From an uncultured Gemmatimonadales bacterium (lineage in GTDB: Bacteria; Gemmatimonadota; Gemmatimonadetes; Gemmatimonadales; GWC2-71-9): a stretch of 64,000 nt of DNA. Of this stretch, positions 1-64,000 are shown one piece after another. The notes under the pieces are model-generated. The model saw nothing but the letters and a program-made list of their open reading frames with translations, did not search any database and was not told the origin of the DNA. The stretch lies in assembly GCA_963695555.1 (NCBI GenBank), contig CAVOGR010000007.1, forward strand, positions 128,001 to 192,000, in the 5' to 3' direction. Positions within the stretch are counted from its first letter, which is position 1. Each line of letters begins with the position of its first letter. The position numbers and the translations under genes were made by a program.

Positions 1-187
1 GGGTCGTACGGGAGGCCACGAGCGGGGCATGGAGCCGCCGGGCAAGTTCCGCCGCGAGATCGAGCGCGCCCGGATCATATCCGCGATGGCTGGACAGGAC
101 CCGCTCGGCGGACGCGAACAGTGCGGCATAGCGCCGTGGAACGGTGTTGCCGCCGTGCTCGCACGACACCACCACGGCGCTAGGCAT
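1..187 (-). CDS. N-formylglutamate amidohydrolase family protein (5' part; runs off the window)
   Basis: Not in the ORF track. Manual translation from ATG 187 gives MPSAVVVSCEHGGNTVPRRYAALFASAERVLSSHRGYDPGA; the CEHGGN and HRGYD motifs are typical of the FGase family. The start overlaps the end of the GCS2 gene. Confidence 0.85.
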   Translation of the reverse strand, partial: MPSAVVVSCEHGGNTVPRRYAALFASAERVLSSHRGYDPGALDLAAELARRLHAPLVASRTT

Positions 188-1424
188 GTGGCCTGAGCTG
201 CCTCCCCTCGGAAAGACACGCCGCCAACTCCCGGTAGAGCAATACCATCCCGTCGCGAGACGGTCTGGTGCCCAGCCGGGCCAGCATGCGACGGGCAAGG
301 CATCCGTCGCGCCCGATGACCTCGAGCGACCCATGTAACTCGGGCGGGATGGTATCGTTGGCGCAGTATCGCTCCGCCAGCACTCGCCACACTTGCCCGA
401 CTGTACGGCTCGGCGCGCCGCCACATCCCAGCAGGGTCAGGTAGTCGTCGTCCGGAACCGGTGCCGCGCCAGCCTGGTGGATGGTCGACTCCAGGAGCGC
501 CCGCAACGCGGCACCCGGATAATCACGCTGCTCCGTCCACCGGCTGGCCTCCTCCGTGGCAAGCGTCTCGACCACCGCCGATACGAGTGCCGCGATGGCC
601 ACGTCGGCCTGGGGACATTCCTGCATGTCGATCACCCGGATCTCGACCGTGCCTCGGTCGAACCGGGCGATGGCACCCCGAGCGTTGACCCACTCGTCCC
701 GCAAGATCCCTTCGGGATCGAGCGGCGCCAAGTCGCGGTAGATGGGTTCCAGGATGCGTTCATGGTATTCCGCTTCCGATTCGACCGGTTCGGGAATCAC
801 TGCGCCGGCAATGGACGGAATCCGGGCGGCATTCGACTGATAGACCGCGAGCCGGGTGTCGAGCGAGCCGCTGACCGCGCCGTCCGCGATGGGCGTGCTC
901 GCGGCGAGGGCGGGAATGATGGGCAGCACCAGTCGAATAGCCGAGTGCAGCCTGGCAAACTCAGCATCATCGGAAAACGGCAGGTTGACGTGAACGCTTT
1001 GGAGATTGGCCCACCCGTGGCGGGCGCAATCGAACAGGCGATCGAATGCGGCGTACACCTCGTGGAATTCGTGGGGCCACATACGGAACTCCTGCCGGGG
1101 GTCCATCCAGGGATGGGTGCCCGTCGGAAGGAGCCGTGAGCGCCACGGCTCGAGCCGTTCGTTGATGTAGACGACTTCGCCCTGGAATTGATCCGCGAGC
1201 CCAGCGAGCGTGTCGACCGGCCCATTGGTCTTGAGCTCGATCAGATGGAGCGCCAGCTCGTTGGACCAGCCCATGTTGCCGCGCTCGACATCGCACACGA
1301 TGGCACCGGCCTCGGCTTCGAGCAGCCGGTCGGCAATGGGACGCACGGCGAGAGACTCGGCATCGACAATCATGTACTCGAGCTCGATCCCGATTGCCTC
1401 GAACAGGCCGAGACGGGCGGTCAT
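180..1424 (-). CDS. Glutamate--cysteine ligase family 2 (GCS2) carboxylate-amine ligase
   Basis: Motifs GIELEYMIVD, ELALHLIELKT, QSVHVNL and NARGAIARFDRGTVEIR. ATG 1424 overlaps the upstream TGA (ATGA). The ORF track fuses it to the RimK-like gene only because of a frameshift. Confidence 0.88.
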   Translation of the reverse strand: MTARLGLFEAIGIELEYMIVDAESLAVRPIADRLLEAEAGAIVCDVERGNMGWSNELALHLIELKTNGPVDTLAGLADQFQGEVVYINERLEPWRSRLLPTGTHPWMDPRQEFRMWPHEFHEVYAAFDRLFDCARHGWANLQSVHVNLPFSDDAEFARLHSAIRLVLPIIPALAASTPIADGAVSGSLDTRLAVYQSNAARIPSIAGAVIPEPVESEAEYHERILEPIYRDLAPLDPEGILRDEWVNARGAIARFDRGTVEIRVIDMQECPQADVAIAALVSAVVETLATEEASRWTEQRDYPGAALRALLESTIHQAGAAPVPDDDYLTLLGCGGAPSRTVGQVWRVLAERYCANDTIPPELHGSLEVIGRDGCLARRMLARLGTRPSRDGMVLLYRELAACLSEGRQLRPHA

Positions 1425-2897
1425 AACGTGGCCGGGGCCACGCCTCGTTCGTCGAGCTTGGTCCGGAAGTACTGCATGATGGCCAGGTACAGCTGGTCCC
1501 CCAGGATGATGTCCTCGTACCCGGCGTCGATGGAGGGGTTGTCGTTGATCTCGATGATCCGGAACTTCCCGTCGATCTCCTTCACGTCCACTCCGTAGAG
1601 TCCGTCGCCAACCAACGAGGCGGCCTTGACGCCCAACTCGACGGCGCGCGCCGGCGCGTCCTCGAGCGCGACCGCCTCGACCTCGCCCATACCGGCGCCG
1701 ACCGGTGCGCCCACTGATGATCTGCCAATGGCCCCGTGCCATGTGGTATTTGCAGACATAGAGCGCTTCGCGATTCAAGACGCCAATCCGCCAGTCGAAC
1801 CCGGTCGGCAGCCATTCCTGCACGATGGCCAGGTCGGACTGCTCGAACACCTGCTTCAGACACTCCACGAATTGATCGTGTCCCTGCTCGATCTTGATGA
1901 CCCCCTGCGAGAACGAGCTGTCCGGCAGCTTCACGACGCAGGGGAACCCGATGGCGGCGGCCACCTGCTCGACATTGTCCTCATGAACCACCATGGTCTT
2001 CGGACACGGCAGCTCATAGCGGTCGAACAACTCCGCCTGGTACACCTTGTTGGAGCACCGGATGATCGACTCGGGGTCATCCACGACGATCAGCCCCTCG
2101 GTCGCGGCACGCTGGGCAAACCGGAAGGTGTGGTGGTTGACCGACGTCACTTCCCGAATGAACAGGGCGTCGAATTCCGCAATGCGGCCGTAGTCCTCGG
2201 GACCGATGACGCTCGCCGCGATTCCTACTTCCTGGGCCGCCGTGATGAATTTCTTGATCGAACGCTCCCAGGACGGTGCGTTTTCATCGAGGGGGTTCCA
2301 GAGAATCGCGAGATCGTAGCGGGCAACCTGGGGCTTCGCTCGGCGCGCGTGTTTCGGCTTGGCGAAGTACCGCCCCGCCTCGGCCTCCACGAAATCCTGG
2401 TGGGCTTCGGGGATTTCGCTGGTCGCGATGGGGCGGAGGCCCTGCAACTTCCAGCGCGCGTCCTCCAGGACAAAGCTGGCGCGGAGCAACGGCGCGGGAA
2501 ACTGATTGAAGAGCGCACGGCTCAGCCGATCGTAGCGCTTCGCAAGGTTGCGCCCGAAGTAGATGCTCAACTCGAACGATTCGGACTTGAGCGGCGCCAG
2601 GTTCCGTTGGATCAGATCGTCCAGATCCTCTCCCACGATGCGCAAGATGGGCGAGAGCTGGAGCGCCTGGATGGTGGCCACCGAGGGCATGGGCTTGTGC
2701 CCCCGAGCGGCGGCCAGCAGCGAGACGTAGTAGCCGAGTCCTTGATAGCCGTACCGGCGGCAGAGGTTGTACACCGTGGTTCGGCGCAGTTCGGCGTAGC
2801 GCGGATCGGTTAGATAGGCGCGAGCCGAGACGACCTCCACGTCGGGAATCGTGAAGTGCCACCGCTTGGTGTTCTCGATGACGATGAGGGGCTTCAT
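1421..2897 (-). CDS. RimK-family ATP-grasp ligase with N-terminal RLAN domain (apparent +1 frameshift at 1686-1688)
   Basis: N-terminal NLCRRYGYQGLGYYVSLLAAARGH; ATP-grasp motifs VKLPDSSFSQGV and QEWLPTGFDWRIG. The C-terminus GLYGVDVK...EINDNPSID lies in another frame (ORF 1421..1759); removing one G from GGG restores a continuous frame. Confidence 0.88.
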
Positions 2898-3619
2898 ACC
2901 TGGTTGGGAGAGGGCTCGATGACGAGCAGGTTGGCATCGTAGGTCAGTGCGCCGAGCAGGACCGCACCGAGCAGTCGTTGGATGCCGACGGGGTAATAGT
3001 GCGTACCGAACCGTGGGTTGTCCTGCAATGGGTCTGCGACCAACGCCTCATCGGAATCCAGATCGTACCCGTAGAGCACCACGAAGTGCCCGGCGGGTGC
3101 TCCCCGAATATCGTCGTAGTGGATCTTGATCTCGCCTCGCTCGCGGGCGCAGCCGAACAGGTACGTGGCGCTGAGCCCCGTCAGCACCGGATGACCCCGG
3201 TTCAGGTACCGTCGGATCAGATCGGGGTTCAGTTCCTCGAATCGGATTCGCCCGCCCAACTCGAGGAACCGCAGGTAGGCCTTGGTCGCAAAGCGGAGCT
3301 TGGTCGTGCGCTTGGCCTTGGCCTGCGCTTTCAGCCGGTCAGTCAGATCGACCCCACCGTCGACAAACCAGCTCGGGTCGAACACGGTGAGGTTGTAGGT
3401 GAAAATGGTTGCCTGGTAACCGCGCTCGAGCGCGTGGTGCGCCAAGAGCACCGATAGGGTCCCCCCGCCCTTCAGCGGCTTGACCTCGTCGATCACCTGA
3501 CGCAGCGGCAGGTGATCGCCGTAATACCGATAGACCGCGTGCAGGCAGGTCGGACCACAGGTGATGTCGTCCGGCTGCGGCAGGATTTCGAGCGTGAGCT
3601 TGGGGCTGCTAGGGTCCAT
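2894..3619 (-). CDS. Peptidase C39-like (papain-fold) protein
   Basis: QPDDITCGPTCL (Gln...Cys), GHFVVLYGYD (His), ADP (Asp). ATGA overlap with the RimK-like gene. Confidence 0.85.
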   Translation of the reverse strand: MDPSSPKLTLEILPQPDDITCGPTCLHAVYRYYGDHLPLRQVIDEVKPLKGGGTLSVLLAHHALERGYQATIFTYNLTVFDPSWFVDGGVDLTDRLKAQAKAKRTTKLRFATKAYLRFLELGGRIRFEELNPDLIRRYLNRGHPVLTGLSATYLFGCARERGEIKIHYDDIRGAPAGHFVVLYGYDLDSDEALVADPLQDNPRFGTHYYPVGIQRLLGAVLLGALTYDANLLVIEPSPNQV

Positions 3620-3666
3620 TGGCTATTGGCTATTGGCTATTGGCTATTGGCTATTGGCTATTGGCT
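3618..3666. repeat. Perfect heptamer tandem repeat (ATTGGCT)x7
   Basis: Seven exact copies counted directly; the first copy overlaps the start codon of the C39-like gene. Confidence 0.97.
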
Positions 3667-3720
3667 GGCCAAGAAGCTAGCGCAGTCGACTGCCGGCCGA
3701 TAGCTGGTAGCTGCTAGATC

Positions 3721-3790
3721 TTGCCGTCTTCCCGCCTCCCTGCCTACTCCCCACTCCCCACTCCTCGCTCTTCCCGCCTTCCCGCCTCGC
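3721..3790. repeat. Degenerate C-rich 7-8-mer repeats (CTTCCCGC / CTCCCCA)
   Basis: CTTCCCGCC occurs three times and ACTCCCC twice in the intergenic region. Confidence 0.6.
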
Positions 3791-3850
3791 CGTGTGCAAA
3801 TCTCCCCCCTAGACGCATCTCCCGCGCGAACAGTCACTCAGGAGGACGAA

Positions 3851-6118
3851 ATGTACCGCCAACTGACGCTCGTTGCCGCCCTGACGGTGGGGGCCGCGAC
3901 GGCCTTGCCCGCCCAGGGGTGGGTTGAACTCGAGACCCCCCGGAGGCCCGGCATCGTCATGGGGCCGGTCGTTCGGGTGAGTTCCAACGTCCGGACCACC
4001 ATCGACGGGCGCGTCGCCCGGGTCGAGGTGGAAGAGCAATTCCGAAACACCGGTCCCCGCATCGCGGAGGGCAGTTACCTGTATCCCCTACCCAAGAACG
4101 CCGTGTTCAGCGACTTCTCGCTCTGGATGGGCGATCAGGAGATCAAAGGCGAGATCATGAATGCCGGTGAGGCGCAGCAGATCTACGAGGACATCGTGCG
4201 CCGCCTGAAGGACCCCGCCCTGCTTTCCTTGGAAGGCCACGGTCTCATTCGTGCTCGGGTTTTCCCCATCCAGACGGGCGAGACCCGGCGGGTCAAGCTG
4301 CGCTACACCCAAGTCCTGGAACGGGCCGGCGACGCCATGCGGCTGCGTTACAGCATCGGGCCGCGCCATCACGGACCCGAGCACGGTCACGGTGGAACCG
4401 AGTCATCGTTCCGCGATGACTTCAGCTATGAGGTGAGCGTTCCGAGTGCGAACGATATCGGAACGCCCTATTCGCCGACCCACCCGATCGAGACCGAACG
4501 ACGGAATGGCCGGTTGATCGTCACGTTGAGTCCCGACGCTACCGGCGACGTGGACCTCTTCATTCCACTCCGCCGCGGTCTGGTCGGCACCAGCATCCTG
4601 ACCCACGCCCCTGGCGGTGAAGACGGGTTCTTCATGCTGTTGCTCGCCCCACCGCACAACGAGGCAGGCCAAGCGGTGCCGCGCGATCTCTCGCTGGTAG
4701 TGGACATCTCGGGATCGATGTCGGGGGACAAGCTGGAACAGGCCAAGCAGGCGTTGACTCAGGCGCTGGGGACGCTCGGCCCGGCGGACCGGTTCCGGCT
4801 CGTGGCGTTCTCCTCGAGTATCCGGCATTTCCGTGACGGGTTCACCCCTGCCACGGCGGCCAATCTTGCCCAGGCGCGCCGATTCGTGGCAAATCTGACC
4901 GCAACCGGCGGCACCAATATCGCCGGGGCGCTCGACGCTGTGCTCGGCAGCGCGGTCGCCGAGGACCGGTTGCCCATCATCGTGTTCATGACCGATGGGT
5001 TACCCTCGGTCGGCGAGCGGGAACCCGATCGGATCGCCGAAGCAGCGTCTAGCCGGATCGGACGCGCGCGCATCTTCACCGTCGGCGTTGGCCACGACGT
5101 CAACACCTATCTACTCGACCGGCTCGCGGTCGAGGGGCGCGGCAGCGCCGAATACGTCGCACCCGATGCCGACGTGGAGGTCGCGGTAGGATCACTGCTC
5201 TCCAAGATTCAATTCCCGGCGCTGGTCAATCTGCGGATCGTCAGCTCGCCGGTCGAGTTCCGCCAAGACTATCCGGCCGAGCTTCCCGACTTGTTCTACG
5301 GCGAGGAACTGGTGGTGTTCGGACGGTATCATGGCCAGGCCACCGGAACCGTAGTGATCGAAGGCGAGCGGAACGGTCGTCGAGAGCGGTTCACTGCCCG
5401 GGCAGCCTTTCCACGCAGCGAGCATGACAACGACTACATCCCGCGGCTCTGGGCCGCGCGGAGAATCGGCGACCTGACTCGGACCATCCGGATCGAAGGA
5501 TCGACTCCCGAGTTGATCAACGAAGTGCGGGACCTGGGCCTTCGGTACGGCATCATCACGGAGTACACCTCCTACCTGGTGCTCGAACCGGGCATGCAAC
5601 CCGGAGTAGCCCGGGACGACATGCGCGCGAACGCGCCCATGGCTCCAGCCCTCGAAGGTGGCGCACGCCAGGCCCGGGCCCAAACCGGGAAGGACGCGTT
5701 CAAGCGAGCGGAGGCCAGTTCCGAGATGGCGAGTGCCAAGACCCTGGCCGCGGCGGACGCCGTCGCAGAAAACCGCATGCGGGCCATAGGCGGTCTGTCG
5801 GATGAGCGGGAGGGAGATGCGGTGAACGCCCGCGAGGCGCAGGTTCGCCGAGTAGCTGGCCGCCTGTTCGTGCGGCACGATGCGACGTGGACCGACGCCC
5901 GGCACAGCGACAGCCTGGGAATCATCGAGGTGGCACCCTTCAGCGATGCCTACTTTGCCCTGGCACGAGCGTTGCCGGAGATTCGACCCTACCTTTCAAT
6001 CGACGGCAGCGTGGTGATCGCCGGCCAGCGGGCCAGCATCAAGGTCACCGATTCAGGTGCCACATCCATGTCAGAGCGTCGCATCAACCAGGTGGTTCGC
6101 ATGTTTCGAGGGACATGA
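3851..6118 (+). CDS. Secreted VIT + von Willebrand factor A domain protein
   Basis: GGAGGA SD before ATG 3851; signal peptide; VIT region (VEVEEQFRN...EGSYLYPLP...RVFPI); MIDAS motif DISGSMSG; MTDG. Confidence 0.9.
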   Translation: MYRQLTLVAALTVGAATALPAQGWVELETPRRPGIVMGPVVRVSSNVRTTIDGRVARVEVEEQFRNTGPRIAEGSYLYPLPKNAVFSDFSLWMGDQEIKGEIMNAGEAQQIYEDIVRRLKDPALLSLEGHGLIRARVFPIQTGETRRVKLRYTQVLERAGDAMRLRYSIGPRHHGPEHGHGGTESSFRDDFSYEVSVPSANDIGTPYSPTHPIETERRNGRLIVTLSPDATGDVDLFIPLRRGLVGTSILTHAPGGEDGFFMLLLAPPHNEAGQAVPRDLSLVVDISGSMSGDKLEQAKQALTQALGTLGPADRFRLVAFSSSIRHFRDGFTPATAANLAQARRFVANLTATGGTNIAGALDAVLGSAVAEDRLPIIVFMTDGLPSVGEREPDRIAEAASSRIGRARIFTVGVGHDVNTYLLDRLAVEGRGSAEYVAPDADVEVAVGSLLSKIQFPALVNLRIVSSPVEFRQDYPAELPDLFYGEELVVFGRYHGQATGTVVIEGERNGRRERFTARAAFPRSEHDNDYIPRLWAARRIGDLTRTIRIEGSTPELINEVRDLGLRYGIITEYTSYLVLEPGMQPGVARDDMRANAPMAPALEGGARQARAQTGKDAFKRAEASSEMASAKTLAAADAVAENRMRAIGGLSDEREGDAVNAREAQVRRVAGRLFVRHDATWTDARHSDSLGIIEVAPFSDAYFALARALPEIRPYLSIDGSVVIAGQRASIKVTDSGATSMSERRINQVVRMFRGT

Positions 6119-6615
6119 GTCTCGACATCGGTCAGCTGTACCAAGAGTACCACGGGTCCCTCGTCCGGATGCTGTACCGCCGGACGGGGGATCCGGACCG
6201 GGCGGAGGACCTGGCACAGGAGGTCTTCGCTCGGGCGGTGCAGACTCCGCCCAGGAATCCGCGACCGTGGCTGTTTGCAGTCGCGCTCAACCTGGTGCGG
6301 GAGGACGGACGCAAGGCGGTGCGACAAGGCCGTCGACTCGAACTCTACCGGGCGGAGACGGCTCGTTCCGCACCGGCGCCGGACACGGAGGTGGAACGGG
6401 ACGAGCAAATCGCTGAAGTCCGTGCCGCGCTCGATGTGCTGACCGAGCGCGATCGCGAGGCGCTGCTGCTCAAGGCGGAAGGGTTCAACTACGAAGAGAT
6501 CGCCGCGACGCTAGGGCTGGCAAAGGGAGCCGTGGGAACAACACTCGCACGGGCCCGCCGCCGATTGGTCGAGGCGTATCACGGTGAAGGACGGAAAGAC
6601 AATGCCGCACCCTGA
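6115..6615 (+). CDS. ECF RNA polymerase sigma factor
   Basis: AEDLAQEVF, WLFAVALN, and sigma4 HTH YEEIAATLGLAKGAVGTTLARARRRL. ATGA overlap with the vWA gene. Confidence 0.92.
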   Translation: MSLDIGQLYQEYHGSLVRMLYRRTGDPDRAEDLAQEVFARAVQTPPRNPRPWLFAVALNLVREDGRKAVRQGRRLELYRAETARSAPAPDTEVERDEQIAEVRAALDVLTERDREALLLKAEGFNYEEIAATLGLAKGAVGTTLARARRRLVEAYHGEGRKDNAAP

Positions 6616-7885
6616 AGAAGGAATGTTCCACGCGTTGCTCGACGGGGAGTTGACTCCCGACGAGGTGCGCATCATCGAAGCCCACATGGCGTCGTGCGCT
6701 GCGTGCGCCGCGCGGCTCGAGGACGTGCGTGCCATCTTCGACGAATCCACGGCCCTGGTGGACCGGCTGGAACTACCCGAACGAAAAGCCTCGGGTTCCT
6801 CCGCGCCACCACTCGACCTGGTTCGCGCCAAGCGAGCTCGGACCATCCCGAGGCAACGGCTCCGCACCTTGGCATGGGCGGCCACAGTGGTCATCGCCGC
6901 CGGCGCAGGCTACCTGGCGAGCGATTGGCGTCACCGCGTACCCGGTCAAACACCGGCCTCGGCGATGAATGAGAGGGGCCAAGTTCCAGCCGTTTCCACT
7001 GAGCAGGCGTTGGGTGATCGAGCCGCCGACTCGCCGGGCGACGAAGCTGCGCAGCGCGTGGCCCAGGCAGACCTCCCGAGCGTTGGCGCGGCGCGGCCTC
7101 TCGAACGAGAGCAGGAGCGGGCCATGGACCGGAGAGCTGCCGCACCGGTGCCCGCCACCCCGGCGCCGGTCGATGCCGTGGTGGGCGGCGCGGCCCAAGG
7201 TGGAGCGGCTCGAGGCAACGTGAGCGGCGAGCCCGAACTCGAGTCTCCCGCAGCGCGGCGTGACCGCCTCGCCCAGGTCGCGAGGGCCGAGGAGCGCGAC
7301 GCGGGGCGCGCCGCCGATGCGCCGGCGGTCCAAGCACCCGGAGCGGATGCCGCCGCATCGCGGGCCGCTGTCTCGGGGCTGGTCGAGGACGCCCGGCGCG
7401 AGGGCGATTTTGCGAAGGCGGCCCAGGCGGCGCCGGCCGAAGGATTCCGGGCCCAGGTGACTCCGCCCCGACCCGTAACATTGGAGGACGCGGTCGACGC
7501 GTTGAACGGCGCCATCCGTCTCGTTGATGGTGCCTCGCTCACCCGCGTCGAGACGAGCGATCCGCCGGCCGTGCCCTGGGCCGAGGTCGAGGGTCCGCTG
7601 GTCAGGGTGGTCTATCGACTCGAAGGCGCGGAGGTCGTGCTCAGTCAGGTTCGGATAAATCCGGGACGCGAGGCAGTCGCGGAACGAGCCGCCGCCAAGC
7701 GTGCGCTGGACGCCGTTGGGGATGTCGGCACGGTTCCACACCTTGCTCCAGGTGATACCCTCGTTGTGGCAGAACCCGGCGGCGGGTACCGGGTGTGGTG
7801 GCTGGACGGTTCCCGCCGGATCCTGTCACTGTCGGGGCCACTCGGCCAAGATGCCCTGAAACGGATCGTCGATCGAATCCGCTAG
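6602..7885 (+). CDS. Zinc-binding (zf-HC2/ZAS) membrane anti-sigma factor, paralogue 1
   Basis: LLDGEL...HMASCAAC; one TM helix; Ala-rich linker; C-terminal domain shared with the next two genes. Confidence 0.85.
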   Translation: MPHPEEGMFHALLDGELTPDEVRIIEAHMASCAACAARLEDVRAIFDESTALVDRLELPERKASGSSAPPLDLVRAKRARTIPRQRLRTLAWAATVVIAAGAGYLASDWRHRVPGQTPASAMNERGQVPAVSTEQALGDRAADSPGDEAAQRVAQADLPSVGAARPLEREQERAMDRRAAAPVPATPAPVDAVVGGAAQGGAARGNVSGEPELESPAARRDRLAQVARAEERDAGRAADAPAVQAPGADAAASRAAVSGLVEDARREGDFAKAAQAAPAEGFRAQVTPPRPVTLEDAVDALNGAIRLVDGASLTRVETSDPPAVPWAEVEGPLVRVVYRLEGAEVVLSQVRINPGREAVAERAAAKRALDAVGDVGTVPHLAPGDTLVVAEPGGGYRVWWLDGSRRILSLSGPLGQDALKRIVDRIR

Positions 7886-7967
7886 GCCTGTCTCGGTCCT
7901 CGCCCGGCACCGGTCCCGCGTGGTATCTTTGTAGGACCCTTTTGATTCAGGACCAGACGCGCGGACG

Positions 7968-8921
7968 ATGGACCACGTCACCGAAGAGACCCTCAGGAGC
8001 CTCCTGGAGAACCGGATGAGCCGGGTCGCCCAGGCACAGGTGCGTCATCACATCAGCACCTGCTTCCGCTGCGAGGAAAAGCTGCGGGAGTGGCGGGCAT
8101 CCATCGACGCACTGAGTGACCCTTCGGAGAAGGCCAGGACGCCCTACCCCAAGACCGAGGCCGCAGCGCCGACCATCCTGGTTCCAGCGCAGCCTGTCCT
8201 TCTATCGAAGCATTCGCGATGGGCCGTCCGAACGGTGTTGGCGGTCGTGGCGGTGATCGCCGTGGCCTTATTGGTCGAGACCATCAGGCAAGACCGCCAA
8301 CAAGAGGGTAGCGAAGGAGCCCAGGCAGGATCGCTCATCCAGCGAAGCCAGGCGGCTCTTCAAGCCGGTATGGACAGCACGCTCGCCGCCCGGGGCTCTG
8401 CCCTCCCGGTACCTCCGACCGACAGCGGCACATCGCAGGAGCCCATCGCTACGCCACCCGCCCCGGCCAAGCCGACCGATCTGGCTCGGCCGGACAGTTC
8501 GAAATCAGCCCCTTTGGCACCCGAAGTGGCTCGGGAGCCCACGGCACCGAGCGTCACCGGCCCTGGGTTCAGCCGATTGACGGTGAGCGAGGCCATTGAG
8601 CGCACCGGAGGGCCGGTGCTCTTGATTCGGGGCCTCCTGCCGGACCACCTCGAAGTTGCCCCGGCAAGGGCGGTCCCGGGCGCCCTGCCCGGAAGCGAGG
8701 TGCTCCGCGTGGTCTACCGGGAGCCGGGCGGCCGAATCCTGTTGTTGGACCAGCAGAAGATCCCCGAGGCCTACCGCTCCGGGCTTGCTGCCGACACCCT
8801 CATCGATTCCGAACCGGGCGGGTCGTCTCTCGCCATCTGGGTCAGCGGCGAGACCCGCGTCACCCTCTCGGGCCGGATAGACCCCGAAACCCTCATGGTC
8901 TTCGTGCGCCGGGTCGACTAG
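7968..8921 (+). CDS. ZAS anti-sigma-like membrane protein, paralogue 2
   Basis: HISTCFRC; TM VLAVVAVIAVALLV; Pro-rich linker; shared C-terminal domain. Confidence 0.8.
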   Translation: MDHVTEETLRSLLENRMSRVAQAQVRHHISTCFRCEEKLREWRASIDALSDPSEKARTPYPKTEAAAPTILVPAQPVLLSKHSRWAVRTVLAVVAVIAVALLVETIRQDRQQEGSEGAQAGSLIQRSQAALQAGMDSTLAARGSALPVPPTDSGTSQEPIATPPAPAKPTDLARPDSSKSAPLAPEVAREPTAPSVTGPGFSRLTVSEAIERTGGPVLLIRGLLPDHLEVAPARAVPGALPGSEVLRVVYREPGGRILLLDQQKIPEAYRSGLAADTLIDSEPGGSSLAIWVSGETRVTLSGRIDPETLMVFVRRVD

Positions 8922-9010
8922 CCGGGAGAAGAGGACCCGGTCCGATCGCCCGTCATTGGGGCCGTGAGCTAGATCACGGCCCCTTTTTCTTGCCAGCGAC
9001 ATCATAAGGT

Positions 9011-9913
9011 ATGAAGCACCCCCCCGACGACGCCCAGGCCCACCTCGACCACCTGGAACTGGCTGCGGCCGTCGCGGGAAGGCTGGATCAGGTTAGCACA
9101 CAGCGTCTGGTGCGGCATCTCCAGCAATGTGAAGCCTGTGCCACCGAGGCATACGCATGGGGTATCCACCTCGATGACGAGGGCAACTTGAAGACGAGCC
9201 AGCCGTCCTCGATGACGGGTCCTCATCGGATCCTCTTCCCCGTGGGTCATGCCGGCTACGACATGCCGACCCGGAGGCCGAAGCGCTCTCCGGCCGTGTG
9301 GTTGGCGGGGGTCTTGGTCATTACGGCGCTGGGGGCGGCGCTGTTGCTGCTGCCGCGGGCCGACGCGTCGGGGCCGTTGGTCGCCCACGATTCATCCGCG
9401 CCCGCCGCCCGGGGCTCCACGAGTCTGCTCGCCGGCATGTCGCCGCCCATCGTCGCGGACGTACCCTCTCTCTCCTCAGACCAAGAGTTCCCGGCGTCAG
9501 TGGCGCGAGCGATGGTGACGGCAGAGGTCGTGACCATGCCGCAGTTCCGGGTCATCACCCCGGAAGAGGCCAAGGCCAGGCTCGCCGGGTCACTCCGGAC
9601 CATTCCCGCCCTGACGCTGACGCGGGTCGAACTCGGGCCCGGCGCCGCCGTGCCGCTCGCGCTGCCCGACATCGAGGTGGTTCGCCTGGTCTATCAGTCT
9701 CCGGCTGGGGATCTGTTACTGCTCGATGAACAGCGGCTGCCGGTGAGCGCGGACCTTGGCGACGTGGGCATCGCGCCGGGCGACACGCTCATCTACAGCG
9801 ACACGCGAGGCATCACCGTCGCAACCTGGCTTGCAAGCCGCACACTCAGACTGTCGCTCGCGGGGCAAATGGATCATGAGGCCATCCGCCAAGTCATGAC
9901 CGGCATCCGGTAG
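9011..9913 (+). CDS. ZAS anti-sigma-like membrane protein, paralogue 3
   Basis: HLQQCEAC; TM WLAGVLVITALGAALLLL; shared C-terminal domain. Confidence 0.8.
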   Translation: MKHPPDDAQAHLDHLELAAAVAGRLDQVSTQRLVRHLQQCEACATEAYAWGIHLDDEGNLKTSQPSSMTGPHRILFPVGHAGYDMPTRRPKRSPAVWLAGVLVITALGAALLLLPRADASGPLVAHDSSAPAARGSTSLLAGMSPPIVADVPSLSSDQEFPASVARAMVTAEVVTMPQFRVITPEEAKARLAGSLRTIPALTLTRVELGPGAAVPLALPDIEVVRLVYQSPAGDLLLLDEQRLPVSADLGDVGIAPGDTLIYSDTRGITVATWLASRTLRLSLAGQMDHEAIRQVMTGIR

Positions 9914-9931
9914 CCCACACTCGCTCCACCC

Positions 9932-10468
9932 TCAGCCTTCGGGCTTTCGATCATGAGGGATGGTGGTAATGCCCATCCCGACCACGAAGAACCCGTACCC
10001 GGGGTCGGCTCCCGCAATGAAGCGGCGTTCGACATCGAATCGGAGCCCGATCGACGGTGCGATCTGGATGATCGTTCCCGCACCCGCATAGACATTGAAG
10101 GCACCGCCCCCGCCACCCTCAGCGACCGCGGCAAGCACCGACGCGCCTCCGCGGGCGAATACGGTCGCCCGAGACAGCCGGGCGGGAACGACCATTCCCA
10201 CGTCGGTCAAGAACACCAGAGCCCCATCGCTGAAGCCCGCGGGAAAGACCGAGAACGCGAAGTCCGCCCCGATGCCTTCCTTCGCGAGCTTGGTGGCTCG
10301 TAGGGTAAGGGTTGATGTAGCGAACTCGTTGTACCAGCCGACCCGCTGAACCGAGCCGCCAATGGCCCAACCGGCCGGCATCCGCGTGGGGGAGGGTCCC
10401 TGGGCCTCGAGCGCGCCCGTGAGGACCCATGCAAGGAACAGGGTCAGCGAGAATAGGGCCTGCCGCAT
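9932..10468 (-). CDS. Exported outer-membrane beta-barrel-like protein
   Basis: Signal peptide MRQALFSLTLFLAWVLTGALEA; alternating amphipathic strands (ARGGASV, VYAGAGT, GLRFDVE). Confidence 0.65.
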   Translation of the reverse strand: MRQALFSLTLFLAWVLTGALEAQGPSPTRMPAGWAIGGSVQRVGWYNEFATSTLTLRATKLAKEGIGADFAFSVFPAGFSDGALVFLTDVGMVVPARLSRATVFARGGASVLAAVAEGGGGGAFNVYAGAGTIIQIAPSIGLRFDVERRFIAGADPGYGFFVVGMGITTIPHDRKPEG

Positions 10469-10508
10469 GGGCTCGTCCCGTGTGAGGGTCACCGACACGT
10501 TGCACCGG

Positions 10509-10529
10509 GCCCGTGACCTGCCCGTGACC
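10509..10529. promoter_or_regulatory. Direct repeat GCCCGTGACC x2 with 11-bp period; candidate SARP/BTAD operator
   Basis: Exact 10-mer at 10509 and 10520, between divergent OMP and BTAD regulator genes. Confidence 0.6.
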
Positions 10530-10568
10530 CGCCTATCTTTCAGATATGCTCGGCCATCCGACCCATCC

Positions 10569-13310
10569 ATGATCCGCCTCAAGACTCTTGGGTCCCTGGA
10601 GCTTCTGGGCGCCGGGACGGCCGATTGTGAGGCCGTCCTGCGTCAGCCCAAACGGCTGGCTCTCCTGACCTACCTGGCCTGCGCCGCGCCGCGACGATTT
10701 CATCGGCGCGATTCCCTGCTGGCTCTTTTTTGGCCGGACCTGGATACCTCGCACGCCCGCGGCGCGCTGCGCCGGGCGCTGTATTTCCTGAGAAGTGCCC
10801 TTGGGGATGACGTCCTGGTCGGACGGGGCGAGGAGGAAATCGGCGTCGATGAAGACCTGCTCTGGTCGGACGTCCGGGCCTTCGAGCGCGCATTGGCTGA
10901 CGGCCGGCGCGACGAAGCGCTCGGGCTCTATCAGGGCGATCTGCTCGAGGGGTTCTTCATTAGTTCGGCACCGGACTTCGAGCGGTGGCTCGACACCGAG
11001 CGCTCCGCACTCAGGACCGCAGCGGCGCGAGCGGCGTGGTCGATCGCCGAAGAAATGGAAACGACAGACCCTCGGAAGTCGCTCCAGTGGGCCAAACGCG
11101 GAGCCGATCTCACTCCACATGAGGAAGAACCGCTTCGCCGCCTGATGGAATTACTCGACCGCCAGGGCGACCGGGCAGCCGCGCTGTCGTCCTTCACCGC
11201 ATTCGAGCGGCGGCTGGCCGAGGAGTTCGAGCTCACGCCGTCGCAGGAGACCGTAACGCTGGCCGAAAGAATTCGGGCACAGGGCGCTGCACCTGTAGTC
11301 GTGCCGGGCGAGACAGTCCCAATCGCGCCGTCACCGGACCTCGTTGCGGTCCTGCCATTCACCGTATCGGCCCCGGACAAATACGCCTACCTGGCCGAGG
11401 GCATGGTCGACCTGCTGAGTACCAAGCTGGATGGCACCCGCGCGCTGCGCGTGCTGGACCCGCGAGCACTCCTCGGCTGGCTGGCTCAACACGGACAGCA
11501 GGCCGACACTCCGACCGTGACCAGTGACGTGGTGGCGCGCTTCGATGCGGCGCACGTGTTGACGGGCAGCGTGGTAGTAGGAGGCGATCGCGTTCAGCTC
11601 TCGGCCACGCTGTACGATCGGCGTGGCACGGTCGAGCTGGTGGCGGAGGCCGCGGGTGAGGCCGAGAATGAACTGTTCGATTTGGTCGACGAGATCGCGC
11701 GTCAGCTGTTGGCCTCCCGGAGTGTCGGGCCGGCCGGCCGGGTGGCCCGACTCGCGGCGCACACGACCCGGTCACTGCCGGCCCTCAAGCATTACCTGGA
11801 AGGCGAGCATTCATTCCGAGGGGGAGAGTACTTCCAGGCGATCGCGGCGTATCAACAGGCCGCGGCCACCGATCCGGATTTCGCTCTGGCGCACTACCGG
11901 TTAGCAGCGGCGCTCGCCGCGTGTGCCATGCCCGAGGGCGCGCGCCTCGAGGCAAATCAGGCACAGACACATCGCTCACGCCTCGCGCCTCACGATCGCT
12001 TGTGGTTGGATGCCCAGCTCGCCTGGCTCGAGGGTCGCTCAACCGAGGCCGAGCGATTGTACTCGGACATTGTCGCTCTCTACCCCGATAACGTCGAGGC
12101 CTGGTATCTCCTGGGCGACCTGTTGGTCCATCACAATCCATATCGGGGGCGGTCCATCACCGAGGCGCGGGTGCCCTTGGAACGGGCCATTGCCCTCGAC
12201 CCGGATCACATGAGCGCCATGGGGCACCTCGCACGGATCGCGGCGCTCGAAGGCCGCTCGGACGATGTCGCCGATCTGGTGGACCGGATCTTCGTCACGA
12301 ACCCAGCCGGCGACCAGGGGCTCCCGATGCGCGCCCTCAGGGCATTTACCCTGTTTGACGCTCACGAGGAATCGAACGTACTCGACGGATTGAAGAATGC
12401 CCGTGCCCTGACGATCGGGATCGCGTTCTCGGACGTGGCGCTGTACTCGGGCAACCTGGCAGGGACCGACCGCTTCGCGCGACAGTTCCTCGCGGTGGCC
12501 CGATCGCCGGAGCTTCAGGCGCTGTGTCACATCATCCTGGCCCACATGGAGGCCATGCGTGGCCGGCACGTCCTCGCGCTCGAGGCCCTCGACGAGGCAC
12601 AAGAACTCGACCGCGCCTGGGCTCTCGAGATGCGGGGATTGTTCGCCGCCTGGCCGTTCTTCGTCATGGAACCCGGCCAGGTGGCCCGGATCCGTGACGA
12701 GCTAGGCGAGTGGGATGCCGCGGCGACCCCACCGAGCCCACAGCTGCCGTTACGCGTCCACAACGACCTGCACCCTCGTCTCCGTTTCTACCTGCTCGGA
12801 CTTCTCAATGCCCGACTTGGTCATTTCGATCGGGCGAGTAAGTGCGCGGCTGCCCTCGAGTCGGCGGCTCTGGCCGGAGCAGTCGGCGCGTTTCCGGCAT
12901 CGCTCGGTGCCGGGGTCAGGGCCCGGATCGCCTGGGAAGAGGGAGACCACGCGAACGCCCTCCAGGCGCTCGAGGCCGATCGCCCGGCGCTCTGGTTTCA
13001 GCAGGCGGTGAGCTCTCCCTTTTTCGGCCGGATTCTCGAACGCTTCATGCGGGCCGAGCTGCTTTGGAGCCTGGGACGACACGCGGAATCGGCGTCGTGG
13101 TATCGGAGTCTGGTCCAACGCTCGCCGTTTGAGCTACCGTACCGCCCCATGGTCGAGGCCCGTCTGTACGAGCTAGCTCTGGAAGACGGCAACGCCGCGG
13201 CGGCACGCACCCACGAGATCCGCGTGCGTGCCATGTTGGAGGATGCGGACGCTCGACTCCTCGATACCATGGCGAGGTATGCGCCAACGCTGTTCGCTGG
13301 AGGGAAATGA
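10569..13310 (+). CDS. SARP/BTAD transcriptional regulator with TolB-N-like and TPR domains
   Basis: LKTLGSLEL...QPKRLALLTYL...RRDSLLALFWP...LYQGDLLEGF; AVLPF motif; TPR helices. Confidence 0.88.
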   Translation: MIRLKTLGSLELLGAGTADCEAVLRQPKRLALLTYLACAAPRRFHRRDSLLALFWPDLDTSHARGALRRALYFLRSALGDDVLVGRGEEEIGVDEDLLWSDVRAFERALADGRRDEALGLYQGDLLEGFFISSAPDFERWLDTERSALRTAAARAAWSIAEEMETTDPRKSLQWAKRGADLTPHEEEPLRRLMELLDRQGDRAAALSSFTAFERRLAEEFELTPSQETVTLAERIRAQGAAPVVVPGETVPIAPSPDLVAVLPFTVSAPDKYAYLAEGMVDLLSTKLDGTRALRVLDPRALLGWLAQHGQQADTPTVTSDVVARFDAAHVLTGSVVVGGDRVQLSATLYDRRGTVELVAEAAGEAENELFDLVDEIARQLLASRSVGPAGRVARLAAHTTRSLPALKHYLEGEHSFRGGEYFQAIAAYQQAAATDPDFALAHYRLAAALAACAMPEGARLEANQAQTHRSRLAPHDRLWLDAQLAWLEGRSTEAERLYSDIVALYPDNVEAWYLLGDLLVHHNPYRGRSITEARVPLERAIALDPDHMSAMGHLARIAALEGRSDDVADLVDRIFVTNPAGDQGLPMRALRAFTLFDAHEESNVLDGLKNARALTIGIAFSDVALYSGNLAGTDRFARQFLAVARSPELQALCHIILAHMEAMRGRHVLALEALDEAQELDRAWALEMRGLFAAWPFFVMEPGQVARIRDELGEWDAAATPPSPQLPLRVHNDLHPRLRFYLLGLLNARLGHFDRASKCAAALESAALAGAVGAFPASLGAGVRARIAWEEGDHANALQALEADRPALWFQQAVSSPFFGRILERFMRAELLWSLGRHAESASWYRSLVQRSPFELPYRPMVEARLYELALEDGNAAAARTHEIRVRAMLEDADARLLDTMARYAPTLFAGGK

Positions 13311-13345
13311 ACCACCCTACCTGAGCCACACGGGCGGGCGGGGTG

Positions 13346-14581
13346 TTACGCGGAGAGCGTCGGTCCGGACTCCGAGCGGTCACCGCCGTTGCCCGCACCG
13401 TAGCCCTGTTCCTCATCGTGGGCCAGCATGAGCCCTTCCGGCCCTATGAGCACCACCTGCCGTTCCATCCGTCGCATGAAGCTGACAAACGTGCTGGCAA
13501 CGCCGGGGTCAAAAATGGTGCCGGCTCCCTGTTCGATGTACCGGAGCGCTTCGGCTGGTTCCCAGGCGGGACGATAGCTCCGCGGCGTCCGGAGCGCGTC
13601 ATACGCATCGCACACCGAGATCACCTTGCTCACGTAGTGGAAGTCACGGGTGTAGTGCAGATCGGGATACCCGTGGCCATCCGGCCGGCCGTGGTGCTCG
13701 TAGGCCGCGATGGCAGCCAGCTCGAACTCGGACTCGCGCCGAAGCAAGAGCCGCGCTCCTTCCTCGGGATGCCGTTGGACCAGCTTCCGATCCGCTTTCG
13801 AGAGGGTGTGTTTCTGCAGCAGTTTTTGGGGCACGCGGCTCATGCCGATGTCATGCAGCAGTCCGGCGGTCCCGAAGGCGCGGATATCCTTTGATCCCAT
13901 GCCAAGCGATTCCGCCAGCGTCATCGCCAGGACGGCTACGTTGATGGCGTGCATGGTGGAGTAGTCGTCGTGTGACTGGAGGTCGAGGAGCGGGATCAAC
14001 ACCTCGCCTTCCGCCCGCATTGCGACGGCCAGCGATCGGATCACGGCCTCCACTTCGTCAAGCGGGACCATCTCCTTGAGTGCAGCTCGCTGGTACAGCC
14101 ACCGCACGGTTTCGGTCTCTTCGCCGAGGCGATACGGAATCGTGGCGGTCCGGAGGAACTCATCGGACAGCTCGAGGTCTCCGTCTCCGGTCACGCGGAG
14201 CATGCCGGAGGTGATGCCGGGTCGAGCCGGTAACTTCTCGGCGGGGGCCGTCGTGCCCAAGCGCAAGAAGACGTCGTCCAGGAATTGGCCGTACGCTTCG
14301 CGCGCTACCTCGGCTGCAAACTCCATGCGTTGGGCCCCGAGCGCGCCGAGCCGTTCGGCCCACGGCCATTGATGCATGTCGTGCAGGGTGCGCTGGCCAT
14401 AAATGACCGAGCCGTCGATGAAAGAAAACGTCGCGGGCGATTCCTCGTCGAGGAGTTCGCGGAGTTTCTCGAATGATCGATCGACGACCCGGGCGCGCGC
14501 TGGGTGGCCCTCGCCGTAGAGCTGCATGGCGGACAAAACGTGGGCCATGGAGTGCAGGAAGAGGACGGGGCGTTCACTCAT
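13346..14581 (-). CDS. HD-GYP domain protein (putative cyclic dinucleotide phosphodiesterase)
   Basis: LHDIG, HP, EHHGRPDGHGYP, DAYDAL, FDP. Confidence 0.9.
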   Translation of the reverse strand: MSERPVLFLHSMAHVLSAMQLYGEGHPARARVVDRSFEKLRELLDEESPATFSFIDGSVIYGQRTLHDMHQWPWAERLGALGAQRMEFAAEVAREAYGQFLDDVFLRLGTTAPAEKLPARPGITSGMLRVTGDGDLELSDEFLRTATIPYRLGEETETVRWLYQRAALKEMVPLDEVEAVIRSLAVAMRAEGEVLIPLLDLQSHDDYSTMHAINVAVLAMTLAESLGMGSKDIRAFGTAGLLHDIGMSRVPQKLLQKHTLSKADRKLVQRHPEEGARLLLRRESEFELAAIAAYEHHGRPDGHGYPDLHYTRDFHYVSKVISVCDAYDALRTPRSYRPAWEPAEALRYIEQGAGTIFDPGVASTFVSFMRRMERQVVLIGPEGLMLAHDEEQGYGAGNGGDRSESGPTLSA

Positions 14582-14583
14582 GG

Positions 14584-16767
14584 CTAGACGATCACCTTGA
14601 GCCGCGGGTCGTCGGTTACCTGCCGGAGCTGGAGGTGCGCGCCTGCTGCGTCCCGCACCTGCTTGTCACGATGCCGTTCGGCGCGGCGCAACAGCGGCAG
14701 CGCCTTCGGATTCCAGCGCCAGTGAATGGTCAACGCCGTGATGGCGGCCAGCATTGTCGGAGACTTGGGCGCGATGCGCCGGAACCAATACCAGCGCCGC
14801 GGGCCCATGGCCGTGTCGATCAGGCATTCGAGCACCGACGGATCGTCCGACGGGGCGATGGCTCGCACGGCCAGCGGCACGAGATCTTCCGGCAGGTCGT
14901 CTGTCCGCATCCGATCCACGATCGCTTGCACGGCCTCGGGCGGGCACCCTTCGCCCGCGGCGACCAATCCCAGACGGACGGTGGGCGGATCCGGTGCGCC
15001 GACCGCTTCCCGGATGGCGCGGCCGCGGTTCGCGGGGTCCTGCAGCAGCAGCTTGAACCCTTCATGCCGAACCCGAGCATCGGAGTGGGCCAGGCATGCC
15101 GCTGGCGAGAATTCCGGAGGCAACTCCGGCAGCATCGACAAGAGTCGGATGAGATTGCGCTGCACGTACCAGGGCGCGCCGCCGATTCGCTCTACGGCTT
15201 CCGGGCCGATCTCCGACCCAAACCGCGCCAGGTATTCGAGCAGCTTGGCCCGAACCTTTCGATCCTGGGAAGTCGCCAGGGCGTCGAACATCACGCCGGC
15301 CGCGTCCGGCCCGCACGCCGGCACAATGCGGCCCAACGTTTCGGTATCGACCGACGGCGCGCTGAGGAGCACGCCGACCGTATAGGAATGCACCACGCGG
15401 GCCCGTAGCTCATGGACGACCGCATCGCCCTCCGGAGCCTGATCAATCACATCCAGCAATTCACCGACCCGCCCGGTGGCGATCAGATAGTCGGCCGCAC
15501 GCAGGGTGCCGGCCTCCATCACATCACCTTCCAGGCTCATCTGCACGATGCGCGCGGGCTCCGGCGCGTAGGCAGACACCTCGTCGAGTTCATCGGGGGT
15601 GAGCCGCGGGAGGCGGGCCAGGGTGCGTTCGTAGACGGCGGGCAGGGTGCCCTGGGCGTCCTGCTTGTCCCAGCGCTCGAGGAGCTGACGGATCATCTCC
15701 CGCAACGAATCGTCGGCCGCCTGACGCCGCGGACCGCCGTCATCCTCTGCGTGCGTGGCCAGCTTCTGCAGCAGCTGGAGCAGCGCCGGTGACAGGCTGC
15801 GATTCGAAGCGTTCGCCGCGGCTTCCACGAGCCGGATCACCACCTTCGCCGCCATCACGTGGGAGCTTTCGAGCAGGAAGCGACGCTGCGTCCTTCCATT
15901 GTCGCGCATGGCCAGCAACCGCTTGAGCGCATCCTCCGAGAGCTGACCGATCAACTTGGCCAGGTGCTTCTGTACGGCCACGGACTCGCCCCGACCGCGA
16001 TCGCGGCACGCCTCGGTAGACTCGGTCAATGCGCCGAGGACTCGGGTGACGTAATCCGGGTTTTCACAGTGTTCTTCAATCGCCGCGGCAAGGGCCTCTG
16101 CGTCCAGCGCCGACCCCTCGTCGTCGGTCAGCTCGTCCGACACGGCGGCCCGGGCCAGCCCAAGCCAGATGAATTTCGACCATGCCTCCGCCGCCGATGC
16201 GTCCTGCTCGTCGTCGTCCGAGTCGTCGAAGAGGATGAGATGATCGTAGGAAGGCGGATAGACCCGAATGTGCGGCCAGTGCGAGCGTGGCTTCGGCTCG
16301 ACCGGTTGCTCCGAGCCGTCACCGGAGGACCGAAGCAGCGTGGCGAAGAGTTCCGTCAACTCCGTTCGCTTGACACCGCGCAGCAGCTTGACGCCGCCGA
16401 CGTCGCGGCGGTGCAAGTGATCGGCGAGGTCGCGCAGCAGGACGTGTTTCGGGTCGGTTGGAATTCCCGCCACCAGCAGCTGGCCCGGGGCGACCCCAAC
16501 CGCCACCGCGCCACGGTCGAGGAACACCATTTCCAATTTCTTGGCGAGATTGTGGATGGCCGTTTCAAGCGCCGGGTGCCCATCCGGATACATCGAGAAG
16601 CGCTGGAAGGCGCCGGAGAAGGCCACGACGAACTCCGCCAGCTCTCGCGAGAGCACCAACTTGTCGCTGCTCCCGCTTCGAGTCAGCGCATCCGTCATCT
16701 CGACTGGATCGCCGAGCTCGGCGTCATAGCGTAGCTCCGAGCGCCGGTGTTCGAGCGGTTGTTGCAT
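14584..16767 (-). CDS. HEAT-repeat protein with N-terminal YPxGHP domain
   Basis: All-helical; WYVQRNLIRLL and HSDARVRHE HEAT-like motifs; ends 2 nt before the HD-GYP start. Start could be 16767-16773. Confidence 0.78.
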   Translation of the reverse strand: MQQPLEHRRSELRYDAELGDPVEMTDALTRSGSSDKLVLSRELAEFVVAFSGAFQRFSMYPDGHPALETAIHNLAKKLEMVFLDRGAVAVGVAPGQLLVAGIPTDPKHVLLRDLADHLHRRDVGGVKLLRGVKRTELTELFATLLRSSGDGSEQPVEPKPRSHWPHIRVYPPSYDHLILFDDSDDDEQDASAAEAWSKFIWLGLARAAVSDELTDDEGSALDAEALAAAIEEHCENPDYVTRVLGALTESTEACRDRGRGESVAVQKHLAKLIGQLSEDALKRLLAMRDNGRTQRRFLLESSHVMAAKVVIRLVEAAANASNRSLSPALLQLLQKLATHAEDDGGPRRQAADDSLREMIRQLLERWDKQDAQGTLPAVYERTLARLPRLTPDELDEVSAYAPEPARIVQMSLEGDVMEAGTLRAADYLIATGRVGELLDVIDQAPEGDAVVHELRARVVHSYTVGVLLSAPSVDTETLGRIVPACGPDAAGVMFDALATSQDRKVRAKLLEYLARFGSEIGPEAVERIGGAPWYVQRNLIRLLSMLPELPPEFSPAACLAHSDARVRHEGFKLLLQDPANRGRAIREAVGAPDPPTVRLGLVAAGEGCPPEAVQAIVDRMRTDDLPEDLVPLAVRAIAPSDDPSVLECLIDTAMGPRRWYWFRRIAPKSPTMLAAITALTIHWRWNPKALPLLRRAERHRDKQVRDAAGAHLQLRQVTDDPRLKVIV

Positions 16768-17069
16768 CACCACAACACCCTCACGAACTCCGGCATTTGC
16801 TGGGCGGTGACCATCACGAACTTCCCCCCTAGTTTAGCGGCAAAGCCCACCGAGAGCGAGGTTTGGCAATGCAAGGCTTCGCACCCTGGGCCTCGCAGCG
16901 CCCCTTGACCCACTCGAGCTGCCTTACCCGCTTGGAAGAGCATGAGTTATGCCGTAGAGCGGCCGCGGGATGACCGCTGTGGATTCGGGCAAGATTCGGC
17001 GGCGGGAGGGGCTATATTCCGTCGTTTGTCAGCGGCTATACCCTCGCATCCTTACCTGTGAGCCAACGC

Positions 17070-18327
<1,258 letters not shown>

Positions 18328-18340
18328 CGTCCGATCCGCC

Positions 18341-19816
18341 ATGCCCGCCACGGCCGCGGCATCCCCAACTCCCCGCTTCCAGCGACTGGCCCGCTGGGCC
18401 GGGCCGGCCGGGTACGGCGCGACTTTTCTCCTCGCCCCTCAGAGCCTCGGGGCCGACGCCCGACACGTCCTCGGGATCACCGTGTGGATGGTGATCTGGT
18501 GGGTCACCGAGGCGCTGCCGCTCGCCGCCACCTCGCTCCTCCCCCTGGCCCTGTTCCCACTGCTCGGCGTCGCGAGCCCGCAAGACGCCGCCGCACCCTA
18601 CGCCAACCAGCTCATCTTCCTGTTTTTGGCGGGCTTTCTGCTCGCGGCCGCCCTCCAGGCGTGGAACGCGCACACCCGCATGGCTTACGGCATCGTCTCC
18701 CGCATCGGCTTCGGAGGGCGGCGCGTGGTGCTCGGCATCATGCTGGCGACGGCCTTCTTGTCGATGTGGATCTCGAACACGGCCACCGCCGCCATGATGT
18801 ATCCCATCGCCATGGCCGTCGGGGGCCTGCTCGGCCACAGCAAGGAGGCCGACACCACCCGGACCGCGCTCATGTTGGGAGTGGCCTACGCCGCGTCGAT
18901 CGGCGGGATGGCAACGCTCATTGGCACGCCGCCCAACCTGATCTTCTCGGCCTTCGTCGCCCAGGAGACCGGCCGAGCCATTGGCTTCGGCGAGTTCATG
19001 ACCATTGGCCTCCCGACCGCGGCGGTGCTGCTACCGCTCTGTTGGGTGCTCCTGGTCTTCGTGGCCTTCCGACACCATGCGAGTATTCCGCCTGAGGCGG
19101 CCGCCGCCATTCAGCGACGGCGGGCCGCCCTCGGGGTCCTCCGCGGCGGAGAGGCAAAGACTCTCGTGGTCTTTATTGTGACGGCATTGGCCTGGCTCTT
19201 CCGGGCGCCCAAAGACTTCGGCGTCTTTCGCATTCCCGGGCTCAGCGATATCGCGCCCGGCATCGGCGATGCCACCATCGGGATTTCGGGTGCGATCCTG
19301 CTGTTCCTGATCCACACCACGCGGGACGGCAATCGTCGGCCGCTGCTAACGTGGGACGAGGCCCGAGCCATTCCGTGGGGTGTACTCCTGCTGTTCGGCG
19401 GCGGGCTGTCCCTCGCCGCCGCAATGGAATCGACCGGGCTCACCACATGGCTCGGTCAGCACATGGCCATCCTTCGTGCGCTCCCGACTCTGCTCCTGCT
19501 TGGTGGGTTGGCGCTCACCGTACTGGCCCTCGGCGAATTGGCGTCCAACACCGCCCTGGCCGCCATGGCCATGCCGCTGGTCGCATCGCTCGCCGCCGGC
19601 ATCGGGCAACCGCCGCTCCTCTTGTTGCTGGTGACGGCGCTGGCCGCGTCGACCGGGTTTGCCCTTCCCATCGCGACCCCGCCCAACGCCATCGTGTTTG
19701 GATCGGGACAAGTCAGGGTTCGCGACATGGTCCGGGCCGGACTCATGCTCGACGTGGTCGCCATCGTGGTCGTCGTGGTGATGGTGAGCCTGCTGTTTCC
19801 CGTCGTGTTCGGCTAA
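18341..19816 (+). CDS. SLC13/DASS Na+:di/tricarboxylate (or sulfate) symporter
   Basis: SMWISNTAT, GTPPN, ASNTA and ATPPNAI motifs; many TM helices. Confidence 0.9.
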   Translation: MPATAAASPTPRFQRLARWAGPAGYGATFLLAPQSLGADARHVLGITVWMVIWWVTEALPLAATSLLPLALFPLLGVASPQDAAAPYANQLIFLFLAGFLLAAALQAWNAHTRMAYGIVSRIGFGGRRVVLGIMLATAFLSMWISNTATAAMMYPIAMAVGGLLGHSKEADTTRTALMLGVAYAASIGGMATLIGTPPNLIFSAFVAQETGRAIGFGEFMTIGLPTAAVLLPLCWVLLVFVAFRHHASIPPEAAAAIQRRRAALGVLRGGEAKTLVVFIVTALAWLFRAPKDFGVFRIPGLSDIAPGIGDATIGISGAILLFLIHTTRDGNRRPLLTWDEARAIPWGVLLLFGGGLSLAAAMESTGLTTWLGQHMAILRALPTLLLLGGLALTVLALGELASNTALAAMAMPLVASLAAGIGQPPLLLLLVTALAASTGFALPIATPPNAIVFGSGQVRVRDMVRAGLMLDVVAIVVVVVMVSLLFPVVFG

Positions 19817-19828
19817 CGCCCCTCGCCC

Positions 19829-21368
19829 TCAGCGTCCAGGGGTTAACCGCCGCTCGGCAGCGGCCAAGGTGCCGTCGACAATGAGCGCGAGAAACGCGGC
19901 CGGCAGGGCGCCGGAGAGGATCATGGGCGTGTTCGGAGAGCGCCAAGCCCGCCACGATGGGATCGCCCAACCCACCGGCACCGATGAAGGCGGCGAGCGT
20001 TGCCGTCCCAACGTTGATTACCGCAGCCGTCCGGATTCCCGCCATGACAACGGGGGCCGCGAGCGGCAGCCGCACGTAGAGCAACACCTGACGCGGGGTC
20101 ATGCCGAGCGCGGTGCCGGCTGCCACCGCTGAAGGGTCGGCCTCGCGCACACCCGTGAACGTATTCCGCAGAATCGGGTAGATCGAATACAGGAACAGTG
20201 CGACCAGCGCCGGCCAAACCCCGATACCGAGGAGCGGAATCATGAACGCGAGGAGGGCAATGCTCGGAACCGTCTGGAGAAGTCCGGCGCCTCGAATCAC
20301 CGATTCAGCGCTCTGGCGCTTGCGCTCGAGCAGAAGCCCAAGCGGAACCGCGAGTGCGATGGCCGCGAGGAGGGACACGCCGACCAGGAATACGTGACGG
20401 ACGGTCAGCGAGGCAATGGTGCCACGGCGATCCCAGAGATAGCGGGCGAGTCCGGGTCGTGGAGCCTGGGGGCGTGATGCCTCGGCAATGTCTCCTTCGA
20501 CCAATCCCACGCTCCTGAGCGCATCTCGTGCCACGAGGGCAATCGGCTCTCGATCGACTTCGACTCGCCGATTGAATTCGCGCATGCGGTCTTCGGAAAG
20601 CAGCCCGCTGAGCCCCGTGAGCGCAATGATCGCGTCTGGGTTGGCGTCCGCAAAGGCTCCATTCACGAGGGCCGCGGCCTCATACGGAGGAAAGAACCCA
20701 CGATCGTCCTCCAGCACTCGGAGGTCGTACCGGGCAATCAACCCATCGGTCGAGTATCCGTCGATGACGTCCACCTCGCCGGCGGCCAGGGCCTGATATT
20801 TGATGGCGGGCAACAGCGATCGAACTTCCGCCGGCTTGAAACCGTACGCGTCGATCAGCCCGGGAAGGCCGTCGGGCCGGCCGATGAAGTCAGGGGTGAA
20901 TCCCGCGACGAAATCACTGCCTTCGCGCGCCAGATCGCTCAGCGTTCGAAGACCCCGTGACACGGCGACATCCGTTCGCACTGCGATCGCGTAGGTGTTC
21001 TCGAATCCCAGAGGCGGCAGCCACCGGACATCGTAGCGTCGGCGGAACTCGCGCGAGACATGCGCGAACACTGATCGCGCATCCATGACCGGCTGTTCGC
21101 CCAGGATGGCCAGGAGCCCCGTGCCGGTGTATTCCGGATACACGTCGACTGCGCCCGTGCGCAGGGCTTGGAATGCTATCTCTGTGGCCCCGAGACCAAG
21201 CCGGCGCTCGACCGTGAAGCCCCCAGCTTCGAGAACTTGGGCAAACATTTCGGCCAAGAGATAGGACTCACCAAACGGCTTGGAAGCGACGACGACATGG
21301 CGGGTGGCCGGCGGGGCCGGCGACTGGGCCAGAAGGAGCAGCAGGAAACCAACACCGAGCACCTTCAC
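19829..21368 (-). CDS. Betaine-type (OpuC/EgtU-like) ABC transporter, fused substrate-binding protein + permease (apparent frameshift near 19933)
   Basis: YPEYTGT, NTYAIAV, YSTDG, FFPPYEA; permease QTVPSIAL...GMT...VRLPLA...IGAGGLGD. The last TM helix is in ORF 19829..20011. Confidence 0.88.
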
Positions 21369-22111
21369 GGGTCAACGATCCTTGCCCGGTGCAGCAAGGC
21401 GCGGACGTACTCGGTGGCGGGAGCGCGACGGAGCTCGTTCGACGAGGCCGATTGCTCCACCCGTCCTTCCCGGAGCACGGTGACGCGATCCGCCAGGGCC
21501 AGCGCTTCGTGCAGATCGTGGGTGACCAGCATGCAGGTGAGCCTCAAATCGCGCCGCATGGTGTCGAATGACTCCTGCAAGTCGGCCCGGGTAATGGCAT
21601 CCAGGGCCCCAAACGGCTCGTCCATCAGAATCACGTCGGGCCCTGCCGCGAGCGCGCGGGCAACCGCCACCCGCTGCCGTTGCCCCCCCGATAGCTCGCG
21701 CGGCCAGCGCTTGCCGAAAGTCGTTGGATCGAGTCCCACCAGCTCCAGAGCCCGGTTGGCCCGGTCGGTTCGATCGTCACGTCCCTCGAGCCAGGGTACC
21801 AGCTCGACGTTCCGGCCCACCTGCCAATGCGGGAGGAGGCCGCCCTCTTGGGGTACGTAGCCGATGCGGCGGCGGAGAGCGACCGGGTCGAGGCCTGTGA
21901 CGTCCGCGCCTTCGAACGTGACCGTTCCACTGTCGGGTGATGTCAACCGGTTGAAGCAGCGGAGCAAGGTGGTCTTGCCCGATCCGCTCTCGCCGATCAG
22001 CGCATGACACTCGCCTCTCGCCACCTCGACCGACACACGATCGAGCGCGACGAGACTGTCGTAGTTCTTGGAAACCTCGGACGTAGCGAGAACGGTGCCG
22101 GGTACCGTCAT
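21365..22111 (-). CDS. ABC transporter ATP-binding protein (OpuA/ProV/EgtV-like)
   Basis: GESGSGKT, LSGGQ, MDEPFGALD, VTHD. Confidence 0.93.
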   Translation of the reverse strand: MTVPGTVLATSEVSKNYDSLVALDRVSVEVARGECHALIGESGSGKTTLLRCFNRLTSPDSGTVTFEGADVTGLDPVALRRRIGYVPQEGGLLPHWQVGRNVELVPWLEGRDDRTDRANRALELVGLDPTTFGKRWPRELSGGQRQRVAVARALAAGPDVILMDEPFGALDAITRADLQESFDTMRRDLRLTCMLVTHDLHEALALADRVTVLREGRVEQSASSNELRRAPATEYVRALLHRARIVDP

Positions 22112-22140
22112 GGAGGACCGTGGGGCTGTCTCTTCCCTGA

Positions 22141-23403
22141 TCAGCCTGCGGGTGAGGTCGCTACCAGCTCGTCGAGGGCTTCGTCAGCCGGGGCACGTCC
22201 CTGCCTCGTGTAGCGCTCGAAGAATGCCCGGGTAACCTCGACGTCCCGCCCGGCGATGAACTCCTGCCCAAAGCGGCCGCATCCTTCCAAGGCAATTGCG
22301 AACAGGTCCGAGGCCACGTCGGCGATGTCCGGATCTGCCAAGCCATCGATTCCGGCGCGGAGGAGGAGCTCAGGATCGGGGGGGCCGATGAGATCGGCCG
22401 CTGCATGCAGGCTCGCATGATCGTACACTATACCGGCGAGGAAGCAGATCGGCACGGCGTACCACTTGGGCGGAAGCGCGTCGACCGAGCGGTATTCGAG
22501 ATACCCCCTCGGTCGGACTTCGGGAAACAGGGTGGTGAGATGCGCGTGCCAATCGTCGAGGCTGGCCCCGCCCTGGGCCCACCACCAGCCAAACGGACGG
22601 TAGGCGTCACGCTCGAGCGGCAGCAACATGGCCGGCGCGTTCAGGGCAAATTGGAGATACTCTTCGACCGCGTCGCCCGATTGCGCCAGGAGTCCGGTCC
22701 GGCTGGAATCCGTGGTGCGCCACGTCTCCGCCCGGTAGCTCTGGCATCCGGTGGGAACGCCCCGATAGATCGGAGAATTGGCGAAAATGGCGGTGACGTA
22801 CGGGGCCGACGCGTTCAGGACCGCCCACCGCAGCATCGGTTCCTCCAAGAAATCGAGGTTCACCTGGATGGCGGCGGTTTGACGCATCATGCGCACACCG
22901 GTCCCACCACGCGCCTCGAAATAGGCCGTCATCTTCCGATATCGAGGGGCGGACAGCTGGAGCGGCACCTGGGCGAGGTCGTTCAGGGGGTCGATGCCCG
23001 TCGGGAGCATGGTAATGCCGGCATCTGATGCCGCCCGCACCAGCGGCTGCATGGCATTCTCCATGTGCGGCATGAGCTCCGTGATCGAGCGGCACCGGGG
23101 AGAACTGTACTCCAGCTGACCGCCAGGTTCCGGTGTCAACGTCCCTCCATCGGGAAGGCGAAACATCCACACACCGCTGGGATGCCGCGCCTCGACCCAA
23201 TCCCGGGAAGCACCATAGTGGCGCAGGAACGCGAGGCTCGAGCGACCCGACTCGGACTCGAACCGGCATACGGTACCTGAGTCGGTGTCGACGGGGATGA
23301 CCTCGACCTCGGCTCCAATGCCCCGGAGAGGCCTTTGCCGCTTGGGATGGAAGGCGTGCCGAGTCAGGTCGGCGGCGAGAGGATCAGTGGCTCGGGTGGT
23401 CAT
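22141..23403 (-). CDS. egtA: Glutamate--cysteine ligase, EgtA-like
   Basis: IGAEVE, EPGGQLEYS, MMRQTAAIQVNLD, HLTTLFPEVRPRGYLEYR; ATGA-coupled to egtD. Confidence 0.85.
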   Translation of the reverse strand: MTTRATDPLAADLTRHAFHPKRQRPLRGIGAEVEVIPVDTDSGTVCRFESESGRSSLAFLRHYGASRDWVEARHPSGVWMFRLPDGGTLTPEPGGQLEYSSPRCRSITELMPHMENAMQPLVRAASDAGITMLPTGIDPLNDLAQVPLQLSAPRYRKMTAYFEARGGTGVRMMRQTAAIQVNLDFLEEPMLRWAVLNASAPYVTAIFANSPIYRGVPTGCQSYRAETWRTTDSSRTGLLAQSGDAVEEYLQFALNAPAMLLPLERDAYRPFGWWWAQGGASLDDWHAHLTTLFPEVRPRGYLEYRSVDALPPKWYAVPICFLAGIVYDHASLHAAADLIGPPDPELLLRAGIDGLADPDIADVASDLFAIALEGCGRFGQEFIAGRDVEVTRAFFERYTRQGRAPADEALDELVATSPAG

Positions 23404-24368
23404 GACGCGCCTTCGGCAAGCGCGAGGGCGAACCATTCCTTGGCGTCGGTCTTCCACTTGGTCAGCCGCAGGCCGGCGGCCTCGAGGAGGGCTGCAATGC
23501 TCTCCCGGTCGTACTTGCAGCTGATCTCGGTCCGGAGCTGCTCATTCTGCTTGAATCGGACCGCCCCGATGCCGGGAATCGTGACGCGCTGCTCCTGCAG
23601 AGAGTCCAGATACATCTCGATCCGGTGCGCATTCGCGTTGTAAACGGCACGGTGCCGGAACTGCTCGAGATCGAAATCGGCACCGAGCATGCGGTTGAGC
23701 ACGCGCAGCACATTGCGATTGAACTCGGCAGTCACTCCCTCCACATCATTGTACGCGGCCTCCAATACGCCCGAATCCTTGCGCAGATCGATGCCGAGCA
23801 GGAAGTAGTCGCCGCGATTCATGGCGGCGTGAATGCGCCGGAGCAGTCCTGCGGCCTTCTTCGGGCGGAAATTGCCGATCGTGCTTCCGAGGAAGGCAAA
23901 CAGGTGGGGCGAAGGAAGCGCGGTCGGGAGCACCAGCGGATCGGCCAGGTCCGCCACGGTTGGGAGCACCTTGAGTCCCGAGTACTCCAGCCGGAGGCGG
24001 TCGGCGGAGGCCTCGAGAAACTCGGCGCTCACGTCGATCGGTACGTAGACCACCGGCGAGTGGTCGGCCAGCATCGCATCGAGGATCACGCGTGCCTTCT
24101 CGCCGCTGCCCGCTCCTAACTCCACCAACGTGCGGACGCCAAGGTGGGGAATGAGCTCGGGCATCCAGGCATCGAGGATTTCACGTTCGGTCCGGGTGGG
24201 GTAGTACTCGGGTAGCTCGGTGATTCGTTCGAAGAGCTCGGACCCGCGATGATCGTAGAAGTACTTGGGCGGAATTTCTTTTGGCGACCGGGCGAGACCT
24301 GCCCGGATCTCCTCCGCCATGGAGGAGCCGATCGGAGCCCGTCGGGAGATGTTGGAACGGCTAGACAT
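23400..24368 (-). CDS. egtD: L-histidine N(alpha)-trimethyltransferase
   Basis: PKYFYD.RGSELFE.IT.LPEYYPTRTE, ELGAGS, FLGSTIGN, AYND..GVTAEFN, TEISCKY. Confidence 0.95.
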   Translation of the reverse strand: MSSRSNISRRAPIGSSMAEEIRAGLARSPKEIPPKYFYDHRGSELFERITELPEYYPTRTEREILDAWMPELIPHLGVRTLVELGAGSGEKARVILDAMLADHSPVVYVPIDVSAEFLEASADRLRLEYSGLKVLPTVADLADPLVLPTALPSPHLFAFLGSTIGNFRPKKAAGLLRRIHAAMNRGDYFLLGIDLRKDSGVLEAAYNDVEGVTAEFNRNVLRVLNRMLGADFDLEQFRHRAVYNANAHRIEMYLDSLQEQRVTIPGIGAVRFKQNEQLRTEISCKYDRESIAALLEAAGLRLTKWKTDAKEWFALALAEGAS

Positions 24369-25668
24369 CGGCCGCACAGCGGAAGCCACTGAAGATCTGC
24401 CGCCGGATGGGGTAGTCCCAGTTCCGGAAGGTGCTCCGGATGGCGCCGGCGCGCGTGGCCCAGGAGCCGCCGCGCAGCACCTTGTACGCCGACCCGAAGA
24501 ACACCTCGGAATACTCCGGATAGGGATACGGCTGAAAGCCTGGATAGCCGGAGAAGTCGCTGCTGGTCCATTCCCACACGTCACCGATCATGCCATAGCA
24601 CCCCAGCAGTGAGACATTCCGAGCGAACGAGCCGATCACGGCGGTATCGAAGGCGGATTGATCGACGTTGGCCAGGTCGGGAGTTGGGGGCGCCTCGCCC
24701 CAGGGAAACGCCGCAGCTCGTCCCGTTGCCGGATCCCACGTGGCGGCAACCTCCCACTCGGCTTCGGTCGGCAACCGCTTGCCTGCAAACCGCGCATAGG
24801 CCTCTGCCTCATGGTAACACACATGGCACACCGGTTTGTTCCCCTCGATCGGCCCGGTGACGTCCATGACCCGCGTATGCCACGCTCCATCCCGCTGGAA
24901 CCAGTACTTCGGGGCGTTGACATCGGATTCCGTCCGCCAACGCCAGCCCTCGGGAGACCACAACTCCGGGCTGTCGTAGCCGCCCGCCGCCATGAACTCC
25001 AGGTACTCGCCGTTCGTCACCGGCGCGCAATCGATGCGAAACGGCCGGAGGTGCTCGTGGTGCCGGGGACCCTCGTTATCGTAAGCGGCGCGCCGGTCGT
25101 CGGTCCCGATTGAGACTTCACCGCCATCGAAGCGTGCCATACCGCTCGGTTCCAACTCTGGAGCGGGAAGACCACGCCGTGCCACTGGGTGATACGGCTC
25201 ACCCTGCTTCAGCTGGAGCACCTGCAGGATGGTCTCATTGTGCTGGTACTCGTGCTGTAGCACCATGTGATACACATATCCGTTGCGCAGCAACGGGTGA
25301 GCCGAGCCAAGATCCGCCCGGGCAAGACGGTCCAGCACCCGATGGCGGATGTCGGCCATGCTCCGGATGATCTCCGCGAGATCGGGAAGGTTCAACGACG
25401 CGCGCTCGCTCCGCGGGTGTTCCATGGGGTTGAACAGCCCAGGCATCTCCACGAACTTGATTTCATCGTCCACATTCCGGGTCAGCCACAGCTCCTCGAA
25501 GTGCGCGATGTGGCCGAGGTCCCAGAGGATCGGGCTCATGAGCGGGTCGTGCTGAATGCTGAGATCCTCGCGTGTGAGCGGGCGCAGCAGCTCGAGCGTG
25601 CGGGCCCGCGCTCATCCAGCCGTTCGGCGATGTGGTCGTTGAGTGAGGACGTCGTGCTCGAGGGACAT
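24361..25668 (-). CDS. egtB: Hercynine oxygenase (type I sulfoxide synthase); two compensating indels near the N-terminus
   Basis: SPILWDLGH, HEYQH iron ligands, FGE-like domain RLPTEAEWE and GDVWEW, RNWDYPIRRQ. Correcting an extra base near 25663 and a missing base near 25611 gives MSSSTTSSLNDHIAERLDEARARTLELL. Confidence 0.92.
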
Positions 25669-25891
25669 CGGGGATGGGACTCCGCGCTGAACCGGAAGTC
25701 TAGGGAATCTGGCCGGCTGCGTCGGATGTGCAAGGCCGGTGCATGGTGTCAGGGGCACGTCCATGGCACCGCGAGCCTCGACCGCGGCGGCACCCACCGA
25801 GAACGTATCCAGAATCGGTGCCGGCGATTATGATGATGGGAGTCCTCGCGAACCACCGCTCAGCCGGAGTCCAGACCACCAGGAGTCCAGC

Positions 25892-27523
25892 ATGATACGC
25901 CGAGATTTTCTCCATCGAGGCACCGTTGCTGCCGGCATCCTCGGCATCCATCCATGGGGCAGACGGTTTGGCGACTGGGTTGGAGCACTCACCCCGATTC
26001 CGACCGCCGACAAGAAGCGCCTCGCCGACGTGGCCCTCGAGGCCGCCCGCTCGGCCGGGGCGAGCTATACGGACGTGCGCATCGGCCGATACCTGAACGA
26101 GTCGCTGAGCGCCAGGGAAACCAACATTCAGAGCATAACCACCAGCGAGTCCTATGGCGCCGGCATTCGCGTCATTGCGGACGGTACCTGGGGGTTTGCC
26201 GCTACCAATGATGTGACGGAAGACGGAATGGCCGCGGCCGCGCGTCAGGCGGCCGCGATGGCCAAGGCCAATGCGCCACTTCAATCCGAACCGGTCAGGT
26301 TGGCCGCCCAACATGGCTTCGGCGAGGTATCGTGGCGCACGCCCATCGAGACCAATGCCTTCGAGGTGCCGATCGGGGAGAAGGTCGACCTCCTGCTCGA
26401 GACCAACAATGCGGCGCTGTCCGCCGGAGCGAGCTATATCAGCTCGGCGCTCTATTTCGTCAATGAGCAGAAATACTTCGCCTCGAGCGACGGATCGTAC
26501 ATCGACCAGGACGTCCACCGTCTTCGACCTGGCTTCACGGTCACGGTGGTGGATCCCGAGTCTGGTCGCTTCGAGACCCGTGAATTCCTTAGCTCACCCA
26601 TGGGGATGGGCTACGAGTACCTCTCCGGAAGAGCGAGCGGCAAGATCGCGGGGCCAGCTACCACGGTCTACGGTCAGTATTACGACATGATCGAGGACGC
26701 CAGGAACGCGGCAGTCGAGGCCCGCGCGAAACACGACGCGACCTCCGTCGCGGCCGGGACATACGACCTCGTGCTCGACCCCAGTCATCTCTGGCTCACC
26801 ATCCACGAATCGGTGGGCCACCCGTTGGAACTCGATCGCGTGCTCGGCTATGAGGCGAATTACGCCGGGACCAGCTTCGCCAGTCTCGACAAGTGGCGGA
26901 GCAAGAGTTTCCAGTACGGCAGCCCGATCGTGAATTTTGTCGCCGACAAGACCCAGGCGACGTCGCTTGCCGCGGTGGGATACGACGACGAGGGCGTCCA
27001 GACCAAGCAGTGGGATCTGGTCCGGAATGGTATCCTGGTCAATTACCAAGCGACCCGTGATCAGGTGCACGTCCTCGGTGAGGCCGAAGGACAGGGATGC
27101 TCGTTTGCCGACCATTGGAGCACGATCCAGTTCCAGCGCATGCCCAACGTCTCGCTCGAGCCCGGCACGGCCCCGCTGACCGTCGCGGAGATGATCGCCG
27201 GCGTGGAGAAGGGCATCTATATCCTTGGGGACGGCTCGTACTCCATCGACCAGCAACGCTACAACTTCCAGTTTGGCGGCCAGCTGTTCTACGAAATCCG
27301 GAACGGTCGCATTGCCGGTATGCTGAAAGACGTGGCCTACCAAGCGAACACCCAGACGTTCTGGAACTCCTGCAGCCGAATCTGCGATCAGCGCGATTAT
27401 CGCCTGGGCGGGTCGTTCTTCGACGGGAAGGGCCAGCCCGGCCAGGTCAGCGCCGTCTCCCACGGGACGTCGACCGCGCGGTTCGATGCCGTCCATGTGC
27501 TGAATACGGCCCGAAAGGTCTGA
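25892..27523 (+). CDS. tldD: TldD family metalloprotease with twin-arginine signal
   Basis: AGGAG SD; MIRRDFL Tat motif; GIRV...WGFA; HESVGH; QRMPN. Confidence 0.9.
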   Translation: MIRRDFLHRGTVAAGILGIHPWGRRFGDWVGALTPIPTADKKRLADVALEAARSAGASYTDVRIGRYLNESLSARETNIQSITTSESYGAGIRVIADGTWGFAATNDVTEDGMAAAARQAAAMAKANAPLQSEPVRLAAQHGFGEVSWRTPIETNAFEVPIGEKVDLLLETNNAALSAGASYISSALYFVNEQKYFASSDGSYIDQDVHRLRPGFTVTVVDPESGRFETREFLSSPMGMGYEYLSGRASGKIAGPATTVYGQYYDMIEDARNAAVEARAKHDATSVAAGTYDLVLDPSHLWLTIHESVGHPLELDRVLGYEANYAGTSFASLDKWRSKSFQYGSPIVNFVADKTQATSLAAVGYDDEGVQTKQWDLVRNGILVNYQATRDQVHVLGEAEGQGCSFADHWSTIQFQRMPNVSLEPGTAPLTVAEMIAGVEKGIYILGDGSYSIDQQRYNFQFGGQLFYEIRNGRIAGMLKDVAYQANTQTFWNSCSRICDQRDYRLGGSFFDGKGQPGQVSAVSHGTSTARFDAVHVLNTARKV

Positions 27524-27525
27524 CC

Positions 27526-28842
27526 ATGACACTCATTTCCGAACGCGACGCGCGGCGTCTGCTCGAACGGGTCCTGGCGTTCTCGCGCGCCGACTCCTCG
27601 GAAGCTCGGGTCACGGGACGCCGTGGCGGTAACATCCGATATGCCAGAAACACGGTGACGACCAGCGGGAGCAGCGACAACGCCACTCTGAACGTGACCT
27701 CCACCTTCGGCAGGCGAAGCGGCACCGCGTCCATCAACGAGTTCGACACCGACAGCCTCGAGCGCGCCGTGCGGCGGTCCGAAGAATTGGCGCGGCTCGC
27801 GCCCGAGAACCCCGAGTTCATGCCGTTCCTGGGCCCCCAATCGTACGTCGACACCTCGCCCTGGGCCGATGCCACGGCGGCCATCACCCCCGAAGTCCGG
27901 GCCCGGGCCGCCGGGGCCGGCATCGCGGGTGCCAAGACCAGTGGGCTCGCCGCCGCGGGCTTCTGGGAGGATGAAGCGTCGACCCGCGCCCTCATGAATA
28001 CCGCAGGCCTGTTCGCCTACTCCCGGGACACAAACGTCGATTTCTCGGTCACGGCCCGCACGCCCGACGGCACCGGATCCGGCTGGGTGAGCCAGAGCTA
28101 CAATGACGTGTCCAAGCTCAACGCCGGGCAGGCCTCCGAGATCGCACACCAGAAGGCGATCGCCTCAAAGAACCCCACGACACTCGAGCCAGGGCGGTAC
28201 ACCGCGATTCTCGAGCCTGCCGCCGCGGCGCCACTGGTCGGCAACCTGCTCTACAACATGGACGCGCGGCAAGCGGACGAAGGCCGGAGCTTCTTGTCGA
28301 TGCCGGGCGGTGGGACCAAACTCGGCGAACGGGTCTTGGGGACGGACGTCACCATCGCGTCCGATCCGACCCACCCCGACGTGCCCACTACGGCATGGGC
28401 ATCCGACGGCCGGCCCCTCCGGCCCATCACCTGGATCAATCGCGGCGTGGTCGAGTCGCTGTTCTATTCCCGGTTCTGGGCCGACAAGCAAGGCGTCAGC
28501 GCCACGCCCCGACCGTCCAACATCATCCTGTCCGGCGGGACGGACTCGCTGGAGGACCTCATCGCCACCACCGAACGGGGCGTGCTGGTCACGCGGACAT
28601 GGTACATTCGGACGGTCGATTCGCAGACGCTTCTGTACACCGGGCTCACGCGAGACGGCACGTTCTGGATCGAAGGCGGAGTGGTGCGCCACGCCATCAG
28701 AAACTTCCGGTTCAACGAGAGCCCCATCGCCATGCTCAACAACGTCGAAGCCCTCGGTCGACCCGTCCGGACCGGCCGGCACATGATTCCGCCCATGCGT
28801 GTAAGCAATTTCACCTTTTCGAGCCTTTCCGATGCCATCTGA
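27526..28842 (+). CDS. TldE/PmbA family protein
   Basis: LEPGRYTAILEP, TGLTRDGTF, RNFRFN; no HExxxH; starts 2 nt after tldD. Confidence 0.88.
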   Translation: MTLISERDARRLLERVLAFSRADSSEARVTGRRGGNIRYARNTVTTSGSSDNATLNVTSTFGRRSGTASINEFDTDSLERAVRRSEELARLAPENPEFMPFLGPQSYVDTSPWADATAAITPEVRARAAGAGIAGAKTSGLAAAGFWEDEASTRALMNTAGLFAYSRDTNVDFSVTARTPDGTGSGWVSQSYNDVSKLNAGQASEIAHQKAIASKNPTTLEPGRYTAILEPAAAAPLVGNLLYNMDARQADEGRSFLSMPGGGTKLGERVLGTDVTIASDPTHPDVPTTAWASDGRPLRPITWINRGVVESLFYSRFWADKQGVSATPRPSNIILSGGTDSLEDLIATTERGVLVTRTWYIRTVDSQTLLYTGLTRDGTFWIEGGVVRHAIRNFRFNESPIAMLNNVEALGRPVRTGRHMIPPMRVSNFTFSSLSDAI

Positions 28843-28864
28843 TACGAACCGACTGCGCTGCGCG

Positions 28865-29374
28865 ATGTCCTGGGCCGTCCTGGTAAGCCTCACGGTCCTC
28901 GTCACCACCAATCTGACCGCACAGGCGCGCCGGGGGCGGGCGCCAAATACCCTCGAGCGCACCATCGAGGCCGGCATCCGTACCGGGTACGACTTCGACA
29001 CCGATGACTGGGCGCTCGGCCTTCAGGTCCGACTCCCAATCGCCAGTATCATCGAGCTCATCCCGAGCGGTGACTATTTCCTGGTAGACAACGGCAGCAG
29101 CTTCCAGGTCAACGCCGATCTCGCCGTGCCTCTCGCACCCCGCGGGGCACTCTACGGCGGCGCCGGTGGCGGATTCTTCGTTCGCGACCCGGGGCTCCCC
29201 GGAGTCGATACCCGGACGAAGCTGGGGCTCAACCTGTTCGTGGGGCTCGAGCCTGGACGGCTCCGGCAGTCCCGGCTTCGCTGGTTCGCCGAGGCACGCT
29301 GGTTCGTGATCGAGGGGGATAACCTGTTTCGCCTGGCGGTCGGGGTGAACTTCCCGTTGGGCGGGCGGCGCTAA
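28865..29374 (+). CDS. Small outer-membrane beta-barrel protein
   Basis: Signal peptide; strands YGGAGGG, GLNLFVGL, FAEARW, LAVGVNF. Start may be 28832. Confidence 0.7.
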   Translation: MSWAVLVSLTVLVTTNLTAQARRGRAPNTLERTIEAGIRTGYDFDTDDWALGLQVRLPIASIIELIPSGDYFLVDNGSSFQVNADLAVPLAPRGALYGGAGGGFFVRDPGLPGVDTRTKLGLNLFVGLEPGRLRQSRLRWFAEARWFVIEGDNLFRLAVGVNFPLGGRR

Positions 29375-29413
29375 TCTTCCAGCGACCCCCCGCGTCGGCC
29401 CTCGCCGGCTCGC

Positions 29414-31522
29414 TTAGGGAATGGCGATCATCACGCGCCCATCCACGGCCGTGACCCCGTCCGCAAAGGCCAGGAGCGGGTTGATGTCCAGCTCACGGAT
29501 CTCCTTGTTGTCGATCGCCAGCTGGGAGACGCGGAGCAGCACCTCCTCTAACGCGGCGAGGTTGGCGGGGGCCTGACCGCGAATGCCTGTCAGAATCTTG
29601 AACCCGCGGAGCCCGCGCACCATGTCGCACGCGTCGTTTTGTGACAGCGGGGCAATCCGGAACAGGACGTCCTGAACCGCCTCCACCAGCACTCCACCCA
29701 ATCCAAACATCACCATCGGTCCGAACGAAGCGTCGCGGGTCACGCCGACGATGGTTTCTCGCCCACCCTTCACCATGCGCTGCACCAACACGCCGCTGAT
29801 CGTCGCGTCGGGGCTGGTTGCCCGTACACTTGCGACGATCTGATCGAAGGCCTCGCGGACCTCGTGCGCCTCATCGCACCCGAGCACCACACCGCCCACG
29901 TCGGTCTTATGGATGACTTCCGGTGACACGATCTTCAGGGCCACCGGGTACCCGAGCTCCTCGGCGATGGCCGCCGCCTGTTGGGCGCTGCTGGCGAGCC
30001 GCGCCGGCGCCACGGGAATACCATAGGCATCGAAGACGTCGAGCGTATCGATCTCGCTCAGCTTGCTGAGGCCTGCCGTGACCGCGCGATCGAGAATGGT
30101 GCGCGCCCGAGCCGCGTTCACCGAATAGACCGGCGTCTCGAGCGGAGGACGCTCCTTCCATTCCCGATACCGACAGAGGGTCGCCAAGGCGCGAGCCGCC
30201 GACTCGGGAAAGATGTACGCCGGGATGCCCACCTCGTGAAGCTCGGCCTTCCCCTGGGGGAGCCCCTCACGACCCATGAGGACTCCCAGCACCGGCTTGT
30301 CCTTGTGGATCAGTCCGATTTCGGCAATGGCTTCGGCGACATCCGCTTGCTTGATGCCGAGGGGAGGCACGAAGATGGCCATGGCAGAGTCGATGTTGGG
30401 GTCGCTCAGGAGCGCATCGAGTGCCGCCCGATAGCCCGATGGCTTGGCCGAGGCGATCATGTCCAGGGGATTGCCGATGGAGGCCTCGGCTGGAAAGTGC
30501 GGCCGGAGCCGCTCGAGCGTCTCGGGCTGGAGGCGGGGAAGCTCGAGCCCGTTCATCACCAGCGCGTCGGCGGCGAGAATACCCGGCCCGCCGGAATTGG
30601 TCATCACGGCGGTACGCCGGGACTTCGGCAGCGGCTGGCCGCTGAACGCCATCGCGATATCGAAGACCTCTTCCACCGAGCCCGCGCGGATCACCCCCGC
30701 CTGGTGCATCAGGGCGTCCACCGCCGTATCGCTCGCCGCCAGGGCGCCCGTGTGCGAGGAGGCCGCCTGGGCGCCAACCGCCGACCGGCCGGACTTCACC
30801 ACGATGATGGGCTTGTGTTTGGAAATACGCGTGGCGATCTCCAGGAAGTTCCGCGGATTGCCGAAGTTCTCGACGTACATCAGGATGGTGTCGACCGTGT
30901 CGTCATGCTCCCACTGCAGGAGCAAGTCGTTACCGCTCACGTCCGGCTTGTTTCCCATCGACACAAATTGCGAGATCCCGATGCCGTACTCGCTCGCGTA
31001 GTCGAGGACGCTCAGCCCCATCGCGCCAGACTGGGACACGAACGCCAACCGGCCGAACGGCGGCCAACTCGGCGCGAACGTGGCGTTCATGGAGAATTCC
31101 GGGTTCGCGTTCAGGACCCCCATGCAGTTGGGACCGATCATGCGCATCCCGTAGCGTCGAATAACCTTCACCAATTCCCGCTCGCGCTCCGCTCCTTCGG
31201 ATCCCACCTCCCGGAATCCGGCCGAGATGACCACCAATCCCTTCACCCCGTTCTGGCCGCACTCTTCGGCCGCGGGAATCACGGCTTGTTTGGGGACCAC
31301 GATGATGGCCAGATCCACCGGTTCGGGGACGGCGCCTATGCTCGGATAGGCCCGGACGGAATGGATGGCGTGCGCGTGAGGATTGACCGGATACACCGCT
31401 CCCGTAAAGCCGCGGCTGATCAGGTTGGCCAGAATCTCGTGGCCGATGGTGTAGCGAGACCGGGAGGCACCGATCACCGCGATGGTTTTGGGCTTGAGGA
31501 TGGAGTCGAGGGCGTTTGCCAT
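29414..31522 (-). CDS. ADP-forming acetate/acyl-CoA ligase, fused alpha-beta
   Basis: AVIGAS, GPNCMG, SQSG, SHTG (phospho-His), NPLD, HKTDVGGV, ELDINP; no GNAT domain. Confidence 0.9.
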   Translation of the reverse strand: MANALDSILKPKTIAVIGASRSRYTIGHEILANLISRGFTGAVYPVNPHAHAIHSVRAYPSIGAVPEPVDLAIIVVPKQAVIPAAEECGQNGVKGLVVISAGFREVGSEGAERERELVKVIRRYGMRMIGPNCMGVLNANPEFSMNATFAPSWPPFGRLAFVSQSGAMGLSVLDYASEYGIGISQFVSMGNKPDVSGNDLLLQWEHDDTVDTILMYVENFGNPRNFLEIATRISKHKPIIVVKSGRSAVGAQAASSHTGALAASDTAVDALMHQAGVIRAGSVEEVFDIAMAFSGQPLPKSRRTAVMTNSGGPGILAADALVMNGLELPRLQPETLERLRPHFPAEASIGNPLDMIASAKPSGYRAALDALLSDPNIDSAMAIFVPPLGIKQADVAEAIAEIGLIHKDKPVLGVLMGREGLPQGKAELHEVGIPAYIFPESAARALATLCRYREWKERPPLETPVYSVNAARARTILDRAVTAGLSKLSEIDTLDVFDAYGIPVAPARLASSAQQAAAIAEELGYPVALKIVSPEVIHKTDVGGVVLGCDEAHEVREAFDQIVASVRATSPDATISGVLVQRMVKGGRETIVGVTRDASFGPMVMFGLGGVLVEAVQDVLFRIAPLSQNDACDMVRGLRGFKILTGIRGQAPANLAALEEVLLRVSQLAIDNKEIRELDINPLLAFADGVTAVDGRVMIAIP

Positions 31523-31723
31523 GGACGGAAAAATAACACGTCTCGGGTGCCAATTCCTGGTTGATAACAGCTGAGGCTGGATGAAACCCTCCATCGAGGG
31601 CCGCCGTCGGATGAGGGCAGTTCCGTGAATGCGACGCTGTACGCCTGAGGAACATCACCTAATTTTAGGAAGACCGCCCCCTCCCCTGTCGGATAAGCAG
31701 CCTGACCCTCTCCTGAGGTTCTG

Positions 31724-32959
31724 ATGCGCCCACTCAGCTTGGTATTCGTTTGCTGCCCAGTTCTACTGGCAGGATGCAGCGACGCCGGTGGAGCGGCCGC
31801 CGCCGCCACCGTCCGCGACAGCGCGGGTGTCACCATCGTCGAGAACACCGGGCCGGTGTGGCCGGATGGCCTGGGCTGGCACGTGGCCGAGGAGCCCGCT
31901 TTCGAGATCGGAGGCGAGCTGGACGACCCGGCCTACGACCTGAATCAAGTACGGGCCACGCTCAGGCTCAGCGATGGCCGCGTCGTGGTCGCCGACGGGG
32001 AGACCCGCGAACTCCGTTTTTTCGATGACGCCGGCGAGCATCTCACGACGAGCGGTCGCCAAGGCGGTGGCCCAGGCGAGTTCCAGAATATCGGTCTGGT
32101 GTGGCTCGGCCCGGCGGACACGCTGTGGATCTACGACTTCAACTCCCGCCGGCTCTCCACACTGGACGCGAATGGCGCGTATCTCGATGGCTACATCCTC
32201 AGGCCGCCAGGCCAATTCCAAGCCGTGTTACCGGCGGGGCGGCTATCCGATGGCCGGCTCGTCGCCCCCGTGTTTGTATTTGACACCACGGCCAAGTCCG
32301 GCGTCTATCGCGAACCGCGCCCCCATGTGGCCTACCAGGTTGACGGTACCGTGAGCGACACGCTGGGCATGTTCCCCGGCCCTGAGATGTACACCACCAC
32401 CATGACCTTCAACGACCAAACGTTTCCACGGCCGACCCAGCGCCCGTTCGGACTGAATACCCAGATCAGCGTCTTTCGGGATGAGATCTTCGTCGGAACC
32501 AACGAGAGTTATGAGATCCAGGTGTTTGACGCGACGGGAAGCCTCCAACGCCTGATTCGTGCGGCGCATCCGCGCGAGGCTGTCGGGCCAGACGACGTCG
32601 CCGAGTACAAGCGGTTCATGCATGAGCTCATCCTCGACAATCAGGGCAACATCCCCGAGCAGCTTCGGGAGCAGCTCGAAGAACAATTCGAGGATGCTCC
32701 CTACCCCGATGCGTTCCCCTATTACAGCGGCATTCGCACCGATACGGAGGGGAATCTCTGGGTCCAAGCCGGAACACAGCGTCACCAGCGTGACGTCTAC
32801 CGTTATACCGTCTTCGATACGACCGGGCAGGAGCTGGGACGAGTCACCATGCCGGAGCGGTTCACACCCATGCAGATCGGCGGGAGCTTCGTACTTGGAG
32901 TCTGGCGGGACGACGACGACGTGGAATACGTGCGGCTGTACCGCCTGATCAAGGAATAG
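31724..32959 (+). CDS. 6-bladed beta-propeller lipoprotein
   Basis: Lipobox LAGC; RDSAGVTIVEN; GRQGGGPGEF; C-terminal DDDDVEYVRLY. Confidence 0.78.
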   Translation: MRPLSLVFVCCPVLLAGCSDAGGAAAAATVRDSAGVTIVENTGPVWPDGLGWHVAEEPAFEIGGELDDPAYDLNQVRATLRLSDGRVVVADGETRELRFFDDAGEHLTTSGRQGGGPGEFQNIGLVWLGPADTLWIYDFNSRRLSTLDANGAYLDGYILRPPGQFQAVLPAGRLSDGRLVAPVFVFDTTAKSGVYREPRPHVAYQVDGTVSDTLGMFPGPEMYTTTMTFNDQTFPRPTQRPFGLNTQISVFRDEIFVGTNESYEIQVFDATGSLQRLIRAAHPREAVGPDDVAEYKRFMHELILDNQGNIPEQLREQLEEQFEDAPYPDAFPYYSGIRTDTEGNLWVQAGTQRHQRDVYRYTVFDTTGQELGRVTMPERFTPMQIGGSFVLGVWRDDDDVEYVRLYRLIKE

Positions 32960-32965
32960 GAAATC

Positions 32966-34204
32966 ATGCTCACACGGATGTTCGCGCGACGGGTGGGATC
33001 GGTGTACGCAATCGGCATGATCATCAATGCCGGGTGCAGCGGCTCGGACCGGCCCCAAGACCGGGTAATGGTCCGCGACAGCGCGGGTGTCGCCATCGTG
33101 GAGAGCACGGCACCGGCCTGGGCCGAGGGAGGGGGCTGGACGGTGGGCGAGACACCGAGTGTCGACATCGGGGGACAGGCGGACGAGTCGGCGTATGACC
33201 TCTTTCAGGTCGTCGGCGCGCTCAGGCTCGCAGATGGACGCATCGTGATCGCCGACGGCGGCACCCAGGAGCTCCGGTTCTTTGCGGCTGACGGTACCCA
33301 TCTCCATACCGCGGGCGGCGTGGGGGAGGGCCCCGGTGAGTTGACCGGCCTTGGCCTCATGGTATCCCTCCCAGGAGATACCCTTCTCACTTTCGACTTT
33401 CGCCAAGTCCGTATCTCACGTTTCGACCACAACGGGACGTTCCTTGATGCCCATTCGCTCGCCGGCATAGAGAGGGCAAGCCTCCGGATGATCGGCGCCT
33501 TAGGCGATGACGCGATCCTCTCTCGGAGCGGAGGTGCCTTTGCGCCGGGAAGCCTGCCCCCAGGAGTTGGCCGTGATACGGCGCTTTACCTGGTCCACCA
33601 GTTGCCCGTAGCACACCTCGACACGGTCGGCCGATTCCCCGATACCGAGCGATTCGTCAAGAATGAGGGACAGCTCACGACGACTCAGATGCTTCCGTTC
33701 GGACGGCAAACCGTCGTATCCACGTCCGGCGATCAGATCGTCGTCGGCATCGGCGACACCTATGAGCTACGGGTGTACAACCGGAGTGGAGCTGTGCACG
33801 CTATCATCCGATGGGACGTCGCGATCCGGCCAGTCACACCCGACCAGGTGGAGGCCTACAAGCAGGCAGAAAGAGGGCGCCTCGGTACGAGCGGCAACGT
33901 GGAGCCGAGGTTTCGAGCGATGTTCGAGCAAGCCCTCGAACAAATGCCCTACCCCTCAACTCACCGGCCGTACGATGCACTATGGGTTGATCGCGATGGA
34001 AGTCTCTGGGTACTCGACCCTATCATGCCCAGCGACACTGCCCTCCGATTCCAGGTCTTCGATTCCGGCGGCAAGTGGCTCGGCGGAGTTTCAATGCCGG
34101 AACGGTTCCGTCCCACCGATTTTGGCCGCGACTATGTCCTCGGCGTATGGGCGGACGATGACGATATCGAACACGTCCGACTCTACCCGCTCCTCAAGCG
34201 GTAG
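32966..34204 (+). CDS. 6-bladed beta-propeller lipoprotein, tandem paralogue
   Basis: NAGC; RDSAGVAIVES; GEGPGEL; DDDDIEHVRLY; colinear with the previous gene. Confidence 0.78.
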   Translation: MLTRMFARRVGSVYAIGMIINAGCSGSDRPQDRVMVRDSAGVAIVESTAPAWAEGGGWTVGETPSVDIGGQADESAYDLFQVVGALRLADGRIVIADGGTQELRFFAADGTHLHTAGGVGEGPGELTGLGLMVSLPGDTLLTFDFRQVRISRFDHNGTFLDAHSLAGIERASLRMIGALGDDAILSRSGGAFAPGSLPPGVGRDTALYLVHQLPVAHLDTVGRFPDTERFVKNEGQLTTTQMLPFGRQTVVSTSGDQIVVGIGDTYELRVYNRSGAVHAIIRWDVAIRPVTPDQVEAYKQAERGRLGTSGNVEPRFRAMFEQALEQMPYPSTHRPYDALWVDRDGSLWVLDPIMPSDTALRFQVFDSGGKWLGGVSMPERFRPTDFGRDYVLGVWADDDDIEHVRLYPLLKR

Positions 34205-35468
34205 CCCCAGCCTCAACGCCACCACCTACGACCCCCGCGAAATCACGCCCGCTCGGGTTCTGGAACACCCGGAGGTCGAACTGCGGGGCGATGGACAGGA
34301 TGTGGTCGAAGATGTCCGACTGGATGCCCTCGTACGTTACCCACCGCGTGTCGCTCGCAAAGCAATAGATCTGCATGGGCAGGCCGTGGGGCGTCGGCTC
34401 CAGTTGCCGCACGATCTGGGTCATTCCCTGATGCACCTTCGAGTGACGGCGAAGATATTCGACCAGATATGCGCGGAGCGTGCCGACATTGGTGAGCCGC
34501 TTGGTGTTCGAGATGATCTCGGGATCTTGCACGTGGGTGGCGTTGTACTCCGTCAGCTCCCGGCGTTTCGTCTTGATGTACTCCTCGAGCAGCGCGAAGC
34601 GCTCGAAATAGGCGAGGTCATCGTCGTCGAGAAAGCGGATCGAGTTGGTGTCGATGTAAAAGGTCCGCTTGATCCGACGGCCGCCCGATTCCGACATCCC
34701 ACGCCAATTCTTGAACGATTCGCTGATTAGCCGGTGGGTGGGAATCGTAGTGATGGTCTTGTCCCAATTCTGCACCTTGACCGTGTGGAGCGCGATGTCG
34801 ATCACGTCGCCATCGGCGCCGAAGGTCGGCATTTCGATCCAGTCGCCCACCCGCACCATGTCATAGCTGGCCAACTGCAGGCTGGCAACGAACGACAGAA
34901 TGGTGTCGCGGAAGATCAGGAGAACCACCGCGGTCATGGCCCCAACGCCGCTCATCAGCACCAGGGGCGATTGCCCGGTGAGCGTGGCAATGATGAGCAC
35001 CGCCCCGATCACGTAGATGAAGATCTTGGCGAGCTGGAGATGGCCCTTGATGGGCTTCCCGTCGGCGAGCGTGCTGGTCTCGTAGATGGCGTTGACGGCC
35101 GTGATGAGCGCCCCGGCCGCGAGCAACACAGCCAACACCATGAGGGCGAGCGCCATCCGCTGGATGATGAGCACCGCCGTATCCGACAGGCCCGTGATCA
35201 AGCCCAGGCCGAGATAGACGGTGACCACCGGAGCGAGATACGCAGCTCGCTCGAACACCCTCGCCTCGAGGAATTGATCGTCCCACTTGACGGTGGAAGT
35301 ACGGACGACACGGCGCACCAGCACGAGGAGCACGCGTTTCGTGACCAGGTACACCACGATCGCCAGGAGCCCCAAACCGAGGACTCCCATCCAGTCCGTG
35401 AGATAGGCCTGAGCCGTCAGCCGGTCGAGGATCGATGTCGGAGTGTTTGCTGCCTGGATCGAGAGCAT
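34194..35468 (-). CDS. MscS-family mechanosensitive channel (YbdG/MscM-like)
   Basis: GDWIEMP.FGADGDVIDIALHTVKVQNWDKTITTIP, FKNWRGM, GGRRIKR. Confidence 0.92.
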   Translation of the reverse strand: MLSIQAANTPTSILDRLTAQAYLTDWMGVLGLGLLAIVVYLVTKRVLLVLVRRVVRTSTVKWDDQFLEARVFERAAYLAPVVTVYLGLGLITGLSDTAVLIIQRMALALMVLAVLLAAGALITAVNAIYETSTLADGKPIKGHLQLAKIFIYVIGAVLIIATLTGQSPLVLMSGVGAMTAVVLLIFRDTILSFVASLQLASYDMVRVGDWIEMPTFGADGDVIDIALHTVKVQNWDKTITTIPTHRLISESFKNWRGMSESGGRRIKRTFYIDTNSIRFLDDDDLAYFERFALLEEYIKTKRRELTEYNATHVQDPEIISNTKRLTNVGTLRAYLVEYLRRHSKVHQGMTQIVRQLEPTPHGLPMQIYCFASDTRWVTYEGIQSDIFDHILSIAPQFDLRVFQNPSGRDFAGVVGGGVEAGATA

Positions 35469-35636
35469 GTGAACTTCCCGGTCAACGTCGGGCCGTCAGC
35501 GGATCGGAGTTCCCAAATGTAGCATCGAATGGCCGCACACAGGTGAATCGAGGATGATAGGTGTCCGGCTGCCGTCTTCTGGCCTTTTCTGCCGAGCCCC
35601 TGGCATGAGACAGCGTTCGGTTCTAGGCTTCCGGGC

Positions 35637-36401
35637 ATGACTCCCTGGGTAACCCGTATTCTGTTCGCCACCGTGGGCATGTACTTCGCAAGCCGGGCCG
35701 CGCCCAGCCTGGCGTCGGCGCTGGTCCTGGTGCCTCGAGCCATCGTCCTCAGGCCCTGGACCCCGATTACCTACATGTTCCTGCATGCCGACTTCTGGCA
35801 CCTGGCCTTCAACATGCTGGGCCTCTACTTCTTCGGGCCAAGACTGGAGCTGCGCCTGGGCGGGCGGCGATTTCTGTTGCTCTACTTCCTGAGCGGTATC
35901 AGCGGCGCACTGCTCTCGCTTATCTTCACGCCGTCGGCTGCGATCATCGGCGCATCGGGCGGCGTGTTCGGCGTCTTCCTCGGGTTCGCAATGTTCTGGC
36001 CCCGCGAGCGGGTGTTCATCTTCGGCATCCTGCCGATGGAATCGTGGCTCTTGGTCACGATGATGACCGTGGTGGCCCTCTTCGGCGGCGTCACATCCTC
36101 TCGCGGTGGCATCGCTCACTTCGCCCACTTGGGCGGCTTCCTGGGCGCCCTACTCTACCTCAAGTTCCTCCAGCACACCTCACCGGCCCGCAAATTCAAG
36201 CAGCGCGTTAAGGCTCCGCCCGGGCGGACCAGCGGCAGCGACCGGACCAGCCTGGAGCGCTGGGCCACAATCCCCCGCGAATCCATGCACGAGATCAACC
36301 GCGCCGAAGTCGATCGGCTGCTCCACAAGGCCCAAACGCAAGGCGTGAGCAGCCTCACCCAGAGCGAACGGGACTGCCTCGACCGGTTCAGCCCCACGTA
36401 G
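35637..36401 (+). CDS. Rhomboid intramembrane serine protease with C-terminal helical extension
   Basis: FLH..WHLAFNM, GASG, AHFAHLGG. Confidence 0.92.
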   Translation: MTPWVTRILFATVGMYFASRAAPSLASALVLVPRAIVLRPWTPITYMFLHADFWHLAFNMLGLYFFGPRLELRLGGRRFLLLYFLSGISGALLSLIFTPSAAIIGASGGVFGVFLGFAMFWPRERVFIFGILPMESWLLVTMMTVVALFGGVTSSRGGIAHFAHLGGFLGALLYLKFLQHTSPARKFKQRVKAPPGRTSGSDRTSLERWATIPRESMHEINRAEVDRLLHKAQTQGVSSLTQSERDCLDRFSPT

Positions 36402-36483
36402 GAGCGTGTGTCATGCGAAAGCCCGCCTGATGTCGCTCTCCTGGCCGACCGCGGGCGGGCTCGTCTGCGGGAGAAACCCGTGG

Positions 36484-37086
36484 CTAGTGCTGATGCTCGG
36501 GTGAGCTCAGGTACTGCTCCGGAATCGGGAGGTCCGGGTATTCCGGCTGCCAGAAGATCGTCACCACCCACCAGCGGCCCTTCTCATGTAGTAGCTGGAA
36601 ACTGTTGATCCCCCGCATGAAGGGCTCCGCGTCGTCCGCCTTCCGCCGCGACTCGTAGGTACTGAACACATGCACCACGCTGCCGTAACGCTCCACGCGG
36701 CGGGCAACCTCCACCTCGAAGAAGCCACCGCCCTCCAGCTGCGGCCCGGCGAGCGAGACGTAGTCCTCGATCGTCATGATACGGTGACCCGTTTCACCAG
36801 TCTCGCGGTTCCGCCCGGTGGGAATGAGCCGTGCGCCCTCGATGAACAGCGATCGGAACCGGCCCCAGTCCCGTCTCTGGCCGGCAGGCCCTGAGATGAC
36901 GTCGTACACCGCCGCCATGATGGCGTCCACCGACGCCACGTCCGCCGGATTCGTCGCGACGGGGCCGGAAGCAGGAGCTGGCGCAGGCGCCTCTTGGGCC
37001 AAGCCGGCTGCAGGATTCGCGGCGATCAGCCCCAGCGAGACGAGGGCGGCAGGAAGGGATGGAACAATGCGCATTGCGGTCCTCAT
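36484..37086 (-). CDS. Secreted NTF2-like fold protein
   Basis: Signal peptide; YDVISGP...RDW.RFRSLF; RGINSFQL. Confidence 0.7.
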   Translation of the reverse strand: MRTAMRIVPSLPAALVSLGLIAANPAAGLAQEAPAPAPASGPVATNPADVASVDAIMAAVYDVISGPAGQRRDWGRFRSLFIEGARLIPTGRNRETGETGHRIMTIEDYVSLAGPQLEGGGFFEVEVARRVERYGSVVHVFSTYESRRKADDAEPFMRGINSFQLLHEKGRWWVVTIFWQPEYPDLPIPEQYLSSPEHQH

Positions 37087-37234
37087 CGTTCGGGAAATGT
37101 CCGGGAAGCGACGGAAACGGCCCCGCCGACATTCCCTACGGAAGGGCCGGCCTGGAGATTCGAAGTCTCAATTATCGGAGCGGGTGGCCCAGCAAACTGG
37201 ACCACCCGCTCCGAGGACGCAGGCTGCCAGCGCA

Positions 37235-38494
37235 TCAGTTCGGCGCGTGCACCGTCGGCCCGCCGTAGTTTCGGTTTCGGCCTATCGCGGGGCCGCTCTC
37301 CAACACGATATCGTTGTCGATCGTAGCGATCACTTGGCGGATGGAGCCCGGGAAGGGCTCGGTCCGGGCGTTCTTGCCGAATGGATCGGAGTACCACACC
37401 TCCGGACCGTCCGCGTTGGTGATCCGGTTACTGTTGATGTCGACGAATCGTTGGACGCCGTCGAATTCCGACCGCGGATCGTCATACGTCACGCCGAGGA
37501 GCGTGCCGTCGGCCGTCGAATTCTCGCAGAGCGAGGTCTGGGCATAATCGCCGTTCGTCTCGACTTCGTAGCAGGCATCGATGGGCCGCCCAACGAAGTT
37601 CGGCAGAGCCGGGTCGTAGAACCGGCTGGGATGGAGGACCTGGTAGTACGGATTGATGCTCGCGATGCTGTGCCCACCTTCCGTCCGGATGCTCTGGGAG
37701 ATCTGCCAACTCTCCCGGAGCGCCGTGCTGATGTTGGATGACTGTCCCGCTGGAACCAGAAAGAACTCCTCGATGCATCCGCGATCCGGCAGGATCCGCC
37801 TGCCGCCTCCGGATGGCGAGCCGGCCGGTGTGGCGGTTCCTACTTGAACATGCGCGTCGTGATCGCACGAGCGGATGAACTCACCCGGCGTCCCGATAGC
37901 CGCCATCATGGTGAGGTGCATCTCCGTTCCGTCGATGCAGCGAATGTGGTACACCAATTCGTGCAGGTTGTTGGTGAAGGCATCCTTCGAGTGGGTGCCC
38001 TGATGCAGTTTGGTCAGCACGTCGCAGGTAATACGCAGGCCGGCAGATGCGGCATCCCCGTTCAGCCGCATCTCGACGTCATTCTCCCACTCGACCTTGT
38101 GCCCAACATGGTCCTCATGGCGTGGCGTTCCCGGATCGTAGATGTCGAGCGCCTCGTTGGCGTACCCGAATGCAATGTCCCCGACCTCCTGATACAGATC
38201 CGACCCGCGGGGATCCCGGCCATGTTCGTGACCGAAGGAACATCCTGTCGCCGGATCGACCGGTGGGTGCCAGGTGGGGTAGAGCTGCCGATCCGGCCCG
38301 ACCACCGAGTAGGCGTCGTGAATGGTGGGTGAGCATTCGCCCGGGCCCGGAGTCCACTTGCCAAACGCCGTCGCCGGACCGGTCGCCGTCTCGGGCCCGG
38401 TTGACTTGTCAAACGCCGAAGAACATCCGGCGAGCATCATGGTCACCGGCAGGGTGACGGCAACCAGTAGTCGGTTCCCACAGATCGAACCCAT
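37235..38494 (-). CDS. His/Cys-rich lipoprotein of unknown function
   Basis: GAGGAGGAG SD; lipobox LAGC; WHPP, FGHEHG, HEDHVGHK, LHQGTH, NLHEL. Confidence 0.8.
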   Translation of the reverse strand: MGSICGNRLLVAVTLPVTMMLAGCSSAFDKSTGPETATGPATAFGKWTPGPGECSPTIHDAYSVVGPDRQLYPTWHPPVDPATGCSFGHEHGRDPRGSDLYQEVGDIAFGYANEALDIYDPGTPRHEDHVGHKVEWENDVEMRLNGDAASAGLRITCDVLTKLHQGTHSKDAFTNNLHELVYHIRCIDGTEMHLTMMAAIGTPGEFIRSCDHDAHVQVGTATPAGSPSGGGRRILPDRGCIEEFFLVPAGQSSNISTALRESWQISQSIRTEGGHSIASINPYYQVLHPSRFYDPALPNFVGRPIDACYEVETNGDYAQTSLCENSTADGTLLGVTYDDPRSEFDGVQRFVDINSNRITNADGPEVWYSDPFGKNARTEPFPGSIRQVIATIDNDIVLESGPAIGRNRNYGGPTVHAPN

Positions 38495-38619
38495 CGACTC
38501 CTCCTCACGAAACGGCGCGCCGGCCAACGTCGTGCGACGCTGACCGGACATAGTGCAATGCCTTGCATGCACTTACGCTTTCAGGATGTGTCAAACTGCA
38601 GGTGCGATGAATACTCCAC

Positions 38620-38635
38620 CGTGATACGTGTCACA
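38620..38635. promoter_or_regulatory. CRP/FNR-family-like box CGTGA-N6-TCACA
   Basis: One mismatch from TGTGA-N6-TCACA; about 125 nt upstream of the lipoprotein start. Confidence 0.45.
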
Positions 38636-38663
38636 TGGGCGTCGTCATCGCGCCCACGGCGGC

Positions 38664-39233
38664 CTAATGCCAGGTCATACCGAGACCGACTTGGAGAAAG
38701 CTGAGCGTGGCGTCCCCCGCGATGCGGGTGCCGTTGAAGTTGCGATTGCCGTGGGCCGATCCGATGGCCGTCACAAACGGCACGAGGGACATGTTGCGGC
38801 CGATCTGGAATTCGTAGCCCAGCCCGATCTGTGCCGCCAGGGCGCGGGAGGTCAGCGCGTCGGCATCATCGTCGAGCCGGTCGGCAATGACGCCGAGGCC
38901 CCCTTTGACGTACCACGACCCGCGGTTGGGATACCAGAGCGCGATGGCGCTGAGCGAGCCCATGGCCCGGTCGATGGCGTTTTCATCATGCATCCACCCG
39001 TTTGCCTCGACACCCAGCAGGAACCCGGGTGTGATAGTCCCACCCAATCTGAAGTACGCGGAATACGAGCTGTGCCGATCGCTGACGCAAATGGTACACG
39101 CGGTCTTGGCAAAGCCCACGCCGAGTCCGGCACCATACCAGAAACCTTCATTCAGACTGCTCTGCGCGGCAGCCGGCGACGCGGTCGCGCCGACGGCGAG
39201 GGCACCCATGACGGTAAGGGGGTTGAGACGCAT
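38664..39233 (-). CDS. Outer-membrane beta-barrel protein
   Basis: Signal peptide; YVKGGLG, GLGYEF; C-terminal VGLGMTWH; CxxC in an early loop. Confidence 0.75.
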   Translation of the reverse strand: MRLNPLTVMGALAVGATASPAAAQSSLNEGFWYGAGLGVGFAKTACTICVSDRHSSYSAYFRLGGTITPGFLLGVEANGWMHDENAIDRAMGSLSAIALWYPNRGSWYVKGGLGVIADRLDDDADALTSRALAAQIGLGYEFQIGRNMSLVPFVTAIGSAHGNRNFNGTRIAGDATLSFLQVGLGMTWH

Positions 39234-39300
39234 CGAATCCTCGAGGCAACGGTTCACGGCTTGCCGGGCGGCCGGACGGCGCGAACAAGCCGGTGCCAAA

Positions 39301-39316
39301 AGCAGAAACCGTGCCC
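39301..39316 (-). promoter_or_regulatory. Putative sigma54 promoter GGGCACGGTTTCTGCT
   Basis: GG-N10-GC in a GGCACG context, about 70 nt upstream of the OMP start. Confidence 0.5.
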
Positions 39317-39515
39317 TCACGGCCGTGCGCCGGCGCAACACCGAGCGCATCTCATTGCCTTGAGACGGCCTATCGGTCAATCTCCTAGTCGGCGAGGCGC
39401 GAGGCCGGAGCCGTCCGGAGGACCGTAACTCTGGCGAAGTGCCCGACCGCCCAAGGTTCGGTAGCCATCGACTCGGGCGGGAAACAACCAGCAATCCCTT
39501 CGTGGAGCCTTCGAC

Positions 39516-40520
39516 ATGCACTGGCTGCTGCACCACCATCCGGTCTCGAGTTTGGGACTCTTGCTCGCCGCGGCGCTCCTCCCGCAACCAGGGCCACCCC
39601 GGGCGGACCACGCCGACGCACCGTACGTACTCGTGCTGGGTATCGCCCAGGACGGCGGCGTTCCCCAGGCAGGGGCCTCGCCCTCGAGTGCGCGTGAATC
39701 CGACGAATTTCGGCGATACGTGGTATCACTCGCGCTGGTCGATCCGGAAACCGGTAAGCGCTGGATGTTCGAGGCCACTCCGGATTTCCCGGCACAGCTC
39801 CGCGTGCTCGATCGTATCGCACCCGCCCCAGCCGCACCCGCACTCCAGGGCATCTTCCTCACGCACGCGCACATGGGCCACTACACCGGGCTGATGCATC
39901 TGGGCCATGAGGCGATGGGAGCCCGTGGGATACCGGTGTACGCCATGCCCAAGATGGCCGAATTCCTCCGGACCAACGGCCCATGGAGTCAACTCGTTCG
40001 ACTCGAGAACATCACAGTCCATCTCCTCCAAGACGCGGTGCCCGTCGAGCTGAATGAGCGGCTGTCGGTCACGCCGCTCTTGGTGCCGCACCGGCAGGAG
40101 TTTTCCGAGGTGGTCGGGTATCGCATCCAGGGACCGGAGCGTGCGGTGCTATTCATTCCGGACATCGACCGGTGGGGCGCATGGGACCGCGAGGGCCATC
40201 GCATCGAGGACGTGCTCGCCGGCGTCGACGTGGCCTACCTCGACGGCACCTTCTTCGCGGATCGTGAAGTCGGGGGACGCGACATGTCGTCCTTCCCGCA
40301 TCCGTTCATCACTACCACCATGGAACGACTCGGCGCGCTCCCAGAGGACCAGCGTGCCAAAGTGCGCTTCATTCATCTGAACCACACCAACCCGGCGCTC
40401 CATGCGTCGAGCCCCGCCCGAGCGGCCATCACCAGGGCGGGCTTCAGAGTGGCCGAGGAATTCGAACGGGTGCCACTCGGGAAGATTGGCCCAGCACAAC
40501 CAGATAGGGGTGGTAGGTGA
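39516..40520 (+). CDS. MBL-fold metallo-hydrolase (PqqB/PhnP-like), probably exported
   Basis: LGIAQDGGVP, THAHMGH, VPH, DGTF, HLNHTNP. Confidence 0.85.
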   Translation: MHWLLHHHPVSSLGLLLAAALLPQPGPPRADHADAPYVLVLGIAQDGGVPQAGASPSSARESDEFRRYVVSLALVDPETGKRWMFEATPDFPAQLRVLDRIAPAPAAPALQGIFLTHAHMGHYTGLMHLGHEAMGARGIPVYAMPKMAEFLRTNGPWSQLVRLENITVHLLQDAVPVELNERLSVTPLLVPHRQEFSEVVGYRIQGPERAVLFIPDIDRWGAWDREGHRIEDVLAGVDVAYLDGTFFADREVGGRDMSSFPHPFITTTMERLGALPEDQRAKVRFIHLNHTNPALHASSPARAAITRAGFRVAEEFERVPLGKIGPAQPDRGGR

Positions 40521-40618
40521 TGATCAAGCAACGTCACACCAATCGGTTACCTGGCGTAGGTATCAAGATGAAACAAGCGGGACCGGTACATCGTATGGGA
40601 AGGCAAAGGAGAATCACG

Positions 40619-40882
40619 ATGACCGCTTTCGCCCTACCGCTCGACCAGGTGGTGTGCTCGGGAGCCTTCCAATCCATCACCGCGACCGCGCTCGAGTTCC
40701 TGAGCCGGACCCGTGCAGAGGCGCGCCCTCGAGTCGCCAAGGCGGAGCGCGTGATCACGCTCGAGCGCAAGAACTACGTGTTGCTGACCCAGGAGGGCGA
40801 GCGAATCGGCATCATTCCGGTTCCCGAGCGGCGCCCGGTCCTGGGCCGGCTCCAGCCGACGCTCTACTTGCGACGCTGTTAA
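40619..40882 (+). CDS. Small hypothetical protein (87 aa)
   Basis: AAGGAGA SD before ATG 40619; coding-like codon usage. Confidence 0.6.
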   Translation: MTAFALPLDQVVCSGAFQSITATALEFLSRTRAEARPRVAKAERVITLERKNYVLLTQEGERIGIIPVPERRPVLGRLQPTLYLRRC

Positions 40883-40991
40883 CTCAGACGAGCTTCTTTC
40901 CCATGCAGTCCTAGTGCGACGCCCGCGAAGACCGTACCTTCCTCTCCCACGTCTCAGCACAACAATCGACATTCCTGCACTGGAGCGTTGA

Positions 40992-41471
40992 ATGGCGGGC
41001 AGGTCGGAGTCTCCCGGGGCTCTCATGTTGAATTCGTGGGAGCGGCTCCGGTCGAAGCCCGGCGGAAAATGGCTGTTCAACCGATTGCTCGCGTTCCGGG
41101 TGCCCTACACCGGCACCGCCGGCCCGAGTGTCGAGGAGCTTCGACCCGGTTATGCCAAGGTGTCGATGCGCGACCGCCGCCGGGTTCGGAACCACCTCAA
41201 CTCGATCCATGCGATTGCGATCGCCAACCTCGGTGAGGTCACGAGCGGCCTGGCCATGCTGGTCGGGCTGCCTGTGAATGTGCGTGGCATCGTGCTCGGC
41301 CTGTCGGTCGAGTACCTGAAGAAGGCCCGCGGTACGCTCGTAGCGGAGTGCGCCACCGACATACCGCGGGTAGAAGAGCCGACGGAGCACACGGTCATGG
41401 CTGACATCCGCGATGCCGAGGGCGAGACGGTGGCGCGGGTCACCGCCCGATGGCGGCTGAGCCCCAGTTAG
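40992..41471 (+). CDS. Hotdog-fold / PaaI thioesterase (DUF4442-like)
   Basis: [29 protein letters not shown]. Confidence 0.85.
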
Positions 41472-41626
41472 CACCGTCCCAGGTCCTACGATCGAGCCCA
41501 TCCCATCACTTGATCTGCATTACGTCATAGCTGGTAGCCCGCGTACGCGCAGTCGAAGGTTGCGATCAAGTGACCTCGGTAATCACGTAACCCGAGGCCG
41601 TGAACGCGCGTGACATGGCGTCCCTC

Positions 41627-42799
41627 TCACCGGGCCCAGTCCTCGACATGGACGCCATCCAGCAGGGCTGTAGGCTGCGAGCCATCCGCATTCATGATCC
41701 AGGTTCCGTACCCACCGCCCCGCCCGCTCCCGAAGGTGAGCTGAAGCCCGTCAGGCGACCATACTGGCGCCTCATCGTCCGCCGGATGCTGCGTGAGATT
41801 GACCTGGTTCGAGCCATCGGCGTTCATCACGTAGATCTCGCGGTTCCCGTCGCGCGACGACGTGAAGGCGATCTGCGTCCCGTCCGGTGACCAGCGGGGC
41901 CACGTGTCGCCGCCGGATGCGTGCGTGAGCCGGATTACGTTGCTTCCATCCGCATCCATCACGTAGATCTCGCCGACGGCGGCCCGATCCGACGCAAACA
42001 CGATCTTGGTGCCATCCGGCGACCAGTCCGGCCGGGCGCCGTCGGTCCCGACCGTGATGTCCTGTTGGCCACTCCCGTCCGCATTCATGATGTAGATCTT
42101 CGACTGGCTGGAAGGCACCCGACGTTCGAATGCGATACGCGCGCCGTCGGGTGACCAGGCGGCGTGCTCGTCCAGCTGGGCAGGGTCGTTGGTGAGGTTG
42201 GTAGCGCCCGATCCATCCGCGGCGATCGAATAGATATCGGCAACACCGCCGGACAGCCCGCGCACCAGCACGCTCAGACCGTCGGGGGACACCCTCGCAT
42301 AGTCCTCGAACCCCGGGTGCGACATCAGCCGTATGGGTCGCCCCCCATCGGGGTCGGCCGCGAACAGGTCGTACTCGTTGCCGATCCAGGCGGAATACAC
42401 GAGCTGGTTCTCCAGGTGGGTCAGCGCGCACGACACCACGAAGTTGACGGAGGCGGTGGCGCCCTCGAGGATCTGCACGGATGTGGGATTCGAGCCGCCG
42501 ACGGTACAGTTCGCGGCGAGCCCCTCGATCGAGACGGTACGGTTCCCAACCGGCACACCGGAGATGGTCGTGGTCCCATCCACAGGGAGGGTTCCGGAGG
42601 CTCCCTCGACGCGGGCGAGGTACCCATCGAAGTCCCGGTTCCACCCGGTTGTCGAGGTGGTGATCTCGACCGAACCGGTGGGCCCGGAAGGGGCAACGAG
42701 CGGACCACCGGCATCTCCACTGCAGGCCGGCGAAGCCAGTGCGACCGCCAGGACGGCAGAGAGACGCCTTGGGATAAGTGAGCTGAACACGCGCTGCAT
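41627..42799 (-). CDS. Lipoprotein with Ig-like domain and TolB/PD40 beta-propeller
   Basis: Lipobox-like PAC; repeated WSPDG and IY.M.ADGS motifs. Confidence 0.85.
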   Translation of the reverse strand: MQRVFSSLIPRRLSAVLAVALASPACSGDAGGPLVAPSGPTGSVEITTSTTGWNRDFDGYLARVEGASGTLPVDGTTTISGVPVGNRTVSIEGLAANCTVGGSNPTSVQILEGATASVNFVVSCALTHLENQLVYSAWIGNEYDLFAADPDGGRPIRLMSHPGFEDYARVSPDGLSVLVRGLSGGVADIYSIAADGSGATNLTNDPAQLDEHAAWSPDGARIAFERRVPSSQSKIYIMNADGSGQQDITVGTDGARPDWSPDGTKIVFASDRAAVGEIYVMDADGSNVIRLTHASGGDTWPRWSPDGTQIAFTSSRDGNREIYVMNADGSNQVNLTQHPADDEAPVWSPDGLQLTFGSGRGGGYGTWIMNADGSQPTALLDGVHVEDWAR

Positions 42800-42846
42800 C
42801 TGAGCCCCCACGAAGAAGGAATGGGCGAGATCGATCCCGCCTCCTT

Positions 42847-42878
42847 CCAGACGTGAAGCATTGCGATCGGGGGCCAAC
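42847..42878 (-). promoter_or_regulatory. ECF-type promoter GTTGGCCCCC-N15-CGTCTGG (leftward copy)
   Basis: Same bipartite motif and spacing as the rightward copy, with an unrelated spacer sequence. Confidence 0.7.
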
Positions 42879-42931
42879 TCCCGCGGCCACCCCCCTCAAG
42901 TCCGCTTCATGGATCCCGGCCCTCGGAGCCG

Positions 42932-42963
42932 GTTGGCCCCCACCCGTCGCCTCCTGCGTCTGG
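42932..42963 (+). promoter_or_regulatory. ECF-type promoter GTTGGCCCCC-N15-CGTCTGG (rightward copy)
   Basis: Mirror of 42847-42878; CGTC is typical of ECF -10 elements. Confidence 0.7.
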
Positions 42964-42998
42964 GGGATAGTCGGACTCACTTCGGATGGAGGAGCACC

Positions 42999-43565
42999 AT
43001 GAGAGGGCCACTGCAATGGACCCTGACCCTGGCCCTGGCCGGGATCCTGGCCTGCGCCGACTCGTCCCCGGTCGGGCCGCGCCCGGACGACAACTCGGGC
43101 GCACCGGACGTGGCACCGAGCATCGCCAGGCTTCCGTACGAGTCGTTCACGCTCCGCATGGTGGGCTCGGAGGAGAGCCCGTCGGAGGCGTGGGGTGTGT
43201 TACAGGTTCGCACCGGCCTCGTTCCGGCACTTCCCTGCGCGCCGATCGGACTTCGGCTGGTGCGCGGGTTCGCGGTGTGCGGCGTCATGTACAACCCCGG
43301 CCTCGAGCGGTTCGACGCCATGACGTTCGAAGTCGACCTCCCCGGCGGCACCGCACCGTTCCGCGGGTTCCTGGACGCCCCACCAAATCCGTGCACGGCG
43401 GCGCTGATCCGGGGCGTGTTCCCGGCCGAGGCCTCCGGAGCCACCGCGGTCTATGCGACCCTCGAGACCGACGCCGGAATCGTGGTGACCGACGGTCCGG
43501 ATTGGCCGGGGGCCATTCCATCGGCGCCGCCGAACCCGTGCGTGATCACGGTGATGCCAGGCTGA
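42999..43565 (+). CDS. Lipoprotein with two APPNPC motifs
   Basis: GGAGGAG SD; lipobox ILAC; APPNPC twice. Confidence 0.75.
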   Translation: MRGPLQWTLTLALAGILACADSSPVGPRPDDNSGAPDVAPSIARLPYESFTLRMVGSEESPSEAWGVLQVRTGLVPALPCAPIGLRLVRGFAVCGVMYNPGLERFDAMTFEVDLPGGTAPFRGFLDAPPNPCTAALIRGVFPAEASGATAVYATLETDAGIVVTDGPDWPGAIPSAPPNPCVITVMPG

Positions 43566-43597
43566 AACAGCCAGCGATTCAATCGAGGAGAAATATC

Positions 43598-43816
43598 ATG
43601 CGAAGACTTGCCCTCATTGCCCTATTCCTGGGGCTGGATGTTGCCGGGCTCGCCGCACAGACCTCAAAGGTCTCATGGAACGGCCAGCGGCAACTCGTCG
43701 TGAGCACGCGTAGCGACTGGACCCTGATGCTCACCGTCAAGTCTCCCACTGGTGCCAAGATCGGGAAGGAGACCACGCTGGCAGTCGCGCGAGATCTCAT
43801 CGCGCGGCTTCCCTGA
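43598..43816 (+). CDS. Small secreted protein resembling the C-terminus of the next gene
   Basis: GAGGAG SD; signal peptide; ends GKETTLAVARDLIARLP versus GKEGVIELARHALTRLP in the next gene. Confidence 0.65.
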   Translation: MRRLALIALFLGLDVAGLAAQTSKVSWNGQRQLVVSTRSDWTLMLTVKSPTGAKIGKETTLAVARDLIARLP

Positions 43817-43860
43817 GGAAATGAACTACTCACAACGCCGAAATAGGTGGAGGTGGAAGC

Positions 43861-44457
43861 ATGAGCGAGCAAATGGTACGAGTGAGCGGCGCCAGCAGAT
43901 CCGCCAAAGCCGCGACGCTGGTTGCCCTCGGGGTGTTGGTGTGGAGCTGCACAGGAAAGGAGGCCAGCGTCAACGAAACAGGCGGCGCAAACGCAGCGGA
44001 GGTCGAGACTGGCGTGAACGCCCCCGCCCCCGCGGACGCGAAAGCCGGGCTCGCCGCCATCGACGTGTGCTCGCTGCTCACCTTCGACGAGATCGAGGAA
44101 GTAACGACCATCCGTCCGGATGCCGCCTTGAGTGAGACGATGGGTCGGACGTTGCCTGGCTGCAGCTACAACAGCGAGCGGGAACTCTACCCGGTCGCTC
44201 ACGTGGGCATCCAGGAGGGTGCGCACGACTCGTGGGACGCATGGGTCGCGGCCATGATCGCGAGCGGGTGGGGAGACCCCTCGATTGACGGGGAGCGGGT
44301 CGACATCGGGCGCTTCGGCCACTATCGCGACGGATTGCTCCAAGTCGGAACGGGGAACATGATTCTCACGGTCCTGGTCAACTCCTCGGGCCGGAAGGCG
44401 CGCGGCAAAGAGGGAGTGATTGAACTCGCTCGTCACGCCCTGACGCGGCTTCCCTAG
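43861..44457 (+). CDS. Lipoprotein, DUF3558-like
   Basis: GGAGG SD; WSC lipobox-like; DVCSLLT.DEI...CSY; terminal LAR.ALTRLP. Confidence 0.7.
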   Translation: MSEQMVRVSGASRSAKAATLVALGVLVWSCTGKEASVNETGGANAAEVETGVNAPAPADAKAGLAAIDVCSLLTFDEIEEVTTIRPDAALSETMGRTLPGCSYNSERELYPVAHVGIQEGAHDSWDAWVAAMIASGWGDPSIDGERVDIGRFGHYRDGLLQVGTGNMILTVLVNSSGRKARGKEGVIELARHALTRLP

Positions 44458-44580
44458 CGCCACGCCCACTCTCATGCGCCCCCGTGAGGCTTGCCCGCCC
44501 GAAAAGCGAATCCTAACTTGGTTCGTCGGATCGCCCGCAGGGCGGCGGGCCGGGCAGCTCTACTGGTCGCGGGGGTCCAT

Positions 44581-45156
44581 GTGGGCGACGAACAGGAATT
44601 CACGGTACTGCTCGGTCGCATCGGATCCGGGGACCAGCGGGCGTGGGACGCGCTCTTTCGGATCGCCTACGACGAACTCCGCCGCCGCGCCCATTTTCAG
44701 CGGCGGGACGCGCCCGCCAGCGAAACCGTGGGCACCACGGTGCTGGTCCACGAGACCTTCCTCAAGCTGGCGGGCGCGGCACGGCCACAGTGGGACGACC
44801 GCCGCCATTTCTTCCGCGTCGCCGCGCGGGCGATGCGACAAATCCTCCTCGACCAGGCGCGCCGCCGCGTGGCCCAGAAGCGCGGCGGTGGTGAGTTCGC
44901 CCTGGACATCGACGAGCTTCAGGTCGGTGTCGAAACCGATCAGAATCAACTGGTCGCGCTCGACCAGGCCCTCTCACGGCTCGAAGCCGAAAACCCACGC
45001 TTGGCCGAGGTGGTTGAACTCCGGTTCTTCGCCGGCCTGTCGGTGGACGAGACCGCGGCCGCCTTGGGCGTCTCGGAGCGCACCGTGAAACGCGACTGGC
45101 GGCTGGCGCGCGCGTTCCTCCACAGCGAGCTCGACGAAGAGGTCGAGGGCGCCTAG
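44581..45156 (+). CDS. Kinase-associated ECF sigma factor (TIGR02999 / EcfK-EcfP type)
   Basis: YDELRRRA, TVGTTVLVHETFLKL in place of the DAED motif, AARAMRQIL.D.AR, VELRFFAGL, TVKRDW. Confidence 0.9.
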   Translation: MGDEQEFTVLLGRIGSGDQRAWDALFRIAYDELRRRAHFQRRDAPASETVGTTVLVHETFLKLAGAARPQWDDRRHFFRVAARAMRQILLDQARRRVAQKRGGGEFALDIDELQVGVETDQNQLVALDQALSRLEAENPRLAEVVELRFFAGLSVDETAAALGVSERTVKRDWRLARAFLHSELDEEVEGA

Positions 45157-45172
45157 CCGTATCCCCGCCCAC

Positions 45173-48046
45173 GTGCCCCCAAACCGGACCGGCGTGCCGC
45201 CAACGCCCGATTGGACCCGCATCCAAGAAATCTTCGACGATGTGGTCGACCTCCCTCCCGACCAACGCGACCGCGCCCTCGATCGACTCTGCGGCAACGA
45301 CCGACAGCTCCGCTCCCGGATCGCCCGGCTCGTCCGTGCCGACTCGGGCGCGCACGGCGTGCTCGACACCCCTGCTGAAATCCAGGCTCGCTGGCTGTTC
45401 AACCCGCTACAGGACCCAGACATGGATACCGGCCCGCCGCCCCTGACTGAAGGAGCGCGCGTCGGTCCATACCGGATCATCGACCTCATCGCCCATGGCG
45501 GCATGGGGTCGGTCTACCGGGCCGAACGCGCCGATGGGGCGTACCAGCAACGGGTCGCTCTCAAGGTGGTGCGTGCGAGCCATCTGGTTGGCGACCTGGA
45601 GCGCCGCTTCCTCCGCGAGCGGCAGATCCTGGCGCGGCTTCAGCATCCAGGCATCGCGCGGCTGCTCGACGGAGGGGTGACCACGGAAGGCTCGCCCTAC
45701 CTCGCGATGGAACTGGTCGAGGGCTTGCCGTTCACCCGGTGGGCCGACCAACACAACATCGACATCGAAGGCCGGCTCCGGGCGTTTCTCGAGGTGTGCG
45801 ATGCCGTGCAATACGCGCATCGAAACCTCATCGTCCATCGCGACCTCAAGCCGTCGAACATTCTGGTCACCGAGCAGGGACGAGTACGCCTGCTCGACTT
45901 CGGAATCGCTCGCCTGCTCGAGGCCGACGGCCCGGCGGATGCGGCGTCCGAACCGGTGACCCGAACCGGCATGCTACTCATGACGCCGGAGTATGCCAGC
46001 CCGGAACTGATACGCGGCGAGCCGGTGACCACGGCGATGGACGTGTACGCGTTGGGCGCGATCCTGTACGAGCTCCTGACCGGAGCGCGGCCCTTCTCGG
46101 CGCGCTCCGGTTCGTTGATCGAGCTCGCCGCCCGGCTCGAGCAAGAGCCTGCGCCGCCCAGCCGGTCACCCAAACTCGACGCCAGGCGGAGCCACGCCCT
46201 GGTCGGCGACCTGGACACCATCGCACTGCACGCACTCCAGAACGACGCGGCGCGGCGGTATCCGTCGGTCGAGGCATTGGCCGACGATGTTCGCCGCCAC
46301 CTCGACGGGCTTCCCGTCGCCGCTCGACCGGACGCCTGGGGTTACCGAGCGGCCAAGTACGTAAACCGGCATCGTGCCGGAGTCGCCGCCGCGGCCGCGC
46401 TCGTGCTCACACTCCTCGGCGGCCTCGCTACCACCCTGTGGCAGGCGCGGGCGACCCGCGTGGAAGCGGCGCGCGCCCAGGCGGTGAGCGCCTTTCTCTT
46501 TAGCCTCTTCGAGAGCGCCGACCCCTATCAGAACCTCGGCGAAGTGCCGAATGCGATCACACTGCTGGATCGCGGCGCTGCCAGGATCGACTCGCTTGGC
46601 GCAGGCGCCGGACCGGAGGTGCGCGTCGACCTGCTCACCACCCTCGGCCGGCTGTATGCAAATCTCGGTGCCTTCGACCGCAGCACGGCGTTGCTGGAGC
46701 GGGCGGTCGGCGAGGCGACCGCCCGGTTTGGGGCGAACGAGCGAACCGGCGCGGCGCTGGACGCGCTGGCGGTGACCCTGATCGAGGCCGGCCAGCTCGA
46801 CAGCGCGCAGGCCGTGGCCGCCAGGGGCCTCGCGGTCCGCGAACGAGCGCATGTGGCCGATACGTTGCTCGCGGCGAGCCACAGCACGCTGGGCACGATC
46901 GCAAGCGGACTGGGCCAGTTCGACGACGCCGCCACCAACCACCGAATGGCACTCGAATTGGATCGACGTGCACTATCCGGGGACCACCCGCGCATCAAGC
47001 GCGACCTGAACAACCTCGGATTGACACTCGAAGAAATCTCGGATTTCGATGAATCCGAACGTATGCTCCGTGAGGGTCTCGACATGAGCCGTCGCCTCTT
47101 CGGCGAGACACACCCGGACGTGGCCACGGCATACCAGTCCCTGGCGCATACCCTGGGGAACAAAGGCGAACTCGCGGCGGCCGAAGACCTCTACCGCCGG
47201 GGACTGGCGGTGAACCGGGCCGTCTACGGCGAATCCCACCCCGAAGTGGCACGGAGCCTCGATCAGCTCGGCTTGTGGATCGACCGCCAGGGCCGCCACG
47301 CCGAGGCGGACAGCCTGTACCAGGTCGCCCTCGCCATTCGCATCGCGACCCTGGGGGAAGACCATTTGGACGTGGGGGCGACCCTCAACAACATCGCCAC
47401 GCTACGTTACCGCGAGGGCGACTATGCCGGAGCGGTCGAGGCGCAGGAACGCGCGCTGGCCATCTGGCTTCGGGCCTATGGTCCGAACCACTCGCGCGTC
47501 GCGGTCGCGATCAACAACCTGGGGGCCATGCAGCTCCGATCGGGCGACCTCGACGGCGCCGAGACCAACCTGTCGCGCGCACTCGAGATCCGACTGGCAC
47601 TGGTCCCACAGGACCTTGACGCCGTCGGGGCGTCCTACCGAAATCTCGGCGACCTGCGCCGGCAGCAGGGTCGGTTCGGTGATGCGGCCGCTCTCTATGA
47701 CAAGGCGATTACGGTATTCACTGAGCTGGTTGGGCCCGACTACTGGCGGGTGGCCGATGCCCAGCTAGGCCGCGGAGCGGCGCTGGTCGAGCTGGACCGG
47801 CCCGCCGAGGCCCTGCCGGCACTGGAGGACGCCCTACGGATTCGATCCAAGACCTTCGTGGCCAACGACCTCCGCATCCAGGAAGCGAGGCTCTGGCTCG
47901 GCGCGGCCCTCGCCCGGCTGGGCCGGACATCTGAGGCTCGCCCACTCCTGGAGAGTGCCCGGAACGCCTTCGCGGCCGCGATGGGCGACGGCGATCCGAA
48001 CGCTGAGAGAGCGGTCTTGGAGCTCCGCCTGATTCAGGCCCGCTGA
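45173..48046 (+). CDS. Membrane Ser/Thr protein kinase with C-terminal TPR array
   Basis: GGMGSVY, VALK, HRDLKPSN, DFG, YASPE; TM helix; repeated HP.VA..LNNL TPRs. Confidence 0.93.
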   Translation: MPPNRTGVPPTPDWTRIQEIFDDVVDLPPDQRDRALDRLCGNDRQLRSRIARLVRADSGAHGVLDTPAEIQARWLFNPLQDPDMDTGPPPLTEGARVGPYRIIDLIAHGGMGSVYRAERADGAYQQRVALKVVRASHLVGDLERRFLRERQILARLQHPGIARLLDGGVTTEGSPYLAMELVEGLPFTRWADQHNIDIEGRLRAFLEVCDAVQYAHRNLIVHRDLKPSNILVTEQGRVRLLDFGIARLLEADGPADAASEPVTRTGMLLMTPEYASPELIRGEPVTTAMDVYALGAILYELLTGARPFSARSGSLIELAARLEQEPAPPSRSPKLDARRSHALVGDLDTIALHALQNDAARRYPSVEALADDVRRHLDGLPVAARPDAWGYRAAKYVNRHRAGVAAAAALVLTLLGGLATTLWQARATRVEAARAQAVSAFLFSLFESADPYQNLGEVPNAITLLDRGAARIDSLGAGAGPEVRVDLLTTLGRLYANLGAFDRSTALLERAVGEATARFGANERTGAALDALAVTLIEAGQLDSAQAVAARGLAVRERAHVADTLLAASHSTLGTIASGLGQFDDAATNHRMALELDRRALSGDHPRIKRDLNNLGLTLEEISDFDESERMLREGLDMSRRLFGETHPDVATAYQSLAHTLGNKGELAAAEDLYRRGLAVNRAVYGESHPEVARSLDQLGLWIDRQGRHAEADSLYQVALAIRIATLGEDHLDVGATLNNIATLRYREGDYAGAVEAQERALAIWLRAYGPNHSRVAVAINNLGAMQLRSGDLDGAETNLSRALEIRLALVPQDLDAVGASYRNLGDLRRQQGRFGDAAALYDKAITVFTELVGPDYWRVADAQLGRGAALVELDRPAEALPALEDALRIRSKTFVANDLRIQEARLWLGAALARLGRTSEARPLLESARNAFAAAMGDGDPNAERAVLELRLIQAR

Positions 48047-48174
48047 TAGCCAGCCGCGCCAAACCGCGCTCCGCTGCCTCAAGGTCTTCGCCCTTCGGCC
48101 TGGGCTCGCTACCTCTGGTGAGCCTGGATGGCGGCTGCCTACCAAACCACCCCTCCTTCCTCGGCCCCACACTG

Positions 48175-48203
48175 GTAAACGCATTGCCCCCCAGCAGCGT
48201 ATC
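48175..48203 (+). promoter_or_regulatory. Candidate ECF promoter GTAAAC-N17-CGTATC
   Basis: AAC / CGT pattern directly before the ECF gene; resembles the motif at 63883-63910. Confidence 0.45.
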
Positions 48204-48207
48204 ATCA

Positions 48208-48834
48208 GTGCATGAACGAGCGACCGGATCCATCGTGAGCGCGCTCCGGAACCTCAACGAATCGGTTGCGCTGCTGATCGTGCGGGCCCAGCATGGCGAC
48301 ACGGCGGCCTTTGCCGACCTCGTGCGGGCCTGCCGGCCCCTGGTCTACCGCTGGTCGGTGGTGGCCACGGGAGATCCGGACGAGGCCGAAGACGTGACCC
48401 AGGAGGTGCTGGTGCGGCTCTATCTCTCGCTCGACCGGTACCGAACCGATGCCACCTTCACGACCTGGCTCTATCGCATGACGCGCAATGCCGCGACCGA
48501 CCGGTTCCGCAGGTACCAGAGCCGGCTCCGGCTCCTCCGATCGAACGAGGCAGAGCCAGGCACCGCGGAGAGTGATCCGGCTGCGAGTCCATCGGCCCGG
48601 GTGCTCGCAGCCGAGGCGCGCGGTATCGTCTGGAGATTCCTGGCCTGGCTCCCCGCGCGGCAGCGGGAAGTGCTGGACCTGGTCGACCTGCAGGACTTCA
48701 CCCCGGCGGAAGTGGCCGAACTGCTCGGCCTCGACGGCGGCACCGTCCGGGCCCACCTGCACCGGGCCAGGCGGACCCTGCGGTTGAAGATCACCGAGCG
48801 CTATCCAGAATACGGAAAAGGAGAAGGCGAGTGA
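48208..48834 (+). CDS. ECF RNA polymerase sigma factor (start GTG 48208 or 48235)
   Basis: EAEDVTQEV, FTTWLYRMTRN, LPARQREV, EVAELLG...TVRAHLHRAR. Confidence 0.9.
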   Translation: MHERATGSIVSALRNLNESVALLIVRAQHGDTAAFADLVRACRPLVYRWSVVATGDPDEAEDVTQEVLVRLYLSLDRYRTDATFTTWLYRMTRNAATDRFRRYQSRLRLLRSNEAEPGTAESDPAASPSARVLAAEARGIVWRFLAWLPARQREVLDLVDLQDFTPAEVAELLGLDGGTVRAHLHRARRTLRLKITERYPEYGKGEGE

Positions 48835-49280
48835 CCTGTCCCGAGATCCACGACCAACTGCTCGAGGCCGCTCCATCGGAGTTACGGGGCGAGGGCGAGT
48901 CGGCGGTGGCGCACCACATGCGAAGCTGCCCGCGTTGCCGCGAGTTGGCTGAGCGGATCGTGGCGGAAGAGCGTCGCCTCCAGAGTGCCCTGGCCGCGCT
49001 CGAGCCACAGCAACCGGTCGATGACGCCGTACGCGCCGCCGTCGGTCAGGCGCGGCAGCGCCGTCGACGACGCTGGGTCGTGGCGTCGGGCCTGGCCGCG
49101 GCTGCCGTCGCGGCATTCGCCCTCTGGCAGAGCGGTCGGTCGGCGCTCCCGCTCGCTGCGCCACCAACTGCCATGGCCCAACCGTTCGTCCAAACCAGTG
49201 CGGACCAGAATGTCATCGTGTACCAAACGGCCAACCCCGACATCGTCGTGGTCTGGCTGTATCAACGGAACGGGAGCTGA
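48831..49280 (+). CDS. ZAS anti-sigma factor
   Basis: C...HMRSCPRC; TM helix; GTGA overlap with the sigma gene. Confidence 0.85.
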   Translation: MTCPEIHDQLLEAAPSELRGEGESAVAHHMRSCPRCRELAERIVAEERRLQSALAALEPQQPVDDAVRAAVGQARQRRRRRWVVASGLAAAAVAAFALWQSGRSALPLAAPPTAMAQPFVQTSADQNVIVYQTANPDIVVVWLYQRNGS

Positions 49281-49283
49281 TTT

Positions 49284-49952
49284 ATGCGTCTACTCACCCT
49301 CGTCCTCGTGGCTGCGATCGCGGCCGCCTGCGGGACCGCGCCCTCACTCGACACCGAGACCTTCACCCTCGACCACATCGGCGGGGGCCAAGCCGCCACC
49401 CTCGTCGAGCCGTATGTATTTACCGACCGTCCGAATGCGCCGGGATCGATCAGTCACTCGGGCAACATGCTGACCGTGAGGGAGACGCGCGACAACCTCG
49501 ACAAGATCCGCCGCGTCCTCGGCGAGATCGACCTACCCCGACCAACCGTCCGGCTCCACTTCCAGCTGATCGAGGCCGACGGCGCCGGGAAGTCCGACCC
49601 CGCCATCGCCGAGGTCGAGACCGAGCTACGCAAGCTGTTCCGCTATCAAGGTTATCGGCTGTTGCACGACGCGGTGGTTGGGGGGACCGAGGGCAGCCAC
49701 ATCGAGCAGGTCGTCGGGCGGGAGGACGATGCCAATGCCGGATACATGCTCATCGCGAACATCGGCGCGGTCCGGGCGTCGGGAGACTCCGGTACGGTGC
49801 AACTGGATGTCGGCGTCCGGAACCCCATGCGCGGCGCGCTCATGACCAGCGTCAATGCTCGAGCCGGTCAGACGCTGGTGGTGGGCAACGCCCAGCTCAT
49901 CCAAGGCGGCGGGACACTGATCCTCACCGTGCGGCCGGAGTTCATGCGCTAG
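49284..49952 (+). CDS. Lipoprotein with secretin N (NolW-like) domain
   Basis: Lipobox AAAC; TFTLDH...A..LV.P, NMLTVRET..NLDKIRRVLGEID.P.P.V.L...LIE. Confidence 0.72.
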   Translation: MRLLTLVLVAAIAAACGTAPSLDTETFTLDHIGGGQAATLVEPYVFTDRPNAPGSISHSGNMLTVRETRDNLDKIRRVLGEIDLPRPTVRLHFQLIEADGAGKSDPAIAEVETELRKLFRYQGYRLLHDAVVGGTEGSHIEQVVGREDDANAGYMLIANIGAVRASGDSGTVQLDVGVRNPMRGALMTSVNARAGQTLVVGNAQLIQGGGTLILTVRPEFMR

Positions 49953-50048
49953 GTAGCATGCGCGTCGTACCACATGGGGCTGCTACGGTCTAGATTTCCG
50001 CCGTCAGAGGTCGGCGGCGGACCTGTCGGACCGTGAGGAGGCACACCC

Positions 50049-50339
50049 ATGTACCCAGCCAGCGCAGCGGCAGGCGGAGCGGCCGCGGCCGCGGCCATCG
50101 CCCAGGCCATCAAGGCATCGGGCGTCATCGTCGGACTGGAACCCGATGAGTTCCAGAAGATCCTCCGCCGCCAGGAGGCTCCACTCGTGGTGGAGGCCCT
50201 CGGCGGATTCCGGAACAAGACCAGACATTACTTGACGAGCTACAAGGGGCTCGCCTTCCACACCAAGACCAAGGACCGCATCATCCTGCCGTCGCGGGCC
50301 GAAGTGGTGCTCGCTAAGAAGATCTGGCTGCCTGCGTAG
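50049..50339 (+). CDS. Small hypothetical protein
   Basis: GAGGAGG SD; Ala-rich N-terminus; YLTSYKGLAF. Confidence 0.75.
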   Translation: MYPASAAAGGAAAAAAIAQAIKASGVIVGLEPDEFQKILRRQEAPLVVEALGGFRNKTRHYLTSYKGLAFHTKTKDRIILPSRAEVVLAKKIWLPA

Positions 50340-51033
50340 CGCTCTCGGGCACCGGCACGTCCCCCGGGACCACCTCGAAGTGCGTGATCGATAGCTCGAG
50401 TCCGTGGTTGACCCGTAACCCAACGATCCCGTCCACATCGATGTCCGACCTCGGGATACGGGTTACTTCCTCACCGTTGATGCTGAACGTCACCGCGTCA
50501 GGCCCCGCATCGATCCGCAGGGCGTTCTCGGGAGCATCGCCACCCTCCGGTTGGCGCGCGATCGCAGCATGGTCGGTCCAGTCCTCGATGGTCGAGGTCT
50601 CGGCACCGATCCGGCGCTTGATGAGAAACTTCCCGTCCTGCCGTATCATGAAATACACGTACGACTGCACCACCGACTGTAAATCCTTGCCGCCGACGAA
50701 CAGCCCGTAGGCCTCGCCATGGGGCGTGGGTTTCAGCTGAACGAAGCGCGCCTCGGCAGAGAAGTCCGCCGAGACGGTCAGCACCGGGTTGAACAGAATG
50801 GCGGCGGGGCCGGTACGCACCGTGTAGCCGGGATCTGCGCTCCGGAACTCGACGCCCGCTGGGTCCTCGCCCGGCCGATCGAGCCGGACCTCCCAGCCCG
50901 TAGGGAGCCCGGTGGTGGTCTCCGGAACTGCCGCGTCGGGGGTAGTGTTCGACCGACGGTCACTCTGACACGCAACGGCCGCCAGGAGGAGCAACACGGC
51001 GCCAGCTGTTCGGAAGCGTGGGTGAGAGCTCAT
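50314..51033 (-). CDS. Lipoprotein with ConA-like (DUF1080-like) beta-sandwich
   Basis: Lipobox AVAC; YGLF.GG, FSING, GIVGLRV. Confidence 0.7.
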   Translation of the reverse strand: MSSHPRFRTAGAVLLLLAAVACQSDRRSNTTPDAAVPETTTGLPTGWEVRLDRPGEDPAGVEFRSADPGYTVRTGPAAILFNPVLTVSADFSAEARFVQLKPTPHGEAYGLFVGGKDLQSVVQSYVYFMIRQDGKFLIKRRIGAETSTIEDWTDHAAIARQPEGGDAPENALRIDAGPDAVTFSINGEEVTRIPRSDIDVDGIVGLRVNHGLELSITHFEVVPGDVPVPESATQAARSS

Positions 51034-51137
51034 TGGGTACTCCGCAAACGATGTTAGGTTAGGACACATGGGCCGGCACGAATGTAGTCCGCCGCCCTGG
51101 CCTGAGCCAGCACCGCCTGCGTACGGAGGCTGACAGC

Positions 51138-51713
51138 ATGACGCGCAATCCGGCTCGCATCCAGGTCACCCTCCCGTCCTGGGTCGACGAGGTGGTGGAG
51201 TGGACGACGCGATACCCCACGGACGAAGACCGCATGCGGCTCGCCATCACGCTCGCGCGCGAGAACGTGACCCGCAATACTGGTGGGCCGTTCGGGGCGG
51301 CGATCTTCGCGGAAGAGACCGGCGAGCTGGTGGGCGTTGGGATGAACAGCGTGCAGCGCCTTACCAACGCCACGCTTCATGCCGAGATGATGGCCTTCAT
51401 GATGGCCCAGCACGCAGTGGGTGCCTATTCCCTGAGCGCACCGGGCCTCCCCCACCACACGCTGGTCACGTCCTGCGATCCCTGCGCAATGTGTCTGGGT
51501 GCCGTGTTGTGGAGCGGGGTACAGCGGGTGGTGTGCGGCGCCAGCCGGGACGACGCGACCCGGCTCGGCTTCGACGAGGGCCCGGTCTTCCCACAGTCCT
51601 ATCACTACCTCGAAGATCGCGGCATTACGATTGTGCGCGGGGTGTTACATCTCGAAGCGCGGAACGTACTCGAATCGTATCGCAAGCGCGGCGGGATCAT
51701 CTACAACGGCTGA
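51138..51713 (+). CDS. Nucleoside/nucleobase deaminase (CDA superfamily, guanine deaminase-like)
   Basis: GGPFGA, HAE, PCAMC, GFDEG. Confidence 0.9.
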   Translation: MTRNPARIQVTLPSWVDEVVEWTTRYPTDEDRMRLAITLARENVTRNTGGPFGAAIFAEETGELVGVGMNSVQRLTNATLHAEMMAFMMAQHAVGAYSLSAPGLPHHTLVTSCDPCAMCLGAVLWSGVQRVVCGASRDDATRLGFDEGPVFPQSYHYLEDRGITIVRGVLHLEARNVLESYRKRGGIIYNG

Positions 51714-51729
51714 TGCTGGATGGGTGCGC

Positions 51730-52254
51730 TCAGCCGCCAGTCTTCCTCCGCCCGGTCCACCGATCTGAACCGACCACATCATCGATCAGGCGTTCGAGCG
51801 CGGTGAGCGCCCGAGGAACATCGGCGCAGCCGTAATCGTGTTCGACCCGCTTGGTCGCGCCGCTTTGGGTGAGTGACGTGATTGCGGTGGGTGAGTCGGG
51901 CGCGTACAAAGAGCAGCTGGGTTGGCCGGCGGTGTACTGATTCGCTAGCTGGTCAAAGCCCGCGCGATCAAATTCCGCGAGCAGGCGCCTCACCTCGCTT
52001 TGGGGGATGACCGCAGAGTCCCTGCCAACCACCGACACGTGCGCCCTGCCCTCGTACCGAACCCGGCCTGCTCCGTCCACCGTGAGTCGATAAACCGGGC
52101 AAGTGCCGAAACACGATCCACGCTCCAATGTGATCGAGACATCCTCGAGCGACGCCGGCGTCTGGACGGCCGGCCGCGGCGCGCACGCAAGCAGAGCGAT
52201 CGCGGCGCACCACGGAGCCCATGCCGCGGCGCGCGAGATAGTCGGATTCCTCAT
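51730..52254 (-). CDS. DUF6438-like lipoprotein
   Basis: LLAC; ITLERGSCFGTCPVYRLTV.G.G.V.YEG; ATGA-coupled to the upstream protease gene. Confidence 0.8.
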   Translation of the reverse strand: MRNPTISRAAAWAPWCAAIALLACAPRPAVQTPASLEDVSITLERGSCFGTCPVYRLTVDGAGRVRYEGRAHVSVVGRDSAVIPQSEVRRLLAEFDRAGFDQLANQYTAGQPSCSLYAPDSPTAITSLTQSGATKRVEHDYGCADVPRALTALERLIDDVVGSDRWTGRRKTGG

Positions 52255-54737
52255 CGACCGGAGACGGGCACTCTAGCGGGAGTGCTCCGAACGCCGTCCG
52301 AGTAGAGCAACTCGACTTCCCGCTCCGCGGTCCACACGGTGGCGGTGCCGCCGCGGGCAAAGGAAAGGATCTCTCGGGTCCGGGGATCACGAACGAGGAG
52401 CATCGGGTATTGCGCGCGATCCCACCGAAGCTCGATGCGGTCGGCGGCCACGGACTGAACCGACGCAGCCGGCGACTGTTGCAGCGCTTGCGCACCGGGC
52501 GCCACGCCGCGCGCCATCGCGACCGCCTGCCCTCCTGGGCCCGTCACCCGGAGACTCGCGGGCCGGCTCCGGATCGGTAGAGTGAAGGCAAAGTGGCCTT
52601 CCCACTGCGGCGCATCGGCCACCGTTTGAGGCGAGAACGCATAGCGGAAGACCCGGCTGCCATCGGCGGCCAGCCCCTCGAGCGTGTAGGCCCCCGTGCC
52701 GGACGGGGTCACGGGCGTGGCATCGAGTTCGAAGGCCGGCTCGAGTTCAATGGTCCCGCCGCGCACCCGTCCCCAGACGAGGAGTACCGGTTGCTGGGCC
52801 GCGCCGGGTTGTGACACCGAGAAGCTCGCCTGGACATGGTTGACCACGCCGGTATAGGTGTAGTCGCTGACCCAGTCGTTGGAGCAGTATCCCATGATGT
52901 CCGGGCGGGTCGGTGGTATCAGAGTCGCCGAGCCGACATCGTAACCCCAGACCCCGATCACGCCGCCGGAGTACGGGTAATTCGGGTCGGGGTTCCCCGC
53001 CCCGCCGCACGGCGCATGCTGTCGGCCCCAGTTGTGGCCCCACTCGTGCGCCGCGACCCCGCTCGCGCTTGGCAGCTTGTCCCAGCCCACGGCCGCTTTC
53101 CCGGGCACGTAGCCGATGCCGGCGATGCCGCTCGAATAGGTCGTGTTCACCACGCCGAAATAGTACCGCGTGCTGGCATCCGCGGTCCGCAGGGCGTTGA
53201 TCTCACTCAGCACCCGGCTCCAGGTCCCGGTCGCGTTGTCGCTCTCGATGGGGATGGCGTCGGTGAAGGTATAGGGCGACCGGATGTCGGCGTTGTACGA
53301 CTCGACGGGGAAGAGCTGTTGTGTCACGGTCAGGAACTGGTTTTGGTTGCCGGCCGTGACATTGCCGGTCAGGCCGTTCACACTCTGGAGCACCGGCACG
53401 AAACGCACGGAAAAGGGATTGATCGCGCGCACGTCCATCGCCTGCGGCGTGCCTGAGGCCGGGAAGTTGTTGTCGCCTTCGTCCTGCTCGACGATGGCAT
53501 TAGTCGGATCGACGTCCGCCACGAGTTCGAGCCCCGGGCCGATGGCCGAGGCGGGAAGGGCCAGGTTCCATGATTTGTTCAGGTCGCCTTCATCAACAAC
53601 GGTCGGGACCCCGATTGTCGGTGCCGGAATCGTCGAGGTGCTGACCAGCGAACCATTGTCGTAAACCCTAAGCCGGACGTCCGGCTGCTCGACGTTGGTT
53701 TGGTTGGCCCGGACGAAGATCCGCACGAATCCGTCACGCCCGGCCACCAGGGGCACATTACCGCCATAGTCCTGGACGCTCTGCGTGACGTACATCCCGT
53801 CGATGACCAGATTGAGCGTGGCGGGCGATGCCACCTGGTAGGTGACCGAGGCGGAGGCCGTGGCCCCCGCCGTGACCGACACGGCCTGGGTCGATGGGTT
53901 GGGAACATAGGCCACCGCACCGTCCGACACGTTGCTCGCATCGACGGTGTAGCCACCGGCCGCGATGTTCGACAGGGTCGTCGTCTGCGTGACCGCCGTG
54001 CTGTACGCTGGTCCGGTCACCGTGACGTCTGCGTCCACATCATTGGGCAGACCCGTTATCGTGATCGCGAGGGATCCCGAGGAGAGGGCGTAGGTTACGC
54101 TGCTCGTGGCCGGCGTGGGCGTGGCGGTGACCGCAACCGTTTGCATGGGCACGGTGGCATCGTACGTCGAGCTGCCGGATTGGACCCTTGCCGCGGCCAC
54201 CGTGTAGGTGCCCGGTGTCAGGTTCGACAACGTGGTCGTGGCCGCGAGTGCGACCGAATAGCCTCCCGCACGCGTGACGGTGACCCCGGCGGTCGCGCCG
54301 CCCGGGAGTCCCATGACCGTGACCACTAGGCTCCCCGTGGCGAGCGCGTAGGTCACGGTCACTGCCACCGGGGCGTCAGCTGCAACGATGCTCACCGGCT
54401 GCGACGCCAAGGTGGGCGAGTAGGTCGCCGAGCCGGTGCTGACATCGGTGGCGCTGACGAGGTACTGCCCGGGAACCAGGTCGGTGAGTGTCTCTGGTCC
54501 GGTCAAGGAGCGGCTGAAGCCGCCCGGACCACTAATGGTGATGGCGGCGGCCGTTCCCTGGCCCAGGCCACCAACCGTAACGGCTAGGCTGCCGGTCGTC
54601 GGGCCGGCGACCTTCTCCCCGCCCCCGCAGGACACCGCGAGAACGGCCACGGCAGCCACGAAGGCTACCCGCGCCCGCGCCCGAACCGAGTGCCAGATCG
54701 GGACCGATAGGCTGTGAGGGCGAAACAGAACAGACAT
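52251..54737 (-). CDS. Metzincin-type (M66-like) zinc metalloprotease lipoprotein with three 86-aa beta repeats
   Basis: AVSC lipobox; repeats start at 54596, 54338 and 54080; HEWGHNWGRQH; DIMGYC Met-turn. Confidence 0.85.
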   Translation of the reverse strand: MSVLFRPHSLSVPIWHSVRARARVAFVAAVAVLAVSCGGGEKVAGPTTGSLAVTVGGLGQGTAAAITISGPGGFSRSLTGPETLTDLVPGQYLVSATDVSTGSATYSPTLASQPVSIVAADAPVAVTVTYALATGSLVVTVMGLPGGATAGVTVTRAGGYSVALAATTTLSNLTPGTYTVAAARVQSGSSTYDATVPMQTVAVTATPTPATSSVTYALSSGSLAITITGLPNDVDADVTVTGPAYSTAVTQTTTLSNIAAGGYTVDASNVSDGAVAYVPNPSTQAVSVTAGATASASVTYQVASPATLNLVIDGMYVTQSVQDYGGNVPLVAGRDGFVRIFVRANQTNVEQPDVRLRVYDNGSLVSTSTIPAPTIGVPTVVDEGDLNKSWNLALPASAIGPGLELVADVDPTNAIVEQDEGDNNFPASGTPQAMDVRAINPFSVRFVPVLQSVNGLTGNVTAGNQNQFLTVTQQLFPVESYNADIRSPYTFTDAIPIESDNATGTWSRVLSEINALRTADASTRYYFGVVNTTYSSGIAGIGYVPGKAAVGWDKLPSASGVAAHEWGHNWGRQHAPCGGAGNPDPNYPYSGGVIGVWGYDVGSATLIPPTRPDIMGYCSNDWVSDYTYTGVVNHVQASFSVSQPGAAQQPVLLVWGRVRGGTIELEPAFELDATPVTPSGTGAYTLEGLAADGSRVFRYAFSPQTVADAPQWEGHFAFTLPIRSRPASLRVTGPGGQAVAMARGVAPGAQALQQSPAASVQSVAADRIELRWDRAQYPMLLVRDPRTREILSFARGGTATVWTAEREVELLYSDGVRSTPARVPVSGR

Positions 54738-54800
54738 GCGTACCCTTCCCGATGAGTCATCGCGGGACGTGCCGAAGCCTAAGCTAATCCCGATCCGGGG

Positions 54801-54816
54801 AGCAACAGGTGTGCCA
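54801..54816 (-). promoter_or_regulatory. Sigma54 promoter TGGCACACCTGTTGCT
   Basis: Matches TGGCAC-N5-TTGC(T) exactly; about 65 nt upstream of the protease ATG. Confidence 0.75.
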
Positions 54817-55043
54817 GGGAAGGCCCAGGCCGGCACTTCAGCCCTAAGATATTGGTGCCGCAACACCTCAGGGGTGAGCAACGGCATCGCGCCGCGCCGC
54901 CCGGGTGTCCACCATCAGAATCTGCATTGGATATGTCCAGACAGCAAAGGTATCGTGGCAGGCCTGCGGGCGCTTCCGCCCCCCGGAGACTCGCCGTATC
55001 TTCTCTCCGTCAATACTCGCTCTCTCGACCCGGGCCGCTTGCG

Positions 55044-55196
55044 ATGGAACCGATCATCTTCGTGGTATTGCTCGCTCTTGGCGTTTACCTTGCCATCAAG
55101 GTCATGAAGGTGATCGTGCGACTCGCCATCGCGACCGGCCTGGCCCTGGCGTTCTACTTCTTGCTCTATCCTCGGATCGCCGACTTCCTGCAGTAG
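55044..55196 (+). CDS. 50-aa two-TM small membrane protein
   Basis: MEPIIFVVLLALGVYLAIKVMKVIVRLAIATGLALAFYFLLYPRIADFLQ. Confidence 0.7.
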   Translation: MEPIIFVVLLALGVYLAIKVMKVIVRLAIATGLALAFYFLLYPRIADFLQ

Positions 55197-55242
55197 CCTG
55201 GCCCTCCCCATGGGAAAGGCCGTAGCACACCAGCAAAGCGCA

Positions 55243-55271
55243 GGCCCGGCTTCCGCAAGGGAGGCCGGGCC
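55243..55271. terminator. Hairpin between convergent genes
   Basis: GGCCCGGCTTCC-GCAA-GGGAGGCCGGGCC with a GNRA loop. Confidence 0.7.
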
Positions 55272-55297
55272 CATTTCGTGTGTGGCACAGCGTCGGT

Positions 55298-55810
55298 CTA
55301 GGTGAACACGATGTGACCGCCGCCGGCCATGTCGTAGAATTCCCCGACGGTGATGACACTCTCAACCTGTGGAATGAAGTCCTCCATCGACCAGCCGAAC
55401 ATGTCGACCGAGGCCTTGCAGGCAAACAGCTTGCCACCGGAATCGGAGATCATCTCGAGGAACTCGGGAATCGGTGGGATGTCGAGCTTCTCCATGGTCT
55501 TCGACATTTGCCGGGTCACCATGGCCGACATTCCCGGCACGCCGCCGAGCCAGGTCATGAGATGGAGCCCGGGATTGCCCACGGTCGCCACCTTCACGCG
55601 GTGGGTCCGATCCTTGTGGATCGCGTCCATTCCGAAGAAGGTGAAGAACACGTTTGCCTCGATACCCTCCATCCGGGCTCCATTCGCCATGATCAGGCCG
55701 GGGTAGATCCCTTCGAGCGAGCCTTTGGAAACAATGATCGAGACCTTCTTGATTGCCTCATCCACCGGTGTGGGCACCGCCGTGGATTCGGGCATGATCG
55801 TACTGGTCAT
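55298..55810 (-). CDS. DsrE/DsrF/DrsH-like (DsrE2-type) sulfur carrier
   Basis: SKGSL, FFTFFG, ACKASVDMF. Confidence 0.88.
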   Translation of the reverse strand: MTSTIMPESTAVPTPVDEAIKKVSIIVSKGSLEGIYPGLIMANGARMEGIEANVFFTFFGMDAIHKDRTHRVKVATVGNPGLHLMTWLGGVPGMSAMVTRQMSKTMEKLDIPPIPEFLEMISDSGGKLFACKASVDMFGWSMEDFIPQVESVITVGEFYDMAGGGHIVFT

Positions 55811-55825
55811 GGACTTCTCCTCCTC

Positions 55826-56152
55826 TTAGATACACCCGCGCGGCTTGGGAATCCCGGCGATCCTGGCGGCCAATTTGGCCGGTCCTTTGGGAAACAACTG
55901 GTAGAGTTCTTTGATCGGCACGCCCGATTCCTTTCCGAGGGCTCGGATCGAGGGTGCACTGCCGGCCTCGAGAAACCGCTTTCGCATGAATTCGATGACC
56001 ATCCAATGCTTCGGGGTGAGGTCGCCAATCCCAATGTCGTCAGCGATTTCCTCGGCAATCGACTTGTTCCACTGCTCTGGCTTTTGCATGTACCCTTCGC
56101 CATCGACGTCGACGGTCTGTCCGGCAATTGTGGTTTGGCTCGTCGCGGTCAC
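55826..56152 (-). CDS. TusE/DsrC-family sulfur relay protein
   Basis: VD.EGY...W, LT..HW.VI.F.R, LFPKGPAK.AARIAGIPKPRGCI. Confidence 0.9.
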   Translation of the reverse strand: MTATSQTTIAGQTVDVDGEGYMQKPEQWNKSIAEEIADDIGIGDLTPKHWMVIEFMRKRFLEAGSAPSIRALGKESGVPIKELYQLFPKGPAKLAARIAGIPKPRGCI

Positions 56153-56173
56153 AGGCTTGACTCCTTCTCGTAA

Positions 56174-57487
56174 CTAGGCAACCTGACTGGGGATTTCTTC
56201 GGGTGATACCTCTGGTACCGGCTCCTGGGGTGTATGCGGGAGCGGTCGCTTGCCGCGCATCGACATGTGGGTCGACGTGCCTGGAATGTGCCGACCAGGC
56301 AACAGCATGTTCCAATAAATCCACCGAAACGCCAACTTGCCGATGTGGTTGAGGCGGCTCTCCTTGAGAAGCGGCAACGGACCGAGCACGGGAATGGGGA
56401 ACTTCCCCGGCAGCGGCTCGACATTGTAGTTGAAATCGATCAGCAGCGCCTTGTTGAATCCGGTTTCGATGAAACAATTGGCATGGCCGTCGAAGCCATG
56501 CTCGAGCGGGCTGTCCTGCAGGTAGAGTCGGACATTGTGCTCGAGGATTTCCGCCTGAAAATGCGCCACCGATCCGGCCTTGGAGGCCGGTACGTTGGTG
56601 GCGTCGCCGATGGCGAAGATGTTCGGCGTGACCTCGGCCTGCAGGGTCCGCTGATCCACTATCACAAAGCGCTGATCGTCGCCGAGCCCATCCGTCTGCG
56701 CAACGAACTCCGCGCCCATATGCAGCGGGACGCTCACCAGGAGATCAAAGTCTACCACGCGGTCGTCCCACGACACCAACCGGCCGTTGGGACCGTCGAC
56801 CTCACCCGCGTTGAATTCCGTCACGAGACGGACACCCTTCTCGGCCAGGAGATGGGTTAGGGCCTTGGCACATGTCGGCTTGGTAAACGCGCTGTCCAGC
56901 GGTGTCACATAGGTGATGTCGACCTTGTCCCGAATCCCGCGTTCGGTGAAGTACCAGTCCGCGAGAAAGGCGAACTCGAGCGGGGCCACCGGACACTTGA
57001 TCGGCATATCTACGATGTCCACCACGAGGCGCCCGCCCTCCCACCGCTCGAGGGCTTCCGCCAAGGCCACCGCGCCCTCCAGGGTGTAGAACTCGAACAT
57101 GCGTTCACCCCATCCGGCACCGGTCAGCCCAACCGTCTCTTCGGGAGCGATCTGCGTGCCCGTTGCGATGATGAGCACGTCATAGGGCAGCTTCCGCCCG
57201 TCTGCCAGCACGACCTCATTGGTGTCCGTCAGGACACGACGGATCCCGCTCTCGATCCGGTTCACTTGGCTCGGAAGACAATCCACCTGACGACGGACAA
57301 GATCCTCCGGCTGGTAGATCCCGAAGGGAATGAACAGCAATCCCGGCTGATACAGGTGATTCCTATCCTGATCGACGATGGTGATGCTCAGGGCCTCGCA
57401 CTTGATCTCGTTCCGGTAGAGCCGTGAGAGGCGATTAGCCATGATGGTCCCGGCAGTTCCCGCTCCCAAGATCACAATTTGCTTCAT
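56174..57487 (-). CDS. sqr: Sulfide:quinone oxidoreductase-like flavoprotein (type III-like)
   Basis: ILGAGTAG, YQPG, IKCPVAPLE, FAIGDA, SKAGSVAH, DGHANCF. Confidence 0.85.
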   Translation of the reverse strand: MKQIVILGAGTAGTIMANRLSRLYRNEIKCEALSITIVDQDRNHLYQPGLLFIPFGIYQPEDLVRRQVDCLPSQVNRIESGIRRVLTDTNEVVLADGRKLPYDVLIIATGTQIAPEETVGLTGAGWGERMFEFYTLEGAVALAEALERWEGGRLVVDIVDMPIKCPVAPLEFAFLADWYFTERGIRDKVDITYVTPLDSAFTKPTCAKALTHLLAEKGVRLVTEFNAGEVDGPNGRLVSWDDRVVDFDLLVSVPLHMGAEFVAQTDGLGDDQRFVIVDQRTLQAEVTPNIFAIGDATNVPASKAGSVAHFQAEILEHNVRLYLQDSPLEHGFDGHANCFIETGFNKALLIDFNYNVEPLPGKFPIPVLGPLPLLKESRLNHIGKLAFRWIYWNMLLPGRHIPGTSTHMSMRGKRPLPHTPQEPVPEVSPEEIPSQVA

Positions 57488-57591
57488 AGATGCGGCACTC
57501 CAGGGTGGAGTTGGGCGAATCGCCAAACCCAATTGCGATTCAGGTTGCCGGAAATTGCCATGGGACCCATAAAAGCAGCCCCAACGCTCTC

Positions 57592-57605
57592 TGAAGGTAC
57601 CTTCA
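57592..57605. promoter_or_regulatory. Perfect 14-bp palindrome TGAAGGTACCTTCA; candidate operator
   Basis: Exact palindrome in the divergent region about 105 nt upstream of sqr. Confidence 0.55.
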
Positions 57606-57673
57606 TGTCTTGAGCCTGAGCCCCTCCCCACCGTTGCCGCTTCGGGCGTTCCGGACGGCTCCAAGGGGGCCTG

Positions 57674-57689
57674 GGGCATGGACATTGCG
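57674..57689 (+). promoter_or_regulatory. Possible sigma54 promoter GGGCATGGACATTGCG
   Basis: GG-N10-GC with TTGC, upstream of ATG 57775. Confidence 0.4.
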
Positions 57690-57774
57690 CGGCTCCTGGC
57701 CAGCCCCGCGTGCAAGAATGAGAGGCCCCGGCATCTCCCCCTCGAGCACGCTCGACCCGAACCCGGGAGCCCTC

Positions 57775-58362
57775 ATGCTACGAGTCCACTACATCCTGGG
57801 CGCCGCCTACCTGGCCCTCTGCATCATGCTGCTCCGGGCCACCGGCACGGCTCCTCGCCCGGAGTTCCTCCCGCACCCGACGGGCACGACCCAAATCGCC
57901 CCCGCAACCGGCGAGGCCGGCGCATGGTTCGCCAGCATGAAGCCATACTGCAACGCGGTCGAAGTGGAGACCCGGCAACGGGCCACGCCCCCGCCCGAGA
58001 CGCTGGAAGGATTGGGCTACAGCGCCGGCTGCTACGCGTTGGGCGGGAAGATCGACCTCGCGCGCGAAACGATCCGACGCGCCCCCGCTGATCAGCAGTA
58101 CAAGGCAGCCGGCATTGTGTTCGCTCTGGCGCATCCCGTGGCAGACGCCGGTGATGACAAGTCGGCCGGACCGATCATGGAGCTGGTCCTCGAGTTCTGG
58201 CCCAACCACTACCAGGCACGCTATCACGCCGGGATGTCGTCCTACATCCTCGGCGACGCCGGACGGGCCCGCCTGCATCTCACGCAGTTCGTCGACGAGT
58301 ACCGGCAGAACGATGGCTGGCGGCGGAATGCAGAGGCCGTGCTGCAACGCCTCGACAACTGA
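57775..58362 (+). CDS. Membrane-anchored/exported TPR-like protein
   Basis: N-terminal hydrophobic helix; helical repeats (WPNHYQARYHAG...A...L..F). Confidence 0.7.
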   Translation: MLRVHYILGAAYLALCIMLLRATGTAPRPEFLPHPTGTTQIAPATGEAGAWFASMKPYCNAVEVETRQRATPPPETLEGLGYSAGCYALGGKIDLARETIRRAPADQQYKAAGIVFALAHPVADAGDDKSAGPIMELVLEFWPNHYQARYHAGMSSYILGDAGRARLHLTQFVDEYRQNDGWRRNAEAVLQRLDN

Positions 58363-58366
58363 CGGC

Positions 58367-60223
58367 ATGGCTACTCCGGCGGCGTATCTCCCCATCGGGA
58401 CCGTGCTCACCGATCGCTATGAGATCCTGCGAGAGATCGGTCGCGGGGGGTACTCGGTCGTGTTCGCGGCCCGGGATCGCGATCTGGGTGCCGACGTCGC
58501 CATCAAACTTCTGGTGCCGCCTCCCGCGGTCGCCCACATCGCGCGGGAGCGCATGCGGCGCGAGGTCCAGGCCGTCCGGGCGCTGTCGCACCACCATATC
58601 GTCGCAGTCCACGATTTCGTGGAGGACGGCCCGCACAGCTTCATCGTCATGGAGCTGGTCGATGGATCCGATCTCGGCGTCCGCGTGGCGCAGCGCCAGC
58701 CACTCGGTCTCGACGAGGTCGCCCGAATCGGAGAGGAGGTGGCGGAGGCTTTGGCCTTCGCCCATGCACGCGGCGTCCTCCACCGCGACGTCAAACCGCA
58801 AAACATCTTGATCGACTCCGGGGGCCACGCTCGCCTCACCGACTTCGGCTCCGCCAAACTCGATGGCCAGATGACGGTGACGCAGACCGGCGGACTTGTC
58901 GGAACGATCCCGTACAGCGCTCCCGAGGTACTGAGCGGGCATCGCGGCGACGCCCGCGCTGACATCTACGCCCTCGGCCTGACACTGTTCTACGCCGTGA
59001 CCGGACGGCTGCCTGGAAGCCCAGGCTCTCGCCTCCCGCCACCCGCCACGCCGGGCGGACACCATCCCGGCGAGTGCCGTGACGGGGTCCCGAGCTGGCT
59101 GGATCAGATCATCGCGCGGGCAACGGAGGCGGAACCCGGCCTTCGATTCCCCGCCGCCTCCGATCTCCACGCAGCACTCAGAGCCCGCGCCGGAGACCAC
59201 GTTGCGCTTTCCGCGGCGGGACATCAGATGGTCGAGTTCTGCCTGAGCTGCGGCAGCAGTGACACGTTCGGGATGAGTCCCTGCCCGGAGTGCGGGGGCA
59301 CGAGACCGAAGAAGGCCGACACGTTAGTCTTCGTAGTCCCTCCCGCCAGGCGGAAGGATCGGCTCGCAGTTGCCCTCAATCTTGCGGGGTTATCCCCGCA
59401 CCCCGTCTCCCAAGTCGAACTCCGGCACGCCACCCGCGGACGCAGGGCCCTGGTGCGTATTCCGGCGCACCACGCGGCGTCCGTGATCAGGCACCTCACT
59501 GCCCGAGACATCCCGGTGCAAGCAGTCCCCAAGGCCCACGCCTGGGCGGCGGTTCCCCTCCCGCTCTACGCGCTGGCGGGCGCCATCGTCGTGGTCGGAA
59601 GCCTGGCGGGAATACTCGCATTGCCTGCAATGCTCTGGACCTCTCCGGTGGTCGCCGGGCTCCTGGTCATCGGAGGGCACCGAACCGCCCACACCCCGAT
59701 TCTTCACGCCGCTCAGAACGGCACCCGGACGCTCCCGCACGACCTCGCGTCCCGCGTGACTCGCACCATGGCGGTGCTCGGCCCCGGCACGACGCGCCGC
59801 ATGGTGGCGGACATTGTGACAGTGGGCCAGGCCGTCCTCGCCGATATTGCCGCGGCGGATGGACCGGGCGATCAGCGTGCCGATATCGTCGCGCTCCTTG
59901 CTGGCGTCAGCGACGTTGCCGATGACCTGGCAAATCTCGAACGGGCCCTGGCCACGCTCGAAACCCATCGCGATCGCTTTGCCGCCAACCCCGAGCGATG
60001 GCTCGACGCCTTGTCGCAATGCGAGCGTGCCCACGATCGCCAGGTACAGCAGCTGCTCGACGTGCTCTCGATCCTGGCTCGGCTCAAAGCCCAGGGAACG
60101 ATGTCCGACGCGACGGCGCAGGAGGAATTCGCCGAGCTGACCCGGCGGCTGGAACGAGACGCCGACGCACGGGCACTTGCGGAGGCGGAAATCGAGGAAC
60201 TGCTTGCACCGGACGATGCGTGA
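58367..60223 (+). CDS. Ser/Thr kinase with zinc ribbon, two TM helices and C-terminal coiled coil
   Basis: GRGG, VAIK, HRDVKPQN, DFG, APE; CLSC...CPEC. Confidence 0.9.
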   Translation: MATPAAYLPIGTVLTDRYEILREIGRGGYSVVFAARDRDLGADVAIKLLVPPPAVAHIARERMRREVQAVRALSHHHIVAVHDFVEDGPHSFIVMELVDGSDLGVRVAQRQPLGLDEVARIGEEVAEALAFAHARGVLHRDVKPQNILIDSGGHARLTDFGSAKLDGQMTVTQTGGLVGTIPYSAPEVLSGHRGDARADIYALGLTLFYAVTGRLPGSPGSRLPPPATPGGHHPGECRDGVPSWLDQIIARATEAEPGLRFPAASDLHAALRARAGDHVALSAAGHQMVEFCLSCGSSDTFGMSPCPECGGTRPKKADTLVFVVPPARRKDRLAVALNLAGLSPHPVSQVELRHATRGRRALVRIPAHHAASVIRHLTARDIPVQAVPKAHAWAAVPLPLYALAGAIVVVGSLAGILALPAMLWTSPVVAGLLVIGGHRTAHTPILHAAQNGTRTLPHDLASRVTRTMAVLGPGTTRRMVADIVTVGQAVLADIAAADGPGDQRADIVALLAGVSDVADDLANLERALATLETHRDRFAANPERWLDALSQCERAHDRQVQQLLDVLSILARLKAQGTMSDATAQEEFAELTRRLERDADARALAEAEIEELLAPDDA

Positions 60224-60322
60224 GGAGAAGAGCTGCGCGACTTCTCTTGACATCCCTACCGACTTTGCGTTCTAGTTCTCCTGCCAGCCCGGCCTTCCAC
60301 CACCACCGCACCGGTTCGACTC

Positions 60323-61057
60323 GTGACTGCTGATCACCCACTGCTTGCCGTCATTTGGGACTTCGACGGGACTCTCGTCGACACGCACGCGAAGAACCTG
60401 AACGTCACGCGGACAATCTTCGCGCTCCTCACCGGAAGGGATCCCGACGGCGTTCCAGCACTTGCATCCGTCGAAACGTACGGTCGGCTGATTCGAAAGA
60501 CCTCGAACTGGCGGACGCTGTACATGGACGAGTTCGGGTTTACCGCCGAGCAGACCGATCAGGCCGGTGCCCTCTGGGCCGAGTATCAGTTGAGGGATGG
60601 CACCCCCGCCCTCCTCTATCCGGGTATTCCGGAGGTGGTGCAGGCACTCGCCCATACCCCGCAAGGCATCTTCTCCCAAAACAGCCGCGAGACCATTTCA
60701 GGGGTGTTGAAGCGAGAGCGCCTCGCCGGGCATTTTCGGATGATCGTGGGGTACGAAGAAGTGTCCTGGGAGAAGCAGAAGCCGGAGCCGGACGGGCTGC
60801 TCGCATGTATCGAGGCACTCACCGACCGTACCGCCGGCTATGTGTTGTACGTCGGCGACCACGAAACCGACGCTCGCTGCGGACAGAACGGCAATCGCGC
60901 ATTGGCATTACAGGGCGTGGATATCCGAGTCCGGGTGGTCGGTGCGGCGTATGGGGGCGGAGCCCCCGAAGATTGGACCTCGGGTGTGGACCATACCGCG
61001 ACGACGGCCCGCGACGTCCTCGCGATCGCGCACCACTACGCGGGCGCCAATCGGTAG
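60323..61057 (+). CDS. HAD-family hydrolase (phosphoglycolate phosphatase-like)
   Basis: WDFDGTLVDT, KPEPD, YVGDHETD. Confidence 0.9.
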   Translation: MTADHPLLAVIWDFDGTLVDTHAKNLNVTRTIFALLTGRDPDGVPALASVETYGRLIRKTSNWRTLYMDEFGFTAEQTDQAGALWAEYQLRDGTPALLYPGIPEVVQALAHTPQGIFSQNSRETISGVLKRERLAGHFRMIVGYEEVSWEKQKPEPDGLLACIEALTDRTAGYVLYVGDHETDARCGQNGNRALALQGVDIRVRVVGAAYGGGAPEDWTSGVDHTATTARDVLAIAHHYAGANR

Positions 61058-61080
61058 CGCCCGGGCGAGCTCTGGAATGA

Positions 61081-61110
61081 CGAAAGCCCCGTCCAGAGAC
61101 GGGGCCTTCG
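61081..61110. terminator. Hairpin between convergent genes
   Basis: CGAAAGCCCCGTC-CAGA-GACGGGGCCTTCG. Confidence 0.7.
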
Positions 61111-61142
61111 TTCATCCTCGGACCCACGAATCATGTCCGAAT

Positions 61143-61553
61143 CTATAGAGGGAATTCACGCCGCGCCGTGTTGCCGCGGGCGTCCTTGTAGCTCATGATA
61201 CCGCGCCGCATGCCGGCCTGGAACACGGCGACGATGCCCGACCCGCACGTGACTCGGGCAATCACGGATTCCTGGGAGCTGGTCGAGCGGCGGCGCAGCG
61301 CCTCCCGAACCGCCACCGCCCGGCACACTTCATCCGAGTCGGTATGGAAGCGAAGCTCGCACACGGTGGCTGCCGCGCCTGGCTGGCAGTCCACCCTGAG
61401 TCCCTGCTCGGGGATCTCCGCCAGACGTGTGGCGGGAATGCCCAGGCGCCTGAGGACATCGGGTGCGTCAGGGCCACCGGCCTGGCCAACCAGCGGCCGG
61501 GGTGTCCCCAGGGCGATACAGATGAGCGACAGCGCGACGGCCTTCAGGGCCAT
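61143..61553 (-). CDS. Small secreted Cys-containing hypothetical protein
   Basis: Signal-like MALKAVALSLICIALG; start uncertain. Confidence 0.5.
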   Translation of the reverse strand: MALKAVALSLICIALGTPRPLVGQAGGPDAPDVLRRLGIPATRLAEIPEQGLRVDCQPGAAATVCELRFHTDSDEVCRAVAVREALRRRSTSSQESVIARVTCGSGIVAVFQAGMRRGIMSYKDARGNTARREFPL

Positions 61554-61811
61554 CGAGCCTTGTTTTTGCCCGTTCGGTATGCAGAACATTGCACTCCTCC
61601 CTTCCAGGGCGGTCCTACACCATGGGGTAGGGGCAAGGGGCATACCGTGACCGCGATTACTTCGGGATATCTTCGGGGCTTCAGAGTGCGCCGGGCTCGG
61701 CCGGCAAGGGAGGTAGTGAAACGGGACCTTCTTCCCCATATTTGCAGTGCGCCGTCCGTTGGCGCACCGGTGTCCGTGCCCAATGTGTTCCCGAACCAAG
61801 GAGGTGATCCA

Positions 61812-61874
61812 TTGTCTAGTCCGTGTACCGTCTGCGTCCCGGCATGGGCAAGCGATCGCCGTCTCGGTAGCTAA
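61812..61874 (+). CDS. Candidate 20-aa small ORF MSSPCTVCVPAWASDRRLGS
   Basis: TTG start 7 nt after the GGAGG of AAGGAGGTGATCCA; strong hairpin downstream. Confidence 0.5.
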   Translation: MSSPCTVCVPAWASDRRLGS

Positions 61875-61940
61875 CGGGTAGCAATCGCGAATCTCCGCGA
61901 CGTTCGGTGCCGATCGGCATCGTGCCGGGTCGCAGAGGTG

Positions 61941-61978
61941 AAGAAGCGCCGTGGCCACTCGAGGCCACGGCGCTTCTT
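61941..61978 (+). terminator. Perfect 16-bp stem, putative intrinsic terminator
   Basis: AAGAAGCGCCGTGGCC-ACTCGA-GGCCACGGCGCTTCTT followed by GTGTT. Confidence 0.8.
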
Positions 61979-62128
61979 GTGTTGGCGGGCCGGCCTCGCG
62001 GGGGACTGGCGAAGGGCCAGAACCATGTTATTCCTTCATCCGCTCACGAACGATCATGCCGGCCACGTGGGAGCGGGGGCCGACGTCATACATCATCTCC
62101 CTACAATTCAGTGTGTCTTGGAGGCAGT

Positions 62129-62710
62129 ATGTTTTCGAAGTCGCTGCATGCCGTAGCGGCGGTAGGTGCCCTCGTGTTCATGGCAGGCTGCACCAATGAC
62201 CGAGTTCCGGCCGAGGCCGCCCTCCAGGCAGCCGAGCAGGCCGTGGCGGCGGTACGCCCCGAGGCCGAGCAATATGCTTCGGACGGCCTGAAGGCGGTAG
62301 ACGACGAGCTCGCGTTCATCAAGGAGAGCATGCAAGAGAAGAAGTACGGAGCCGCCATGAGCGCGGCCAAGGACTTGACCGACAAGGTCAAAGAGCTGGA
62401 GCAGGCGGTGACGGCCAAGAAAGACGAATTGTCCAAGGGTTGGGGCCCGCTTGCCGACAGCATTACCACCATGGTCGGTCAGCTGGAGACCCGGGTAGCC
62501 GAGCTATCTTCGTCTCGTCGCTTGCCGGCCGGGATGACCAAGAGTCAGGTGTCCGAGGCCAAGGCGTCCGTTCAACAGCTCAAGGATTCGTGGACCCAGG
62601 CCGCGGAGAGCTTCAAGGGCGGGAAGATTGCCGAGGCCATGACCGTGGCCGCGAGTGTCAAGTCGAAGGCGACGGAGTTAATGAAGATGCTCGGGTCGAC
62701 GGGCGCCTAA
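62129..62710 (+). CDS. Alpha-helical coiled-coil lipoprotein
   Basis: GGAGG SD; lipobox MAGC; two Ala/Lys-rich helical halves. Confidence 0.8.
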   Translation: MFSKSLHAVAAVGALVFMAGCTNDRVPAEAALQAAEQAVAAVRPEAEQYASDGLKAVDDELAFIKESMQEKKYGAAMSAAKDLTDKVKELEQAVTAKKDELSKGWGPLADSITTMVGQLETRVAELSSSRRLPAGMTKSQVSEAKASVQQLKDSWTQAAESFKGGKIAEAMTVAASVKSKATELMKMLGSTGA

Positions 62711-62734
62711 CCTAGACCGAACATCACCAGACGG

Positions 62735-62773
62735 GGACGCGGGGCCCGGCCTACCAGGCTGGGCCCCGCGTCC
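62735..62773. terminator. 18-bp hairpin between convergent genes
   Basis: GGACGCGGGGCCCGGCCT-ACC-AGGCTGGGCCCCGCGTCC. Confidence 0.7.
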
Positions 62774-62777
62774 GTCA

Positions 62778-63062
62778 CTACCCCTGCCGCAGCAGCGCCA
62801 GCTTACGTGCGCGGGAGAGCCGCTTGATCTCCGCCTCGCGTTTGAGCGCCGCGGAACGGCTCGGGCTGTGTTCCCGAAATACCACCGAGACCGGGGTGCG
62901 GGCTCGGGTATACTTGGACGCGGTTCCGTCGCGGTGTGCCGCGAGCCGCTGGGCGACGTCCCGAGCGATCCCGGTGTACAGCGAACCGTCGCGGCACTCG
63001 AGCATGTAGACCCACCAGCCGTCGGCCTTGACCCTGCGGGTGGTCACCGGCTTCCGGATCAC
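62778..63062 (-). CDS. GIY-YIG nuclease (UPF0213 family); start GTG 63062 or 63047
   Basis: VYMLECRDGSLYTGI, R...H..G.ASKYTR, ALKRE..IK.LSR..K. Confidence 0.9.
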   Translation of the reverse strand: MIRKPVTTRRVKADGWWVYMLECRDGSLYTGIARDVAQRLAAHRDGTASKYTRARTPVSVVFREHSPSRSAALKREAEIKRLSRARKLALLRQG

Positions 63063-63820
63063 TCCGGCTGGGTGAGCGCCCGGACTTCCTCGGGCAACGC
63101 GAACACCGAGTCCGGCACTTCCCCGCTCTCCATACTGGTAAAGGTCATGATCTGCTCCATGCCCATGACCCGCTGCACCGTCTTGTGCGGCAGCAGTACC
63201 CCACCAACCGGCTGCCAATCCGACACGAGTGACGTGGCCTCCATATCGCCCATCGCGGTCGAGCGGGTGCGGACAGAGCCTACGAGAAGACCGGTCGTGC
63301 GATCGAAGAAGTCGAAATATTCCTCGCCATTCGCGGTGGTTACCTTCACGCGGTAACAGGGCGTGCCCTCGAACTCCTCCTCGCCGATGGTTTCGACCGC
63401 CGCGAAGAGCCGCTTGGGATAGAGCATGCTGTAGAAATCCGCGCTTTGCTGCATCTGCTGGAGGGACAACCCATCGAGAAGCATGGGTCCTTCCATCGGA
63501 TTGAGCGTCCACCCGACCGTTCCGTCAAAGCCATTCTTGACAGTTACCATCCCGGGGATCACGACCGTAACGGCCAGCTTGTTCGGTGCCTTCGCATAAA
63601 CCTCGAGATCTCCCTCGACGCCTTGGGCCGGCACCTCGAGGCGACCCGTCACATGGCGGCCGGTCTGGCGCATGACGGCCGCTTCGCCGCCAACGGCCTC
63701 GACGAAACGGCGGACGACGGCGGGCCCGTCTGGCAACGTTCCGCCCTGGGCTACACCCGTCGTGGGAAGCAGGGCAAGGAACAGGGCGCCGGGTACGAAC
63801 TGCATGCGAAGCTTCATCAT
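63059..63820 (-). CDS. Exported LolA-like fold protein
   Basis: AAGGAG SD; signal peptide; EAVGG, GFDGTVGW, FD..TGLL, GGVLLPH. Confidence 0.72.
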   Translation of the reverse strand: MMKLRMQFVPGALFLALLPTTGVAQGGTLPDGPAVVRRFVEAVGGEAAVMRQTGRHVTGRLEVPAQGVEGDLEVYAKAPNKLAVTVVIPGMVTVKNGFDGTVGWTLNPMEGPMLLDGLSLQQMQQSADFYSMLYPKRLFAAVETIGEEEFEGTPCYRVKVTTANGEEYFDFFDRTTGLLVGSVRTRSTAMGDMEATSLVSDWQPVGGVLLPHKTVQRVMGMEQIMTFTSMESGEVPDSVFALPEEVRALTQPE

Positions 63821-63882
63821 AAGTAAAGACTCCTTCATAGTCTCTCCGGACGTCGTCGGGTAATCCAAACAGCCGTTCCACA

Positions 63883-63910
63883 GATACGCTGAAAACACCG
63901 ACAAGTTTCA
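63883..63910 (-). promoter_or_regulatory. SigW-like ECF promoter TGAAAC-N16-CGTATC
   Basis: Matches the TGAAAC-N16-CGTA consensus; about 60 nt upstream of the ATG. Confidence 0.55.
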
Positions 63911-64000
63911 ACGTCGAGAACCTCGGGATCTCGAGCCCACCCAGAACGAGACCATCGGAGCTGCCGCCAATCCCGACGGAAGGGTAATGAACCCCTGTGG

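Follow-up and report, generated by a model that had tools for sequence, protein, structure and literature searches.

Predicted promoters point to separate control of three zinc anti-sigma paralogues at an ECF sigma locus of an uncultured Gemmatimonadales bacterium

The closest described systems are RpoE-RseA-RseB of E. coli and AlgU-MucA-MucB of P. aeruginosa, and the likeness of the present locus to them lies in the predicted fold of the RseB/MucB C-terminal domain (CTD). Here, the anti-sigma factor itself carries the CTD-like domain as a fusion, preceded by a low-complexity linker and a transmembrane (TM) segment instead of the LolA-like lipid-binding N-terminal domain of RseB/MucB; PF03888 gave only sub-threshold matches in the genome, elsewhere than in this domain. 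Unlike in both systems, the anti-sigma factor is zinc-binding and occurs as three paralogues (AS1, AS2 and AS3), and the genome has no PF17188 match. The zinc anti-sigma (ZAS) proteins RsiW, RslA and RsrA share with all three paralogues the HxxxCxxC motif and an upstream His, as the motif is described in PMC2877774, and AS1 passes zf-HC2; AS2 and AS3, however, fall below its cut-off, do not have the Asp equivalent to D11 of RseA and have separate predicted promoters. ECF255 of the Bacteroidetes, as described by Casas-Pastor et al. 2021, shares a vWA gene at position -1, a single-TM anti-sigma gene at +1 and the -10 element GCATCT, but it belongs to a different phylum, its -35 element is TATGGAT (GTGCAA here), its anti-sigma factor has TonB_C and its vWA protein has DUF3520 where the present one has VIT. 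The accessible descriptions of ECF289 and ECF226 show vWA and DUF3520 fused to the anti-sigma factor, whereas here vWA is a separate gene with no DUF3520 hit. RpoE2 of S. meliloti, with RsiA1 and RsiA2 encoded in the operon and elsewhere, is likewise one ECF sigma factor with two paralogous anti-sigma factors, but in the available text of PMC8103513 it operates by a NepR-type cytoplasmic partner switch, with no ZAS, TM or outer domain and no CRP link. The DUF4367 anti-sigma factors (ECF106, Firmicutes) likewise combine a single TM with a small outer domain; the C-domain members, however, match DUF4367 (PF14285) in 1/43 cases, at E 0.14, and no match occurs in the genome. A literature search, for the most part at the level of result listings, found no description of this sigma A/AS1/AS2/AS3 system, and looking for groups with two anti-sigma factors in the available portion of the ECF 2.0 supplement gave no match.

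The window, i.e. the whole 64,000-nucleotide stretch of DNA that was analysed, carries the features listed in Table 1. A previous sequence-only reading had recognised the five genes and the overlaps between vWA, sigma and AS1 (4 bp, ATGA, for vWA/sigma; 14 bp for sigma/AS1), all of which were confirmed at the same coordinates. It missed that AS2 and AS3 are uncoupled, lying behind gaps of 82 and 89 nt, respectively, with their own predicted promoters. The evidence points away from the three paralogues being equivalent sensors made from a single transcript. We tentatively propose, as a reading that may well be correct, that vWA-sigma-AS1 is an autoregulated operon, while AS2 would be transcribed separately by the housekeeping machinery and AS3 by means of cAMP-CRP, the two likely setting the ease of sigma release.

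Table 1. Genes and predicted regulatory elements, in coordinates of the window
Feature	Coordinates	Strand	Description
Predicted sigma-A promoter	3794..3820	+	-35 GTGCAA, 15-nt spacer, -10 GCATCT; conserved ahead of the vWA orthologues of two families
VIT-vWA gene	3851..6118	+	755 aa, exported (signal-like N-terminus by eye), ITIH-like, MIDAS-type DISGS; Pfam VIT, VWA_3
ECF sigma factor (sigma A)	6115..6615	+	166 aa; Pfam and TIGR02937 above cut-off
AS1	6602..7885	+	canonical ZAS-TM-linker-RseB-CTD-like anti-sigma factor; C-domain about 7460-7882
Predicted AS2 promoter	7921..7929	+	extended -10 (TGG-TATCTT), housekeeping type; conserved motif
AS2	7968..8921	+	divergent ZAS paralogue, older subfamily; Glu at D11-equivalent; CxxC-x6-W; C-domain about 8556-8918
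GC hairpin and U tract	8958..8988	+	terminator-like, z -5.1; core is CRP-type box 8964-8977
Predicted AS3 -10	9000..9005	+	CATCAT, class II CRP-type leaderless promoter; conserved spacing
AS3	9011..9913	+	genus-specific AS2-subfamily member; Ala at D11-equivalent; C-domain about 9533-9910
Second predicted sigma-A promoter (57710-57736) and gene	57710..58362	+	195 aa, weak TPR-like hits

Pfam search identified VIT (E 5.7e-23) and VWA_3 (E 2e-18) in the vWA protein and sigma70 r2 and r4_2 in sigma A, the nearest named relatives of which are from Gemmatimonadales. The vWA gene, with dN/dS of 0.05-0.11, adjoins 48 of the 57 sigma-A loci and is absent beside the other 9. The motif upstream of vWA makes it likely that the vWA-sigma-AS1 operon is autoregulated, and the distal 195-aa gene is a likely further member of the sigma-A regulon: its motif is kept in 4/4 genus orthologues and, as GCATC or CGTC, in 8/12 orthologues overall. 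The loci of a paralogous sigma factor, sigma B, carry TGTGCAA-N14/15-CGTC, so that the GTGCAA -35 is common to sigma A and sigma B. Regulon inference used cross-genome conservation only; pattern scans of the single genome were at background for both sigma A (7 matches vs 3-6 at control spacers) and sigma B (6 vs 4-7), and a sigma-70 consensus scan returned 0 promoters, which by itself is not evidence.

AS1 is the likely cognate inhibitor of sigma A and is regarded as its canonical partner because it is coupled to the sigma gene and because the Asp equivalent to RseA D11, a position located by counting a constant distance from the His, is present in 57/57 of its orthologues (13/33 for AS2 and 0/3 for AS3). 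According to the part of PMC7406223 available, D11 is a key sigma4 contact in RseA, some groups using a hydrophobic contact instead. On zf-HC2 (cut-off 22.2), AS1 scores 34 bits, AS3 19.2 and AS2 12.6. AS2 and AS3 are also without the LDGEL motif, and the sigma-contact motif of the AS2 class is degenerate; its four zinc ligands are nevertheless invariant in 13/13 rows, and a subfamily-specific EEWR helix is strongly conserved. The architecture that had been ascribed to all three proteins was recovered for the HxxxCxxC motif and the linkers (59-65% A/P/S/G/T/E), while the TM segment of AS1 has a low best 19-residue hydropathy (1.47; 2.5 for both AS2 and AS3).

The C-domains, the motifs of which had been aligned by eye, are indeed homologous by BLASTP, with pairwise E-values between 3e-8 and 2e-21. 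That the domain could not be assigned to a named family also holds, as no Pfam or NCBIfam family covers it. PF17188 matched only 1/31 members (E 0.046), and searches of PDB sequences with the domain profiles returned nothing significant. The AlphaFold2 model of the AS3 C-domain (pLDDT 91.5), however, has the MucB/RseB CTD as its best fold match, and we predict this fold for the outer domain; ESM Atlas scores were all <0.9, with a weak DUF4367 lead at 0.85-0.87. The C-domain is matched by 565 cluster representatives. Proteins other than anti-sigma factors (kinase, DUF4388 and TPR proteins) also carry it, and the analysis supports its being an extracytoplasmic module that other signalling proteins reuse. 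A fourth family member, likewise missed by the earlier reading, lies behind sigma B on contig C4, and such B-type anti-sigma factors carry the C-domain without a vWA neighbour.

In trees from which C-domains of <95 aa were excluded, AS2, AS3 and the orphans form one clade (UFBoot/SH-aLRT 96/91), for which CxxC-x6-W is diagnostic. The AS2 class is present in 43 of 401 family genomes, 40 of which also have sigma A (the three misses are fragmented assemblies), and a second anti-sigma copy recurs across 11 genera. In 5 genomes AS2-class genes are unlinked to any sigma gene and therefore need a promoter of their own. The tandem triple, checked for conservation, is present in this genus and was observed nowhere else; three-match genomes outside the genus are G320, G080 and G149, of which G320 was rejected as a frameshifted AS1 plus AS2 and G080 as a single orphan with two further matches that score identically and lie on different contigs. 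The extra anti-sigma copies are maintained by purifying selection: their frames are intact, selection holds as far as the most distant member of the genus, the C-domain dN/dS is 0.12-0.27 for AS2 and 0.02-0.25 for AS3 (rows flagged short, and the AS1-vs-G003 ZAS row, where the region is missing from the contig, were dropped), and the ZAS and C-domains are constrained relative to their own linkers.

The missing D11-equivalent Asp and LDGEL motif, together with the sub-threshold zf-HC2 scores, would fit a different role, in which AS2 and AS3 no longer bind sigma and, with their own promoters kept, act as extramembrane decoys or co-receptors. Their RseB-CTD-like domains would then sequester the signal, a partner or the site-1 protease, or the proteins would form hetero-oligomers with AS1. 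The presence of the C-domain on proteins other than anti-sigma factors agrees with this, as does the binding of the MucB/RseB domain to an anti-sigma helix described in the accessible part of PMC7400510. However, the zinc ligands and the EEWR helix are conserved and the ZAS domains are under purifying selection, and therefore a cytoplasmic partner is implied; we consider the decoy role doubtful.

That partner might instead be sigma B, with AS2 and AS3 as its anti-sigma factors or as insulators of A from B. The shared -35 element is consistent with this, a sigma paralogue (50-56%) exists in 39/43 AS2-class genomes, confirmed as B-type in 5/5 tested, and in family f3 sigma A and AS1 occur with no AS-B match (0/12) and with a single C-domain match per genome. 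AS2, however, nests in the AS1 lineage and not with AS-B, it usually adjoins sigma A, and many genomes with both A and B are without AS2, all of which makes this assignment unlikely. The earlier suggestion that the paralogues cross-regulate orphan ECF sigma factors is rejected: in this 87%-complete genome no orphan was found, and by inspection 14/14 ECF-like sigma genes have a downstream anti-sigma-like ORF.

As to a separate AS2 promoter, the -10-like sequence TA[GCT][ACG]TT, a motif defined post hoc from these same upstream sequences, occurs within 100 nt upstream of 28/33 AS2-class genes (2.2 expected from shuffles; 5/32 in the control). Upstream of AS3, the hairpin core is GTGA-N6-TCAC; the CRP consensus is TGTGA-N6-TCACA. 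The U tract is present in 4/5 genus genomes; a terminator scan gave 4 vs 3.3 expected, which is no evidence taken alone. In 5/5 genus genomes the box is followed after 22 nt by the AS3 -10, and the ATG comes 5-6 nt later. The same pair precedes 9/33 AS2 genes and 5/9 held-out genes, compared with 1/33, 0/34 and 0/12 in the controls and 0.7% of 3000 random windows, and the spacer is exactly 22 in all 14 cases (5 AS3 and 9 AS2), although 21-23 was permitted. Measured to the ATG, that is, assuming that transcription starts there, the box centre is at -40.5/-41.5, which matches the class II CRP position of -41.5 given in the available part of PMC2859248. One CRP above cut-off (cNMP domain, HTH, SRETVSR helix), with orthologues in 5/5 genomes tested, and one class III cyclase are encoded. 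A CRP-pattern scan of the single genome showed no clear enrichment. Activation of the AS3 promoter by the cAMP receptor protein is, on this conserved geometry, likely. Four runs of an estuary metatranscriptome, available as contigs only (X1 with flat depth and a 4.5-kb contig spanning convergent genes), give nothing on expression or transcript ends because DNA carry-over is possible.

According to the proposed mechanism, AS1 would keep sigma A membrane-bound, and its RseB-CTD-like domain would form an integral cap, for docking or protection, until regulated proteolysis sets in under envelope stress; the genome encodes proteases of the M50 and trypsin-2 families. Once free, the sigma factor would transcribe vWA-sigma-AS1 together with one or more further genes for exported proteins, and therefore vWA would be mainly an output. 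AS2 would supply a constant, sigma-independent pool of a weaker inhibitor, while AS3, shielded by the hairpin from read-through, would add inhibitor when cAMP-CRP is active. A more general version, which we regard as possible rather than probable, is that a Gemmatimonadales subfamily of zinc anti-sigma factors with fused RseB-CTD-like caps, expressed from class II promoters of cAMP-CRP, acts in trans as an inhibitor of an envelope ECF sigma, duplication in this genus having yielded a constitutive AS2 and a cAMP-inducible AS3 with a CRP box that doubles as an insulating terminator. CRP would then tune an ECF response via the making of a second anti-sigma factor, and the extra copies would tie the envelope-stress switch to the metabolic state of the cell. 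If this is true, a one-to-one ECF/anti-sigma switch gains inputs by duplication of the inhibitor, loosening of the sigma contact and addition of a global metabolic regulator. An unnamed, lineage-wide extracytoplasmic domain gains a fold and a testable role, and for a little-studied phylum the promoter motifs of an ECF sigma and of CRP are now predicted; reporter and two-hybrid assays in E. coli could test each part.

The sequence-only reading had three receptors gate a single sigma factor, a model taken here to mean that they are co-transcribed and work in parallel, the VIT-vWA protein being a ligand or binding partner. The vWA-sigma-AS1 synteny at 48/57 loci and the vWA-anti-sigma fusions of ECF226 and ECF289 (described in the accessible part of PMC7826278) speak for it; the separate promoter motifs and the terminator-like hairpin, the orphan AS2 genes and the B-type anti-sigma factors with a C-domain and no vWA neighbour speak against it, and we judge it quite improbable. 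Its multi-input control is a plausible idea, yet input at the promoters is better supported than three sensors in one transcript, and of the roles offered for vWA (ligand, partner or output) output fits best because it is the first gene of a predicted sigma-driven operon. Redundant duplicates drifting toward loss might be suspected from the 43/401 distribution and the degenerate sigma-contact motif, but are very hard to reconcile with intact frames, C-domain dN/dS of 0.02-0.27, even in comparisons reaching the most distant member of the genus, and a conserved promoter geometry.

The five genes of the locus lie where the sequence-only reading placed them, coding for a VIT-vWA protein, an ECF sigma (sigma A) and three anti-sigma-like paralogues (AS1, AS2 and AS3), and the overlaps it claimed are real (VIT-vWA/sigma 4 bp, sigma/AS1 14 bp); behind AS1 the spacing is 82 nt to AS2 and then 89 nt from AS2 to AS3. 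Pfam recognises the VIT and vWA domains as well as sigma regions 2 and 4; among the three AS proteins, zf-HC2 exceeds its cut-off in AS1 only. As the sequence-only reading had it, each of the three carries HxxxCxxC and a low-complexity linker; each also has a His upstream of the motif and a hydrophobic segment, which in AS1 is weak (1.47). The homology of their extracytoplasmic domains (C-domains) holds by alignment and BLASTP (E 3e-8 to 2e-21); Pfam and NCBIfam searches with these domains gave no matching family. The nearest named relatives of sigma A are from Gemmatimonadales.

Features of the locus, its surroundings and related loci (bare positions refer to the window)
Feature	Position	Strand	Remarks
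905-aa ORF	180-2897	-	presumably an ATP-grasp (RimK-like) gene joined to a glutamate-cysteine-ligase-like gene; fusion via probable frameshift, plausible true C-terminus in other frame (1421-1759)
7-nt unit, seven tandem copies	about 3619-3666		between C39-peptidase gene and ECF promoter; unrelated metatranscriptome contigs pile up on it
Predicted ECF promoter GTGCAA-N15-GCATCT	3794-3820		upstream of vWA; conserved across two families
VIT-vWA	3851-6118		
Sigma A	6115-6615		
AS1	6602-7885	+	
AS2	7968-8921	+	
AS3	9011-9913	+	
Small exported beta-barrel-like protein	9932-10468	-	convergent on AS3; no Pfam match
BTAD-TPR transcriptional regulator	10569-13310	+	adjoins the locus
Second predicted sigma-A promoter and the genes behind it	57710-60223		promoter followed by 195-aa protein gene (57775) and, directly after, Ser/Thr kinase gene; divergent gene presumably sulfide:quinone-reductase-like
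Sigma B and its anti-sigma	L001:8713-10177 (G000 C4)		converge on respiratory gene cluster, which we take to resemble alternative complex III
Perfect CRP-type box	G000 C2:139191		followed by gene similar to the beta-barrel-like gene of genus g13
C-domain as terminal part of Ser/Thr-kinase, DUF4388 + carboxypeptidase-regulatory and TPR-like membrane proteins	L201:3617-5542, L203:3378-5033, L242:1855-4773, L243, L244, L245		

The vWA, sigma and AS1 genes form the core, vWA adjoining 48 of 57 sigma-A loci (counting loci that had vWA or whose upstream sequence spanned 1.5 kb or more; unevenly spread over genera). Conservation of the triple arrangement stands within the window's genus, where three copies are present in 5/5 genomes; outside it, no tandem triple was seen among 301 genomes with the third match of G149 left out. 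G000 and G002 have all five genes in one unbroken run, which contig ends interrupt in the other three genus genomes. An AS2-specific profile picks out 43 of 401 genomes, from 11 genera, with E values no higher than 4.1e-17 against 1.9e-14 for the next match. One genome, G020, carries two vWA-sigma-anti-sigma operons (L034, L167) with nearly identical C-domains, and the AS1 of G320 (L182) is frameshifted.

The motif upstream of vWA has CGTC in its family f3 version, and the same motif also precedes the 195-aa gene in 4/4 genus orthologues. We read the vWA-sigma-AS1 operon as one predicted to be autoregulated. The window's genome also has sigma B, a 50-56%-type paralogue with a fourth anti-sigma of the C-domain family and without vWA; sigma-B loci carry TGTGCAA-N14/15-CGTC.

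Further elements precede AS2 and AS3. TA[GCT][ACG]TT, a motif picked after inspecting the same data, lies within 100 nt upstream of AS2-class genes in 28/33, in 17 of these 5-9 nt before the start (2.2 expected from shuffles; present in 5/32 control regions). Between AS2 and AS3 there is a hairpin of 10 bp plus a U tract (z -5.1); we take the hairpin core, GTGA-N6-TCAC, to be a CRP-type palindrome. In 5/5 genus genomes exactly 22 nt separate this box from a CAnnnT hexamer, and the ATG of AS3 comes 5-6 nt after the hexamer; G003 retains the spacing and lacks the U tract. Assuming a leaderless transcript, this geometry centres the box at -40.5/-41.5, the class II CRP position (PMC2859248). The box-22-hexamer pattern occurs upstream of 9/33 AS2 genes. 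In genomes that played no part in defining it, 5 of 9 genes have it upstream (spacing 22 in four, 23 in one), the four misses all coming from one genus; controls gave 1/33, 0/34 and 0/12, and random windows 0.7%. Neither the window's own AS2 nor any of the 17 g13 AS2 genes has the pattern upstream, and it shows no enrichment genome-wide. The genome has a single CRP above cut-off, which among regulators lies nearest to Crp-family structures, E. coli CAP being one of these; it also encodes one class III cyclase. Downstream of AS2 in g13 (L173-L179), 7/17 loci have a CRP-type box with 22-23-nt spacing, mostly preceding a small exported beta-barrel-like gene.

In a tree of zinc-binding anti-sigma (ZAS) and C-domain columns, covering 32 of 154 collected domains, AS2, AS3 and the orphans fall into a single clade (96/91) that sits among AS1 lineages of unresolved order; another tree gave a similar result. 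AS3 is sister to the AS2 of the same genus with weak support (91/67), and genus-level triplication was not rejected by the AU test (p 0.10, only 2,000 replicates). Within the genus, the C-domains give dN/dS values of 0.07-0.32 in AS1, 0.12-0.27 in AS2 and 0.02-0.25 in AS3, with higher values in the linkers and likewise constrained ZAS regions in AS2 and AS3, figures that come from small counts, dS saturating in distant pairs.

We tentatively propose a mechanism in which AS1 would be the cognate inhibitor of sigma A, regulated proteolysis would release the sigma (M50 and trypsin-2 family proteases are encoded in the genome), the RseB-CTD-like domain of AS1 may be a docking or protective cap built into the protein, and the VIT-vWA protein would be mainly an output. 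AS2 would supply altered-affinity inhibitor in a sigma-independent pool and AS3 in one that depends on cAMP-CRP, which would raise the activation threshold. RseA D11 is a key sigma4 contact (PMC7406223); the equivalent helix-1 Asp is found in 57/57 AS1, 35/35 B-type, 13/33 AS2 and 0/3 AS3, and AS2 and AS3 have in common a CxxC-x6-W signature instead. With this residue pattern on one side and the constrained ZAS regions on the other, it is unlikely, though worth weighing, that AS2 and AS3 are sigma-blind decoys or co-receptors. It is distinctly doubtful that their target is sigma B. The 50-56% paralogue is present in 39 of the 43 AS2-class genomes, and sigma A in 40. The least probable of these three readings is the sequence-only model of a co-transcribed sensor with vWA as ligand; no sigma lies near the AS2-class gene in five genomes examined. 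That model also invoked cross-regulated orphan ECFs; by inspection, a downstream anti-sigma-like ORF stands behind 14/14 ECF-like sigmas of the window's genome, and therefore no orphan target was found.

Under the proposed mechanism the anti-sigma of the locus would work like RseA-RseB or MucA-MucB condensed into a single chain, with a ZAS head. On the features tested, the system does not belong to MucB/RseB, DUF4367, ECF255 or ECF289, the ECF group comparison resting on portions of the main text and supplement of PMC7826278. Two anti-sigmas for a single ECF are already known, RsiA1/RsiA2 (PMC8103513); literature searches found no description of the AS1/AS2/AS3 system. The kinase-borne C-domains group inside the AS1 domains of the same genus.

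Follow-up and report, generated by a model that had tools for sequence, protein, structure and literature searches.

A probable rre-like small mRNA with an extended Shine-Dalgarno sequence and a short TTG-started frame in Gemmatimonadota

The window (the whole stretch of 64,000 nucleotides that was analysed) probably carries a stand-alone gene that encodes an 'rre-like' small mRNA of ~230 nt, in which docking on the 30S subunit, restrained initiation at a TTG codon and a bistable fold would be combined. The unit is conserved in its phylum and present in single copy, an extended Shine-Dalgarno (SD) sequence and a TTG start are obligatory parts of it, its stop codon has a fixed position, and its closing helix, P1, covaries.

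The available text of Hahn et al. (RNA Biol 2017, PMC5711450) describes rreB of the Bradyrhizobiaceae as a 165-nt mRNA that is complementary to the 16S 3' end over 17 nt and has an ORF of 14 codons starting with GTG. It is mostly located with 30S subunits, to which binding was established by experiment, and is weakly translated; replacing the start codon with a stop stabilises the RNA. Synthetic RreB and RreR peptides were unstructured, overproduction of rreB had no effect on growth, and the authors call the function 'elusive'. The hallmarks they give are a complementarity of 16-17 nt that runs into the GTG start, and a lineage-conserved ORF of 14-25 codons in a transcript of ~165 nt that has a promoter and a terminator of its own; in that text analogues are reported from the Caulobacterales, Rhizobiales, Rhodobacterales and Rhodospirillales only. 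CC2171 (RF01867), a Caulobacter sRNA, was validated by Northern blot in Methylorubrum, according to the available part of a preprint (bioRxiv 10.1101/2022.01.24.477521). No rre-like report from outside the Alphaproteobacteria was found in the literature covered, which was that outside the subscription journals. The rre and CC2171 RNAs are among the few known bacterial transcripts that pair with essentially the entire anti-Shine-Dalgarno tail.

The unit occupies the gap between two genes (61590-62128). The upstream gene lies on the minus strand, with its ATG at 61589-61587 and a 148-aa product without Pfam match. The gap is thus flanked by divergent genes, which corrects the earlier description of the setting; the downstream gene on the plus strand starts at 62129 and encodes a lipoprotein-like product, also without Pfam match. 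The features of the unit are collected in Table 1. The hairpin, SD sequence, TTG ORF, TGCCCAATG/CATGGGCA pair and 16-bp terminator listed in the initial annotation were all found where it had placed them, and the palindrome, which it listed without coordinates, lies at 61908-61919. The 20-codon frame is nested in a longer listed ORF (61344..61874). Folding of 61747-61982 gave -118.8 kcal/mol, against -93.9 +/- 4.8 for 200 shuffled sequences (z = -5.2). The hairpin at 61747-61767 is probably the 5' end of the RNA. It is the same in one locus of the same genus (L003) and is replaced by other sequence in another (L005), and as other clades have different hairpins at the corresponding place before GGTGTCCCGCCC, it is clade-specific.

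Table 1. Features of the unit and their positions in the window.
Feature	Position	Strand	Basis
Whole unit	61747-61985	+	5' hairpin, 14-nt 16S complement, TTG ORF, terminator
Candidate promoter, TAGTGA/GTGAAA ... CATATT/ATATTT	61714..61743	+	By eye; weak, inferred
5' hairpin GTGCGCC-GTCCGTT-GGCGCAC (arms 61747-61753, 61761-61767)	61747..61767	+	Sequence and fold
Leader with invariant GCCC (61778-61781)	61768..61797	+	Alignment, 38 type-A sequences
Extended Shine-Dalgarno AAGGAGGTGATCCA	61798..61811	+	14-nt perfect complement of 16S 3' tail
20-codon ORF MSSPCTVCVPAWASDRRLGS, TTG 61812-61814, stop TAA 61872-61874	61812..61874	+	ORF translation
P1 5' strand, ORF codons 6-11	61827..61844	+	Pairs with 61923-61939; compensatory changes
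Invariant block TGGGCAAGCGATCGCCGTCT, read as anti-RBS	61845..61864	+	G.U-containing complementarity to 61799-61818
Variable central hairpins, including most of palindrome TGCCGATCGGCA	61865..61914	+	Fold; sequence and length vary across genera
P2 3' strand CGGCATCG	61915..61922	+	Pairs with 61853-61861, C61857 bulged
P1 3' strand TGCCGGGTCGCAGAGGT	61923..61939	+	Fold and covariation
Terminator, 16-bp perfect stem 61941-61956/61963-61978, loop ACTCGA, tail TTGTGTT	61941..61985	+	Sequence

The 16S 3' end is missing from the 3.57-Mb assembly itself, and the 16S sequence was taken from two genomes of the same genus, both of which read ...GCGGCTGGATCACCTCCTTTCT. Against this same-genus 3' end (...CTGGATCACCTCCTTTCT) the contiguous Watson-Crick complementarity is exactly 14 nt, which confirms the initial reading of this segment as a 14-nt complement of the 16S rRNA; the 14 pairs take in nearly the whole single-stranded 16S tail. 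The proposed genome-wide search for the motif found the 13-mer AAGGAGGTGATCC once in the window and once in the 3.57-Mb assembly, and the motif itself in many relatives. Across 78 Gemmatimonadota loci the contiguous complement ranges from 10 to 16 nt with a mode of 13, and only two loci reach 16.

When the 538-nt gap was compared by BLAST with 41 related genomes, 13 of them gave matches, which outside the genus were confined to the segment made up of SD and ORF. The loci outside the genus read GGAGGTGATC-N-N-[TG]TG-TC[TC], followed by a short frame. Of 401 genomes of the phylum, 188 contain the 19-nt pattern of SD and start, AGGAGGTGATCCATTGTCT, with at most two mismatches, nearly all of them in one copy, and the reversed pattern used as a control gave one match in the same genomes; by family the counts were 85/166, 31/93, 23/30, 45/70 and 1/13 (f1, f2, f6, f7 and f10). 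The assignment to Gemmatimonadota follows the titles of the public records that carry the motif. Since the BLAST and pattern searches were both seeded by the SD sequence, a separate covariance model (R1) was used that spans the start codon to the 3' strand of P1 and leaves the SD out. Searched against 151 genomes, R1 gave exactly one match in each of 53, several of them missed by the pattern search. Thirty of these loci were read upstream, of which one was out of register and 29 were usable. All 29, including some that the pattern had missed, have AGGAGGTG[A/G]TC, then 1-2 nt, then TTG. Both the SD and the TTG are therefore obligatory parts of the unit, and the complementarity to 16S rRNA is upheld as a selected feature, as is the description of a small, structured, stand-alone transcription unit, which is conserved across genera.

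There are at least three subtypes in the phylum. Type A, to which the studied locus belongs, has a frame of 19-21 codons encoding ...[W/R]A[S/N]DR...; type B has 14 codons and a peptide like MSTDPRTARIAGSR; and type C, from one genus, has 11 codons encoding MSTESRVACG[RCH]. A search of 185,579 species genomes gave at least 120 loci with GGAGGTGATCCNKTGTCT. Among the 120 matches listed, 18 are titled Gemmatimonadota, ~93 Alphaproteobacteria or 'Proteobacteria', and nine others, four of these nine lying within ordinary long genes.

The unit appears to be equipped for transcription on its own. A stem of at least 10 bp was picked by script 72-160 nt past the SD in 29 of 29 phylum loci, the pick at 72 (L013) being probably internal, and the unit length is ~120-240 nt across the phylum. 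A consensus promoter scan of 61300-62400 showed no sigma-70-like site. The motif TTGnnn-N16-19-TAnnnT is present upstream in 43 of 77 loci (shuffled sequences: mean 2.0, maximum 7), with the -10 element ending 32-37 nt before GGAGG in most of the 43; among these 77 loci it was not found in the genus of this genome, which has the 5' hairpin instead, in L005 or in several clades. Contigs assembled from four estuary metatranscriptome runs, 90-99% alike to this sequence, cover the unit (X1 61126-62164, X2 61813-61997, X3 61323-61957 and X4 61731-61925). These are assemblies of related strains that record presence in RNA libraries and not level, with ends and strand not given and a DNA origin possible, and count as weak evidence of transcription.

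The initial annotation had also offered the unit as a 5' leader or transcription attenuator for the lipoprotein gene at 62129, which is on the same strand and 150 nt downstream; the order of short ORF and terminator recalls attenuation by a leader peptide, and contig X1 spans both the unit and the lipoprotein gene. That contig, however, also spans the upstream minus-strand gene, so that it does not amount to one transcript. Only L003 has the lipoprotein gene in the same neighbouring position; L005 and every other genus lack it there. The upstream neighbour of the unit in 18 of 39 loci is instead a Kdo-transferase gene (PF04413) in divergent orientation, and in most of these a CPBP/Rce1-like protease gene (PF02517) lies downstream. 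The strong terminator, a perfect 16-bp stem, stands before the lipoprotein gene, and no antiterminator involving this stem was seen in folds of the locus. The leader reading was ruled out on this comparative context (39 loci), and is held to be extremely improbable.

The reading frame is conserved in its limits. The frame closes at codon 19-21, amid variable sequence, in each of the 22 distinct type-A sequences, by way of TAA in eight, TGA in ten and TAG in four, and the stops of the +1 frame are scattered from 3 to 61. The start codon is TTG in 73 of 78 loci and GTG in five, these being the only two that the search pattern allowed, and no ATG start was present among the 150 matches listed from the pattern search of the 401 genomes. 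The two spacer bases before the TTG vary freely (CCA, CAA, CCC, CAC, CTC, CAT). A conserved stop position together with a non-ATG start at a fixed place is read as selection for weak but real initiation and a fixed termination point, and not for the peptide sequence.

What is conserved within the type-A peptide follows the RNA. The residues WASDR are encoded by the invariant block GGGCAAGCGATCGCC, in which the change of GAT to GGT (Asp to Gly) keeps the pairing by turning A-U into G-U; other substitutions are Ser to Asn, Thr or Gly, and Arg to Leu. The amino acids of codons 6-11, which form the 5' strand of P1, vary. The peptides of the three subtypes have nothing in common beyond Met-Ser and are of wholly different length and sequence (20-21, 14 and 11 codons). 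The CxxC micropeptide of the initial annotation did not hold up, as two cysteines occur in three of 38 type-A sequences; CxxC is a genus-level trait and was rejected as a defining feature. On the question it had raised of whether peptide or RNA structure is conserved, RNA pairing is kept and the peptide sequence varies.

An ordinary peptide gene with a very strong RBS, whose 20-residue product would itself be the effector (a metal or redox peptide of the Cys-x-x-Cys type, for instance), would be consistent with a frame that is open in every member and with the fixed stop. It would also agree with the likeness within subtypes (MSTESRVACG[RCH] in one genus, ..[WR]A[SN]DR.. in type A) and with the preference of the rre authors, in the available text, for conserved small proteins (PMC5711450). 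The conserved residues, however, overlap RNA helices and their changes obey pairing and not amino-acid similarity, codons 6-11 covary with the downstream strand, ATG is avoided, and the subtypes differ as described above; the synthetic peptides of the two rre analogues lacked structure, as far as that source goes (PMC5711450). An effector peptide is therefore considered improbable.

The same frame bears on the converse possibility of a purely non-coding riboregulator that would use its 5' tail to bind, in trans, either the 16S 3' end or sRNAs resembling an anti-SD, with the frame being incidental. Constraint at the RNA level does account for the sequence conservation, Rfam lists the alphaproteobacterial relative as an sRNA, and G+C-rich DNA often runs for 20 codons without a stop. 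This is nevertheless regarded as rather unlikely, given that the distance to the TTG or GTG is the same in every member and the spacer bases vary, that the stop is fixed in position within variable sequence with all three stop codons in use, and that rreB was seen to be weakly translated with a stability that depends on its start codon (PMC5711450, available text).

The small mRNA reading draws further on the folds. In P1, compensatory changes were found in core pairs among the 38 distinct type-A sequences and also in a set of 16 sequences. Core pairs occur, for example, as GC 17, AU 13 and GU 4; CG 27 and UA 10; AU 21 and GC 8; and GC 25, AU 7 and UA 1. The covariation score of P1 is 0.253, against 0.151 +/- 0.009 for shuffles, none of 500 of which reached it, and 0.06-0.09 for slid registers.

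A further helix, which would compete with P1/P2, is predicted. The block 61845-61864 (UGGGCAAGCGAUCGCCGUCU) is complementary, with G.U allowed, to 61799-61818, that is to the 3' part of the SD, the start codon and codon 2. In this closed helix AGG pairs with UCU, GGUGAUC with GAUCGCC and UUGUCUA with UGGGCAA, and 61853-61861 within the block doubles as the 5' strand of P2. For this genome the closed fold is predicted at -117.2 kcal/mol and the open fold with P1 and P2, which is the MFE, at -118.8, a cost of 1.6 kcal/mol; RNAs ending at 61875, 61900 and 61922 are predicted to be closed. Each of the 14 core pairs of the closed helix is paired in 31-38 of 38 sequences, and 89% of cells are paired against 37-54% in slid registers, a control that is inflated since the helix was derived from one of the sequences counted. 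Changes in core pairs comprise 13 that are wobble-compatible and six that are disruptive. Of the 38 sequences, 10 have the closed fold as their MFE, 16 have it within 3 kcal/mol of the MFE and 22 have it more than 3 kcal/mol worse, with a median difference of 3.25. As 16S rRNA fixes the SD strand, this helix cannot covary, and covariation is no test for it. The variable spacer bases 61810-61811 sit in an internal loop of the closed helix, which fits their free variation. The closed helix is a prediction, and it would explain the invariance of the block and of UUGUCU.

The block also resembles the 16S tail, its GAUCGCCGUCU differing from GAUCACCUCCU of the tail at three of 11 positions. Similar 16S-tail-like stretches are present in the frames of type B (GGAUCGCC), type C (GGGUCGCC) and rreB (GGGAUCGCC, UGUCACCUCG), and CC2171-type RNAs have CUGGAUC...GCCUCC; it is suggestive that such stretches recur in separate lineages and do so at fixed positions. 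Duplex energies of SD against ORF are 1-3 sd better than those of mononucleotide shuffles and are singly not significant.

The pairing of TGCCCAATG (61777-61785) with CATGGGCA (61843-61850) is possible as GCCC/GGGC in 37-38 of 38 sequences. Both motifs are invariant, the leader GCCC being so, or nearly so, across the 38 type-A sequences, so that this count speaks neither for the pairing nor against it, and GGGCAA has a competing partner in UUGUCU of the start-codon region. A further pairing from the centroid fold, in which CAATG of the leader would mask CATTG at the start, found no support on inspection by eye, as the leader is unchanged where the spacer is CAA, CAC, CTC or CCC.

In the most likely reading, docking and restrained initiation would operate as in the published analogue rreB, and the bistable fold of RBS and decoy is proposed from structure prediction and conservation patterns. 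The 5' part of the RNA would dock on the 30S subunit through the 14-bp duplex with nearly the whole single-stranded 16S tail, and the weak TTG together with the GC-rich P1, which starts 16 nt into the 20-codon frame, would hold translation low. In the closed form the block at 61845-61864, as a degenerate copy of the 16S tail, would cover the start codon together with the 3' portion of the SD; in the open form it would pair with the downstream strand as P2, stacked on P1, leaving the ribosome site free. Binding of a 30S subunit at the exposed AAGGA seed and passage of the ribosome may flip or melt these helices and so tie the fate of the RNA to ribosome availability, in which case docking and being translated would matter and the peptide would not. 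We infer 30S binding, weak translation and start-codon-dependent decay for this RNA by analogy with rreB. A role as a sensor is unproven, overproduction of rreB having been without phenotype. The same observation, within the text available (PMC5711450), tells against 30S sequestration as the function, which had been among the initial suggestions. The predicted two-state fold yields testable mutants.

Similar units were also detected beyond the phylum. In the order that includes a Planctomycetaceae-titled MAG, AGGAGGTGATCCAGTG... was present in 54 of 121 genomes with at most two mismatches over 19 nt (control 2). Ten loci of this order have a leader GACGGCUGG, which is like the 16S sequence GCGGCUGGAUC and is predicted to pair with UCCAGUG, and a frame of 10-22 codons encoding M[ST]..DC..GL.R; a terminator was called by script in eight of the ten. 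One further order has the motif in 13 of 21 genomes, four with ATG. It is possible, if on present evidence doubtful, that rre-like RNAs form an ancient or repeatedly transferred class found in Alphaproteobacteria, Gemmatimonadota, this order and one more, in which a near-full complement of the 16S 3' tail is combined in cis with a degenerate version of the tail. If so, the 30S subunit would have to compete with this built-in decoy, the RNA would report the concentration of free, initiation-competent 30S subunits, and translation of the mini-frame would both reset the switch and trigger decay, leaving the peptides as by-products.

The design is in any case not confined to the Alphaproteobacteria, as the unit is present in roughly a third to half of the sampled Gemmatimonadota genomes, and it recurs in at least one further phylum-level lineage, which argues for a basic role linked to the ribosome. 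Independent lineages of this kind separate what is constrained (SD length, weak start, stop position, mimic of the 16S tail, closing helix) from what is free (the peptide).

A match to a known Rfam family had been named at the outset as a finding that would speak against the proposal. A match does exist, below threshold: RF01867 (CC2171) aligns to 61793-61973 with 23.7 bits (E = 0.0082) against a gathering threshold of 75, a score that leaves the element outside the family. RF01867 is the sole sRNA family matched in 15 of 15 phylum loci (20.8-43.1 bits); rreB and rreR score 41.7 and 37.3, and true members 91-120 (controls 120.2, 96.7 and 91.1). The elements of the phylum are thus about as distant from CC2171 as are rreB and rreR. 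RF02342 (ar7) gave 29.3 bits on the minus strand at 61940-62040, below its threshold of 60, a score driven by the terminator stem; this and the other weak matches (Scr3202, Ms1 and others) were set aside, as their scores come from the terminator.

Like rreB of the Bradyrhizobiaceae and rreR of the Rhodobacterales (14 and 18 codons), the element, from another phylum, would be a small free-standing transcript with its own terminator and a tiny ORF, here of 20 codons and in the phylum of 11-21. It has a small ORF with fixed stop and a terminator (29/29), and the promoter motif occurs in 43/77 loci, outside this genus. It shares with both an SD so extended that it spans almost all of the free 16S tail, a start codon other than ATG, single copy, a genomic context that varies between lineages, and an SD that is predicted to be partly masked by an internal hairpin with its 5' seed left out. 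Inside the frame, rreB has the 16S-tail-like GGGATCGCC and TGTCACCTCG, and this element GATCGCC. It differs in having 14 nt of complementarity where 16-17 nt are the hallmark, and TTG (61812-61814) in place of GTG; the complement ends at A61811, before the start codon, and does not take in its first base. The peptide is unrelated, and the fold is different in that the long-range covarying P1/P2 helix would compete with the masking helix. The element here is known from sequence alone.

With CC2171 the element shares the 5' motif AAGGAGGUGAUCCA-KUG-UCU and a closing helix in which codons from early in the ORF pair with the stretch directly ahead of the terminator. This helix begins at codon 3 in CC2171 and at codon 6 here, and Rfam files CC2171 as non-coding. 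Arrangements of SD, anti-SD and anti-anti-SD are found in translational riboswitches and attenuators, which sequester the RBS. The element resembles these in its three parts, the RBS, a block complementary to it that would mask it, and another strand competing for that block, and differs from them in that there is no ligand domain and no downstream gene, and in that the block lies in its own frame and resembles the 16S tail. The element is a variant of the rre/CC2171 kind and not a CC2171 member, with a new lineage, subtype and fold.

A divergent Kdo-transferase gene (waaA-like, PF04413) lies upstream of the unit, which comprises the extended SD, the TTG-started frame and the terminator, in 18 of the 39 loci (L150-L170, L010-L013 and others), and in most of these 18 a gene for a CPBP/Rce1-like membrane protease (PF02517) is found downstream. 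In the genus of G000, the genome containing the window, the unit is shifted to a neighbourhood different from this setting. The genes around it in the window are listed in the table.

Genes around the unit in the window
Feature	Position	Strand
Ser/Thr protein kinase, 702 aa, long C-terminal extension (PF00069)	58115-60223	+
HAD-family hydrolase (PF13419)	60323-61057	+
244-aa protein, C-terminal GIY-YIG domain (PF01541)	62778-63512	-

The metatranscriptome contigs show that related strains differ by a 14-nt insertion after window position 61999 and by small indels at 62111-62117, shortly before the lipoprotein start; no differences from the window are listed for these contigs in the SD, the start codon or the block at 61845-61864. 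Conservation of 61980-62128 is confined to the genus. The minus strand of 61940-62040 gave a weak, sub-threshold match to the Rfam family ar7, an alphaproteobacterial sRNA (29.3 bits against 60, E ~0.001), which is built on the terminator stem of the unit, read on the opposite strand, and the hairpin GGCC...GUCCCCCGC...GGCC.

Units resembling the rreB/rreR small mRNAs of Alphaproteobacteria (PMC5711450) were detected by pattern search in 54 of 121 genomes of the order holding a Planctomycetaceae-titled MAG (L195-L210, G414-G535), and their features were read in ten loci. These units have a frame M[ST]..DC..GL.R of 10-22 codons, a terminator (called by script in eight of the ten loci), and a leader, GACGGCTGG, which resembles 16S GCGGCUGGAUC and is predicted to pair with the 3' end of the SD and the GTG. 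No report of rre-like units outside Alphaproteobacteria was found in the literature searched, subscription journals being outside its coverage. In a further order (L129/L194, L211-L218; G415, G536-G555), 13 of 21 genomes contain units of the form AGGAGGTGATCC-N-[GA]TG-TCT; in four of these 13 the start codon is ATG, in contrast to the window's own phylum.

Two other loci, L132 and L137, encode frames of the alphaproteobacterial rre type (MSHCH... and MSHCLSPQ...TW...), on contigs binned as Hydrogenophaga (Betaproteobacteria) and as a Parcubacteria-group MAG, which points to either mis-binned contigs or transfer.
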